From: a virus
Reading direction: 5' to 3' (one strand)
DNA length: 39,766 bases
IMG/VR virus record: IMGVR_UViG_3300045988_126628
The notes under the pieces are model-generated. The model was not told the origin of the DNA and ran no database searches. It saw nothing but the letters and a program-made list of their open reading frames with translations. This document shows positions 1 through 39,766 of this stretch, in pieces. The translations under genes were made by a program, and so were the position numbers. Position 1 is the first letter of the stretch, and the number at the start of each line of letters is the position of its first letter.

Positions 1-99
1 ATGATTTTTGTTGTGTCTTCCATGGTGTTCACCTCCTTGTTTTAACTGTTCTACTTTTTTATGTGGTATCTTTTAAAGTTACTCATGTGCAAAAAAAAT
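1..99. repeat. Terminal direct repeat, copy 1 (identical to 39668-39766)
   Basis: Base-by-base reading: atgatttttgttgtgtcttccatgg...catgtgcaaaaaaaat is present at both ends. The unit length is 39,667 bp. Confidence 0.9.
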
Positions 100-279
100 A
101 GTAATTGGGTCTTCTATTTTCAAATTATCAATCATAATTTGAATTTCATCGCTCCCAAATACTCCTATTTTCATTTTTTCATAAAATGTCTTAGGCGTTA
201 TTCCTATCATTTTTGCAATATCTGATTGGGAATATCCATTTTTCGCTATTATACCGCGTAACTCGTTTGTTTTAATCAA
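79..279 (-). CDS. Cro-like small HTH regulator (XRE/DUF739-like)
   Basis: 66 aa with an HTH segment SQSDIAKMIGITPKTFYEK. TTG start 5 nt after GGAGGTG. Divergent from the repressor gene across the operator region. Confidence 0.7.
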   Translation of the reverse strand: MIKTNELRGIIAKNGYSQSDIAKMIGITPKTFYEKMKIGVFGSDEIQIMIDNLKIEDPITIFFAHE

Positions 280-296
280 ATTTTCACCTCCGTATC

Positions 297-392
297 TTTT
301 TAAGTTACTTTAAGTATATCACGTTTTTGTAACTTGTCAAGATATTTTTGTTGCCTTTATAACATTTTTGTGCTATTATTAAGTTACTATTT
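297..392. promoter_or_regulatory. Divergent lysis/lysogeny switch with two extended -10 promoters and repeated operators
   Basis: Minus strand: TTGACA (340-335), 16 nt, TGaTATACT (-10 at 318-313). Plus strand: TTGCCT (351-356), 17 nt, TGcTATTAT (-10 at 374-379). The 10-mer TTAAGTTACT occurs at 300-309 and 379-388, with an inverted half-site GTAACTT at 329-335. Confidence 0.65.
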
Positions 393-410
393 AAAGGAGG
401 AACCACTAAT

Positions 411-869
411 ATGACAGTTGGCGAGCGTATAAAAGAAGCACGCATGCGACTTGGCTTGAGTCAAGTAGACTTTGCAGAAAAAATCAATGTCTCAAAGCAA
501 ACATTATATAAATACGAAAATAATATCATTACTAATATACCATCAGACAAAATAGAGGCTGCTGCCACCCTGAGCGGTGTATCGCCTGCCTACTTAATGG
601 GATGGAAGGATACTTCAATGGAAACCAATCCAACAGTTTCCCCCTTCGCTCAATGCCAGACCAAGGACGAAGAATCTCTAGTCCTCTCTTACAGAGAACT
701 AAACGATATAAATAAGAAAAAGAGCGTTACTTATACAAAAAACCTCTTATCTACACAGCGTATGGAAAACGAACTTCTTGCCGCTCATGAACGTACCGAT
801 ATAGAGATAACTCCAGAAGGGATTCAGAATGATTTAGATATTATGAATGATGAGGATTTGTGGGATTAA
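411..869 (+). CDS. XRE-family phage repressor (CI/ImmR-like) with no S24 peptidase domain
   Basis: 152 aa. N-terminal HTH: ERIKEARMRLGLSQVDFAEKINVSKQTLYKYEN. RBS AAAGGAGG. Sits at the repressor position of the switch. Confidence 0.85.
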   Translation: MTVGERIKEARMRLGLSQVDFAEKINVSKQTLYKYENNIITNIPSDKIEAAATLSGVSPAYLMGWKDTSMETNPTVSPFAQCQTKDEESLVLSYRELNDINKKKSVTYTKNLLSTQRMENELLAAHERTDIEITPEGIQNDLDIMNDEDLWD

Positions 870-889
870 CTTAGGAGGATTATTTTACT

Positions 890-1897
890 ATGAATGAAGA
901 TAAATTCTTTTTAACCTATAATCAGCAAATGAAAAAGCTTAGAAATGATAAATGTATTGATTGCAACGGCTCTTCCCATAAAAAAATATTAGTTCGTGCC
1001 GGTTATTTTAATATAGTAAATGGTTATAAAAATCCTTTTATAAGTGGTTGTGATTCTGCTGGTAAGCATTGTTATATATCTGGAACTTCAATCAATCAGC
1101 TCCAAGCGGTAAAAAAATTTGATGATTCTTTGCGTTCTTTTTTGTTGCGTTACATAACTCAAGTAGAGGAGGAAACCCGTTCATTAACAGGTTATAAATT
1201 CGATGAATGTAATGAACACGGAAATATCCCTTGGTATGATACCAATGCCTATTCCCCAAATAAAACTTTACAGCAGAAAATGACTGTAATTTCCAACGCA
1301 TATAGTGAACTTAGCAAAAGCAGACTAGATTATGTGAAATTTTACATGGATAACCATAAACAAATTCCTACATGGATTATGATTAAGGTAATTAACTTTT
1401 CAACATTTATCAATGTACTAAGTTATAGTAAAACAGATGTATCTCATGCTTTATGTAAGCTCTATGGTTTGGAAGATGACAATAGCCTTCCAAATGTAAA
1501 GCTATTAACGGGTTCTCTTCATTGGATGAGAAAAATTAGAAATTCCTGTGCTCATAATGAAAGAGTTTATTGTTTAACTAGAAAAAGTGAACATCGTGGA
1601 CGCTCTGGGCGAATATTAGAAAAATATTTTCGAATGCTTTCTTCTGGATATTCCAGAAACTTAGATCAAAAAATTTTTGATTTAATCATATATTTTAAAT
1701 ATTTTCTACCTAAAAATGAATATAAGCAATTTATAAATGAATTAAAATCTATGTTGAATGATTTGCAAACAAAAATTCACCCTCACGCATTTGAATATGT
1801 TCGTGGACAAATGGGAATACGAAATTTAGAAGACTTAGATAAGCTTCTTAATTTTCCTAAAGACGAAATAGAATATAACAAATTTGATGCTATATGA
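890..1897 (+). CDS. Abi_2 family (AbiD/AbiF-like) HEPN abortive-infection protein, paralog A
   Basis: 335 aa. Family hallmarks GYFNIVNGYKNPF and IPTWIMIKVINFSTF. HEPN R-x4-H motif IRNSCAH (nt 1538-1555). AGGAGG RBS 20 nt after the repressor stop. Confidence 0.8.
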   Translation: MNEDKFFLTYNQQMKKLRNDKCIDCNGSSHKKILVRAGYFNIVNGYKNPFISGCDSAGKHCYISGTSINQLQAVKKFDDSLRSFLLRYITQVEEETRSLTGYKFDECNEHGNIPWYDTNAYSPNKTLQQKMTVISNAYSELSKSRLDYVKFYMDNHKQIPTWIMIKVINFSTFINVLSYSKTDVSHALCKLYGLEDDNSLPNVKLLTGSLHWMRKIRNSCAHNERVYCLTRKSEHRGRSGRILEKYFRMLSSGYSRNLDQKIFDLIIYFKYFLPKNEYKQFINELKSMLNDLQTKIHPHAFEYVRGQMGIRNLEDLDKLLNFPKDEIEYNKFDAI

Positions 1898-1993
1898 TAA
1901 CGTATGACACTGTATGATAGTCTAAAAGACAAAATAATTAGTTTTTTGCAATAAATTATTTATTGAAATGATAAAAAAAATACCTTTTAAAAT

Positions 1994-2022
1994 TTGAAAT
2001 ATTTTTCTCTATATAGTAATAT
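1994..2022 (+). promoter_or_regulatory. Candidate promoter: TTGAAA, 17 nt, TAATAT
   Basis: -35 at 1994-1999 and -10 at 2017-2022. The background is AT-rich, so this could be fortuitous. Confidence 0.35.
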
Positions 2023-2028
2023 ACTTGT

Positions 2029-2106
2029 ACGGAGAGAACCATATTGATTATGGTTGAAAGGCACTCATGTAATAAATAATTATTGCATGGGTGTCTTTTA
2101 CTTTAT
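2029..2106 (+). ncRNA. Candidate ~75-nt two-hairpin RNA or leader ending in an intrinsic terminator
   Basis: Hairpin AACCATA/TATGGTT (2037-2055). A 14-bp stem at 2061-2094 (with G-U pairs) is followed by CTTTTACTTTAT. It may simply be the terminator of the repressor-abi operon. Confidence 0.3.
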
Positions 2107-2143
2107 GCAGTTATAATTGTTACTGAGAAAGGTGGTGTCTCAC

Positions 2144-2611
2144 TTGACATATGAACAACTTTTAGATGCTGCTGACCAAGAGGGTCTGGCAGTAAAAGAA
2201 CAACCGCTCTCTACTCATGATGGTCTGATTATTGGAAGCCGCATAGCAATTCGAAAGGATATTCTCACCCAGGCAAAGAAAGCCTGTGTCCTTGCCGAAG
2301 AACTTGGGCATCATTATACTAATGTAGGAAACGTGTTAGATCAAACAGATATAGCGAATATAAAACAAGAACGAAAAGCCCGGATGTGGGCTTACAACAA
2401 ACAGATTGGATTATCTGGCATATTATCCGCTTACCAATATGGCTGTAGGAATCTACACGAAATGGCAGAGCATCTGGATGTTACAGAAACATTTTTAAAG
2501 GATGCTTTGGATGCCTATCTCTTAAAATATGGGAAATGCACTGTAATAGATAATTACATAATATTTTTTGAACCACTGGGGGTTGTGGATATGAATTATG
2601 GGATTGAATAA
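2144..2611 (+). CDS. ImmA/IrrE-like (Peptidase_M78/DUF955) protein with a variant metal motif
   Basis: About 155 aa. The motif AEELGHHY sits where HExxH is expected. TTG 2144 lies 8 nt after AAAGGTGG; the ORF stays open back to 2117, so the start is uncertain. Confidence 0.65.
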   Translation: MTYEQLLDAADQEGLAVKEQPLSTHDGLIIGSRIAIRKDILTQAKKACVLAEELGHHYTNVGNVLDQTDIANIKQERKARMWAYNKQIGLSGILSAYQYGCRNLHEMAEHLDVTETFLKDALDAYLLKYGKCTVIDNYIIFFEPLGVVDMNYGIE

Positions 2612-2635
2612 TAAATAAAAAAATAAAATGAATAC

Positions 2636-2663
2636 TTGACAAGACTTTTGTATATGATATAAT
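2636..2663 (+). promoter_or_regulatory. Near-consensus sigma-A promoter: TTGACA, 16 nt, TGaTATAAT
   Basis: -35 at 2636-2641, TG at 2655-2656, -10 TATAAT at 2658-2663. Confidence 0.7.
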
Positions 2664-2669
2664 ATAAGC

Positions 2670-2740
2670 TAATTAGCGAATGACTGGTGTCCGGTCACAA
2701 TTGAGTCTTGAAATTTATTTCAAGGCTCTTTTTGTTTTTA
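2670..2740 (+). ncRNA. Candidate ~70-nt structured leader or small RNA directly upstream of Abi_2 paralog B
   Basis: Lies between the promoter and the RBS. Hairpin TGACTGG/CCGGTCA (2681-2697) is followed by a terminator hairpin. No ORF. Confidence 0.45.
2703..2740 (+). terminator. Intrinsic terminator placed 14 nt before the abi_2b start codon
   Basis: 11-bp stem GAGTCTTGAAA/TTTCAAGGCTC (2703-2713 and 2718-2728), 4-nt loop, then TTTTTGTTTTT. Confidence 0.7.
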
Positions 2741-2753
2741 TAGGAGATATACT

Positions 2754-3818
2754 ATGGCAAAAGATGAAATTCTTTACACGACTACTTCTAAACAATTAGA
2801 AAAATTAAAAAGTCAAAATTTAATTATAGAAAATGAGGAGCGAGCATATAAACGGCTACAATCTTATGGATATTTTAATATTATAAAAGGATATCGTAAT
2901 CCATATATTTTTAAAAATGAAAATCAGATAACTTATAGAGACGGCGTTTCTTTTGAACAAATATACTCACTTTATCTTCTTGATAAGAATCTTCGTAATG
3001 CAGTTTTTGCTTCTATGCTAGATTTAGAAGAACATATCAAAGCCGTGGTAGCTGACGTAATAGCTGAATCTTTCGGTGTACATCAAGAAGATTATATTCA
3101 ATTTCGTAATTTTCGAGACAAAAAGCGAAAATCCTCTCGATTTTCTTTAGCCAAAATTATAAATTGTATGAAAAATGCTCTGGATACTTCAAAAGATCCC
3201 GTTGCCCATTATCGAGATTTTCATGGAATTATTCCACCATGGGTTCTATTTAAGAATTTATATTTTAGTACAATTGTGAATCTTGTAAACCTTTTAAAAC
3301 CAGAAGAACAGCGTAAGGTAGCTTGTCGTTTATATGAACCCAATACTTCAAAAGGAAACATAGATAATTTAAGAAAAATTATGATGGATACATTATTTAT
3401 CTGTCTTGAATATCGGAATTTAGCAGCTCATGGCGGACAAGTTTATAACTATGTCTGTTCTTCTCGACTGAGAAGCAATAGTTTTTCTGGTGATAGTAAT
3501 TTGCTTGACGACTACCAGGGGTTTAGCCAACTATTATTTTTATTGCGAATTTTAAATTATCAGAACCCATTCAATACACTTAATAAAGTGTTGAACGAGC
3601 AGGTAAATCGGCATTGTCATTCATTCCCTCAAGATATTACTTATCTCGGTCAAATACTAAACCTTAATATTATTAGTGAAAATATTGTATGGGCTTCTTC
3701 CAACGGAACTATATACCATTCTTTTCCTCATTGTAGTGGGCTGCACGACCCTATTAAGTTAAATTTGGAAGAAGCAAAAAGCAAGGGGTATTCTCCTTGC
3801 AAAAAATGTTGTAAATAA
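2754..3818 (+). CDS. Abi_2 family (AbiD/AbiF-like) HEPN protein, paralog B, with a C-terminal Cys/His zinc-ribbon-like tail
   Basis: 354 aa. Family hallmarks GYFNIIKGYRNPY and IIPPWVLFKNLYFSTIVNL. HEPN motif YRNLAAH (nt 3414-3431). Tail: YHSFPHCSG...GYSPCKKCCK. Confidence 0.8.
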   Translation: MAKDEILYTTTSKQLEKLKSQNLIIENEERAYKRLQSYGYFNIIKGYRNPYIFKNENQITYRDGVSFEQIYSLYLLDKNLRNAVFASMLDLEEHIKAVVADVIAESFGVHQEDYIQFRNFRDKKRKSSRFSLAKIINCMKNALDTSKDPVAHYRDFHGIIPPWVLFKNLYFSTIVNLVNLLKPEEQRKVACRLYEPNTSKGNIDNLRKIMMDTLFICLEYRNLAAHGGQVYNYVCSSRLRSNSFSGDSNLLDDYQGFSQLLFLLRILNYQNPFNTLNKVLNEQVNRHCHSFPQDITYLGQILNLNIISENIVWASSNGTIYHSFPHCSGLHDPIKLNLEEAKSKGYSPCKKCCK

Positions 3819-3822
3819 CCAA

Positions 3823-3849
3823 AAGCCCAGTGCTACCAACACCGGGCTT
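3823..3849. terminator. Hairpin after abi_2b that is a better terminator on the minus strand
   Basis: AAGCCCAGTG/CACCGGGCTT, 10 bp with one mismatch. The minus-strand reading is followed by TTTTGGTTATTT; the plus-strand reading is followed by CCTCATAG. Confidence 0.45.
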
Positions 3850-3904
3850 CCTCATAGATTACTTGTCAACAGGGATGCTGACTGTATAACCTAACTTGAA
3901 CAAC

Positions 3905-3923
3905 TAGATTATACCACAGCATC
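3905..3923. repeat. Left copy of a perfect 19-bp inverted repeat bracketing int
   Basis: tagattataccacagcatc is the reverse complement of 5331-5349. The minus strand reads GATGCTGTGGTATAATCTA, which contains the extended -10 TGgTATAAT. Confidence 0.9.
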
Positions 3924-3977
3924 CGTAATTTTAACAGGGTGTATTTTTTATACCCATTTTTACGAAAGGATGATTAT

Positions 3978-5078
3978 ATGTGGACCGAGAAAACCAAAAA
4001 CGGGAAATATAAACACGTAGAACGCTACACAGACCCAGTGACGGGGAAGGAGAAGAAAGTTTCTATTACTACCGAAAAGAATACCGCTCAGGCCAGAAAA
4101 ACGGCACAGAGGGCACTTCTCGTTAAAATAGATAACCTTCTTGATGCGCGAACTATTTCTAATATCACACTTTCCGAACTCAGAGAAAAATGGCTAAACG
4201 ACAAAAGAAGAACCTGGAAAGAAAGTTCTTACGGTTCAGAAAAACGCAATAGTCGAAAAGTTGTAGAAATGCTTGGAGAAAATTGTATAGCAAATAATCT
4301 TACTGCTCGTTATGTCCGGGAACACATCACCTCTTTGGACGAAGACCTTTCTCTTGCTAACGGGAGAATCTCCGTGTTTAAAAGAATGATTACTTGGGGA
4401 TTTAAAAACGACTATATAAGTGATAAGTCCTATCTGGATAAATTAGAAAAGGTAGCCACCTCTGTTGAAACTAAGGAAGATATTGAAGAAAAGTATTTAG
4501 AATCTGATGAAGTCACAAAACTTATCAAAGGGATGAAAAAGGAACCTTGGATAACACTTACCCGCTTTCTTGTCCTTACTGGTCTTCGGATTGGGGAAGC
4601 ATTTTCTCTTACAGCTGCAGATATTGACTTGAAGAATCGGCATATCCACATAATCAGTAACTATGATTACATAAATAAACTTACTGATACTCCAAAAACG
4701 CCTTCCTCAAAAAGACGTGTGTATATTCAGGATGAGCTACTAGTTTTTGCAAGAGAACTAAAGAAAGAAGCTCTCGCGAATAAACTGATTTACGGAAGCG
4801 ACTTGATTTTTCAGCGAAAAGGCAAGCCCCTTGTCTATGAAAGTTACCACTACCAGTTAAGTACGGTAAGTCAAAAAACATTAGGGCGGAAAATCACGCC
4901 TCACACTCTCAGACACACTCATACTTCTCTTTTGGCAGAGCAGGGAGTAGATATTGAAACAATCTCCCGCCGCCTTGGACATGAAGATTCTCAGATTACA
5001 AGAAAGATATATCTTCATGTTACGAAAAAAATGCGAAAAAGAGATGAGATGCAGGTGCAAAGCATAAGAATCCTTTAA
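3978..5078 (+). CDS. int: Tyrosine site-specific integrase
   Basis: C-terminal catalytic pattern TGLRIGEA ... HTLRHTHTSLL ... LGHEDSQITRKIYLHV. ATG 3978 follows GAAAGGA; the ORF track extends back to 3939. Confidence 0.9.
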   Translation: MWTEKTKNGKYKHVERYTDPVTGKEKKVSITTEKNTAQARKTAQRALLVKIDNLLDARTISNITLSELREKWLNDKRRTWKESSYGSEKRNSRKVVEMLGENCIANNLTARYVREHITSLDEDLSLANGRISVFKRMITWGFKNDYISDKSYLDKLEKVATSVETKEDIEEKYLESDEVTKLIKGMKKEPWITLTRFLVLTGLRIGEAFSLTAADIDLKNRHIHIISNYDYINKLTDTPKTPSSKRRVYIQDELLVFARELKKEALANKLIYGSDLIFQRKGKPLVYESYHYQLSTVSQKTLGRKITPHTLRHTHTSLLAEQGVDIETISRRLGHEDSQITRKIYLHVTKKMRKRDEMQVQSIRIL

Positions 5079-5086
5079 AACTACGT

Positions 5087-5327
5087 TTGCCCCTTTTTGC
5101 CCCTTTTTCATATATTGCAGGTTTTATAAATCTGCTAATAACTACTGTTTATGCGGATTGCAGCCTGCAATATATGACATTTACAAAAAACACATAAATT
5201 TTATTGAGGTTTTTTAAAAAAGTTACATACGGCTTAAAAATGGCTTAAATACAGGCTTATTGTACTGTAATTTTATTCACACAAAATCAAGAGGTTTCAT
5301 ATTCTGCCCCTTTTTTGCCCCTCAAAA
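5087..5327. promoter_or_regulatory. Candidate attP region (repeat-rich, non-coding, next to int)
   Basis: GCCCCTTTTT doublets at 5089-5110 and 5305-5322. 13-bp inverted repeat CATATATTGCAGG/CCTGCAATATATG (5109-5121 and 5164-5176). GGCTTA repeated three times at 5231, 5242 and 5254 (11-12 bp phasing). Confidence 0.4.
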
Positions 5328-5330
5328 GCA

Positions 5331-5349
5331 GATGCTGTGGTATAATCTA
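5331..5349. repeat. Right copy of the 19-bp inverted repeat, carrying an extended -10 promoter facing the lipoprotein gene
   Basis: GATGCTGTGGTATAATCTA on the + strand, with TGgTATAAT at 5338-5346. Confidence 0.9.
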
Positions 5350-5470
5350 TAGATAAGTATTCCTATTTCATTTTAAAACATAATACCTATGTACCAGATT
5401 TGTGTTTTGTTGTATAATTATATTCATAATTATTTAAAAACTTATCAATCAAAAGGAGAAGGAGAAACTT

Positions 5471-6496
5471 ATGAAAAAAATTTTAAGTCTACTAATTATT
5501 GCAATGTTGATATTGAATTTGTATGCATGTAGCAATACTGATTCTACAAATAATTCTACCACCAGAGATACGAGCACTGCTAACGCTGCTACCCCTTACA
5601 CATACGAAGGCGTTACGTTCGAAATTCCGACAGTGTGGGGTGAGCCTGAAGAAAATGATGATTCGGATAATACATATTATTTTTATCCAGAGGGGCAAAA
5701 TGATAAAAAGCACGATACTGTCCCGGCAATGCTCATGATTGATATAACAGATGCTGATTATCTTACAGGTATGTCACAAGAAGAAATAGAATCAAATTTT
5801 GATGAATTTAACTCCGGAATATCCGATACCATAACTATAACAAGTAATAAAATTGTAAGTTCCTTTAAATATCCGTGTGAATATGTCACTGGAACTAATA
5901 CTACAAGTGGCGAGTCCAGAAATATTGCCATGTATGTGTTTTTTTATAACAAAAAACTGTATAATGTTATGATGAGTACACGTGATGATAACAAGCACGA
6001 CTACTCTTCCAATCTAACAAATATCATAAATTCGCTAGAATATTCAGAAGATAGTGATAATAGCTACGATGAGTTAACGACAGAAGATGATTATAAGGAA
6101 GTTACTACAGAGGTCACCGAAGCTACAACAGCAGCAAAGAAAAAAACGAAAAAGGAATCTTACAAGAAAGAAAACTGGAATCCTCAGATCACTTATAGTC
6201 AGTTAGCCCGTACTCCAGATGACTATGTAGGAAATAAAATCACATTTGAGGGCAAAGTAATACAGGTATCAGAAAGCTCTTACAGTGACACCGTGTATCT
6301 GCGTGTTGCTACTAGCGATGATTATAATAAAGTAATGTTAATTGAATACGATTCATCCATACTAAGTTCTCGTATCCTTGAAGATGATGAGATTCGTTTT
6401 TACGGAACATCAACTGGTCTGTATACCTATGAATCAACATGGGGAAAAAGTGTCACTATTCCTGCTGCTACTGTTGAACATATCACTATTCAGTAA
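5471..6496 (+). CDS. Prophage-encoded lipoprotein (moron)
   Basis: 341 aa. Signal peptide plus lipobox-like LNLYAC|S. Ser/Thr/Asn-rich linker, a K-rich spacer and a C-terminal beta-rich domain. RBS AAAGGAGAAGGAG. Confidence 0.75.
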   Translation: MKKILSLLIIAMLILNLYACSNTDSTNNSTTRDTSTANAATPYTYEGVTFEIPTVWGEPEENDDSDNTYYFYPEGQNDKKHDTVPAMLMIDITDADYLTGMSQEEIESNFDEFNSGISDTITITSNKIVSSFKYPCEYVTGTNTTSGESRNIAMYVFFYNKKLYNVMMSTRDDNKHDYSSNLTNIINSLEYSEDSDNSYDELTTEDDYKEVTTEVTEATTAAKKKTKKESYKKENWNPQITYSQLARTPDDYVGNKITFEGKVIQVSESSYSDTVYLRVATSDDYNKVMLIEYDSSILSSRILEDDEIRFYGTSTGLYTYESTWGKSVTIPAATVEHITIQ

Positions 6497-6513
6497 ATAA
6501 CATCCATGCGCAT

Positions 6514-6541
6514 TTAAGAGCAGCTTAGTAGCTGCTCTTAA
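6514..6541. terminator. Bidirectional terminator between convergent genes
   Basis: 11-bp perfect stem TTAAGAGCAGC/GCTGCTCTTAA with a 6-nt loop, AT-rich on both flanks. Confidence 0.7.
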
Positions 6542-6544
6542 TTA

Positions 6545-7546
6545 TTAAGACTGTCCGATTTTTGATTTTAAAACTGTGATTTCCAAAATATTTTCTGTGT
6601 CCAAATCTGCGTTCGTGTGAATCTCGACGGGCGTTTTTGATGTGTCTAATACATAATCATAGTCCTCGACCAGCATAACACCGTTGACGTTTACAAATAA
6701 CACATCACTAGCTGCATGAGTATAACCAGACATATCGAGCGGGAATACTCTGTTCTTTTGTCCCGTTTCCACGACTTTGTGATATTTTTTCACATAAGTG
6801 TTTACATTTAATTGGTCCGTAAGAGCGGAAAACCACGCGTCAAACGCCGCTTTTTGACTTGTCTCCCAGTTGCTGAACCCCGTTTCTTGCTGTTGCTGCC
6901 AGTCGCTGAACTCTGTTTCTTGTTCATTCTGCCAACCACTAAATCCTGTTTCCTGTTCATTCTGCCAGCTCTGCATCTGTTTGTAAAATTCCTCATACGC
7001 TGTTTGCCACTGCAAAAATAATTTACTCGTGTCCACTTGCTGCACGATACTAGTTACCCAGCCACATACATTATTATCTGGGCGGGCATCCTCAATATTT
7101 GCCTGCGTAATAGCGGTCACGCCTCTGCCTACATAGACGTATGCTAAACACAATTCTTTTATCGTTTCTGAATTTGTGATAACTGGTTTTACAGGTGTCG
7201 TTGCATTTTCGCCGTCTTTTGTCGTGATTACAATAGTACGCGCCGATAAATCTAACCGAATTATAATCGCCGTATAGCGGTTTAATGTGACGTGTGCGGC
7301 GTTGATTATGAGCGGATAAGCGGCGGTGTTTTTAATCCATTTTGAGTCAATAATAGCCCTACCCGCTCCTACTTGCACCTGCATGCCAGTGCCGGCTAAA
7401 ACCTGCATTGCATCATCCACACTCTCATATACCCCGTCACTCACGAGCCCCTCGAAATATGTACTCATTTGGTCTGCGTTATACGTGCGGTCGTATGTAC
7501 CGTCTGATTGTTTTATTGCGTTAAAAAATCCATATGTAATAGCCAT
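6545..7546 (-). CDS. Putative tail fibre / receptor-binding protein (last gene of the tail module)
   Basis: ATG 7546 lies 5 nt after GGAGGTG. N-terminus AITYGFFNA...DRTYNADQMSTYFEGLVSDGV resembles Firmicute phage fibre/upper-baseplate proteins. Contains Trp-periodic 11-aa repeats. Confidence 0.55.
   Translation of the reverse strand: MAITYGFFNAIKQSDGTYDRTYNADQMSTYFEGLVSDGVYESVDDAMQVLAGTGMQVQVGAGRAIIDSKWIKNTAAYPLIINAAHVTLNRYTAIIIRLDLSARTIVITTKDGENATTPVKPVITNSETIKELCLAYVYVGRGVTAITQANIEDARPDNNVCGWVTSIVQQVDTSKLFLQWQTAYEEFYKQMQSWQNEQETGFSGWQNEQETEFSDWQQQQETGFSNWETSQKAAFDAWFSALTDQLNVNTYVKKYHKVVETGQKNRVFPLDMSGYTHAASDVLFVNVNGVMLVEDYDYVLDTSKTPVEIHTNADLDTENILEITVLKSKIGQS
6833..6967 (-). repeat. In-frame 33-nt (11-aa) tandem repeats inside the fibre gene
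   Basis: TGG (Trp) codons at 6833, 6866, 6899, 6932 and 6965, exactly 33 nt apart. Peptide: WQNEQETGFSG / WQNEQETEFSD / WQQQQETGFSN / WETSQKAAFDA. Confidence 0.85.
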
Positions 7547-7548
7547 TT

Positions 7549-8610
7549 TTACACCTCCCAAGTGCTAAAGGTTGGAACCGTTGATGTTCCGTTTTGGTCT
7601 TCACTCTCAATTATCTCAACGATACGGGGTGTTGCACTGATCCCGTATTCATTGATTACTTGAACAACATCGCCTAAAAAATAATCTTGATTTAAAGTAT
7701 AGTTACCATCTGGGACTACATTTCCCTCAAATGATTCCGTAAATGATGTCGTATTTAGTTCGTCTTTCCCGTAATCTTGCAGCATTTTATAATACTGTTC
7801 TTCTGTGATAATTGCCCCGTTACTTGATACACTTGAACCATCAATATACGCCTCATAGCGTTCTAGGCCGCTAGAGTCGCCTATCGTTGTTGTGCGCTGA
7901 TTCACACCCTCACCCTCACCACCTATGAGCGCGGCATTTTTAAATTCTGCACGTTCGTAGGTATAAGTGGAGGCTAGCAGGTTATCAAATTCGTCAGAAA
8001 ATACAACGGGTAGGCGGTCTTTCTGATTATAGGAGCGGTCAAGTCCCTTATAGAGCTTAAAAACAAATTTATTACCTTTGATATATACATCCCAGCCAAT
8101 GTCGTAAGTTTGGCAAGTGGATGTTATCCATTCATCTAAGTCGTCACCTAATGCCTGTATATCAAATGTGTCAGTAATCCTGGCTGGTTCGTCAAGGATA
8201 AAATTGTCAATCTTTCGCTTTTCGTCGTCGGGGTTGATGATGTTTTCAGTGATCACTTGTCGGATACCTGTTTCGACTTTCCCCGTTAGGTTTGTCTGTT
8301 TCCAGATTACCCGACGGCCAACAATGCTTTTTAGACCTCGGCCGGATACGGTCATTTTATTGCCGTCCTCCCAGTCTGCCACTATTTTGATATTTTCAAT
8401 TATCATGACATTCTGCCATATATCTCCGTCACGGTCCTTATCGCGGCAAAGTAGCCGGTCTTTTTGTAGCAAGTCAATGTTTTTATCCGTTGCCGGAACA
8501 ACTAATTCGAAGTCATTCGTATCAAAATATTGTACTGTCCAAATATTACTCTTAAATGTATCTATCGTATCAAGGATTTGAGTGGATGAATCGAGAACAT
8601 AAATATCCAT
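7549..8610 (-). CDS. Tail-associated baseplate protein (Sipho_Gp37-like / Tal-like)
   Basis: N-terminus MDIYVLDSS..ILDTIDTFKSNIWTVQYFDTNDFELVV is typical of the family. Positioned after Dit. Confidence 0.6.
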   Translation of the reverse strand: MDIYVLDSSTQILDTIDTFKSNIWTVQYFDTNDFELVVPATDKNIDLLQKDRLLCRDKDRDGDIWQNVMIIENIKIVADWEDGNKMTVSGRGLKSIVGRRVIWKQTNLTGKVETGIRQVITENIINPDDEKRKIDNFILDEPARITDTFDIQALGDDLDEWITSTCQTYDIGWDVYIKGNKFVFKLYKGLDRSYNQKDRLPVVFSDEFDNLLASTYTYERAEFKNAALIGGEGEGVNQRTTTIGDSSGLERYEAYIDGSSVSSNGAIITEEQYYKMLQDYGKDELNTTSFTESFEGNVVPDGNYTLNQDYFLGDVVQVINEYGISATPRIVEIIESEDQNGTSTVPTFSTWEV

Positions 8611-8612
8611 AA

Positions 8613-9461
8613 TCACACCCCCTCAAATTGGTTATTGATAATAAAGATACATTGTAAATGTTCTGGGAACTCATCGGCCTCATAGGTAAATATATTATCG
8701 CCCGGGATTAAGTTAAACCATGTTGATCCGGCATCCAATTTTCCTACGATGTTTGTTTGTACACCATCACGCAGAAGGGTGATAGACTTTTCTTTTTTTC
8801 GGGTATTTATTGTGATTTCATCCCCCGCTTGCATCTCAACACTTAACGTCATACGATCGGAAGTATCCACATTATAAATTTTTGGATTTAAAACTGTCCC
8901 TAATGCATTAAGTTTGATGATAACACCAGTTTCCACGTCTCCACCGTTGATAATGGTTTTCTGTTCACCCAGTGCGATTTCAGAAAACGGAATACCTGCT
9001 ACCTCAATTGCAAACGGAAAAACAAACATGTTTTCTATGTTCGCGAACTCCGTAACACTTTCTTTTACCGCTCTGAAAAGCGTCATCGGACAACTTATCT
9101 CGATTTGTGCCGTCTGTTTTTTCTCAAAATATTCAACTGAAAATTTCGACACATACCCGTCTATGTACACATCCCGCACACCGTTTTTATAGCAGAAGCG
9201 TACCGGGTATTTTGTTTTAAAGTAACGATACAATAAAAGGCGGTTAGCCTCGGCCGGTCCGTTTATTGCCATTGTGATTGTGATAACACGGTCATTAATA
9301 TGCGAACTATTAAATACGGAACCGTCCATATTTGCCACCTGTGTTGTATTTATGACCCCTTCCGGGGGATAGAGGCCGTCAATATCTGTAATAACATAAC
9401 GGGGATTATTCGTTATTTCTAACTGTTCCCCATATTTATTTTCTGCAATCAATGTATACAT
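8613..9461 (-). CDS. Distal tail protein (Dit, Sipho_tail family)
   Basis: 282 aa, immediately downstream of the tape measure gene, with a family-like N-terminus. Confidence 0.7.
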   Translation of the reverse strand: MYTLIAENKYGEQLEITNNPRYVITDIDGLYPPEGVINTTQVANMDGSVFNSSHINDRVITITMAINGPAEANRLLLYRYFKTKYPVRFCYKNGVRDVYIDGYVSKFSVEYFEKKQTAQIEISCPMTLFRAVKESVTEFANIENMFVFPFAIEVAGIPFSEIALGEQKTIINGGDVETGVIIKLNALGTVLNPKIYNVDTSDRMTLSVEMQAGDEITINTRKKEKSITLLRDGVQTNIVGKLDAGSTWFNLIPGDNIFTYEADEFPEHLQCIFIINNQFEGV

Positions 9462-9474
9462 TCTCCATCCCTCC

Positions 9475-12400
9475 TTACACGGGTTGCGTCATGGCCTTAA
9501 CCATGCTCACTTGCTGTCGTCTAGCCCTATACGTTTCGAGTGCCGAAAGTGATTTCGGACTAGTATTATTCTGTACAAGATTGTAATTGTTTACAATCGT
9601 CTGATTATTGTTTGCAATTCCATTTCCTGTACTACTTTTGACTGCACTTCTCATATTTGGAATGTTTGTTGTCACATCAGTGAGGGGAGTGGTCACGCTA
9701 TTGATGAATTTCTTTGCATTTTCTTGTACTCGCTTGATACTGTCGAGCAATCCGTTTCCGAATCCTCGGCCTGTAAAAATACCGAGTTTTTCAGTAACTT
9801 TTGATGGGCTATGTATATCTAGTTCGTCTTTAAATTCATCCACCATGGCTTTTACCATCGTTTTGATCGCTTTCGTCATGTAATCTGTATTTTTTGTCAG
9901 GCCCGTGGTAAATCCTTTCATGGCATTTATGCCCATATCTTCCAATTGCTTCGGCAAATCTTTAAAGGCTGTTGACAAAGAATCTTTATATTCCTTTGTG
10001 ACATTTTCAAAATCTTTCTGATATGTCTTTTTTGCAAGTTCTTCTGATACTCTCATCTTCTCATCAAATGCGTCCGAATATGCTTTTAAATCTGCGTCAC
10101 TCATAGATAGCAGCCGATCCATAAATGCCCCACCTTCGTCTATATCATAACTCGCAATCTGGTCAAATAACTCTGATGACACTTTTCCTTTAATGGTCTG
10201 TAATTTTTGAGCGTAGTCCTTAATGCTCTGTGTCTGTGCCTTAATGTCGTTCACGGTCATAATACCTGCACCTGAAATCTCGAATAAATCCCCGGCACTT
10301 TTCAACTTAGAAATCAGGCTATCTTGCTTACTGATTAAATCATCATAACGCGTCTGATAAGTGTCAGTAATGTCATTTATCGTATCGTCAATCAGTGCTT
10401 GCGCTTTTGTCTGATACTCACTCAACGCGCTAGAAAACTCCGAAAGCATTTGAGAAGAAGCAGTTTGATAAGCATTGTTAAAATTAGTCTGGTCTTTGAC
10501 TAACTGTTTATAATTATCAACCTGTTTCTTTGCAGCGGACATATTTTTATTTTGTGCAGCCATAGTTTTCTTATCAGCTGCCATTTCCTTTTTGTACGTC
10601 GCCATCTGCTTTTTATATTTCGTCTTATCAGACTTTTTCTTTGCTTTGTCGTAGCTTTTCTTTGCTTTGTTGTAGTTTTTCGACGCCTTGTCATAGCTCG
10701 TTTTTGCTTTGTCGTACTTACTCTTAGCGGTATCGTATTTTTTCTGATAGGTGCTTTGCTTACTTTCGTACTTAGACAACTGGCTCTCTAAACCGGCCGT
10801 TTTCTGGTCGTTTAGATATTGCATTTTGCTAGTCATATAATTAATTTTATCTGACATCGCTTTAGAAAATACAGAACTTGCCTCACTTGCCACGCTAGAA
10901 AAATTAAAATTACTTAATCCGACCAGTGTAGTTGTGACGCTCTTAACTGTATTTTTTACAGTGTTTGTAAGGTCTGTCTGTTCGCTTACAATCCCGTTAA
11001 TGTACCCTTTTACAAAATTCTTACCGCTGTCATACGTTAATTTTGACGGTGAACCCTCTTTTTGCGCGTCCCGTAAGGATTGTACGGACTGTACACCCAT
11101 CTGCGCCGCGGACTGTACGGCGGCTTTTGTCATGGACTGAATACCGTTTGTGTAACCCTGCCCAAAATATTTACCGGATTGTGTCGTTAATTTTGACGGT
11201 GAACCCTCTTTTTGTCCTTTTTTCAGTCCGGCCCACGCCTTTTTAGCTAGAGACTCAGCTTTAGAATATGCTGCACTTACGAGTGAACCAATACCGTTGA
11301 TAAAACCTTGTGCAAAATTTGTACCGGAACTATATGCACTTACGGAACCGGCTCCACTTTTAGCGTTATCTCCTAACGATTTACCTTTGCTTCTCGCGGT
11401 TCCTGTCTTACTTCCTACGCCACTAGCGTACTCGGTACCTGCTTTTGCACCTGTTTTGTGCATCCCGCCGGAACCGCTTTTTGCGCCGGTGTCCGCACTC
11501 TTACCGATTGTCTGGCCGGCTTTCTGGTTCTGTCCTTTTGTGGCAGATACTCCGGCGGCGTGATTCTTACCGGCTTTTGTTCCGGTTGCTTTCGCGCTCT
11601 TTGCTCCGGTTGCCTGTCCAGTAACTACGGCTTTACCGTCTGCCTGTCCTGCCTTTTTATTTGCCCCGGTCGTACTCTTTGCACCCGTGGCGTGGTCTTT
11701 GCCTGACTTCTGCCCGGCGGCTTTCGCACCTTTGGAACCTTCTTTTTGTCCGTCAACAGTGGCTTTTCCTAACGCTTTACCGGCTTCTTCCGCGGTCGTT
11801 TTCCCGGCTAAAATCTGTTTAACGAGGTTATTGACTGTATTTGTTCCATCCTGTCCAGCTTTTGCCGCCGCATCCTTGAAAGATACCGCGTCATTGATTA
11901 ATTTTGCGGCTTGGTCCACGCTGGTTTTTCCTGTCGCAATCCCCTGCATGAGTGATTGTGGGATTTGCTTTCCAGTGATACCAGATTGCGTCAATGTCTG
12001 TTTAAAATCAATCGCGGTTTGTAACTGCTTTGTTGCAGTGTCCACGCTGATTTTTCCGCTTGCAATGCCGTTCGCTAACGATTTAGGTACTTCCACACCT
12101 GCATTTTTCGCCTTAGTCACAACGTCGCTTGAATTAAAGTCTAACGCACTTTGTAACTGTTTTGTGGCCTGCTCAACGGACACTTTACCGCTCGCGATTC
12201 CATCCCGTAACGATTTAGGTATTTTTATACCCGCTTCTTTCGCGGCGGCTAACGTCTGTGAATTGTCAAATTTCGCGATATTTGTCAGACGGTTCACGGC
12301 CTCTTGCGCAGAAACTTCACCACTAGAAATTCCCTCGGCCAAGCTTTTCGGGATTTTCACGCCGTCAACTTTCGCCTGTTTTGCCAGATTGTCAAACTTA

Positions 12401-15153
12401 ATAAGGTTTTCCATACCCTCAACGGTGGACGGTACTTCATACTGCCCCTCTTTGATTCCGTCGGACACGGCTTTCGGGATTTTCTTTCCTTTTGCTTTCA
12501 TCTTTTCGGTGATTGCGTCAAGTGCTTTCTCGGTTTCAGCGGCGTTTATTGTCGTTTCCGCGTATTTCTCCGTTCGGTCGTACTCATTATTAAGCTCTTG
12601 TAATTTCTTTTTATTCTTTTCGAGTACGCTATTTGTCTTTTCATAAGCTTCTTTTTTTGCGGCTTCTGCGTCTGCCAGTTTACGATAGTTTTCGTACTCT
12701 TTACCGTATACGTGCATACCTGCATCGACCCACGCCTGTTGTGCTTCCGCGGTCTTTTTCTTTGCTTCGGTGTACGCTTTTTCGTTCTTAGCGTTCTGCT
12801 TTGTCAGTTCGCCTTGTTGTGTCTCAATTTTTACAATGTCTTGCGCTATCGTTGTAAGATTTGCTTGTGCAGCTTTCGCCTTAATCAGTTCTTTTTGAGC
12901 GGAAATATTGTTTTTTAATGCCTCTGTAGACTGATTAAGTTTATCTTTTTCTTCGTCGTACTTTAAATTTAAGTCCGGCATAAGGTCATTGAGCTTTGAC
13001 ACATAATCTTTTATCTGTGCTTTCTGTGCAGCACTCTTATGCTCTACCCCAATTAAATCATTTAAACGGTCATAATAAATATCTGCCTGCGCTCCCTCAG
13101 CTTCCGCACTCTTTACGCCATCCTGTCTTGCCTTGTCAGATTCCTTTAAGGATTTCGTGAGTTCTTTTTGCTTACTGATGAGGGCATCTGTTGCTGCTGC
13201 ATTTTCATCTATTTTTTCACTTGATAGTTTTGTTTTTACAACGTATGCTGCTATTCCTGCCGTAAGTGCCGTTACTCCTGCTACGGCAAGCGTCACAGGA
13301 TTTGCAAGCATTGCCGCACCAAAACCTGTCGCCGCCCCGGTTGCCGCAGTGGTAGCAGTAGTTACCAGCCCCATAGTTGTAGCCACGCCAGACAACGATG
13401 TGACAAATCCAGCTACTTTGTTCGCCACAAATAATGTCCCAAATGCAGCTCCTGCCCCGGAAACAACAGGGATAAGGCTATTCATATTTTTAATAGTGTA
13501 ATCAGTAAACGATTTTATCCCGGGTAAAGCTTCCTGAGCTAATGGTATAATGAGACCTGTTCGTAATTTACGTCCGATTTCACTAAACTGTGACCTTACA
13601 TCATCATAGCGAACATCTTTAATCTCCTCCATCTTACCTTTAACATCATTAAATGTGTTACCGGTCGATGTGAGCGATTTCACAACTTTGAGGTTCGCAT
13701 CTTCTCCCATCGTGCCAAAAGCAGTTGCAGCCATATTCAAGGCATCCTGCTCATTCGTACAGTTATTGATATCGGCAACAATAGACTCAATGCCATCTTT
13801 CATCGTACCCTTTCCGCTTTCCCAGTTTTCGAAAGCCGTCTGGGTATCTTTGCTGAACATGCCAATATTTTTACCTATTGTACCGTCACCAAGGCGATTT
13901 TTAACTTCATTAATCGAGTCGTTAACCTTATCGAGATTGTACGCCCCATTCTGTGTACCATTCGCGAGTAATTGAAAGTATTCTTGTGCAGAATATCCCG
14001 CCTGCTTAAAGTTTCCGCCATACTCGGAGATGTTATCCCCTAATTCATCTGTATAGTCAAGTCCTTCCTGTGAACCTTTCGCAAATAAATCAAACGCTGT
14101 AGTAGAATCAATGCCGAAGTGTGTCATTAAATTGCTTACGCCACGAATTGTTTCATTGAAATCTGATCCGAACGTATCCTCTAATGTTATGGCATTTTCG
14201 GTCAGCTCTTTGATTTTTGACGGATCCGTCTCTTTAGTTACCTGTTTGACGTATGCCATTTTGTCGCCCACGTCCTGCAAGCTCTCACCATAATTATTGT
14301 CGTACAGTTCATTCATTTCTTTTTTGAACGCCTGCATCTGTTTTGCACTCGCGCCCGTCTGTGCCTGGAACTTGTTATAATCCTGATCGGATTCGGTTGC
14401 AAAATCTTTTAGTGAACTTATCGCACTGCGGATACCATCTGCCGCAAGGTCAGCCAATGCGCCTTTTAAAACCGTAAAGCCGTCGGAACTATCTTCCGCT
14501 TCATTTCCTGCTCGTTCTAAGCTGTTGTCTAAGTCATCTGCTGCATTTGCAGCGTTTGACATTTTATTTTTATTTTCGGCAAGTTCGCTCGATAACTGCG
14601 AAATCTCGCCAGCTAACTGTTGTGCTTCCGCAGAGGTCTTTCCCTGCTCTAATACCACACTTGCGTAGCGTGTTTTAAGCCCCTGCAGACTACTTTCCTG
14701 CTTGGAAATCGTACTATCCAGTTCTTCATAAGCTGACCGCATTTCATTTGCACCATTAGCTGCCTGATCTGCCTCGGAGTCAAGTTGTGACAACATGCGT
14801 CCGTATTTTTCAAGAGACGCTTTTGTCTTATTAATGGCTGCCTCCTGATTTTTGATCTTGATAAGTAACTCCTGTGCGCCTTTTGAATTCTTACCCTGTG
14901 ACTGTACCGTCAAATCGTACTGTTTATTCAAGTCGGACAAGATAGACTTTTCTGCTTTTAAGGTGTTCCGCAACTGGTCCATCTTGGCGCTCAGTCCATC
15001 TGCGGACTGCGCCCAGTTGTCCATGCCTGCACTGGATGCTTTAAACTCTGCATTCGCAAGCCTTATTTGTCGCCTTGCTTCTGTCATTGACCGCTTAAGG
15101 TCAGATATATCCATTTTCAGTTTTGTCGTACTTGTATCCGCATTCGTACCCAT
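9475..15153 (-). CDS. Tape measure protein
   Basis: 1892 aa. Coiled-coil-rich with a hydrophobic TM-like block, internal tandem repeats (KIPKSLxxGIxSGKxSV) and recurrent SPSK motifs. Follows the chaperone genes. Confidence 0.9.
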   Translation of the reverse strand: MGTNADTSTTKLKMDISDLKRSMTEARRQIRLANAEFKASSAGMDNWAQSADGLSAKMDQLRNTLKAEKSILSDLNKQYDLTVQSQGKNSKGAQELLIKIKNQEAAINKTKASLEKYGRMLSQLDSEADQAANGANEMRSAYEELDSTISKQESSLQGLKTRYASVVLEQGKTSAEAQQLAGEISQLSSELAENKNKMSNAANAADDLDNSLERAGNEAEDSSDGFTVLKGALADLAADGIRSAISSLKDFATESDQDYNKFQAQTGASAKQMQAFKKEMNELYDNNYGESLQDVGDKMAYVKQVTKETDPSKIKELTENAITLEDTFGSDFNETIRGVSNLMTHFGIDSTTAFDLFAKGSQEGLDYTDELGDNISEYGGNFKQAGYSAQEYFQLLANGTQNGAYNLDKVNDSINEVKNRLGDGTIGKNIGMFSKDTQTAFENWESGKGTMKDGIESIVADINNCTNEQDALNMAATAFGTMGEDANLKVVKSLTSTGNTFNDVKGKMEEIKDVRYDDVRSQFSEIGRKLRTGLIIPLAQEALPGIKSFTDYTIKNMNSLIPVVSGAGAAFGTLFVANKVAGFVTSLSGVATTMGLVTTATTAATGAATGFGAAMLANPVTLAVAGVTALTAGIAAYVVKTKLSSEKIDENAAATDALISKQKELTKSLKESDKARQDGVKSAEAEGAQADIYYDRLNDLIGVEHKSAAQKAQIKDYVSKLNDLMPDLNLKYDEEKDKLNQSTEALKNNISAQKELIKAKAAQANLTTIAQDIVKIETQQGELTKQNAKNEKAYTEAKKKTAEAQQAWVDAGMHVYGKEYENYRKLADAEAAKKEAYEKTNSVLEKNKKKLQELNNEYDRTEKYAETTINAAETEKALDAITEKMKAKGKKIPKAVSDGIKEGQYEVPSTVEGMENLIKFDNLAKQAKVDGVKIPKSLAEGISSGEVSAQEAVNRLTNIAKFDNSQTLAAAKEAGIKIPKSLRDGIASGKVSVEQATKQLQSALDFNSSDVVTKAKNAGVEVPKSLANGIASGKISVDTATKQLQTAIDFKQTLTQSGITGKQIPQSLMQGIATGKTSVDQAAKLINDAVSFKDAAAKAGQDGTNTVNNLVKQILAGKTTAEEAGKALGKATVDGQKEGSKGAKAAGQKSGKDHATGAKSTTGANKKAGQADGKAVVTGQATGAKSAKATGTKAGKNHAAGVSATKGQNQKAGQTIGKSADTGAKSGSGGMHKTGAKAGTEYASGVGSKTGTARSKGKSLGDNAKSGAGSVSAYSSGTNFAQGFINGIGSLVSAAYSKAESLAKKAWAGLKKGQKEGSPSKLTTQSGKYFGQGYTNGIQSMTKAAVQSAAQMGVQSVQSLRDAQKEGSPSKLTYDSGKNFVKGYINGIVSEQTDLTNTVKNTVKSVTTTLVGLSNFNFSSVASEASSVFSKAMSDKINYMTSKMQYLNDQKTAGLESQLSKYESKQSTYQKKYDTAKSKYDKAKTSYDKASKNYNKAKKSYDKAKKKSDKTKYKKQMATYKKEMAADKKTMAAQNKNMSAAKKQVDNYKQLVKDQTNFNNAYQTASSQMLSEFSSALSEYQTKAQALIDDTINDITDTYQTRYDDLISKQDSLISKLKSAGDLFEISGAGIMTVNDIKAQTQSIKDYAQKLQTIKGKVSSELFDQIASYDIDEGGAFMDRLLSMSDADLKAYSDAFDEKMRVSEELAKKTYQKDFENVTKEYKDSLSTAFKDLPKQLEDMGINAMKGFTTGLTKNTDYMTKAIKTMVKAMVDEFKDELDIHSPSKVTEKLGIFTGRGFGNGLLDSIKRVQENAKKFINSVTTPLTDVTTNIPNMRSAVKSSTGNGIANNNQTIVNNYNLVQNNTSPKSLSALETYRARRQQVSMVKAMTQPV

Positions 15154-15164
15154 CGTCTCACCAC

Positions 15165-15407
15165 CTAAAACCAGCTATCCCCGGCAGGCCGACGGATAAC
15201 TTTATTATCATTGCCTTTATCATTTTCTCGCTTTGTTTCCCTTATCTGCATTGCACGCACGTCGCTATATAATCTTATTACATCGTGAAAAGATTTCTTT
15301 TCTACATCATAAGGAGTCATAGCTGGGAACTCTTTACATAGCTGATAATTAATATTAAATAATATTTCAAAAAGCGGGGTATCATCTACCCCGCCATCTA
15401 GTTTTTT
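15165..15407 (-). CDS. -1 frame extension of the tail assembly chaperone (gpT-like part of a G-T fusion)
   Basis: Hand translation from the slippery site gives 78 sense codons without a stop (LDGGVDDTPLFEILFNINYQ...RRPAGDSWF). TAG at 15167-15165. There is no start codon or RBS of its own. Confidence 0.65.
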   Translation of the reverse strand, partial: KKLDGGVDDTPLFEILFNINYQLCKEFPAMTPYDVEKKSFHDVIRLYSDVRAMQIRETKRENDKGNDNKVIRRPAGDSWF

Positions 15408-15721
15408 GGGTCTTTTGGAATTGATAAGATATCAACAAAAGAAGCCTTTAAAATATTCAGGATTGCAGGAATCAATTCCTTTAATTTGACATGCTCCCAG
15501 TCATCCGCCTCCATATCAGGGAAACATTTTCCTAATACTTCAACAAGCTGTTCCCATGCGCCGTACACAATATTTAAAAGTTCCCCGGTATCATTTACAT
15601 TATCTACATTCAAGAGCTTCATAAGAGAACGGATTGTTCCGAATTCTAAGTCAATCGTATGTGCCTCGCAAGTCTTGATGATTATATCATTTTCATCATA
15701 TACATTGATTTCTAATCTCAT
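15398..15721 (-). CDS. Tail assembly chaperone (gpG-like)
   Basis: 107 aa, acidic, located between the major tail protein and the tape measure. RBS AAAGGAGG. Confidence 0.75.
   Translation of the reverse strand: MRLEINVYDENDIIIKTCEAHTIDLEFGTIRSLMKLLNVDNVNDTGELLNIVYGAWEQLVEVLGKCFPDMEADDWEHVKLKELIPAILNILKASFVDILSIPKDPKN
15401..15407 (-). other. Slippery heptamer A AAA AAC for a programmed -1 frameshift
   Basis: The mRNA reads GAC CCA AAA AAC TAG. The X XXY YYZ pattern is immediately followed by the 0-frame stop. Confidence 0.6.
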
Positions 15722-15750
15722 ATAGGGCTACCTCCTTTGCAAATTTCAGC

Positions 15751-15787
15751 CTCTCGCCTGTTTCATAGTCAGCAAAACAGGCGAGAG
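15751..15787. other. 13-bp perfect stem hairpin between the major tail and chaperone genes
   Basis: CTCTCGCCTGTTT/AAACAGGCGAGAG with an 11-nt loop. No T-tract in the minus orientation. Confidence 0.6.
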
Positions 15788-15867
15788 TGTCTTTGATTCC
15801 AATTAATTAATAGTAATTAATCTAATTAATCTTTATTAATAGTATCTATTACCCTGTTTTTCATTAA

Positions 15868-16464
15868 TTATGCTCTAGCCGTAACGCTATCAGGTGTCTG
15901 GACTTTCTTAAAGAATTCTGCAGTATCAACCTTGTCAAGGCTCGTATCTACGTTGACTGCCTTTGCTGACTTACCTGTCTTAGTGAACTTATGTGTTGTA
16001 GAGATACCTGTATAAGTGATTTCCTGACCGTTTGCGTCTGTTCCGTCATCTTCTGTTGCATGATCGGAATCCGGGATATTGAATGTGCCTTTCAGCCTCC
16101 AGACAAGGATTTCTGTTCCGTCAGTTGTCTTTGTACGATAGCCAAATGCAAAATACTTTGTTGTCCTTTCCTGCTCTACCATCATGCCTGTTGCTTCGTC
16201 ATAATATTGACCTGTGATTTCCGCTAACACATCAAGAGGAATAGCAGAAGAGTTAATTGTGATTTCGTCAGAACCAGTAGAGCCAACGACAACTGCTGGA
16301 ATATTATCGTAGTAATGTGCTTCATTACTGGAATCTGTTGACTTTGCGATTTCAGAAACGCCGGCTAAGGATTTAACAGTTCCTGCTTCAAAAGTAGTAT
16401 CATCATCGGTTACGATAGGTGCATATACAGCACCCTCAACGCCTCTGTACTCAAAAATTTTCAT
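15868..16464 (-). CDS. Major tail protein (phi13/TP901-1-like)
   Basis: 198 aa, with family-like sequence and the expected position. Confidence 0.8.
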   Translation of the reverse strand: MKIFEYRGVEGAVYAPIVTDDDTTFEAGTVKSLAGVSEIAKSTDSSNEAHYYDNIPAVVVGSTGSDEITINSSAIPLDVLAEITGQYYDEATGMMVEQERTTKYFAFGYRTKTTDGTEILVWRLKGTFNIPDSDHATEDDGTDANGQEITYTGISTTHKFTKTGKSAKAVNVDTSLDKVDTAEFFKKVQTPDSVTARA

Positions 16465-16467
16465 AGG

Positions 16468-16818
16468 TTATACCTCCTGAATTTGTAAATAATATGCTCT
16501 TAACCCACGGCCGGTGTGTGTGATCTCATCACTTGCCACATCATATCCCTGACCGGGGATAATCCACTTATTTTCTTTCAATTTTGTTCTCGCTTGTGCC
16601 AGTACGGAATAGGTTTTCTCAGGGTCTGTACTGTAAAAATTCACATCGAAATCCCATCCCGTTCCGTACTCGCTATTATCATAGTGAGAATGATCGGGCG
16701 CATCGTTATTCCAAAACGTAAAAAAATGTTCGGGATATTTTTCATCAGGTGTCAAACTTCCCTGACGCAAGACCGGATATCCAAATTCGGTTAAAATATC
16801 AATCAAATTATCTTCCAT
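16468..16818 (-). CDS. Tail terminator / tail completion protein (by position)
   Basis: 116 aa, between the HK97-gp10-like and major tail genes. Confidence 0.45.
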   Translation of the reverse strand: MEDNLIDILTEFGYPVLRQGSLTPDEKYPEHFFTFWNNDAPDHSHYDNSEYGTGWDFDVNFYSTDPEKTYSVLAQARTKLKENKWIIPGQGYDVASDEITHTGRGLRAYYLQIQEV

Positions 16819-16822
16819 CTCA

Positions 16823-17257
16823 TCACCTTCCCATTCTTGCTATGATTTCTTTCTGAAAAACTTCAATCATTTCCTGTTGAACGTCTTTCATGTATTTTTT
16901 ACTCTTATAAATCTTATTTAATGCTTTGTCCGGAGCCATGCGGGGTGTACCGGTAATGAGGAAACCGCCTGCACCGGGTTTATCAAAATCGAAACCCACT
17001 CCGATTTCTGCAATAGAGCCGGTCCATTTCACTTGCGGGCTGTGAACAACACTCTCTTTTGTCTCTCCTGATGAATATTTACCTCCACGTGGTAAGTTTG
17101 GCTCAGCTACAGCATTTAGTGTATCGTTTGTGATTTTTACACCCGCTTTATTTAGCGCCTGATCCACAACCGGTTTTATATCTGCTTCCAGTTTCTCTAA
17201 CTTAGCTATGCACTCCTCAAAGCCACCCGTTTCTAACCTGAGCAAGTTCTTCCCCAT
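16823..17257 (-). CDS. HK97 gp10-like tail/neck component
   Basis: 144 aa, with family-like N-terminus GGFEECIAKLEKLEADIKPVVDQAL. Confidence 0.65.
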   Translation of the reverse strand: MGKNLLRLETGGFEECIAKLEKLEADIKPVVDQALNKAGVKITNDTLNAVAEPNLPRGGKYSSGETKESVVHSPQVKWTGSIAEIGVGFDFDKPGAGGFLITGTPRMAPDKALNKIYKSKKYMKDVQQEMIEVFQKEIIARMGR

Positions 17258-17614
17258 TTACACACCACCCTTGACTCTGCGTACCTTAAATGCACAATAC
17301 TGATTACGCATATTGATATTTTCAGGTTCATTTATGATGTCATACATTGCACCGCTTTCCGCGAGCATTATGCGGCAATCTGCCTTTATGTCTGGCCGAA
17401 AGTATGTCTCAACCTTGGCTGTGTCTTCTATTGCATAGACATCATTTTCATTACGTTCTGTACCTCCATACGTCTTAAAGCTGCAGTAGATTACCGGACC
17501 GCTTTCTGGATACGCTTTTCTTCGTACACCCTTAACAGTCGCATACTCTGGAATAATTAACATTATCGGCGTAACAAACGGGGATGATGGTCTATAACTG
17601 CTCATTGCCGTCAC
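17258..17614 (-). CDS. Head closure / head-tail adaptor protein
   Basis: 118 aa. Position and size fit the Phage_H_T_join slot. Confidence 0.6.
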   Translation of the reverse strand: MTAMSSYRPSSPFVTPIMLIIPEYATVKGVRRKAYPESGPVIYCSFKTYGGTERNENDVYAIEDTAKVETYFRPDIKADCRIMLAESGAMYDIINEPENINMRNQYCAFKVRRVKGGV

Positions 17615-17876
17615 CGCCTTTATAGGCTAACTGTGTGACTCTTTGAAAGAAGTAAGGGGAAAACTCCCCGTTACCGCTTCCGTAGTCCCACAGATCGGAT
17701 ACACCACGGGTGACAGCACCGACTATCTGGCCGGAAGACAATGTCTTTTCGGACACACCCGCATCTAACATAAAATCCCTGACATCCTGAATGTGACCTA
17801 TTAAAGTATCATCCTGATAATCGCCTGTGACTCCGATTCTTTTTTTAACCTCTGTCAACAATTCTGTATCTGTCAC
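17592..17876 (-). CDS. gp6-like head-tail connector
   Basis: 94 aa. LLTEVKKRIGVTGDYQDDTLIGHIQDVRDFM is a typical pattern for the family. Confidence 0.7.
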   Translation of the reverse strand: MTDTELLTEVKKRIGVTGDYQDDTLIGHIQDVRDFMLDAGVSEKTLSSGQIVGAVTRGVSDLWDYGSGNGEFSPYFFQRVTQLAYKGGDGNEQL

Positions 17877-18090
17877 CCGTGTTCACTCCTTTACTCTTTT
17901 GTCTGTTTCGCAGTGTATGCCGCCGTAATCTCATTGATAACTTCCGGGATAGTCGCTCCGGAGATATCCGCCGCAGTGGCATCGCCCTTAATCGCTGCAC
18001 ATAAACCTTTTAATGCTTCTACTGTTGTATCTATTACTTCCATTCTTACACCTCTCGTTCATTATTGTGCCGGCACAATTGTTGCAGAAA

Positions 18091-19434
18091 TTATTTTTTC
18101 TTAATGATGTAAACGCCCGATGGATCTAAAATCTTACCATCTACAATAGTGAGACCTTTGTTCACCCATTCGTTCTTTTCCTCGTCAAAATAACGTTTCA
18201 TGCCAAACGCCATGTTGGTATTGATTGCGTAGTCATTAGGAATCCAGTAAACACCTACCACGTCTCCGCTTGATGCACTATCAAAGTCCGCTACAATATC
18301 AGGCTCTACCATCGTTACCTCACGACCGTAGAAACGGCCTGTGACAGCCGATTCCTCGACGTCTAAATTTGCCGCTTCACGGAATACCGGGCGATTGTTT
18401 GCGTCTTTCATAGTCAAAAGATTGCTCTCAACTGTTCCGGCAGTAAAAACAAACTCGCCCTGCCCACGTTTTGAAAGTGGGATAATAGCAAATAATTTCT
18501 TTCTCCATTTTTCCCAATCGGAGAATTCGGCCGCCGTAAATTCAATCACATGACCGTCCTGGCTTGTCACGCGAGTATCTTTGAGAATACCAAGCATCTG
18601 ACCGGTGCCGGACCCATTCATGATACCTTCATCCATCGCCTTAACGTACGCCTCTGTCATAATTCTTACAATCTCATCCTCGAACAGAGAAAGAGTTACA
18701 ACCTGTGAAAGTAATGTCTGTGACACACGAATCTCGCCCATGTTATAAGAGAACTCAACATACTCATTAACATCTCCGGCTTTCTGTCTGTCGGATGTTT
18801 TTGTCTCCGTAATCCACTTGAAATTAGCTTTCAGGTCAGAGATCGGGAATTTTACACCACCCTGAATATTAAGTTTACGTACTTTAGAATACAGCTGTCC
18901 GTATACCTTAGATACTTTCTTGATAAACTCATTCATGATGGTAGTCGGGATGATTGCACCTAATTCAGATGTGATGGTTGGGCCAGGGTCGCCACCCGCT
19001 CTCTGAATCAATTCTGTTGGAATCGGTGTGCCACGCTGTACATATTCCTTAAAAGCATTACGATACTCGACGCTTGCATAAGGATCATTGTTAACAGGCT
19101 GTGCGCTCATATTAGTACGCTGTCCGTATGCGCCTCTAACCGCAGTCATACCAACAGGCTCATTTGTAAGTGGTACAAGTCCTCTCTGCTGCGGGTTAGA
19201 TGGTTCATTTGTAGGTTCATCTGGGTCACCACTTGGTGAAGGTTCGCCATCCCCTTTGTCAATCACTTCGATCTCTTCTTCTGTTTCGGAAATCTCTGCA
19301 TTAATGTCTTCTAACTGCTCGTTAATGCTTCTTACTTCTGCAGCATCCTGTGAAGCTAATGCTCTTTCTTTCAATTTCTGTTTTTTTGTCCGTAAACGCA
19401 GTAAGCGCTTCTCTAAAATTGCTTTTCTACCCAT
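18091..19434 (-). CDS. Major capsid protein, HK97 fold, with an N-terminal scaffold-like coiled coil
   Basis: 447 aa. Charged coiled-coil N-terminus followed by a capsid domain. Follows the prohead protease. Confidence 0.9.
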   Translation of the reverse strand: MGRKAILEKRLLRLRTKKQKLKERALASQDAAEVRSINEQLEDINAEISETEEEIEVIDKGDGEPSPSGDPDEPTNEPSNPQQRGLVPLTNEPVGMTAVRGAYGQRTNMSAQPVNNDPYASVEYRNAFKEYVQRGTPIPTELIQRAGGDPGPTITSELGAIIPTTIMNEFIKKVSKVYGQLYSKVRKLNIQGGVKFPISDLKANFKWITETKTSDRQKAGDVNEYVEFSYNMGEIRVSQTLLSQVVTLSLFEDEIVRIMTEAYVKAMDEGIMNGSGTGQMLGILKDTRVTSQDGHVIEFTAAEFSDWEKWRKKLFAIIPLSKRGQGEFVFTAGTVESNLLTMKDANNRPVFREAANLDVEESAVTGRFYGREVTMVEPDIVADFDSASSGDVVGVYWIPNDYAINTNMAFGMKRYFDEEKNEWVNKGLTIVDGKILDPSGVYIIKKK

Positions 19435-19435
19435 C

Positions 19436-20098
19436 TTAAAAACCTCCTAAGATTTCAGTTTTTGTTTTCAATAGTGCTAATTCATTGTCAGTGTCCACCG
19501 ACGTACCACGGTGCTGTCTTGCACTATCCAGCGCAGACCGGGCATTGTCCAACGCCCCCTTGCAGCGTGCATTTATCTCAGTGCTTTCGTAAGCCGGAAA
19601 TGTTACCGCACTTACTTCCACGACTGTACTAATATCTTTGATGTGGCGGGTCGGGTGGTCGGAATCTAAGTTTTCCCACTCCTCGTCCCGGATTCCGAAC
19701 ATGAAACTCATACCAGATATATCGCCACGCTGTACAGCACTATACAAAGCTCTGGCTTCGGAATTATTTTCGACATCCAGTGTTACCCGGATTCCAAGAC
19801 CATCATTATCCGTTGTAAGCTGCATTGTGCTGTTTGCTGTATTTCGCCTTGAGCGTGCCAACGGAATTTTACTTGTATCATGATTTACTAAAAATCGAAC
19901 ATCCGTTAAATCCGTATTATTTAAAGCTCCCGGTTCTATAATTTCATCGAACCAGCCTAAATCTGTACGACTATTATAAACAATCGGCCGTCCGGTGATG
20001 ATATTTCCGGCTTCTGTTTCTTCTGCCCGGACTTCAAAATTGTAGGAACGCCGTTCTAACTCTTTATTCTTCATTTTTATTTTCACCTCCGCCATCAT
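19436..20098 (-). CDS. HK97-family prohead protease
   Basis: 220 aa, with FLVNHD and MSFMFG motifs, between the portal and capsid genes. Confidence 0.85.
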   Translation of the reverse strand: MMAEVKIKMKNKELERRSYNFEVRAEETEAGNIITGRPIVYNSRTDLGWFDEIIEPGALNNTDLTDVRFLVNHDTSKIPLARSRRNTANSTMQLTTDNDGLGIRVTLDVENNSEARALYSAVQRGDISGMSFMFGIRDEEWENLDSDHPTRHIKDISTVVEVSAVTFPAYESTEINARCKGALDNARSALDSARQHRGTSVDTDNELALLKTKTEILGGF

Positions 20099-21338
20099 CC
20101 GAGAAACCTTTACCAGTCTTGTTATTCATCTGGTATTGATTTGCAATATCAACGTCAACCCAATTCAAACTCATGTACCTCTTACCTTCCAATTCGGGTA
20201 GTGGCTGTAATCCGAACGCTACCCTCTTTTCATTCTCGTAAATTGAACCGGTATTACTTAACATATTCACCATTTCAAGTGTCTGATCTACCGTCATGAA
20301 AATGAGGTCTTTCGGATATAACCTTATCTCGTTGCCAAACGCTCTTTCACGTCTTGTGAACAACTTCTTTGTGAACGCCTGTGAAATAGATATGATAAGT
20401 GGCTCGAGTGTTTTCTGGTAGAACGCGGCATATTGTCCTTTTGTATAATCTCCTGTCAGAATTGAAAGTGGCACACCCCAGTTTCTTAAGATTTTTTCAT
20501 CAATAAACTTCAAGGTGGTTTCATCAACTAACTGCGTTGATCTCTCTAACGGCGTAAATTCAGATTTTAAATCAAGAGGCAAAAAGCCACTCTCCGAATT
20601 TCTCAGTTTTGTTTCTAATTCCTGCATAGCCGCCTCTGTTTTACCATCATCAAGCATCGTGTTGTATTTTACAACGCCGTTAACTGCATAAGAGGCTTTC
20701 ATCGCTTTGGCAACGCCTTCAAGGAGCGTTTGATTCAACTGTAAAGTGTCTAATACAGGTTTATGATCCGGCTGACCGGATACATCTCCTCCCATATACT
20801 CATTAATAGAATAGTTATATTTAATGTGAATCAGATCACTGTAAGGTATCGTTGTTTCAAAGTTATTCTCGAATCGCATCTTCACATATAACCGGTTTGA
20901 TTCATCCTCAATAAACTCTACAAAAGTAGGTTTCAAAGGATAAAGACCGTCATATACCCTTACCTGTGTCCCGTCTTTATTCGTATAAATGTAATATGTC
21001 GGTAAAATAAAAGCGTTATAATTTAAGAGTAACAACCATGTGATTTTTTCTAAAAACTCACTCGTTGTCATTACCAGATTCGGGTCATTTAACAACGTTT
21101 GTATCGTGCCACTTACCGGCACGGGGTCATTTCTGTTATACCGGATATGTGTAGGGTTGAGTTTCTTCATTTCATCTACAATACACTTAACCGCTTGCTG
21201 AACTACATCAGACGCATAAATATTCGTACCAAATTGGGAGAAGATAGGTGTATAACCATTGAGCATCTGCGCCCATTTCTGCTTTTTTGGTGATTTTCGT
21301 TTTAATTTATCAAGCCATCCCACACTATCACCTCTCAA
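20064..21338 (-). CDS. Portal protein (HK97 family)
   Basis: 424 aa, directly after TerL, with a family-like N-terminal region. Confidence 0.85.
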   Translation of the reverse strand: MRGDSVGWLDKLKRKSPKKQKWAQMLNGYTPIFSQFGTNIYASDVVQQAVKCIVDEMKKLNPTHIRYNRNDPVPVSGTIQTLLNDPNLVMTTSEFLEKITWLLLLNYNAFILPTYYIYTNKDGTQVRVYDGLYPLKPTFVEFIEDESNRLYVKMRFENNFETTIPYSDLIHIKYNYSINEYMGGDVSGQPDHKPVLDTLQLNQTLLEGVAKAMKASYAVNGVVKYNTMLDDGKTEAAMQELETKLRNSESGFLPLDLKSEFTPLERSTQLVDETTLKFIDEKILRNWGVPLSILTGDYTKGQYAAFYQKTLEPLIISISQAFTKKLFTRRERAFGNEIRLYPKDLIFMTVDQTLEMVNMLSNTGSIYENEKRVAFGLQPLPELEGKRYMSLNWVDVDIANQYQMNNKTGKGFSDDGGGENKNEE

Positions 21339-23079
21339 TCATGGCTTTAAATTCTGTACGGTAACGTCTGTACATCTCATATAAAATGATTAAGCATACC
21401 GCCCCGTCAATTCGTTTCGGTGCTTCCTGTTTGATACACAAGCACTGTCCTACGTCGTCAACTTTGATGCCTGCATTTCCTAAACACCACCGGTCAATCA
21501 CATTCTCATTGTAGTTAACTAATTGGTGTTTTAAATCTGCTTCACATAACTTCATTGCGTTACTTAGTGTTTGTGCGTTCTGTAAAATCATTACCAAGTC
21601 AGAATCATCCCCGCCGGTACGCTGCCAGCCGTAAAAATCCATCTTAGTAAGCCAATCTTTCGCGAACTTCTGGTCGTATCCGCATTTCCAAAGTCGAATA
21701 TTATAGTCTGTATAGAGGTTATAAAACCAGTCTGCGATTTTTGCAAGGTCAATATCATTTCCCTCGGTGATTGTCAAGAATCCGGCTTTCGCCCAGTCCT
21801 TATACCTTGCCCCGGCGTTCCAATCGTCCGAATCCTCTAACTTACTTTCAGGAATAAAATAATGCTGATATATGTATTTTGTCGGGTCATTCGGCTTCAT
21901 GAGTAGGATTTTTGCCGCCGATAAGTCGGTTGTTTCCGATAAGTCAACGGCCCCCAAACATTTCGCGTTTTCAAACCCTTCTAAATCAAAAACGGCGGTA
22001 TATGTATAATCTTCTAAGTTTAACCATGCTTCTATACCATTTTGTTTGATATTAAAATCCTTTGATAGTACAAAAATACGGTCGGCCTTTGATGTTTTCG
22101 CCGTGTCTACCTGTTCTTCTAGGTATTCCCACTTTTTAACCATGCCTAAAGTGGGATTTGACTTTTCCCATAACCTATTCTTTCGGTTACCGTCCCAAAC
22201 TTCTTGTTCAGAATCCTGCGTGTATAACCATGGTAAAAGCCTTTCGGCTGCCACACCGTCGTCCTCTTTTTGGATAACTCGACGCGCCTTTTTTAATTCG
22301 TCGTCAAGGTATCCATCCACAACAAACCCCTCTGTCGTGATATTGATAAATTTCGGGTTATCCTTTAGGGACTGCGATTGCTCGATTGATTTACCGATGA
22401 TGTTTTCTTTCATTTCGTGGGTTTCATCCACGATGGCAAAATCAATATTTCGCCCCTCTTTGTTCTTTGTCCGGTCGGACATTTTAAAAATCTTTGTGTT
22501 TGTTGATTTATTCAGAATAAACCTTTGATTTCTCTTTGTGTCAAGGTCCTTCGGGTCGTATAATTGCCGCATCAAGTCAATAGCATCATACACAATACTG
22601 CACTGTGCTTCGTCATTTGAGCTACAACAAATATCTGCACCCTCGTTACCTGTGATAAATTCGGCGTTAGCTAGTGCCGAACTCGTTTCGCTCTTAGTGT
22701 TCTTACGGGCTATCAAAAGAATCGTCTTTTTGAACCTATCAAATGTGGTTTCTGACATTTTAAAACTGTAAAACGCCTCTATCCACGCTTTCTGCCAGAG
22801 CATCAAAACCATTGGTTTATTGTAGTAAGGGGATTTTGTCAGCCGGATACAATTTTCCATGAAGTTCATGCGTAAATTTGCCGCCTCGGTATCATAAAAA
22901 TACCTTTCGTTATGGAAATCCTCGGCCAAGTTATCAAGCTCCTGCCATAGCTCTTGACCTATGACAATCTCACCCGTTTCGGCCTTTGCCCGGTACTCTA
23001 ATAAAAAACTATTGTCCGGAGTCCAAATCTTTTTACTTTGAATTAGCATATCTGCACTACAAATCTCCCTTAGAGACAA
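21328..23079 (-). CDS. terL: Terminase large subunit (Terminase_1-like)
   Basis: 583 aa. Walker A-like IARKNTKSE and Walker B-like FAIVDETHE. The start may be an internal Met (23049). Confidence 0.9.
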   Translation of the reverse strand: MSLREICSADMLIQSKKIWTPDNSFLLEYRAKAETGEIVIGQELWQELDNLAEDFHNERYFYDTEAANLRMNFMENCIRLTKSPYYNKPMVLMLWQKAWIEAFYSFKMSETTFDRFKKTILLIARKNTKSETSSALANAEFITGNEGADICCSSNDEAQCSIVYDAIDLMRQLYDPKDLDTKRNQRFILNKSTNTKIFKMSDRTKNKEGRNIDFAIVDETHEMKENIIGKSIEQSQSLKDNPKFINITTEGFVVDGYLDDELKKARRVIQKEDDGVAAERLLPWLYTQDSEQEVWDGNRKNRLWEKSNPTLGMVKKWEYLEEQVDTAKTSKADRIFVLSKDFNIKQNGIEAWLNLEDYTYTAVFDLEGFENAKCLGAVDLSETTDLSAAKILLMKPNDPTKYIYQHYFIPESKLEDSDDWNAGARYKDWAKAGFLTITEGNDIDLAKIADWFYNLYTDYNIRLWKCGYDQKFAKDWLTKMDFYGWQRTGGDDSDLVMILQNAQTLSNAMKLCEADLKHQLVNYNENVIDRWCLGNAGIKVDDVGQCLCIKQEAPKRIDGAVCLIILYEMYRRYRTEFKAMIER

Positions 23080-23509
23080 CTATTTTACTCCACCGTCCGT
23101 GGTATTTGCCAAAGAGTGGGCGCGCTCTAATATAATAATTCTGGTGTACTGTTTTACACGGTGTGTCATGCAAATTACAAACGTATTCCATAGTGGATGA
23201 TACCCACTTCTCGCTACCAGTTTGTCTATGTACATCCTTGCGAAAATTCTTATCAGGTGAAATTTGATGTTCATATCCCGTTGCACCTTGCACGTGTGTC
23301 CATTTATACATATATTTACGTTCGGTTTTTCCAATCGTATTATAGCTAATTGACACTTTCACGGGTTTATGTGTCATTGCACGCACAAAATTTTTATAAT
23401 TTTCCACGCGGTATGGCCGGGTAGGTGTTTTCTGCTTTGCGGATACGCTAACCGGGCATAATAAACAAATTGATAATATCACCCCTAAAAATAATGTTTT
23501 TACTTTCAT
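23057..23509 (-). CDS. Secreted Fn3-like protein inserted between TerS and TerL
   Basis: 150 aa. Signal peptide MKVKTLFLGVILSICLLCPVSVSA|K. GATGYEHQIS ... YYIRARP ... GRWS is an Fn3-like pattern. Confidence 0.6.
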   Translation of the reverse strand: MKVKTLFLGVILSICLLCPVSVSAKQKTPTRPYRVENYKNFVRAMTHKPVKVSISYNTIGKTERKYMYKWTHVQGATGYEHQISPDKNFRKDVHRQTGSEKWVSSTMEYVCNLHDTPCKTVHQNYYIRARPLFGKYHGRWSKIVVSKGDL

Positions 23510-23522
23510 GATAACCTCTCTT

Positions 23523-23831
23523 TCATTCTACGTGACTCTTTACCCATTTCCTTAACGGGCTTTCTTCGCCCCCTTCGTCGTGGCCGGTTGCCCGTGTCAA
23601 AACTTTAATAATATTCGTGTATTGCTGCAAAAGTTCTTTGTATTGTTTTTGTGCCGGTGTGCTTTTCTGCTGCGTAGGGTTCTTAGGGTTGACCTTGATA
23701 AATGGCAATTTCTTCAAATCTTCCAGTCGATTTTCCAGAAAAATAACTTCGTCAATGAGTGGCAACAAAATAATTTTATCTTCGTCTGAATTACAACAAT
23801 ATTCAATTAATTCTATTCGCCTATCTCTCAT
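23523..23831 (-). CDS. Putative terminase small subunit (P27-like)
   Basis: ATG 23831 overlaps the upstream stop (ATGA coupling). PAQKQYKELLQQY region. Lies immediately upstream of the TerL block. Confidence 0.55.
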   Translation of the reverse strand: MRDRRIELIEYCCNSDEDKIILLPLIDEVIFLENRLEDLKKLPFIKVNPKNPTQQKSTPAQKQYKELLQQYTNIIKVLTRATGHDEGGEESPLRKWVKSHVE

Positions 23832-24412
23832 GACACATTCACTTTCCCATCCCAATCAAGCGCAAACACACTAATGTCATATATCTGCACATTTACGGCC
23901 ATGCTTTCAACCGGTGCGATACGAAAATCAACCGTGTTTCCTTCGGATAATTCTAAAATTAACGTAGTCATAAAAACACGATAAATGTTACCCGGTGTGC
24001 TATAAGTTGCGCAATGTGACGCAAGTCGTGAACCATTTACATACGGCGCAAACTCTACTCTCTTATTTGCGGTACCTGAATTGACACCGACTCGAATTTG
24101 AAAAACGTACAAACCAGCCTTATTCACTTTAATCTGATTATTTGAGTTTTTCGTATAGAGTGAATTTAACCAACCATTGCTCACGGTTGTAAATGCTGGA
24201 ACCTGTGTATATTTACCGTTGCTGGTGCCGCACTTAGTACTTGCGTTACCATAACCGTGAACTACGTGGCCAGACCTTAAATAACTTACTATTGGACTAT
24301 CGCCCTTATCACCTTTGTCGCCCTTATCGCCTTTCGCCCCTGCGTGTGCGTCAACATACGCTTTTATTTTAGACCAAAGATATTTCAAACCAGTGCTATC
24401 TAAATAACCCAC
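23828..24412 (-). CDS. Collagen-like (G-X-Y x5) fibre protein with a C1q/BclA-like C-terminal domain
   Basis: 194 aa. GAKGDKGDKGDKGDS followed by a beta-rich C-terminus. The N-terminus YLDSTGLKYLWSKIK is shared with the next gene. Confidence 0.6.
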   Translation of the reverse strand: MGYLDSTGLKYLWSKIKAYVDAHAGAKGDKGDKGDKGDSPIVSYLRSGHVVHGYGNASTKCGTSNGKYTQVPAFTTVSNGWLNSLYTKNSNNQIKVNKAGLYVFQIRVGVNSGTANKRVEFAPYVNGSRLASHCATYSTPGNIYRVFMTTLILELSEGNTVDFRIAPVESMAVNVQIYDISVFALDWDGKVNVS

Positions 24413-24426
24413 GCTCTCACCTCACT

Positions 24427-25497
24427 TTATACGCAAAGTTTATCAAGTTCCCCATTTGTGATAGCGGTAACGGTGAAGATTTCGCCCAATGGGTCCCAAT
24501 CGGTACCATTCCAAGCCACATTCATGCCCGCGCCGCCATACTCACTGGCCGCCTCGATGTTATACACATCCCCGACACGCTGCCCAGTCGTCGGTAACTT
24601 GGCTGTGCCTGTCACAGAACCACAATATTTATACATATTAGTGATTTCGGATTTCTTAGCATATGTACCCTCAAGAGTGGAGTTTGACGGCAGGGCACTC
24701 AATTTACTTTTGTCTGCTGCTGTCATTACACCTGCTAGTGAGGTCGTCGCCGCTGGTAGTGTAAGTGTGTTTGTACTACCCGAACCGAAAGTGTAAGTTA
24801 CCGAAACCGTATCGGCAGTAGGATTGTTAGCTAAACTCAGGCTGTGCCACTTTCCGTCTGCCGCAAGTACCATTCCTTGCTGACCTCGTGTCGGTTTAGG
24901 TACTAACCCATGTGCACCATCGGCTGTGCTTGATGCACCGGTAAAGTCGCTGTAAGTAGTATTATTATCAGCACCCCAAACCGCGGTACCGTCTGCGGAC
25001 CATCTTAAAATTTGACCGGACGAACCTCCAGCCGGAATGTGTTTATAACCCGAACCGGTTGGGTGAGTGTACTTAGTGTCGGTATTTGGTGGAACCTGCC
25101 ATGTACCATCAGAACGCAAATATCTGTTCGCTTCTCCCGCGGCTGGTGCAGGTGCTAAACCGTGAGTACCTGCTGTGTCTGTGGTCGCGCCTTTCATGTC
25201 GTCATAGGTGCTATTTGTAGGTGTTCCCCATGTTCCATCTGCTTTTAAGTATTTACCTTCGTTACCCTTAGTCGGTGCCGGTACTAAACCATTCCCGCCG
25301 TCTGCGGATGCCGTTGCACCCTTAAAGTCACTATAGGTTGTGTTTGTGTCCTGTGTCTGAACTGTACCTGTCGTTCCGTCGCCTTTCGTAAACGTAATCG
25401 TTTGGCCACTTACTGACAGGTTGGTGATTCCTTTGTTAAAAAGAGATTTAATCTTTCCCCACAAATAGGTAACCCCATTGTTATCTAAATAACTCAT
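24427..25497 (-). CDS. Tail-fibre-like repeat protein
   Basis: ATG 25497 follows GAGGTG. Three ~42-aa repeats (TYSDFKGA..G.GLVPAP..G...L..DGTW) and a SLAGVMTAADKSKL motif. Confidence 0.65.
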   Translation of the reverse strand: MSYLDNNGVTYLWGKIKSLFNKGITNLSVSGQTITFTKGDGTTGTVQTQDTNTTYSDFKGATASADGGNGLVPAPTKGNEGKYLKADGTWGTPTNSTYDDMKGATTDTAGTHGLAPAPAAGEANRYLRSDGTWQVPPNTDTKYTHPTGSGYKHIPAGGSSGQILRWSADGTAVWGADNNTTYSDFTGASSTADGAHGLVPKPTRGQQGMVLAADGKWHSLSLANNPTADTVSVTYTFGSGSTNTLTLPAATTSLAGVMTAADKSKLSALPSNSTLEGTYAKKSEITNMYKYCGSVTGTAKLPTTGQRVGDVYNIEAASEYGGAGMNVAWNGTDWDPLGEIFTVTAITNGELDKLCV

Positions 25498-25588
25498 ATT
25501 TTTCACCTCATTTTTATGTACATATCTCATCTATTTCGGAAGTTGAAACAGATTCTATTTGTTCAGGATTAATCGGTACCGTTCCGTC

Positions 25589-26086
25589 TCATTTGCATAT
25601 CTCATCAAGTTCTAAGTTTGTAATAGACTCAACCGCCTCTTGTTCGGTCCACATTGTACCGTCTGATTTTATACCGACATTTGCGCCACCCTTAACAACT
25701 CCTAGTGAAATATCAGTGGCAATGGGTACGCCGGTTTTGTTTTCCGCAACTACCTGAATCAATTCATAACTGAAATTGCTTTTTTGCGATAGAAACAAGT
25801 TTCCGTCAACTTTTGCAATCTTGGTTATCTGAAAATAGTCCCCGGTGTGGGTATTGTCCACAATCCGAAATTGCAGGCTCCCAGTTCCCACATAGTAGGC
25901 GGTGCCAATCTCACATACAAAGAGACTCCCGGTTATCTGTATCTGTTCGCTTTCAATTTCAAGCCTCGGATTTAGTGAAGTATCGGCGCGTATCTCAATA
26001 AAAACACGATTTTCCCCGTTATCGACGGTACTTACTAAATCACATATACAATTTTTTGTTGCGTCAATAACAATCGTATTTTTCAT
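25589..26086 (-). CDS. Hypothetical fibre-cassette protein
   Basis: 165 aa. The C-terminal ITNLELDEIC motif is shared with the 24427-25497 product (ITNGELDKLC). Confidence 0.5.
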   Translation of the reverse strand: MKNTIVIDATKNCICDLVSTVDNGENRVFIEIRADTSLNPRLEIESEQIQITGSLFVCEIGTAYYVGTGSLQFRIVDNTHTGDYFQITKIAKVDGNLFLSQKSNFSYELIQVVAENKTGVPIATDISLGVVKGGANVGIKSDGTMWTEQEAVESITNLELDEICK

Positions 26087-26108
26087 GAGACTTTAACACT
26101 TTCTTTCA

Positions 26109-26465
26109 CTATAATTTTTCAAGAATAACTCTTACATCTAGCGTAGTCGCAGTTAGTGACGCGTCGCCGACAATTTTTGCTTTTAGGTAAGCTATATTGA
26201 GCCCTACCCGAACACTTAGTAAAACGTGGTCGTTTTCCAGTTCACTCGACGGCCACCAATACCAGTAGTTATTCTGTGATGGGAGTTTATACATAACAGA
26301 TTTTACGTAATAACTAGTGTCAGATTCTGGGATTAGCTGACTCTGTGTAATCAGTTCTTTTGTGATTCTCACACCCGAAAATAAAACATCCACAGTGTCA
26401 GATTTTGGGATAACTTCTCTACGGCATTTATTTGTTCCACAAATGCCATATACTTTTTCACTCAT
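26109..26465 (-). CDS. Hypothetical protein (first gene of the fibre-like cassette)
   Basis: 118 aa with a strong RBS AAAGGAGG. Confidence 0.5.
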   Translation of the reverse strand: MSEKVYGICGTNKCRREVIPKSDTVDVLFSGVRITKELITQSQLIPESDTSYYVKSVMYKLPSQNNYWYWWPSSELENDHVLLSVRVGLNIAYLKAKIVGDASLTATTLDVRVILEKL

Positions 26466-26580
26466 TCGGTTACCTCCTTTCTTATTTTCAAATTTTCCAA
26501 TTTTTCAAATCCAAAAATCTCATTTTTACCTTTTTCGTGAAAGATACCCCCTTCCCGACAGTACTTCTCATGAAGTTTTT

Positions 26581-27294
26581 TCAGCCGATACGGGGGGCAT
26601 ATCGTTTCCACCAGTCGAGAATAAATCCCGTCCATCGCCCGATGTCCCGACCATTATCACATTCTGATAACCGTCTGAGACATTCTTCTTTTGACGTATC
26701 AATAAATATCTCACGCGCCCGTAATTCTTTGCACAATCTCTCACGTTCGCTTATGAGCGGATACCCACCGATTACATAAGCATTATACCATTTACCTCTG
26801 CGATACTTTACGCACTCAATCAGATAATCCCGAACACCGAACACACAGGTATTTAATACCGCAGGTTTTACATAACGGTCGCATCCGCTTACTGCCTGCC
26901 ATATTGAATCCATATCAACGATTAGATCGCCCTCAGTCTTAACGTCGTTAACCCACGTTGTCTTTCCTGATAACGGTGAACCATACACAAGATAAACTTG
27001 CCTTACATCCTCACCATAGTAAAACTTTTTATGTATCCTGTTGTGGCATTTGTGATGTACCAGCATGATATTATCAGGATTTAAACTTATCTCAGCATCA
27101 TTGACGTTTATCTCGGTCAGCTCTATTTTATGGTGTCCAATACAGTCATACGCTCTAGTGATTGGTTCCCCACACTCCTCACATATCACATCACCATCAC
27201 TATTGACTCGTTCTAATCTAATCGTACGAATCAGGTTGACCCATGCTTTTGATTTATAAAATGTATTCAATGTGTATCCCATTGTCTTTACCAC
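26581..27294 (-). CDS. HNH endonuclease fused to a P-loop NTPase/kinase-like domain
   Basis: CEECGEPI...GHHKIE...N...VHHKCHNRIH (HNH), then LVYGSPLSGKTTW (Walker A) and LIVDMD (Walker B-like). The start is GTG 27294 or ATG 27282. Confidence 0.7.
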   Translation of the reverse strand: MVKTMGYTLNTFYKSKAWVNLIRTIRLERVNSDGDVICEECGEPITRAYDCIGHHKIELTEINVNDAEISLNPDNIMLVHHKCHNRIHKKFYYGEDVRQVYLVYGSPLSGKTTWVNDVKTEGDLIVDMDSIWQAVSGCDRYVKPAVLNTCVFGVRDYLIECVKYRRGKWYNAYVIGGYPLISERERLCKELRAREIFIDTSKEECLRRLSECDNGRDIGRWTGFILDWWKRYAPRIG

Positions 27295-27815
27295 TCACTG
27301 TTTTCTATCTGTCTTTCTCTTAGTTCTAACTCTTTCTTCCGAATATCTAACATCTGCGGATCATTCGCCCAGTTTTCCTTATCGTAGTTCTTAAGGGCCA
27401 GATTGAGAGCTGCTACGTCTGGATGTGCGTGTTTATGTGCTACTTCTGTCTTCACTATCTGAACGTTTTCTATCTGTTCTTTACCAAAACCTGCATCGGC
27501 TAACGCTTCACGCATTTCTTCTGATAGTTTAATTTGTTCTGTCGTTTGTTTTGTTTCAACATAATCGTAACCGTTCGCTCTCCTTATCAGAGATGAACGT
27601 AATTCTGCAACAAGATTCTGCCGGCCTTTTTTAATTGCTTCCCTTAATTCCGAATAATCAAGTTTGTATTGATTAAACGTGCTGTATGCAATACCTAGCT
27701 TCTCAGCAATCTGACGCTCCGTCATGGTCCTGCACCATTCAGAAATTAGTGTCAGATAAGGTTTCACATATTCATCATACTTACGTGGTTTCCCTCGTTT
27801 TCTTTTCTGTGCCAC
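27288..27815 (-). CDS. Terminase-small-subunit-like HTH protein
   Basis: 175 aa. Basic N-terminus KRKRGKPRKY, HTH MTERQIAEKLGIAYSTFNQY, and C-terminal PDVAALNLALKNYDKENW typical of TerS families. Confidence 0.5.
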   Translation of the reverse strand: MAQKRKRGKPRKYDEYVKPYLTLISEWCRTMTERQIAEKLGIAYSTFNQYKLDYSELREAIKKGRQNLVAELRSSLIRRANGYDYVETKQTTEQIKLSEEMREALADAGFGKEQIENVQIVKTEVAHKHAHPDVAALNLALKNYDKENWANDPQMLDIRKKELELRERQIENSEW

Positions 27816-27830
27816 ATAATCACCTGCAAA

Positions 27831-28574
27831 CTATTCTAAAAGTTTATTTACAATCTTCTGAATCGCTGCATAGTTATAACCTGCAGCTTCCAGACGTCTC
27901 TTTCTTTCGATTCCGTTGCTCCATTTACCAGCTATTACCTCCTTTGCGATAGCTGTGTTGCTCTTCATATCCGATGGTGTCATAAACCACTCTTCATTCT
28001 TTCCCTGTCCGGTAATTCGATTAAGATCTAAGCTTTTTCCTATGCCAGGACATGTGCCCGCATCCGTAAACTGATGCAACTCTACACCTCTATGGCACGG
28101 ATATTTTGCACTATATACACCATCATTTCTGCCATAACGTGCTTCCCACCATGCAGTATTTTTACCTCGCCCTGCTACGACGGTTTTATAACTGGCATAA
28201 TCTGCATACATGTGGTAGAGCATTACTTTGTACTTTAACCCTTCAAGATATTTCAAGGCATCCCGGACGTTTCCTGCTTTGTTTCCTGCTTCCACATCAA
28301 GAACATATCCAACAAAATATTTTCCTACGAGCTTTTTGCAAGTGCGTACTAAAAACTTCGCCTGTGCCAGTTCACTGCCTTTATCAAGGTATGCATACAG
28401 CCAATATGGAATCTTTCTGTCTTCACAGTTTTTAATAAAACTCTTAAGTGTGCTGTCAACATAATTCGTTCCCTGTGTTGCCTTTGAAATTAAAAAAGGA
28501 CATTTTTCTTTCACTTCATTCCAGTTCCGCACTGGCTCATAATGGCTAATGTCCGGATAGTATTTTTTACTCAT
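27831..28574 (-). CDS. Endolysin: GH25 muramidase plus a Cpl-7-like wall-binding repeat
   Basis: PDISHYEP...ISKATQGTNYVDS (GH25-like). C-terminal GKWSNGIERKRRLEAAGYNYAAIQKIVN (CW_7-like). Confidence 0.75.
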   Translation of the reverse strand: MSKKYYPDISHYEPVRNWNEVKEKCPFLISKATQGTNYVDSTLKSFIKNCEDRKIPYWLYAYLDKGSELAQAKFLVRTCKKLVGKYFVGYVLDVEAGNKAGNVRDALKYLEGLKYKVMLYHMYADYASYKTVVAGRGKNTAWWEARYGRNDGVYSAKYPCHRGVELHQFTDAGTCPGIGKSLDLNRITGQGKNEEWFMTPSDMKSNTAIAKEVIAGKWSNGIERKRRLEAAGYNYAAIQKIVNKLLE

Positions 28575-28806
28575 GATTTACCTCCTCCCGTATGTCGTCT
28601 TTTATTTCATCAATATTGTGCCAGACGCTTTTTAAATCCCGTTCCAGAATAGCAGTCCGTTCTATAACAGAATTATGTTTTTCTACTTTCTTTTCCAGCT
28701 GTTCAATGCGGTAATTTGATAATTTTGTGCTTGTCAGTATACCGGCAAATGTTCCGCACAGCGTACCGCTTAACGAAAGTAAGCCCACAATCACTTCATT
28801 TGTCAT
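28567..28806 (-). CDS. Small membrane/coiled-coil lysis-cassette protein (XhlA-like or holin accessory)
   Basis: 79 aa with an N-terminal TM segment followed by a heptad-rich region. Lies between the holin and the endolysin. Confidence 0.5.
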   Translation of the reverse strand: MTNEVIVGLLSLSGTLCGTFAGILTSTKLSNYRIEQLEKKVEKHNSVIERTAILERDLKSVWHNIDEIKDDIREEVNHE

Positions 28807-29027
28807 GCTTTCACCTCTGGAATGCCTGCAACACTGGTCAGTAGTGATACCGCTCCAGCTAATATGGATGTACTTAAAACCACTTTCCAGTCAACCGCTC
28901 CAATTGTCACTCCGGCTGGAATCAGTGCAAGCGCGGTCTGCGCTGTTGTGCGTATCGCTCTAACACCTGCGGCTTTCACCCATTTTCTTGTATCTACGCT
29001 CACTTTGAACACGCAATTTTTAAACAT
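28803..29027 (-). CDS. Holin
   Basis: 74 aa, two TM segments, RAIRTTAQTAL motif typical of Firmicute phage holins. Confidence 0.65.
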   Translation of the reverse strand: MFKNCVFKVSVDTRKWVKAAGVRAIRTTAQTALALIPAGVTIGAVDWKVVLSTSILAGAVSLLTSVAGIPEVKA

Positions 29028-29089
29028 TCTTTTTCACTCCTCATCAAAAGTTAACTCCGTTATATCTAAAATTCACATAAACAGCGATG

Positions 29090-29695
29090 CTATTTCTTTC
29101 TTACTGTTACATAACCGGCGGCTTTTACTGCTGTCTTGAACCAATTTGTCTGTTCTGCCGTTTTTGCATTGCCCCTTAAGGCTTTGTTTCTTACCTGATT
29201 TCTTATGTTACTTTTAACCACACGTCCATTATCAACAACAACTAGCCGGCCTTTTTTGTCATAACCCACAAATGCTACTGTATGAATAGGATTGCGCTGT
29301 TCAAATAAAACAATACAATTATCATTAAGCGCTGCTTTAATCCTTTTAACAACAACACTATTATTTTTTCCAGTGATCGGGTGCCATGTTGCGTGCCGAT
29401 AATGGCAAATACTATTAATTACTTTCATAGTTCCGTAAATCGTCAGTTTGCTGCCTGTATAGCCACGGATATTCTTTTTTGCCCAGTTATAAATTTCTTC
29501 CGGGTTCCAAATCGTTCCGTCTTTCTGTCTCACTCTTAAAAACTGCAAGGCGATGCATACACCATTTCGTAAAGAACATCCATGTGCTTTTTCAAATGTT
29601 CCCCAGATATACGGTTTTGGAATCAAAATCTTAGTACCATCATTTAGCGCGAGCCGAGTCGTGTACCTTTTATTTTTTATTGATATTTTTTTCAT
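29090..29695 (-). CDS. Putative papain/C39-like cysteine peptidase (first gene of the lysis cassette)
   Basis: 201 aa with a candidate Cys (HGCSLRNGVC) and the HTVAFVGYD...VVVDNG pattern. RBS GGAGGGGG. Assignment is tentative. Confidence 0.4.
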   Translation of the reverse strand: MKKISIKNKRYTTRLALNDGTKILIPKPYIWGTFEKAHGCSLRNGVCIALQFLRVRQKDGTIWNPEEIYNWAKKNIRGYTGSKLTIYGTMKVINSICHYRHATWHPITGKNNSVVVKRIKAALNDNCIVLFEQRNPIHTVAFVGYDKKGRLVVVDNGRVVKSNIRNQVRNKALRGNAKTAEQTNWFKTAVKAAGYVTVRKK

Positions 29696-29855
29696 GTACC
29701 CACCCCCTCCGGGTAAAAAATTAAAACACGTATGTCAGCGCCTTATCAGACAACCGATTGTTGCCTGCAGAAAGGAGGTCGCATAAAAAATAAACTACAA
29801 CTATGGACTTGCAGGCGCTGTACATTGTGTCGTTAAATTACAAAATTGCATGTGA

Positions 29856-29885
29856 AAAAGCGCCCTGCATATACAAGGCGCTTTT
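29856..29885. terminator. Candidate bidirectional terminator separating the early region from the lysis/late genes
   Basis: AAAAGCGCC/GGCGCTTTT, 9-bp stem with a 12-nt loop. Confidence 0.4.
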
Positions 29886-30038
29886 CCTAAGGCAAATATC
29901 TCACTTAAAGATGAACATTGGAGCAACATCCTATTGGATTTCTGACAGCTCGATTGCTTTGTTCTTATCTCACTTTACAATTTAGCATACTTCAAGCGAA
30001 CGTGACCGAACATTTTTTAATTTATTTTAGGGTTTTTA

Positions 30039-30067
30039 TTGATTTCCACGTTAAAACGTGGTATAAT
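30039..30067 (+). promoter_or_regulatory. Strong promoter TTGATT, 17 nt, TGgTATAAT with an embedded 7-bp inverted-repeat operator
   Basis: -35 at 30039-30044 and -10 at 30062-30067. The inverted repeat CCACGTT-aa-AACGTGG (30046-30061) fills the spacer. Confidence 0.7.
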
Positions 30068-30097
30068 ATAATTACATTAAAAGAAAGGGGGTAAAAG

Positions 30098-30184
30098 ATG
30101 TTTGATAAATTTATAGACAACCTCATAAAGGGTTTAACCATTGTTAGTCTGGTTCTCACAATAATAGACAAAACAAAGCGCTAA
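30098..30184 (+). CDS. 28-aa hydrophobic peptide (not in the ORF track)
   Basis: MFDKFIDNLIKGLTIVSLVLTIIDKTKR. Excellent RBS AAGAAAGGGGG 7 nt upstream. A hairpin follows at 30194-30217. Confidence 0.5.
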   Translation: MFDKFIDNLIKGLTIVSLVLTIIDKTKR

Positions 30185-30265
30185 ACCCATCGGGGAAGAG
30201 AGAAATCCCCTCTCTTCCTTGTCCAGTCTATGAGGTATTTATATTTTATCACATCGTGAGAGATT

Positions 30266-30418
30266 ATGAAATATATAAAAGAATTTTTCATTGTCATTAT
30301 TGCTATATGTGTGCTGATATATTCATATAGCAAATATCATCGTTTTTTTGCCGCGGATTGGATTATTCTCATTCTGCTCCTCATTCTTTTTATTATTTTT
30401 CTCAAAAACAGGAGGTAG
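30266..30418 (+). CDS. 50-aa two-TM membrane peptide (not in the ORF track)
   Basis: MKYIKEFFIVIIAICVLIYSYSKYHRFFAADWIILILLLILFIIFLKNRR. Its stop overlaps the RBS (AGGAGG) of the downstream XRE gene. Its own RBS is weak. Confidence 0.45.
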   Translation: MKYIKEFFIVIIAICVLIYSYSKYHRFFAADWIILILLLILFIIFLKNRR

Positions 30419-30423
30419 GGCTG

Positions 30424-30600
30424 ATGAAACTAAAAGAAATACGTAATAAAAATAATTTCTCCATTCGAGAATTATCTGAACTTAGTAATGTTCCCAGAAG
30501 AACTATTGAAGATATAGAACGCAAGGGTGAATGTAAGATTTCTACCGCGATCAAATTAGCGGACGCTCTTAAAGTAACGCTTGATGAATTATGCCGTTAG
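30424..30600 (+). CDS. 58-aa XRE-family HTH protein
   Basis: MKLKEIRNKNNFSIRELSELSNVPRRTIEDIERKG... ATG 30424 lies 6 nt after AGGAGG. The ORF-track TTG start at 30358 is unlikely. Confidence 0.75.
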   Translation: MKLKEIRNKNNFSIRELSELSNVPRRTIEDIERKGECKISTAIKLADALKVTLDELCR

Positions 30601-30606
30601 CTTTCT

Positions 30607-31083
30607 TCAGAGGGACGTTTTGCGTCCCTCTGTCTCTTCAAAAAATCTATTTCCTTTCATTCGGCAGCTATTTTCTGTATATGTTCTTTTTGTTCTTGAA
30701 AACATTTCATTCATCTGATGAGCTACCTGGTTCCATGTCAATCCTTCAACATAACGCATTCGGAACATGATGCGAATCTCACTTTTTTTGATAGATTCTA
30801 TATATTCTTCTGCTTGATTGGTAATTTCAAGAAGCTCTTCCTCTTTCATTTTTAGTCGCTCTCTTCTGCTTATTAGTAGCCTTTTTACCTTTGCGTACTC
30901 CGGGACTGGGAAGCCTTCAACTTTAAAATGTTGCGTGCCTCCTGCGCCTCCGGAAACTACATCTCTCGTTCTTTCTTTTTCCTCCATCTTCGCTATTTTC
31001 TCTTCTGTTGTCTTTATGAGTCTCTTCAATTTTTTTATCTCCACTTGCATGTCACAATACTCAATCAGGACTGACTTTTCCAA
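30607..31083 (-). CDS. Putative late-gene activator (DUF1492/RinA-ArpU-class, with a sigma-70 region-4-like HTH)
   Basis: 158 aa. N-terminal coiled coil and C-terminal IRIMFRMRYVEGLTWNQVAHQMN. Last early gene before the lysis/packaging genes. TTG start after GAAAGGGGG. Confidence 0.55.
   Translation of the reverse strand: MEKSVLIEYCDMQVEIKKLKRLIKTTEEKIAKMEEKERTRDVVSGGAGGTQHFKVEGFPVPEYAKVKRLLISRRERLKMKEEELLEITNQAEEYIESIKKSEIRIMFRMRYVEGLTWNQVAHQMNEMFSRTKRTYTENSCRMKGNRFFEETEGRKTSL
30608..30632. terminator. Hairpin terminator shared by convergent genes
   Basis: CAGAGGGACG/CGTCCCTCTG, 10-bp stem with a 5-nt loop. It overlaps the last codons of the minus-strand gene. Confidence 0.55.
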
Positions 31084-31170
31084 CCAAATTGCCCCCTTTC
31101 CTGTTATCTGTGAATTTCACCTGTTTCTAAATCTCTTAACTTGATTCTGCCGAACACTTCAAATCCTCGT

Positions 31171-31449
31171 TTATTTGCAACCGCTCTCGCTTTCCAGCAT
31201 CCCTGCTTTAATTAGATCATATATAACGTCTAAGCAGTCTCGCTTATCCCGGTATCTACAATTTGCCTCTTTATGTATCCGCGGATCTGCTTCGTCCCAC
31301 TTAAAAATATCAAAGCATACGTCACTTACAAATAGCATTACGCAGCCATGCGCTACGCAAAGATAATAGCATTCTTCGTACTGTTTGCCTTTACATCGCT
31401 TAAAACCGTATTTTTCAAATTCTGCTGCCGCTACTGTCGGTTTTAGCAT
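31171..31449 (-). CDS. Hypothetical early protein
   Basis: 92 aa ORF in the operon. No recognisable motif. Confidence 0.5.
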   Translation of the reverse strand: MLKPTVAAAEFEKYGFKRCKGKQYEECYYLCVAHGCVMLFVSDVCFDIFKWDEADPRIHKEANCRYRDKRDCLDVIYDLIKAGMLESESGCK

Positions 31450-31757
31450 TCTCCTCTCTCCTTACAATACTTCTCCTGATAGTCCTCAAATCTTTCCAGG
31501 TCCATTTCTTCCCGTTCCGGATTAAATGTTATATGTAAAAATGTTTCACAATCCGGGCAGGTGCCATTTCCAACATTAATCCCCATCTCCATGAAAACAC
31601 TCTTGCAAATCCACATTACCTTGCCGCACGTTGGGCATATTCCTTTATATCTCTTTGCTTTTTCTATTTTCTCAGTATGTAAATTACAAATCCCGTATAA
31701 ATCAGCATTACTATAAATACTGTTGCTTCCGCTATGCTCATAACTCCCCCCCCTCAA
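31443..31757 (-). CDS. Zinc-ribbon protein. Probably the C-terminal part of a larger gene interrupted at a G8 tract.
   Basis: CPTCGKV...CPDCETF. It has only a TTG start with no RBS. It becomes in frame with the upstream ORF if the G8 run were G7. Confidence 0.45.
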   Translation of the reverse strand: MRGGSYEHSGSNSIYSNADLYGICNLHTEKIEKAKRYKGICPTCGKVMWICKSVFMEMGINVGNGTCPDCETFLHITFNPEREEMDLERFEDYQEKYCKERGEC

Positions 31758-31965
31758 GCTGCTTTAACATTTCATTAGTAAGCAATGCACACGCACCAAT
31801 TTCTTCTATGTGTACGTCTTCCCAGCTGCATTCTGCACAGCTGGGAATCGGGCTGATTCCGGCTTTCTTACAAACTTCAAGGTCTTTTATCATTTTCTCC
31901 GTAACGTGTAATCTTACTTCGACATGTGCTGATGGCCAAAATTTAATTGTTTTTGCTTTTTCCAT
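31738..31965 (-). CDS. Hypothetical Cys-containing early protein (upstream part of the G8-split pair)
   Basis: ATG 31965 lies 8 nt after AGGAG. Ends ...LEGGEL* just after the G8 tract. Confidence 0.55.
   Translation of the reverse strand: MEKAKTIKFWPSAHVEVRLHVTEKMIKDLEVCKKAGISPIPSCAECSWEDVHIEEIGACALLTNEMLKQLEGGEL
31746..31753 (-). repeat. G8 homopolymer (C8 on the + strand) at the junction of two ORFs
   Basis: Read directly: taactCCCCCCCCtcaag. Confidence 0.9.
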
Positions 31966-31978
31966 TTTGTTTCTCCTC

Positions 31979-32209
31979 TTAAATATGTTCATGCGGTAGA
32001 ATCGGTTCATAATGTTCTTCTGATTCTTTCGCAATCAGTCTATTATACCGTTCCACAAATTCTATCTCTCCTATTTCGCCTTTCATGAATTTATCTGCCA
32101 GACTCATGTGAGTGTCTTGTTTTATTGCATCGATGCGTTCTATGAATTCCTGCCTGCTTATTTCTCCTCTTATTAGCATTGCTGATAAAATTCTGTATTC
32201 GTGGCCCAT
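31979..32209 (-). CDS. Hypothetical early protein
   Basis: The likely start is ATG 32209 (MGHEYRIL...) after GGAG. The ORF-track start at 32317 would overlap the upstream gene by 103 nt. Confidence 0.5.
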   Translation of the reverse strand: MGHEYRILSAMLIRGEISRQEFIERIDAIKQDTHMSLADKFMKGEIGEIEFVERYNRLIAKESEEHYEPILPHEHI

Positions 32210-32214
32210 AGTCT

Positions 32215-32412
32215 CTACTCCATTAATCTGATAACAGGATCCGGCTTTCTTAAATTCCAACATTCCGGAACTTTTCCTGTTACGCAGCAAGTGCCGTTTT
32301 CTCTCCCTAATGGGCACTTCTCACAACAATCAACACCTTCTGCATTACCATTACAACTTTCACATACTTCTTTTATAGTCCTAAGTGCTTCGTAAATTTT
32401 CTGATAATCCAT
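32215..32412 (-). CDS. Small Cys-rich protein
   Basis: 65 aa. CESCNGNAEGVDCCEKCPLGRENGTCC. RBS GGAGGT. Confidence 0.55.
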   Translation of the reverse strand: MDYQKIYEALRTIKEVCESCNGNAEGVDCCEKCPLGRENGTCCVTGKVPECWNLRKPDPVIRLME

Positions 32413-32425
32413 CTTATACCTCCAA

Positions 32426-32575
32426 CTACTTCTTCCTCTTATTCACCTGTTTTGTATGCTCCGCCACTCTCTTACACCCGGCTTTCCGCTTCTGATAAGC
32501 TTTACTCTGCTTGTATGGCTGCTGCATTCCCTCGTAACAATCCTTTTCGATGTATTTTGTACACGGATTTATCAT
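32426..32575 (-). CDS. Small basic protein
   Basis: ATG 32575 overlaps the upstream stop (ATGA). 49 aa, K/R-rich C-terminus. Confidence 0.45.
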   Translation of the reverse strand: MINPCTKYIEKDCYEGMQQPYKQSKAYQKRKAGCKRVAEHTKQVNKRKK

Positions 32576-32838
32576 AATCTCTCGCCTTTCGAATTCTTCA
32601 TAAAATCGCCTAATATCCAATCTCCCCATGCTGGTTTTTCTTTATTATCTTTCGGTCTGTATGGCTCCGGCAGTGGCATCCAGGCGATAACACTATCTCC
32701 ATCATCCCATTGACCATTTTCAAAATAATTGGTACTTGCGAACGGTTCTTTCTGTCCAACTAATTCCCCGTCAAATGTCACTATGTATAATCCATCCCTT
32801 TCTGGTAATTTTTCTGTTACTGGTATCCATTTATTCAT
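32572..32838 (-). CDS. DUF551-like phage protein
   Basis: MNKWIPVTEKLPE...VIAWMPLPEPY matches the DUF551 signature. Confidence 0.65.
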   Translation of the reverse strand: MNKWIPVTEKLPERDGLYIVTFDGELVGQKEPFASTNYFENGQWDDGDSVIAWMPLPEPYRPKDNKEKPAWGDWILGDFMKNSKGERL

Positions 32839-33154
32839 TTCGTTTTCTCCTTTTTACCGCTTCTCGCATATCTTCCCATTCCTGTCTTAAGTCTGCTGGA
32901 AACTCTGTCGGGTTTACTATTTCTCTTCTGGTTTTGAGCTCCGCTTTAATTAATTTTTGTTTCGTTAATTCTGTTCCTGCTTTTTCTAAGATATGCAGTG
33001 CAGTCTCTAAGTCTTCTTCCGTTAGGCAGGGATCGCACAAAAAAGATGTCAGATACGGAGGTTCCGTTTCTAAGTCGTGTAAACTTCTTTCAATGATTTT
33101 TCTGACGTTATCTGTATAATCTTCTAACGAAATATCTATCTTAATCTTTCTCAT
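32831..33154 (-). CDS. Hypothetical early protein
   Basis: 107 aa, overlapping its neighbours in operon style. Confidence 0.5.
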   Translation of the reverse strand: MRKIKIDISLEDYTDNVRKIIERSLHDLETEPPYLTSFLCDPCLTEEDLETALHILEKAGTELTKQKLIKAELKTRREIVNPTEFPADLRQEWEDMREAVKRRKRNE

Positions 33155-33566
33155 TATTTTCTATTTCTCCTTGTTTTACATATCCCGCTTTTGTCCAACA
33201 CGTAATTTTTAACGGGTCGAAGTTTTTTCCGCATTCCGGGCATTCTGGAAACATATTGTTTCTGTACGCTTCTTCCATCTCGCGGAATACTCTGCTCTTG
33301 CGCATCCTTTTTAGCTCTTTATTTGCTTCTTCTGAATAAACTTTTACTTTTTCTTTTAAGCGTTTCGTTTCTTCTCTTAGTTGCTCATGATATCCCGCGA
33401 TTGACAACATTGCCTCAAATGGATCCACGACCGCTCCGCAATCACTGCACATAATAATTCGATTTTCAACACTAAGTTCGTAATGTGGAGGATTGTATCT
33501 GCATATCTTCTTCATCCCTTTATTGATTCTTAATAAGTCAAAGCTAACAGGTTTTCCTTTATCCAT
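33141..33566 (-). CDS. Zinc-ribbon / coiled-coil protein
   Basis: 141 aa. CSDCGAV ... CPECGKN pairs flank a charged helix. Confidence 0.5.
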   Translation of the reverse strand: MDKGKPVSFDLLRINKGMKKICRYNPPHYELSVENRIIMCSDCGAVVDPFEAMLSIAGYHEQLREETKRLKEKVKVYSEEANKELKRMRKSRVFREMEEAYRNNMFPECPECGKNFDPLKITCWTKAGYVKQGEIENNEKD

Positions 33567-33954
33567 CCGTCTCCTCCAAATAGTTCTTCCCGAAGAGTTT
33601 CATAAATTCCTCTCTGGTGTGTGTCTTTTCAAAAGCTCTCTGTCCATCTTGGTGAAGAATCTTCATCATTTCCGCATTGTTATGCACCGCTTCCTTGCCG
33701 CTGATGTGGTGTTCTAGGCAGAGATAGACTTTTAATCCTTCCGCTTCTGATTTGTCTCTATTTGAACCGCCGAAAATGTGATGTTCGTGAACCGCTCGTT
33801 TCCACTCATAGTGTGGTCTCATCTTTATGCACAAGTAGCAAGAGCTACCTTTTTCTTGAAGAATACTCGCTTTATGTTTCTTTCGTCTTTTCAATTTCTT
33901 CTCCCTTCTCCTCCGGACGAATCCGGAGGAATCAATGGCATATAGCTTCTTCAT
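33559..33954 (-). CDS. HNH/NinG-like Cys-His nuclease-fold protein (tentative)
   Basis: 131 aa. CYLC...HEHHIFGGSNR...LCLEHH...VHNN pattern. Confidence 0.4.
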   Translation of the reverse strand: MKKLYAIDSSGFVRRRREKKLKRRKKHKASILQEKGSSCYLCIKMRPHYEWKRAVHEHHIFGGSNRDKSEAEGLKVYLCLEHHISGKEAVHNNAEMMKILHQDGQRAFEKTHTREEFMKLFGKNYLEETDG

Positions 33955-34006
33955 GAAGCCTTTAACAAGTTACGTGTAATATGTAAAACCTTAGAGGTTG
34001 TCCAGC

Positions 34007-35236
34007 TTATTTTCTGTAGTCTCTCTCATACGCTTCTTTTAGCTGCTCTACATAATTCATGAGTTTACAATTTTCGCAAACCTTCTCACAGGAATCTGCC
34101 TGGGTCTTACTACACAGCTCTCCACATACATAACCTAGAAGACCTTCCTGTGCTTTTTCTATTTCTATTCGTTTCCTATCACTCGGAAGAATTTCCATCT
34201 TCTTCTCATCGTCAATCTCTTGAAGTTTTTTCTTTGTCTCTCGGTCTATTTTGTCCTGTTCCTCTGAATACCGCTCCTCCTGTGACTTATACGCTTCGGT
34301 TTTATTTATATACTGGTCACAAGAGGTGCAGGTAGATGTTCTGACGTTGCACTCAATATATCTTTTACAGCTATAGCATAAAGATGTAATCCCTTCTGGA
34401 TGTGGCGTCTCGTATTCTTCTACATCAGGCAATTGAGATGTAAATTCTTCAACTGGTATGTCCGGTTCGTCTTCGGTGTCAGACTCTGACACTTTTTCTG
34501 AACCTTCATTTTTCATCTTTTTAATTTCTTTATAGGACAAATTGCCCGAATCCTTTAATTTCTGTAACGCTTCTTTTTGTTTTTCTTCATCCATTCCAGA
34601 AAGTTCATAAGCTGTTGAGAATTTTATATTATCTTTTTCTATCTCTTCTTTAAGTTCCGGGATAAGATTGTTATTAATCGTTTCCATCTGTGCGATTTTT
34701 GTTCCAGAAACATGCAGCATCGATGCAATAACATCTCTAAGCTTTCCTTCGCTTAAATCACGACCATGAATCTTCATCCCGTTTTCTTTCATGTATTTTA
34801 ATTCTTCTTTGAGCTCACTTTCTTCTTTGAGCAACGTTGCAACGCTCTTATCCCTGCTGCTGTTTGCAATAATCAATTCTATCTTTTCTTCGTGAGAATT
34901 TGCAGGATTTCTAACCTGGCAAGTTACAAGCTCATATTCTGTATGCCCTCGTTCTACCAGTAGTTTTAATGCTCTCCATCGTCTTTCTCCAGAGATTAGT
35001 TTGTATTCTCCCTCTTCCGATGGTGCGTACATAACGGCCAGGTTTTCAATTAATCCTACGGTTAATATCTCTCCTGCTTTTTCTTCTATTCCTTCTTGTG
35101 GATAGAAGTTCCTGGCATTAGAATATATTTTATGAATAGATATATCTTTTGTGCGAAATCTTGCCTTGGGTGTTGTGTCTATTCCTCTCTTGCTGTTTTC
35201 GTTCAAGGCATCTAGCACCGAAAATCCTGTTGCCAC
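34007..35236 (-). CDS. parB: ParB-like N-terminal domain protein with a Cys-rich C-terminal extension
   Basis: 409 aa. LISGERRWRALKLL (ParB box). C-terminal CYSCKRYIEC...CTSC and CGELC...CEKVCENC clusters. Confidence 0.75.
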   Translation of the reverse strand: MATGFSVLDALNENSKRGIDTTPKARFRTKDISIHKIYSNARNFYPQEGIEEKAGEILTVGLIENLAVMYAPSEEGEYKLISGERRWRALKLLVERGHTEYELVTCQVRNPANSHEEKIELIIANSSRDKSVATLLKEESELKEELKYMKENGMKIHGRDLSEGKLRDVIASMLHVSGTKIAQMETINNNLIPELKEEIEKDNIKFSTAYELSGMDEEKQKEALQKLKDSGNLSYKEIKKMKNEGSEKVSESDTEDEPDIPVEEFTSQLPDVEEYETPHPEGITSLCYSCKRYIECNVRTSTCTSCDQYINKTEAYKSQEERYSEEQDKIDRETKKKLQEIDDEKKMEILPSDRKRIEIEKAQEGLLGYVCGELCSKTQADSCEKVCENCKLMNYVEQLKEAYERDYRK

Positions 35237-35238
35237 GC

Positions 35239-35511
35239 TTATCTCCCTCCTTCTAAAGTTTTATCCAGAGTCTTATATTTTGTCTTTCTTAAATCTACTG
35301 CTGCAGATGCTAATGTTATTCCCGAACAGAATCCATTTTCATCTTCTACGATAATCATGTGTGGGTAAATCTCTTTTACAACTACTCTTTTGGGGTCTAT
35401 CCTTTCTCCACGTATTCTTAATTCATCCATGTAGTAAACTGCCCCTGCCTTAATGTCTAACTCTTTATTCCGTTTTTCCATCGGGGAGACTTTCTTTTCT
35501 TCCTGAATCAT
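35239..35511 (-). CDS. Hypothetical protein between parA and parB
   Basis: 90 aa ORF with tight spacing. Confidence 0.5.
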   Translation of the reverse strand: MIQEEKKVSPMEKRNKELDIKAGAVYYMDELRIRGERIDPKRVVVKEIYPHMIIVEDENGFCSGITLASAAVDLRKTKYKTLDKTLEGGR

Positions 35512-35515
35512 TTTT

Positions 35516-36286
35516 TCACTCCCCTAGCAGTTCTTCCACAATCGCTCTGTAATCTTTTACCGCTACACTATTTTTTGAAAATGCCGGAAGTGGTTTCATT
35601 GCCATAGATGCTTTTTCCACTACAATTGAACGGCGAACTGGAGTTTTAAACATCTTAAATCCAGACTGTTCTTTCATCCACTGTTCAAACTCCAATGTTG
35701 TTTTATTCTTCTGGCGCATCGTAATAATGCCTTTAATATGCAATTTCTCATTTAATTCACACAGATCATCAAGCTGCTCTTGTAAATTATAGATCGCTTC
35801 GTTCTCAAACCCTCCAAGTTTCACAGGGGCAATCACCATTTCTGCTGCAATCAATACATTGATAACCACCATGTCAAGCAAACGTCCACAATCACATATA
35901 CAATAGTCATATTGTTTGTCTACTTCCTTTAACGTCTCTCTTAAGCGTTCAATCTGTGTTTTTTCTCTCTCCAGACGTAATCTCATATCTGTCTGCATTA
36001 AATATCCGTTTGCTGTTATAATGTCGATATTCTGATAATCTGTCTGTTCGATAAAATAACTTGTATCGAACCCGCCTCCGACATATCTGTGTCTTTCTAA
36101 AAGACCAGAAAGTCCTTCTCCTTCTGGATCATATCTCTGATATACCTTGGAAGTGTCCCCTTGAGGGTCCGCATCAATTAAAAGGACCTTTTTTCCCTTC
36201 TCTTCTCCTAAGATATACGCAATTGTATCCGCGCTTGTTGTTTTTGCAATCCCACCTTTTGGGGACATAATAGCTATTGTTCTCAT
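35516..36286 (-). CDS. parA: ParA/Soj-family partition ATPase
   Basis: 256 aa. Deviant Walker A: SPKGGIAKTT. RBS AAGGAGGG. Confidence 0.85.
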   Translation of the reverse strand: MRTIAIMSPKGGIAKTTSADTIAYILGEEKGKKVLLIDADPQGDTSKVYQRYDPEGEGLSGLLERHRYVGGGFDTSYFIEQTDYQNIDIITANGYLMQTDMRLRLEREKTQIERLRETLKEVDKQYDYCICDCGRLLDMVVINVLIAAEMVIAPVKLGGFENEAIYNLQEQLDDLCELNEKLHIKGIITMRQKNKTTLEFEQWMKEQSGFKMFKTPVRRSIVVEKASMAMKPLPAFSKNSVAVKDYRAIVEELLGE

Positions 36287-36301
36287 AATATTTCCCTCCT
36301 T

Positions 36302-36790
36302 TTATGCTCTTTTCTTATTTCTTTGTTTTTCAAGTTTTTTGGCCGCTCTCTTTTCATTACGGTTATAGTGACGCTTCTGGCGATACGCCTGCGTGTCTGC
36401 AACATCTGCCTCGTTCTTACGGATTTCGAAAGTAACTCCCGTTTCTTCTTTTAACGTATTTATCATCTCTAACCAAGTAACGTATTTTTCCATCAGACAT
36501 TCTGCCTTGAAATCAAATCTCTTACGAAAGCGTTCTATTCTGGATGCACCAAAGCCAAATTCATCATGCAATGTCATGGCTGTTAAGATATTTACTGTAT
36601 CAATCGTATTTTCTTTAATTCTTCTAATGCTCTCTTCTAATGCCGATGGACTTATTCCTACAGGAATTCCTGTAAGTTTGCGTATTTCAATTTCTTTTTT
36701 TAAACCGTCGATTCCTCTTGTCTGTGCGATTCTATACGCCTGTGCCATACCTTCTTGTCTAAGTCTTTCCTCTTTACTAATCCTTGCCAT
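36302..36790 (-). CDS. Hypothetical protein downstream of rep (possible replication accessory)
   Basis: ATG 36790 (MARISKEE...) follows an AAGGAGG that overlaps the rep stop. The ORF-track start at 36892 is unlikely. Confidence 0.5.
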   Translation of the reverse strand: MARISKEERLRQEGMAQAYRIAQTRGIDGLKKEIEIRKLTGIPVGISPSALEESIRRIKENTIDTVNILTAMTLHDEFGFGASRIERFRKRFDFKAECLMEKYVTWLEMINTLKEETGVTFEIRKNEADVADTQAYRQKRHYNRNEKRAAKKLEKQRNKKRA

Positions 36791-36806
36791 GTTTCTATAA
36801 TCCTCC

Positions 36807-37739
36807 TTAATCCTTTTGTTTTCGCAATCTCGTATATATGTAAAAGCGTGTATTGAAATCGTTATAATAGACCTTTGCTGTTGTAAAATCATAGTCTGGA
36901 TACCACGCTTTCATCTGTTCTTTAATCGCATTCTCGTTTCGGACCATCTTGTTGACATAGTGTTCTATCTTTCTATAATTTCCACTCTTTGCTCCCGGTC
37001 GTTTATTCTTTACTACTTTTACTTCTGGCTGCTTTAATCCCTGTGATGAATTCCATCGTTTTTCTGAGCGAATCCGTTCTTTTTCTTTTACGATGTAGTT
37101 CGCCATTCCAGAGAATCCGTTCTCGTCTTTTTCCAGTCTTCTGATCTGGCTGCGCTTTCCACAGTTCCAGGTTTTTTCTACCGTGTCTCTATCTAGTAGT
37201 CCATCCATAACAATGTGGTGATGCCATCTGATTTTTGCTGTAGGATTATATTCGGTGACATAGATGTATTTACAATTAGGCAGGTTAAGCTTCTTTCTTT
37301 TGTAATTTAACCTTCTGATAAACTTCTTTACATTCTTTAAGGCTGCATCTATATCTCCATCGGCAGGAAGGTGTTCATCGTCATATGTAAAAGTACACCA
37401 GAGGTCATTGTCGTCAAAATTGGCATTGATAAGACGTTCTACTCTTTTCCTTGCATTCTTATCGTTCAATCTTCCCTGTGCCTGGCGATTATCCTTCTTT
37501 ATCCTTCCTTCTTTTGGAATATCTTCTTTCTTGTCAAAAAGAGGATAGATTTCTACTTCTAACTGTTCTCCTGCTTTAATTGTCTTTAGAGCGTAGTTTG
37601 TTCTTATGTGTTTGAATAGCTGTTGTGCCATCCACTCTTCCATATCCTCTAATGATTTATTGTAAGCAGACTCATAGTCATACTCTAAAAGACCTATGTT
37701 CTTTTTTCTCTTATCCTTCTTCATCTGACACCTACTCAT
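36807..37739 (-). CDS. rep: HUH-superfamily rolling-circle replication initiator
   Basis: 310 aa. Motif I WCTFTYD, motif II (HUH) RWHHHIVMDG, motif III MANYIVKE (YxxK). Confidence 0.7.
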   Translation of the reverse strand: MSRCQMKKDKRKKNIGLLEYDYESAYNKSLEDMEEWMAQQLFKHIRTNYALKTIKAGEQLEVEIYPLFDKKEDIPKEGRIKKDNRQAQGRLNDKNARKRVERLINANFDDNDLWCTFTYDDEHLPADGDIDAALKNVKKFIRRLNYKRKKLNLPNCKYIYVTEYNPTAKIRWHHHIVMDGLLDRDTVEKTWNCGKRSQIRRLEKDENGFSGMANYIVKEKERIRSEKRWNSSQGLKQPEVKVVKNKRPGAKSGNYRKIEHYVNKMVRNENAIKEQMKAWYPDYDFTTAKVYYNDFNTRFYIYTRLRKQKD

Positions 37740-37844
37740 TTTTACCTACTGTTATATATTTCGACTACTTGTTATTATTTATTACGAGGACGATAAAACT
37801 TCTAAAAGCCTTTATTTCCAGCCTTTTTTTCGCAATTTTACAGC

Positions 37845-37873
37845 TTGCTTTTTCGTGTCAGATTTGATATTAT
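37845..37873 (+). promoter_or_regulatory. Orphan + strand promoter TTGCTT, 17 nt, TGaTATTAT
   Basis: -35 at 37845-37850 and -10 at 37868-37873. The same AT-rich patch reads TATAAT on the minus strand (37874-37869) toward rep. Confidence 0.45.
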
Positions 37874-37879
37874 AAAATT

Positions 37880-37939
37880 GTTTTTAATATCTTTAGACAC
37901 TGGAGGATATCCGTTGCAACCGGATACCCTCCTTTTTTT
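37880..37939 (+). ncRNA. Candidate ~60-nt + strand small RNA (counter-transcript) ending in an intrinsic terminator. The hairpin could instead be an origin.
   Basis: 12-bp stem GGAGGATATCCG/CGGATACCCTCC (37902-37913 and 37921-37932, one mismatch) plus T7 (37933-39). No + strand ORF. In the minus orientation there is no T-tract. Confidence 0.4.
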
Positions 37940-37947
37940 GTTATGTA

Positions 37948-38100
37948 TTACGCTATGATATATTCCAAACCAGTTTCCCTTGCTTTTTTCGATGCATAGT
38001 GTACTGCCTCAACATAGCTTCCATAAAAGCACTCTATTTCCATGTTTGTCCACCTGATGATTTTTACTTTATTTTTAGTTTCCTTTTCTGCCTTCTTCAT
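37948..38100 (-). CDS. Small unannotated ORF (50 aa)
   Basis: MKKAEKETKNKVKIIRWTNMEIECFYGSYVEAVHYASKKARETGLEYIIA. Modest RBS (AGGA). Fills a gap in the operon. Confidence 0.4.
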   Translation of the reverse strand: MKKAEKETKNKVKIIRWTNMEIECFYGSYVEAVHYASKKARETGLEYIIA

Positions 38101-38283
38101 ACCATTTGATTCCTAACCCATTCCATTTAACCTTTGGAACCAGGACGCTTGATCTGCTTGTCTCTAATACTTGCTTTCCTGTTTCATCTGTACGAGTAAC
38201 AAAATCAGCTCTGCTTTTTAAAATCTCCTTTATCACTTATCTCGCTCCCTTTTGTGTCATTTATTTAAGGTTTATCTTTACAA

Positions 38284-38634
38284 CTACATTCTTTGGAGGA
38301 ATTTAAAATGTTCTACCAGTGCCTTAACCGTTTCTTCCGGTTCTCCGATGCCTTCTAATTTCCCGTAAGTATCTGCTGGTTGCGCCAGGATAATATCTCC
38401 TTCGACAGGGGTTAAATCATAGAAAGCCGTGCCTAACGGGTTAAATTCTAATTCCTTTTCGCATCCTTCTTTATTTATTAACATTACAACCGGACGCTTA
38501 AAAAAGTGGAACATCCATTTTGTACTCACGGCTTCTGGATATCCTCCGACAGCCTGCTGCATTGCCTCATAGTCGCCAAGGTCAACATCGATGATGGAGA
38601 CCTTTCCGTCAGCTGTTATCTTGATTGTTTTCAT
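38284..38634 (-). CDS. DUF3846-like protein
   Basis: 116 aa. MKTIKITADGKVSIIDV...EAMQQAVGGYPE is the family pattern. Confidence 0.6.
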   Translation of the reverse strand: MKTIKITADGKVSIIDVDLGDYEAMQQAVGGYPEAVSTKWMFHFFKRPVVMLINKEGCEKELEFNPLGTAFYDLTPVEGDIILAQPADTYGKLEGIGEPEETVKALVEHFKFLQRM

Positions 38635-38766
38635 CTATGTGCTCCATTCTTTCTCATATCTAATACAATCAGTTCCTCCAGTGCCGCCTTACGTCTCTGA
38701 TACAGCAAGGACGCAGGCTGCAGCTCAAGAGCCGATTCATTTTGGCTGTATTTATAAAGTAGAAAA

Positions 38767-39279
38767 TTAATTATCATCTTCCTCACCTGCCAACTGCTCT
38801 AAGTACTTAATGCATTCGTTATAAACTTCGCGCGATGTCTCTGCGACTCTTCCCTTCTCGTATAAATAAAAATCAAACGATTTATCTATATACCGTTTTT
38901 CCTTAGAATCTTTGCGCCAAATCCATACGGCAACATTTCCGTTACCATAATAGTCAAAAGACACTTCTTTGCCGGTATTCCTAACTGCTATAACTTTACG
39001 CAAAAGGTATTCTGCATCCTCTAAGTCCAGTGGAATAGGTTCCTCTTCTTCATTCGTTGCGCCAAGTAATTCTCGCATTTCGTTTGTGAAATCTTTTTCC
39101 GACTGCAGTTTTGGGCATTCCTTTGCGTCTAATGTTGCTTCAAACCTCTTTTTTATCTCCTCTTTCAGGTCAGGAAACCCGTTGGCGACTTTCCACCCAA
39201 TGACCATAAGTTCATTGATATGGTCCATGTCATTTCCTTCCAATTCCAAAATATCTTTTTCCAAATTAATCTTTAACAT
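38767..39279 (-). CDS. Hypothetical acidic early protein
   Basis: 170 aa. E/D-rich, ends EEDDN. Confidence 0.5.
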   Translation of the reverse strand: MLKINLEKDILELEGNDMDHINELMVIGWKVANGFPDLKEEIKKRFEATLDAKECPKLQSEKDFTNEMRELLGATNEEEEPIPLDLEDAEYLLRKVIAVRNTGKEVSFDYYGNGNVAVWIWRKDSKEKRYIDKSFDFYLYEKGRVAETSREVYNECIKYLEQLAGEEDDN

Positions 39280-39378
39280 AATTTCTCCTTTTCTTTTCCT
39301 CTTGGATTTGATACAATATATCTGATGTTTTTATCTGTGTGCCCGACTGGGAGTGACCGCTCCCTCAGGCACATTTTT

Positions 39379-39690
39379 TTATTTAAGCATCCTTACTCTT
39401 TTTCCGTATCCGCAGGCTTCTGCTACCTGCATCGGGTCATAATCTGGAACATGTTTCCTCATTACTGGGTCTTCCAAATCCTTATGGTACTTATCGTAAT
39501 CTATGTAGGCATAAAGATTCGTCCCACAACTAATGAGGGCGTATTTCCCATAGCGTTTCTGTTCTTTCTCAATCCCAACTTTTCTACGATGAACAGTTCC
39601 CAGAGAGACCCCGAAGGTCTCTGCTAACTGCTTATTTGTGTAGTATGGATGCCCGTGTATGGTTTCAATGATTTTTGTTGTGTCTTCCAT
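39379..39690 (-). CDS. HTH DNA-binding early protein (possible excisionase or regulator)
   Basis: ATG 39690 lies 8 nt after AAGGAGGT. YTNKQLAETFGVSLGTVHRRK is the HTH. It follows the cro-like gene across the circular junction. Confidence 0.6.
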   Translation of the reverse strand: MEDTTKIIETIHGHPYYTNKQLAETFGVSLGTVHRRKVGIEKEQKRYGKYALISCGTNLYAYIDYDKYHKDLEDPVMRKHVPDYDPMQVAEACGYGKRVRMLK

Positions 39691-39766
39691 GGTGTTCACC
39701 TCCTTGTTTTAACTGTTCTACTTTTTTATGTGGTATCTTTTAAAGTTACTCATGTGCAAAAAAAAT
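39668..39766. repeat. Terminal direct repeat, copy 2 (identical to 1-99)
   Basis: Direct comparison of the window ends. Confidence 0.9.

Follow-up and report, generated by a model that had tools for sequence, protein, structure and literature searches.

Candidate AbiF-type toxin-RNA cassettes in the lysogeny region of a probable temperate phage of gut Lachnospiraceae

The window analysed here is the whole 39,766-nucleotide stretch of viral DNA in IMG/VR record IMGVR_UViG_3300045988_126628. Close to its start five genes follow one another on the plus strand: an XRE-family repressor candidate, an Abi_2 gene (paralog A), an M78/ImmA-like gene, a second Abi_2 gene (paralog B) and an integrase (Table 1). 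A preliminary description, made from the sequence alone, had proposed this order and these gene identities, and both agree with the ORF list and with the Pfam, PADLOC and PHROGs matches, including the Abi_2 and PADLOC searches that it had suggested. It was also right about the repressor, for which the Pfam domain search gave an HTH_3 match and no S24 domain. Copies of the divergent Cro-like protein, 83-86% identical, lie 5' of the XRE gene in the related loci L010, L014 and L150. The switch region holds two pattern matches, TTGACA-16-TATACT on the minus strand (340..313) and TTGCCT-17-TATTAT with a TG on the plus strand (351-379). The integrase ORF opens at GTG 3939 and its likely start is ATG 3978; the M78-like ORF opens at 2117, with a better start at TTG 2144 (AAGGTGG just 5').

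Table 1. Features of the lysogeny region (positions in the window)
Feature	Position	Strand	Evidence
Small Cro-like HTH protein on the lytic side of the switch; gene diverges from that of the repressor	79..279	-	HTH_8/HTH_3 matches
Switch region, divergent promoter-like sites	313..379	.	consensus scan, pattern matches only
XRE-family repressor candidate, N-terminal HTH only	411..869	+	HTH_3 6.5e-13; phrog_8 1e-22
Abi_2 paralog A, predicted AbiF-fold HEPN protein	890..1897	+	PF07751 7e-37; PADLOC AbiD 1e-37; phrog_2158 2e-64
A-type RNA promoter-like site, TTGAAA-17-TAATAT	1994..2022	+	consensus scan; pattern conserved in A-type loci
A-type small RNA (predicted)	2029..2099	+	CM R2 80.8 bits; covariation; fold energy
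M78/ImmA-like protein, 155 aa	2144..2611	+	phrog_87 'metallo-protease' 1e-34
B-unit promoter (predicted), TTGACA-16-TATAAT with TG, sigma-70	2636..2663	+	12/12 consensus positions (scan)
B-type RNA or leader (predicted), ~70 nt	2665..2736	+	CM R1 82.6 bits; covariation; terminator
Abi_2 paralog B, predicted AbiF fold	2754..3818	+	PF07751 1e-30; PADLOC AbiD 1e-37
Conserved hairpin with GTGCTACCAACAC, between paralog B and integrase gene	3821..3851	.	minus-strand reading = terminator
Tyrosine integrase	3978..5078	+	Phage_integrase 4.5e-26; phrog_1 3e-63

The two Abi_2 proteins carry the R-x4-H motif exactly where it had first been placed, RNSCAH (1538-1555) in A and RNLAAH (3414-3431) in B. They are 26% identical over 310 aa, which points to an ancient divergence and agrees with the earlier view that this is not a recent duplication. 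The AF2 models (pLDDT 78 for A and 89 for B) predict an AbiF fold for both, and each had one significant match in the PDB, 8VZ6_A (E 1e-6 and TM 0.71 for A; E 7e-9 and TM 0.73 for B; ~300 columns). Paralog B alone has a Cys/His tail, as first described. This C-terminal module (~3669-3815) keeps its ligands H322, C327, C349 and C352 without exception in 29 relatives and gives a weak Ada_Zn_binding match, below the cut-off. The tight coupling of paralog A to the repressor, claimed earlier, holds: its ribosome binding site (AGGAGG, 873-878) lies inside the 20-nt gap after the XRE stop, and gaps of 3-20 nt are found in every relative with the XRE-A order. A-type toxin genes have no conserved promoter of their own. 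The ImmA label needs qualifying in two respects. The PHROGs match favours it, but the protein scores 21.4 bits against Pfam M78, slightly below the 22-bit cut-off, and its zinc motif is EELGH in place of HExxH (EExGH in 30 of the 30 distinct homologues examined); PDB and NCBIfam searches with this protein gave no match.

The predicted promoter in front of paralog B has an invariant -35 hexamer and an almost invariant -10 in 33 loci. The RNA that would start from it is made up of a 5' palindrome, GCTAATTAGC, the sequence GAAUG, a hairpin (2682-2696), an extended terminator hairpin (2697-2735) and a U-run, followed by a ribosome binding site and the gene. Its covariance model (CM R1) has one match in the window and one in each of 39 fetched loci, always 5' of a B-type gene and on the same strand, and none in ~140 other Abi_2 loci (A-type and distant). 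Pairing is kept in 93.1% of cases and at 13 pairs both partners have changed (none of 500 shuffles; slid controls, 33-53%), with a fold z of -4.8. Promoter, RNA and terminator are conserved nearly base for base although the proteins are ~50% identical; median identities to the window across B loci are 82% for the promoter, 79% for the RNA and 63% for the coding sequence. The palindrome begins 0-5 nt past the -10 box and may be a DNA operator for some regulator.

A second RNA element is found 3' of paralog A, beginning with ACGGAGAGA and continuing with a hairpin (2037-2055, loop UUGAU), a GAAA linker, a terminator hairpin (2060-2095) and a U-run. It is the sole strong match of CM R2 in the window; 98.6% of cells are paired, 12 pairs show changes in both partners (none of 500 shuffles; slid controls, 34-48%) and the fold energy is -32.2 kcal/mol (z -9.0). 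The preceding promoter-like site follows a pattern shared among A-type loci, TTGyAA/TTGTCA and then (TG)nTAATAT. In 96 of 97 loci the RNA lies 60-160 nt 3' of an A-type gene, a placement kept at A-protein identities as low as 62%. The gene that comes next differs among loci, and 24 of 75 have it in convergent orientation, so that this RNA is not the leader of that gene. At the level of sequence comparison, these results establish both RNAs as conserved structured elements with a strict, subfamily-specific linkage to their genes. Neither of them appears in the preliminary description.

We consider it probable that the region is a lysogeny module (XRE, M78-like protein, integrase) from a temperate phage that infects gut Lachnospiraceae, and that this module has acquired, in its accessory-gene slots, two autonomous cassettes of the AbiF/AbiFr-like kind (type III toxin-antitoxin). 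Each would have two components, a HEPN RNase as toxin and a small RNA of its own which, by analogy, is most likely the antitoxin. Cassette B (2636-3818) would show the classical layout, in which transcription from a constitutive consensus promoter gives a structured RNA of ~70 nt, stopping at an intrinsic terminator. Transcripts that pass the terminator would be the mRNA of paralog B, so the RNA would attenuate toxin synthesis in cis; in trans it may bind and block the toxin, as RCd22 and AbiFr do. Cassette A (890-2099) would have the reverse order, with the toxin gene first and a ~70-nt RNA, from its own promoter, just 3'. Since paralog A would ride on the repressor transcript, its expression in lysogens is expected. 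Because these RNAs have unrelated sequences, no cross-neutralisation is expected and both pairs could coexist in one prophage. As for the trigger, we infer that an infecting phage might disturb host transcription or RNA turnover and so lower the RNA-to-toxin ratio, and the freed RNases would then arrest growth or abort the infection. A different role for the toxin-RNA pairs may be to stabilise the prophage. The role in prophage defence or exclusion put forward earlier is plausible. The RNAs would belong to two classes that have not been described before, in one of which the gene order is reversed, and we found no described precedent in the literature for an RNA 3' of an AbiF-type toxin gene.

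The closest known system is RCd22-AbiF(Cd) of the Clostridioides difficile prophage phi027 and phage phiC2, in which the RNA neutralises a prophage-borne Abi_2 HEPN toxin with the same R-x4-H motif (PMC12373285). Its layout is that of cassette B: a SigA-type promoter, a structured RNA of ~70-130 nt, a rho-independent terminator, a ribosome binding site and the toxin gene, with no promoter between. However, AbiF(Cd) is only 21-25% identical to the window proteins and its gene lies in the lysis module, while both genes here are in the lysogeny module; paralog B adds the Cys/His module, and cassette A has its RNA 3'. RCd22 contains two abiF motifs (Rfam RF03085), which were detected in phiC2 as positive control, whereas neither window RNA matched RF03085 even at E<=10; the antitoxin role is therefore argued from analogy and linkage and not from RNA homology. 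The structural match 8VZ6 is the PbAbiF-AbiFr ribonucleoprotein (Zilberzwige-Tal et al., 2025), in which, according to the summary in PMC12737573, AbiFr blocks the active site of PbAbiF. PbAbiF shares the HEPN fold and the conserved catalytic R/H motif with the window proteins at ~19% sequence identity; the RNAs differ, and RNA binding here is putative. [quoted passage not shown] The lactococcal systems lie on plasmids, in single copy and with an upstream RNA, and neither a downstream-RNA variant nor a Cys/His tail is described for them (PMC13064643).

An Abi_2 gene between repressor and integrase is already annotated in the streptococcal prophages IPP38, Spn1 and Javan119, on the same strand and by the attachment end, in the slot of paralog B. 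The repressor in those modules is CI-like, the Abi_2 gene is single and its product shows 22-27% identity with paralog A, and their annotation names no RNA partner. The ImmR-ImmA-Int elements of the ICEBs1 and phi105 type likewise combine an XRE protein without S24, an M78-like protein and an integrase on one strand with a divergent cro-like gene, but here two cassettes and two terminators lie between the genes and the M78-like protein is short and deviant. In type III systems such as ToxIN and AbiQ, too, the toxin is a protein RNase, its RNA is encoded in cis and the pair has a role in abortive infection, and, as in cassette B, a terminator separates RNA from toxin gene. ToxI is a tandem-repeat array processed by ToxN, whereas the window RNAs are each single copy and the toxins have a predicted HEPN/AbiF fold unlike that of ToxN.

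An unlikely alternative is that the RNAs act purely in cis and are no antitoxins, B being an attenuator or leader, perhaps responsive to a ligand or protein, and A an insulating terminator plus promoter. Strong intrinsic terminators do end both elements, the palindrome of the B leader overlaps, as an operator would, the position where transcription is expected to start, and RCd22 likewise acts in cis, by premature termination (PMC12373285). Conservation, however, goes beyond the terminators, with an invariant unpaired GAG, the UUGAU loop and GAAA in the A-type RNA besides an extra hairpin, and an invariant GAAUG and a 6-bp hairpin in the B-type RNA. A plain terminator would hardly keep a conserved promoter 3' of the gene in 96 loci. 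Both proteins share the fold of an RNA-bound toxin, and the RNA of characterised family members works in trans.

It is quite improbable that the A-type RNA serves mainly in lysogeny control, gating the ImmA-like gene by its terminator, or in counter-defence, an orphan copy being a decoy antitoxin by which a phage could infect lysogens with an A-type toxin. Phage-encoded pseudo-ToxI decoys, known for ToxIN, offer a parallel, and the ImmA-like gene lies 19-38 nt past the terminator in at least 13 loci. In L001 the RNA and its promoter-like site stand between the XRE and ImmA-like genes without an A gene, the homology to the window starting at the -10 box, so the RNA is able to exist apart from the toxin. 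This orphan is nevertheless single, perhaps a deletion remnant or recombination product; all the other 96 copies follow an A-type gene, and in most loci the RNA is followed by a recombinase gene, by some other gene or by one in convergent orientation.

The preliminary description had joined the five genes into one two-tier defence or exclusion module, possibly wired to the ImmA-like sensor protease; in such a model the protease would sense damage or infection and control one or both Abi_2 proteins. The arrangement is indeed not unique: L110 and L111 have the complete five-gene order and the diverged L150 has it up to paralog B, so that some selection on having A and B together would be conceivable; XRE, A and ImmA follow in this order in L022, L133, L151, L152 and L160 too, and in all these loci and L001 the ImmA-like gene comes directly 3' of the A-type RNA terminator. 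An M78 gene neighbours the B-type unit in no more than about 9-11 of ~33 loci. The recombinase beside these units is of the serine type in 11 loci and a tyrosine integrase in 8, and XRE, M78 or S24 genes are further neighbours, some units lying next to S24 repressors. The A cassette was found in 0 of 35 B-seeded genomic loci, and in many other phages paralog A comes after ImmA, or there is no detectable XRE or ImmA. Among the closest relatives gain and loss of the two cassettes are independent: L001 has only B, L109 and L112 only A, and L107 another insert in the B slot. Paralog B would moreover be insulated from the transcription of the ImmA-like gene by its predicted consensus promoter and attenuator. 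Each toxin gene comes with a conserved RNA of its own, and for toxins of the AbiF type an RNA is the regulator to be expected (PMC12373285, PMC13064643), which argues against wiring to an ImmA-like protein that in any case lacks the canonical HExxH, and we regard the integrated module as the least probable reading.

The repressor is only 54-61% identical in L106-L111, while the remaining module is 88-100% identical (for L112, 85% over a short segment), so that the repressor gene has been swapped among variants. The GTGCTACCAACAC hairpin motif recurs in 33 fetched loci just 5' of recombinase genes, more often than chance predicts.

The five genes of the preliminary description (XRE repressor, paralog A, ImmA-like gene, paralog B and integrase) are all present in the ORF list, on the + strand and in that order, and the gap of 20 nt between the XRE gene and paralog A, with its AGGAGG, was found exactly as described. 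The repressor carries an HTH_3 domain only (E 6.5e-13) and, as had been claimed, no S24 self-cleavage domain; in this, and in its divergent cro-like gene, it resembles the repressors of ICEBs1/phi105-type modules. Minus-strand phage genes fill the remainder of the window; these genes and the divergent cro-like gene mark the region as a temperate phage's lysogeny module. By its appearance, the window is an almost complete genome of such a phage (~40 kb), with no tRNA genes. The G+C content of the lysogeny module is 29-34% over 1-4000 and 32-40% onward to 6000, and that of the minus-strand structural and early genes (7000-39766) is about 35-50%, mostly 38-45%. A megablast search of 1-6600 against 50,697 phage records gave zero matches. 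The predicted lipoprotein gene found 3' of the integrase gene runs in the other direction than the structural genes and is probably a further accessory gene close to the attachment site.

Features of the lysogeny module and its surroundings (window coordinates)
Feature	Coordinates	Strand	Remarks
cro-like ORF	79-279	-	divergent from the XRE gene
XRE repressor gene	411-869	+	HTH_3 at residues 7-62 of 152; S24 absent
Paralog A (Abi_2)	890-1897	+	RNSCAH at 1538-1555
Promoter-like site of A-type RNA	1994-2022		
A-type RNA	2029-2099		single CM R2 match, 80.8 bits
ImmA-like gene	2144-2611	+	probable start TTG 2144, behind AAGGTGG; EExGH site at about 2294-2311
Promoter of B-type RNA	2636-2663		12/12 consensus, TG extension
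Palindrome of B leader	2664-2677		GCTAATTAGC; where transcription of the B unit is expected to begin
B-type RNA	2665-2736		single CM R1 match, 82.6 bits
Terminator stem	2697-2735		contains terminator-like hairpin 2703-2728
Paralog B (Abi_2)	2754-3818	+	start ATG 2754; RNLAAH at 3414-3431
Hairpin	3821-3851		between paralog B and integrase gene; motif GTGCTACCAACAC at 3830-3842
Integrase gene	likely start ATG 3978	+	Phage_integrase E 4.5e-26
Predicted lipoprotein gene	5471-6496	+	signal peptide with ...LYAC lipobox; phrog_5319 2.8e-25; 3' of integrase
Phage genes	6545-39700	-	fill the remaining window

Both paralogs are Abi_2 proteins. They score 127.9 bits (A, E 7e-37) and 107.9 bits (B, E 1e-30) against PF07751, for which the Pfam gathering cut-off is 25.6; PADLOC gives an AbiD match at 1e-37 for each, and phrog_2158, "abortive infection resistance protein", is matched at 2e-64 by A and 1e-47 by B. 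The predicted structures, confident for both proteins (pLDDT 78 for A and 89 for B), had a sole significant Foldseek match in the PDB, 8VZ6 in both cases (A, E 1e-6, TM 0.71; B, E 7e-9, TM 0.73), the entry of the solved PbAbiF-AbiFr structure (PMC12737573). On these models, both paralogs have the AbiF fold seen in PbAbiF. The HEPN R-x4-H motifs sit precisely where they had been placed, and their R and H are invariant across 29 B-type relatives (R221, H226) as well as in the combined alignment of A and B (R217, H222). An identity of 26% over 310 residues agrees with the old divergence proposed for the pair. The A-type subfamily comprises 749 proteins and the B-type 489 (both at E<=1e-10), the latter being gut Lachnospiraceae proteins about 350 aa long with a conserved Cys/His tail, in which H322, C327, C349 and C352 are invariant among the 29 relatives. 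This tail is confidently modelled as a small beta-beta-beta-alpha module, and its PCKxC end alone matches Ada_Zn_binding (PF02805), at 16-18 bits, below the Pfam cut-off of 23. An NCBIfam search of the Abi_2 proteins added nothing.

In the B-type loci, a non-coding region is better conserved than the gene. A complete consensus promoter and, within a longer terminator stem, a terminator-like hairpin were picked out by the promoter scan, both between the stop codon of the ImmA-like gene and the start of paralog B; from its sequence, cassette B (2636-3818) appears to have an upstream-RNA layout. For comparison, 71 genomic loci were fetched. The ~130 nt located 5' of B-type genes are kept almost base for base, with proteins only about 50% identical; identity to the window at B loci is 79% for the RNA, 82% for the promoter and 63% for the CDS. 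The RNA is made up of two helices, a 6-bp hairpin and the extended terminator stem. In a covariation test on a MAFFT alignment that had been fitted to no structure, 93.1% of the cells were paired vs 33-53% in slid controls, both sides had changed in 13 pairs, and the observed values were reached by none of 500 shuffles. The single-sequence fold of the window RNA agrees with this structure (z -4.8). The B-type RNA model (CM R1) matches the window once, and matched once in each of 39 B-type loci (36 plus L110, L111 and L150, relatives described below), always immediately 5' of the gene and on the same strand; no match was found in 31 A-type viral loci, about 30 distant Abi_2 loci and 77 A-only metagenome loci.

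The B-type genes of five loci (L047, L061, L065, L066 and L069) seem shorter (303-323 aa), apparently without the Cys/His tail, with frameshifts or assembly errors being possible. The B-type RNA is retained beside them and therefore the tail would not be required for the association with the RNA. The palindromy of the leader at its 5' end is held across loci with variable spacing, e.g., CACTAATTAGTG and CTAATTGCAATTAG. Because the palindrome begins 0-5 nt past the -10 box it probably overlaps the transcription start, and it may be a DNA operator rather than an RNA hairpin. It was left outside CM R1 since its loop length varies and MAFFT could not align it.

In a search for another RNA of the B type that might serve paralog A, CM R1 yielded only a terminator-like match of 7.3 bits at 2023-2100. 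The DNA 5' of A-type genes is unrelated between contexts, and a same-strand ORF ends less than 80 nt upstream in 42 of 72 of them. On the 3' side, 60-160 nt past the A-type stop, every locus with a 3' flank has a promoter-like site and then an RNA of ~70 nt, in which a 5' segment ACAGAGAGA precedes a 7-bp UUGAU-loop hairpin, the linker GAAA and a terminator of 13 bp. The upstream-RNA layout is thus absent from cassette A (890-2099), in which the putative RNA gene follows the protein gene and has its own promoter-like site. This order, gene before RNA, is seen in 96 of 97 loci, and the unit is retained down to 62% protein identity, with an altered form in a locus (L031) at 45%. Covariation was again pronounced (98.6% of cells paired vs 34-48% in slid controls, both sides changed in 12 pairs, observed values reached by 0 of 500 shuffles), the single-sequence fold of the window RNA agrees with the covariation structure (z -9.0), the A-type model (CM R2) matches the window once, and identity to the window at A loci is 79% for the RNA and 71% for the CDS. 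An RNA in such a position might be taken for the leader of the next gene, which is indeed ImmA-like in some loci; it is a recombinase in many others and convergent in 24 of 75. This variability refutes a leader function and indicates that the A-type RNA travels with paralog A.

Among the loci without an A gene, CM R2 found a match in L001 only. This phage has an orphan A-type RNA (4251-4348, 76.8 bits) between its XRE and ImmA-like genes, with a promoter-like site TTGAAT-17-TATACT, and from the -10 box of the RNA onward the phage is here homologous to the window. The orphan copy may have been left by a deletion, may be a leader of the ImmA-like gene or gate its expression, or may act as a decoy antitoxin.

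In the current understanding, Abi_2 proteins of the AbiF type are type III-like toxins that are neutralised by a cis-encoded ncRNA, and the RCd22-AbiF(Cd) system of a C. difficile prophage has the layout promoter, RNA, terminator, gene (PMC12373285), exactly the order of cassette B. Lactococcal AbiD/F systems have upstream DNA that is conserved more than the genes (PMC13064643). As in AbiF-AbiFr systems, a conserved structured small RNA adjoins the putative toxin gene and is linked to it across relatives, and this non-coding partner is conserved above the gene, in the case of A as well as B. The ToxIN antitoxin ToxI is a tandem-repeat array, whereas each of our models finds a single copy in the window and one per locus. 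As far as we could find, a position 3' of the gene, as for the A-type RNA, has not been described in the literature. To our knowledge, only one curated RNA motif exists for AbiF-type ncRNAs, RF03085 (abiF motif). It was absent over 1-6600 at E<=1 and over 2600-2770 and 1890-2150 at E<=10; in the positive control, the region upstream of the phiC2 AbiF gene, both motifs were found (37.6 and 19.5 bits). Other Rfam 15 families gave chance-level matches only over 1-6600 and both intergenic regions (mir-1271, SAM, Bacteroid-trp and others), and a gathering-threshold Rfam scan of 11 distant Abi_2 loci returned tRNAs and a T-box only. Since neither RF03085 nor another Rfam family matches while the phiC2 control works, the two RNAs represent additional RNA classes.

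The interleaving of these genes with the regulators had been interpreted as an integrated two-tier defence or exclusion module, possibly wired to the ImmA-like protease. The full five-gene order is not unique: it recurs in L110 and L111, phages that are nearly identical and have another XRE, and the diverged L150 preserves it through paralog B (A 69%, ImmA 57%, B 49%). The nearest relatives, however, mix and match: L001 has XRE, ImmA, B and Int with A absent, L109 and L112 have XRE, A, ImmA and Int with B absent, and another insert occupies the B slot in L107. Paralog A is located 3' of ImmA in L008, L010, L012, L014 and L116-L130, and further phages have A without any detectable XRE or ImmA. 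In about 33 genomic loci, the 5' neighbours of B-type genes include HTH proteins (15), M78 proteins (9, plus 2 DUF6782), an Ltp lipoprotein and S24 repressors (2), the 3' neighbour is a large serine recombinase in 11 and a tyrosine integrase in 8, and the A cassette is found in none. The order repressor, Abi_2, integrase has already been seen in annotated streptococcal prophages. The mix-and-match relatives (L001, L107, L109 and L112) and the varied neighbours of B argue against an integrated module. Judging from these neighborhoods, the pattern fits two autonomous cassettes placed where lysogeny modules commonly carry accessory genes, and it is at odds with a circuit centred on the ImmA-like protein. 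The split arrangement was confirmed as an observation and its interpretation is supported in part, the wiring to ImmA not being so; adjacency to ImmA-like and XRE genes would reflect the accessory-gene slots rather than a sensor-effector circuit, which corrects a tempting over-reading.

The ImmA label is weaker than had been proposed: the protein matches phrog_87 (1e-34) and falls short for Pfam M78, with 21.4 bits, under the cut-off of 22; a PDB sequence search and NCBIfam gave no match. The protein and all 30 distinct homologues from the fetched loci have EExGH (EELGH, EEIGH or EERGH) in place of HExxH. With the first zinc-ligand histidine replaced by Glu, its catalytic activity appears uncertain.

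It was only in 2025 that toxins of the AbiF type, with their ncRNAs, came to be recognised as RNA-antitoxin systems and as the likely ancestors of Cas13. What the analysis shows, namely the gene and fold identities, the existence and structure of the two RNA elements and the way these are linked to the genes, is probably to be read as two RNA-toxin cassettes, for which we infer transcription, RNA binding, trigger and phenotype. A constitutive promoter in cassette B would produce the RNA, most transcripts halting at the terminator; read-through would give the toxin mRNA, and the RNA would bind and block the toxin. In lysogens, the transcript of the repressor operon would also yield the toxin of cassette A, with the RNA coming from a promoter of its own. 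Loss of the RNAs upon infection would free the RNases. The A and B pairs should be orthogonal because the two RNAs differ in sequence, and their presence in one prophage offers a natural test of it. A more elaborate version strikes us as rather unlikely: a reversed type III-like cassette A with the toxin slaved to the repressor operon, the RNA promoter independent and the terminator gating the ImmA-like gene, so that the toxin-to-antitoxin ratio would act as a reporter of the lysogeny switch; orphans such as that of L001 would be phage-borne decoy antitoxins by which a related phage could superinfect lysogens, and the A and B RNAs two mutually orthogonal AbiFr-like classes in the lineage thought to have given the Cas13 guide RNAs. 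The AbiF-type kind of system is already known, and the novelty is mainly in the two undescribed RNA classes, each associated with one large subfamily of Abi_2 proteins from gut Firmicutes, and in the reverse gene order of cassette A. Annotators have here a reason to look both 5' and 3' of Abi_2 genes for RNA partners.

In seven metagenome contigs (L106-L112), paralog A is 99% identical to that of the window, and the ImmA-like gene, B and the integrase are 81-100% identical where present; in six of these contigs, XRE reaches an identity of only 54-61%. By these identities, the contigs and the window appear to be hetero-immune variants, with the repressor and the switch region 5' of paralog A exchanged. 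The hairpin that separates paralog B from the integrase gene reads as an intrinsic terminator on the minus strand. Its loop motif GTGYTACCARCAC is present in 33 of the 186 fetched loci, always right after the last cassette of the lysogeny module and 5' of the recombinase gene, and is also found in the distant Lachnospira loci L081 and L082.
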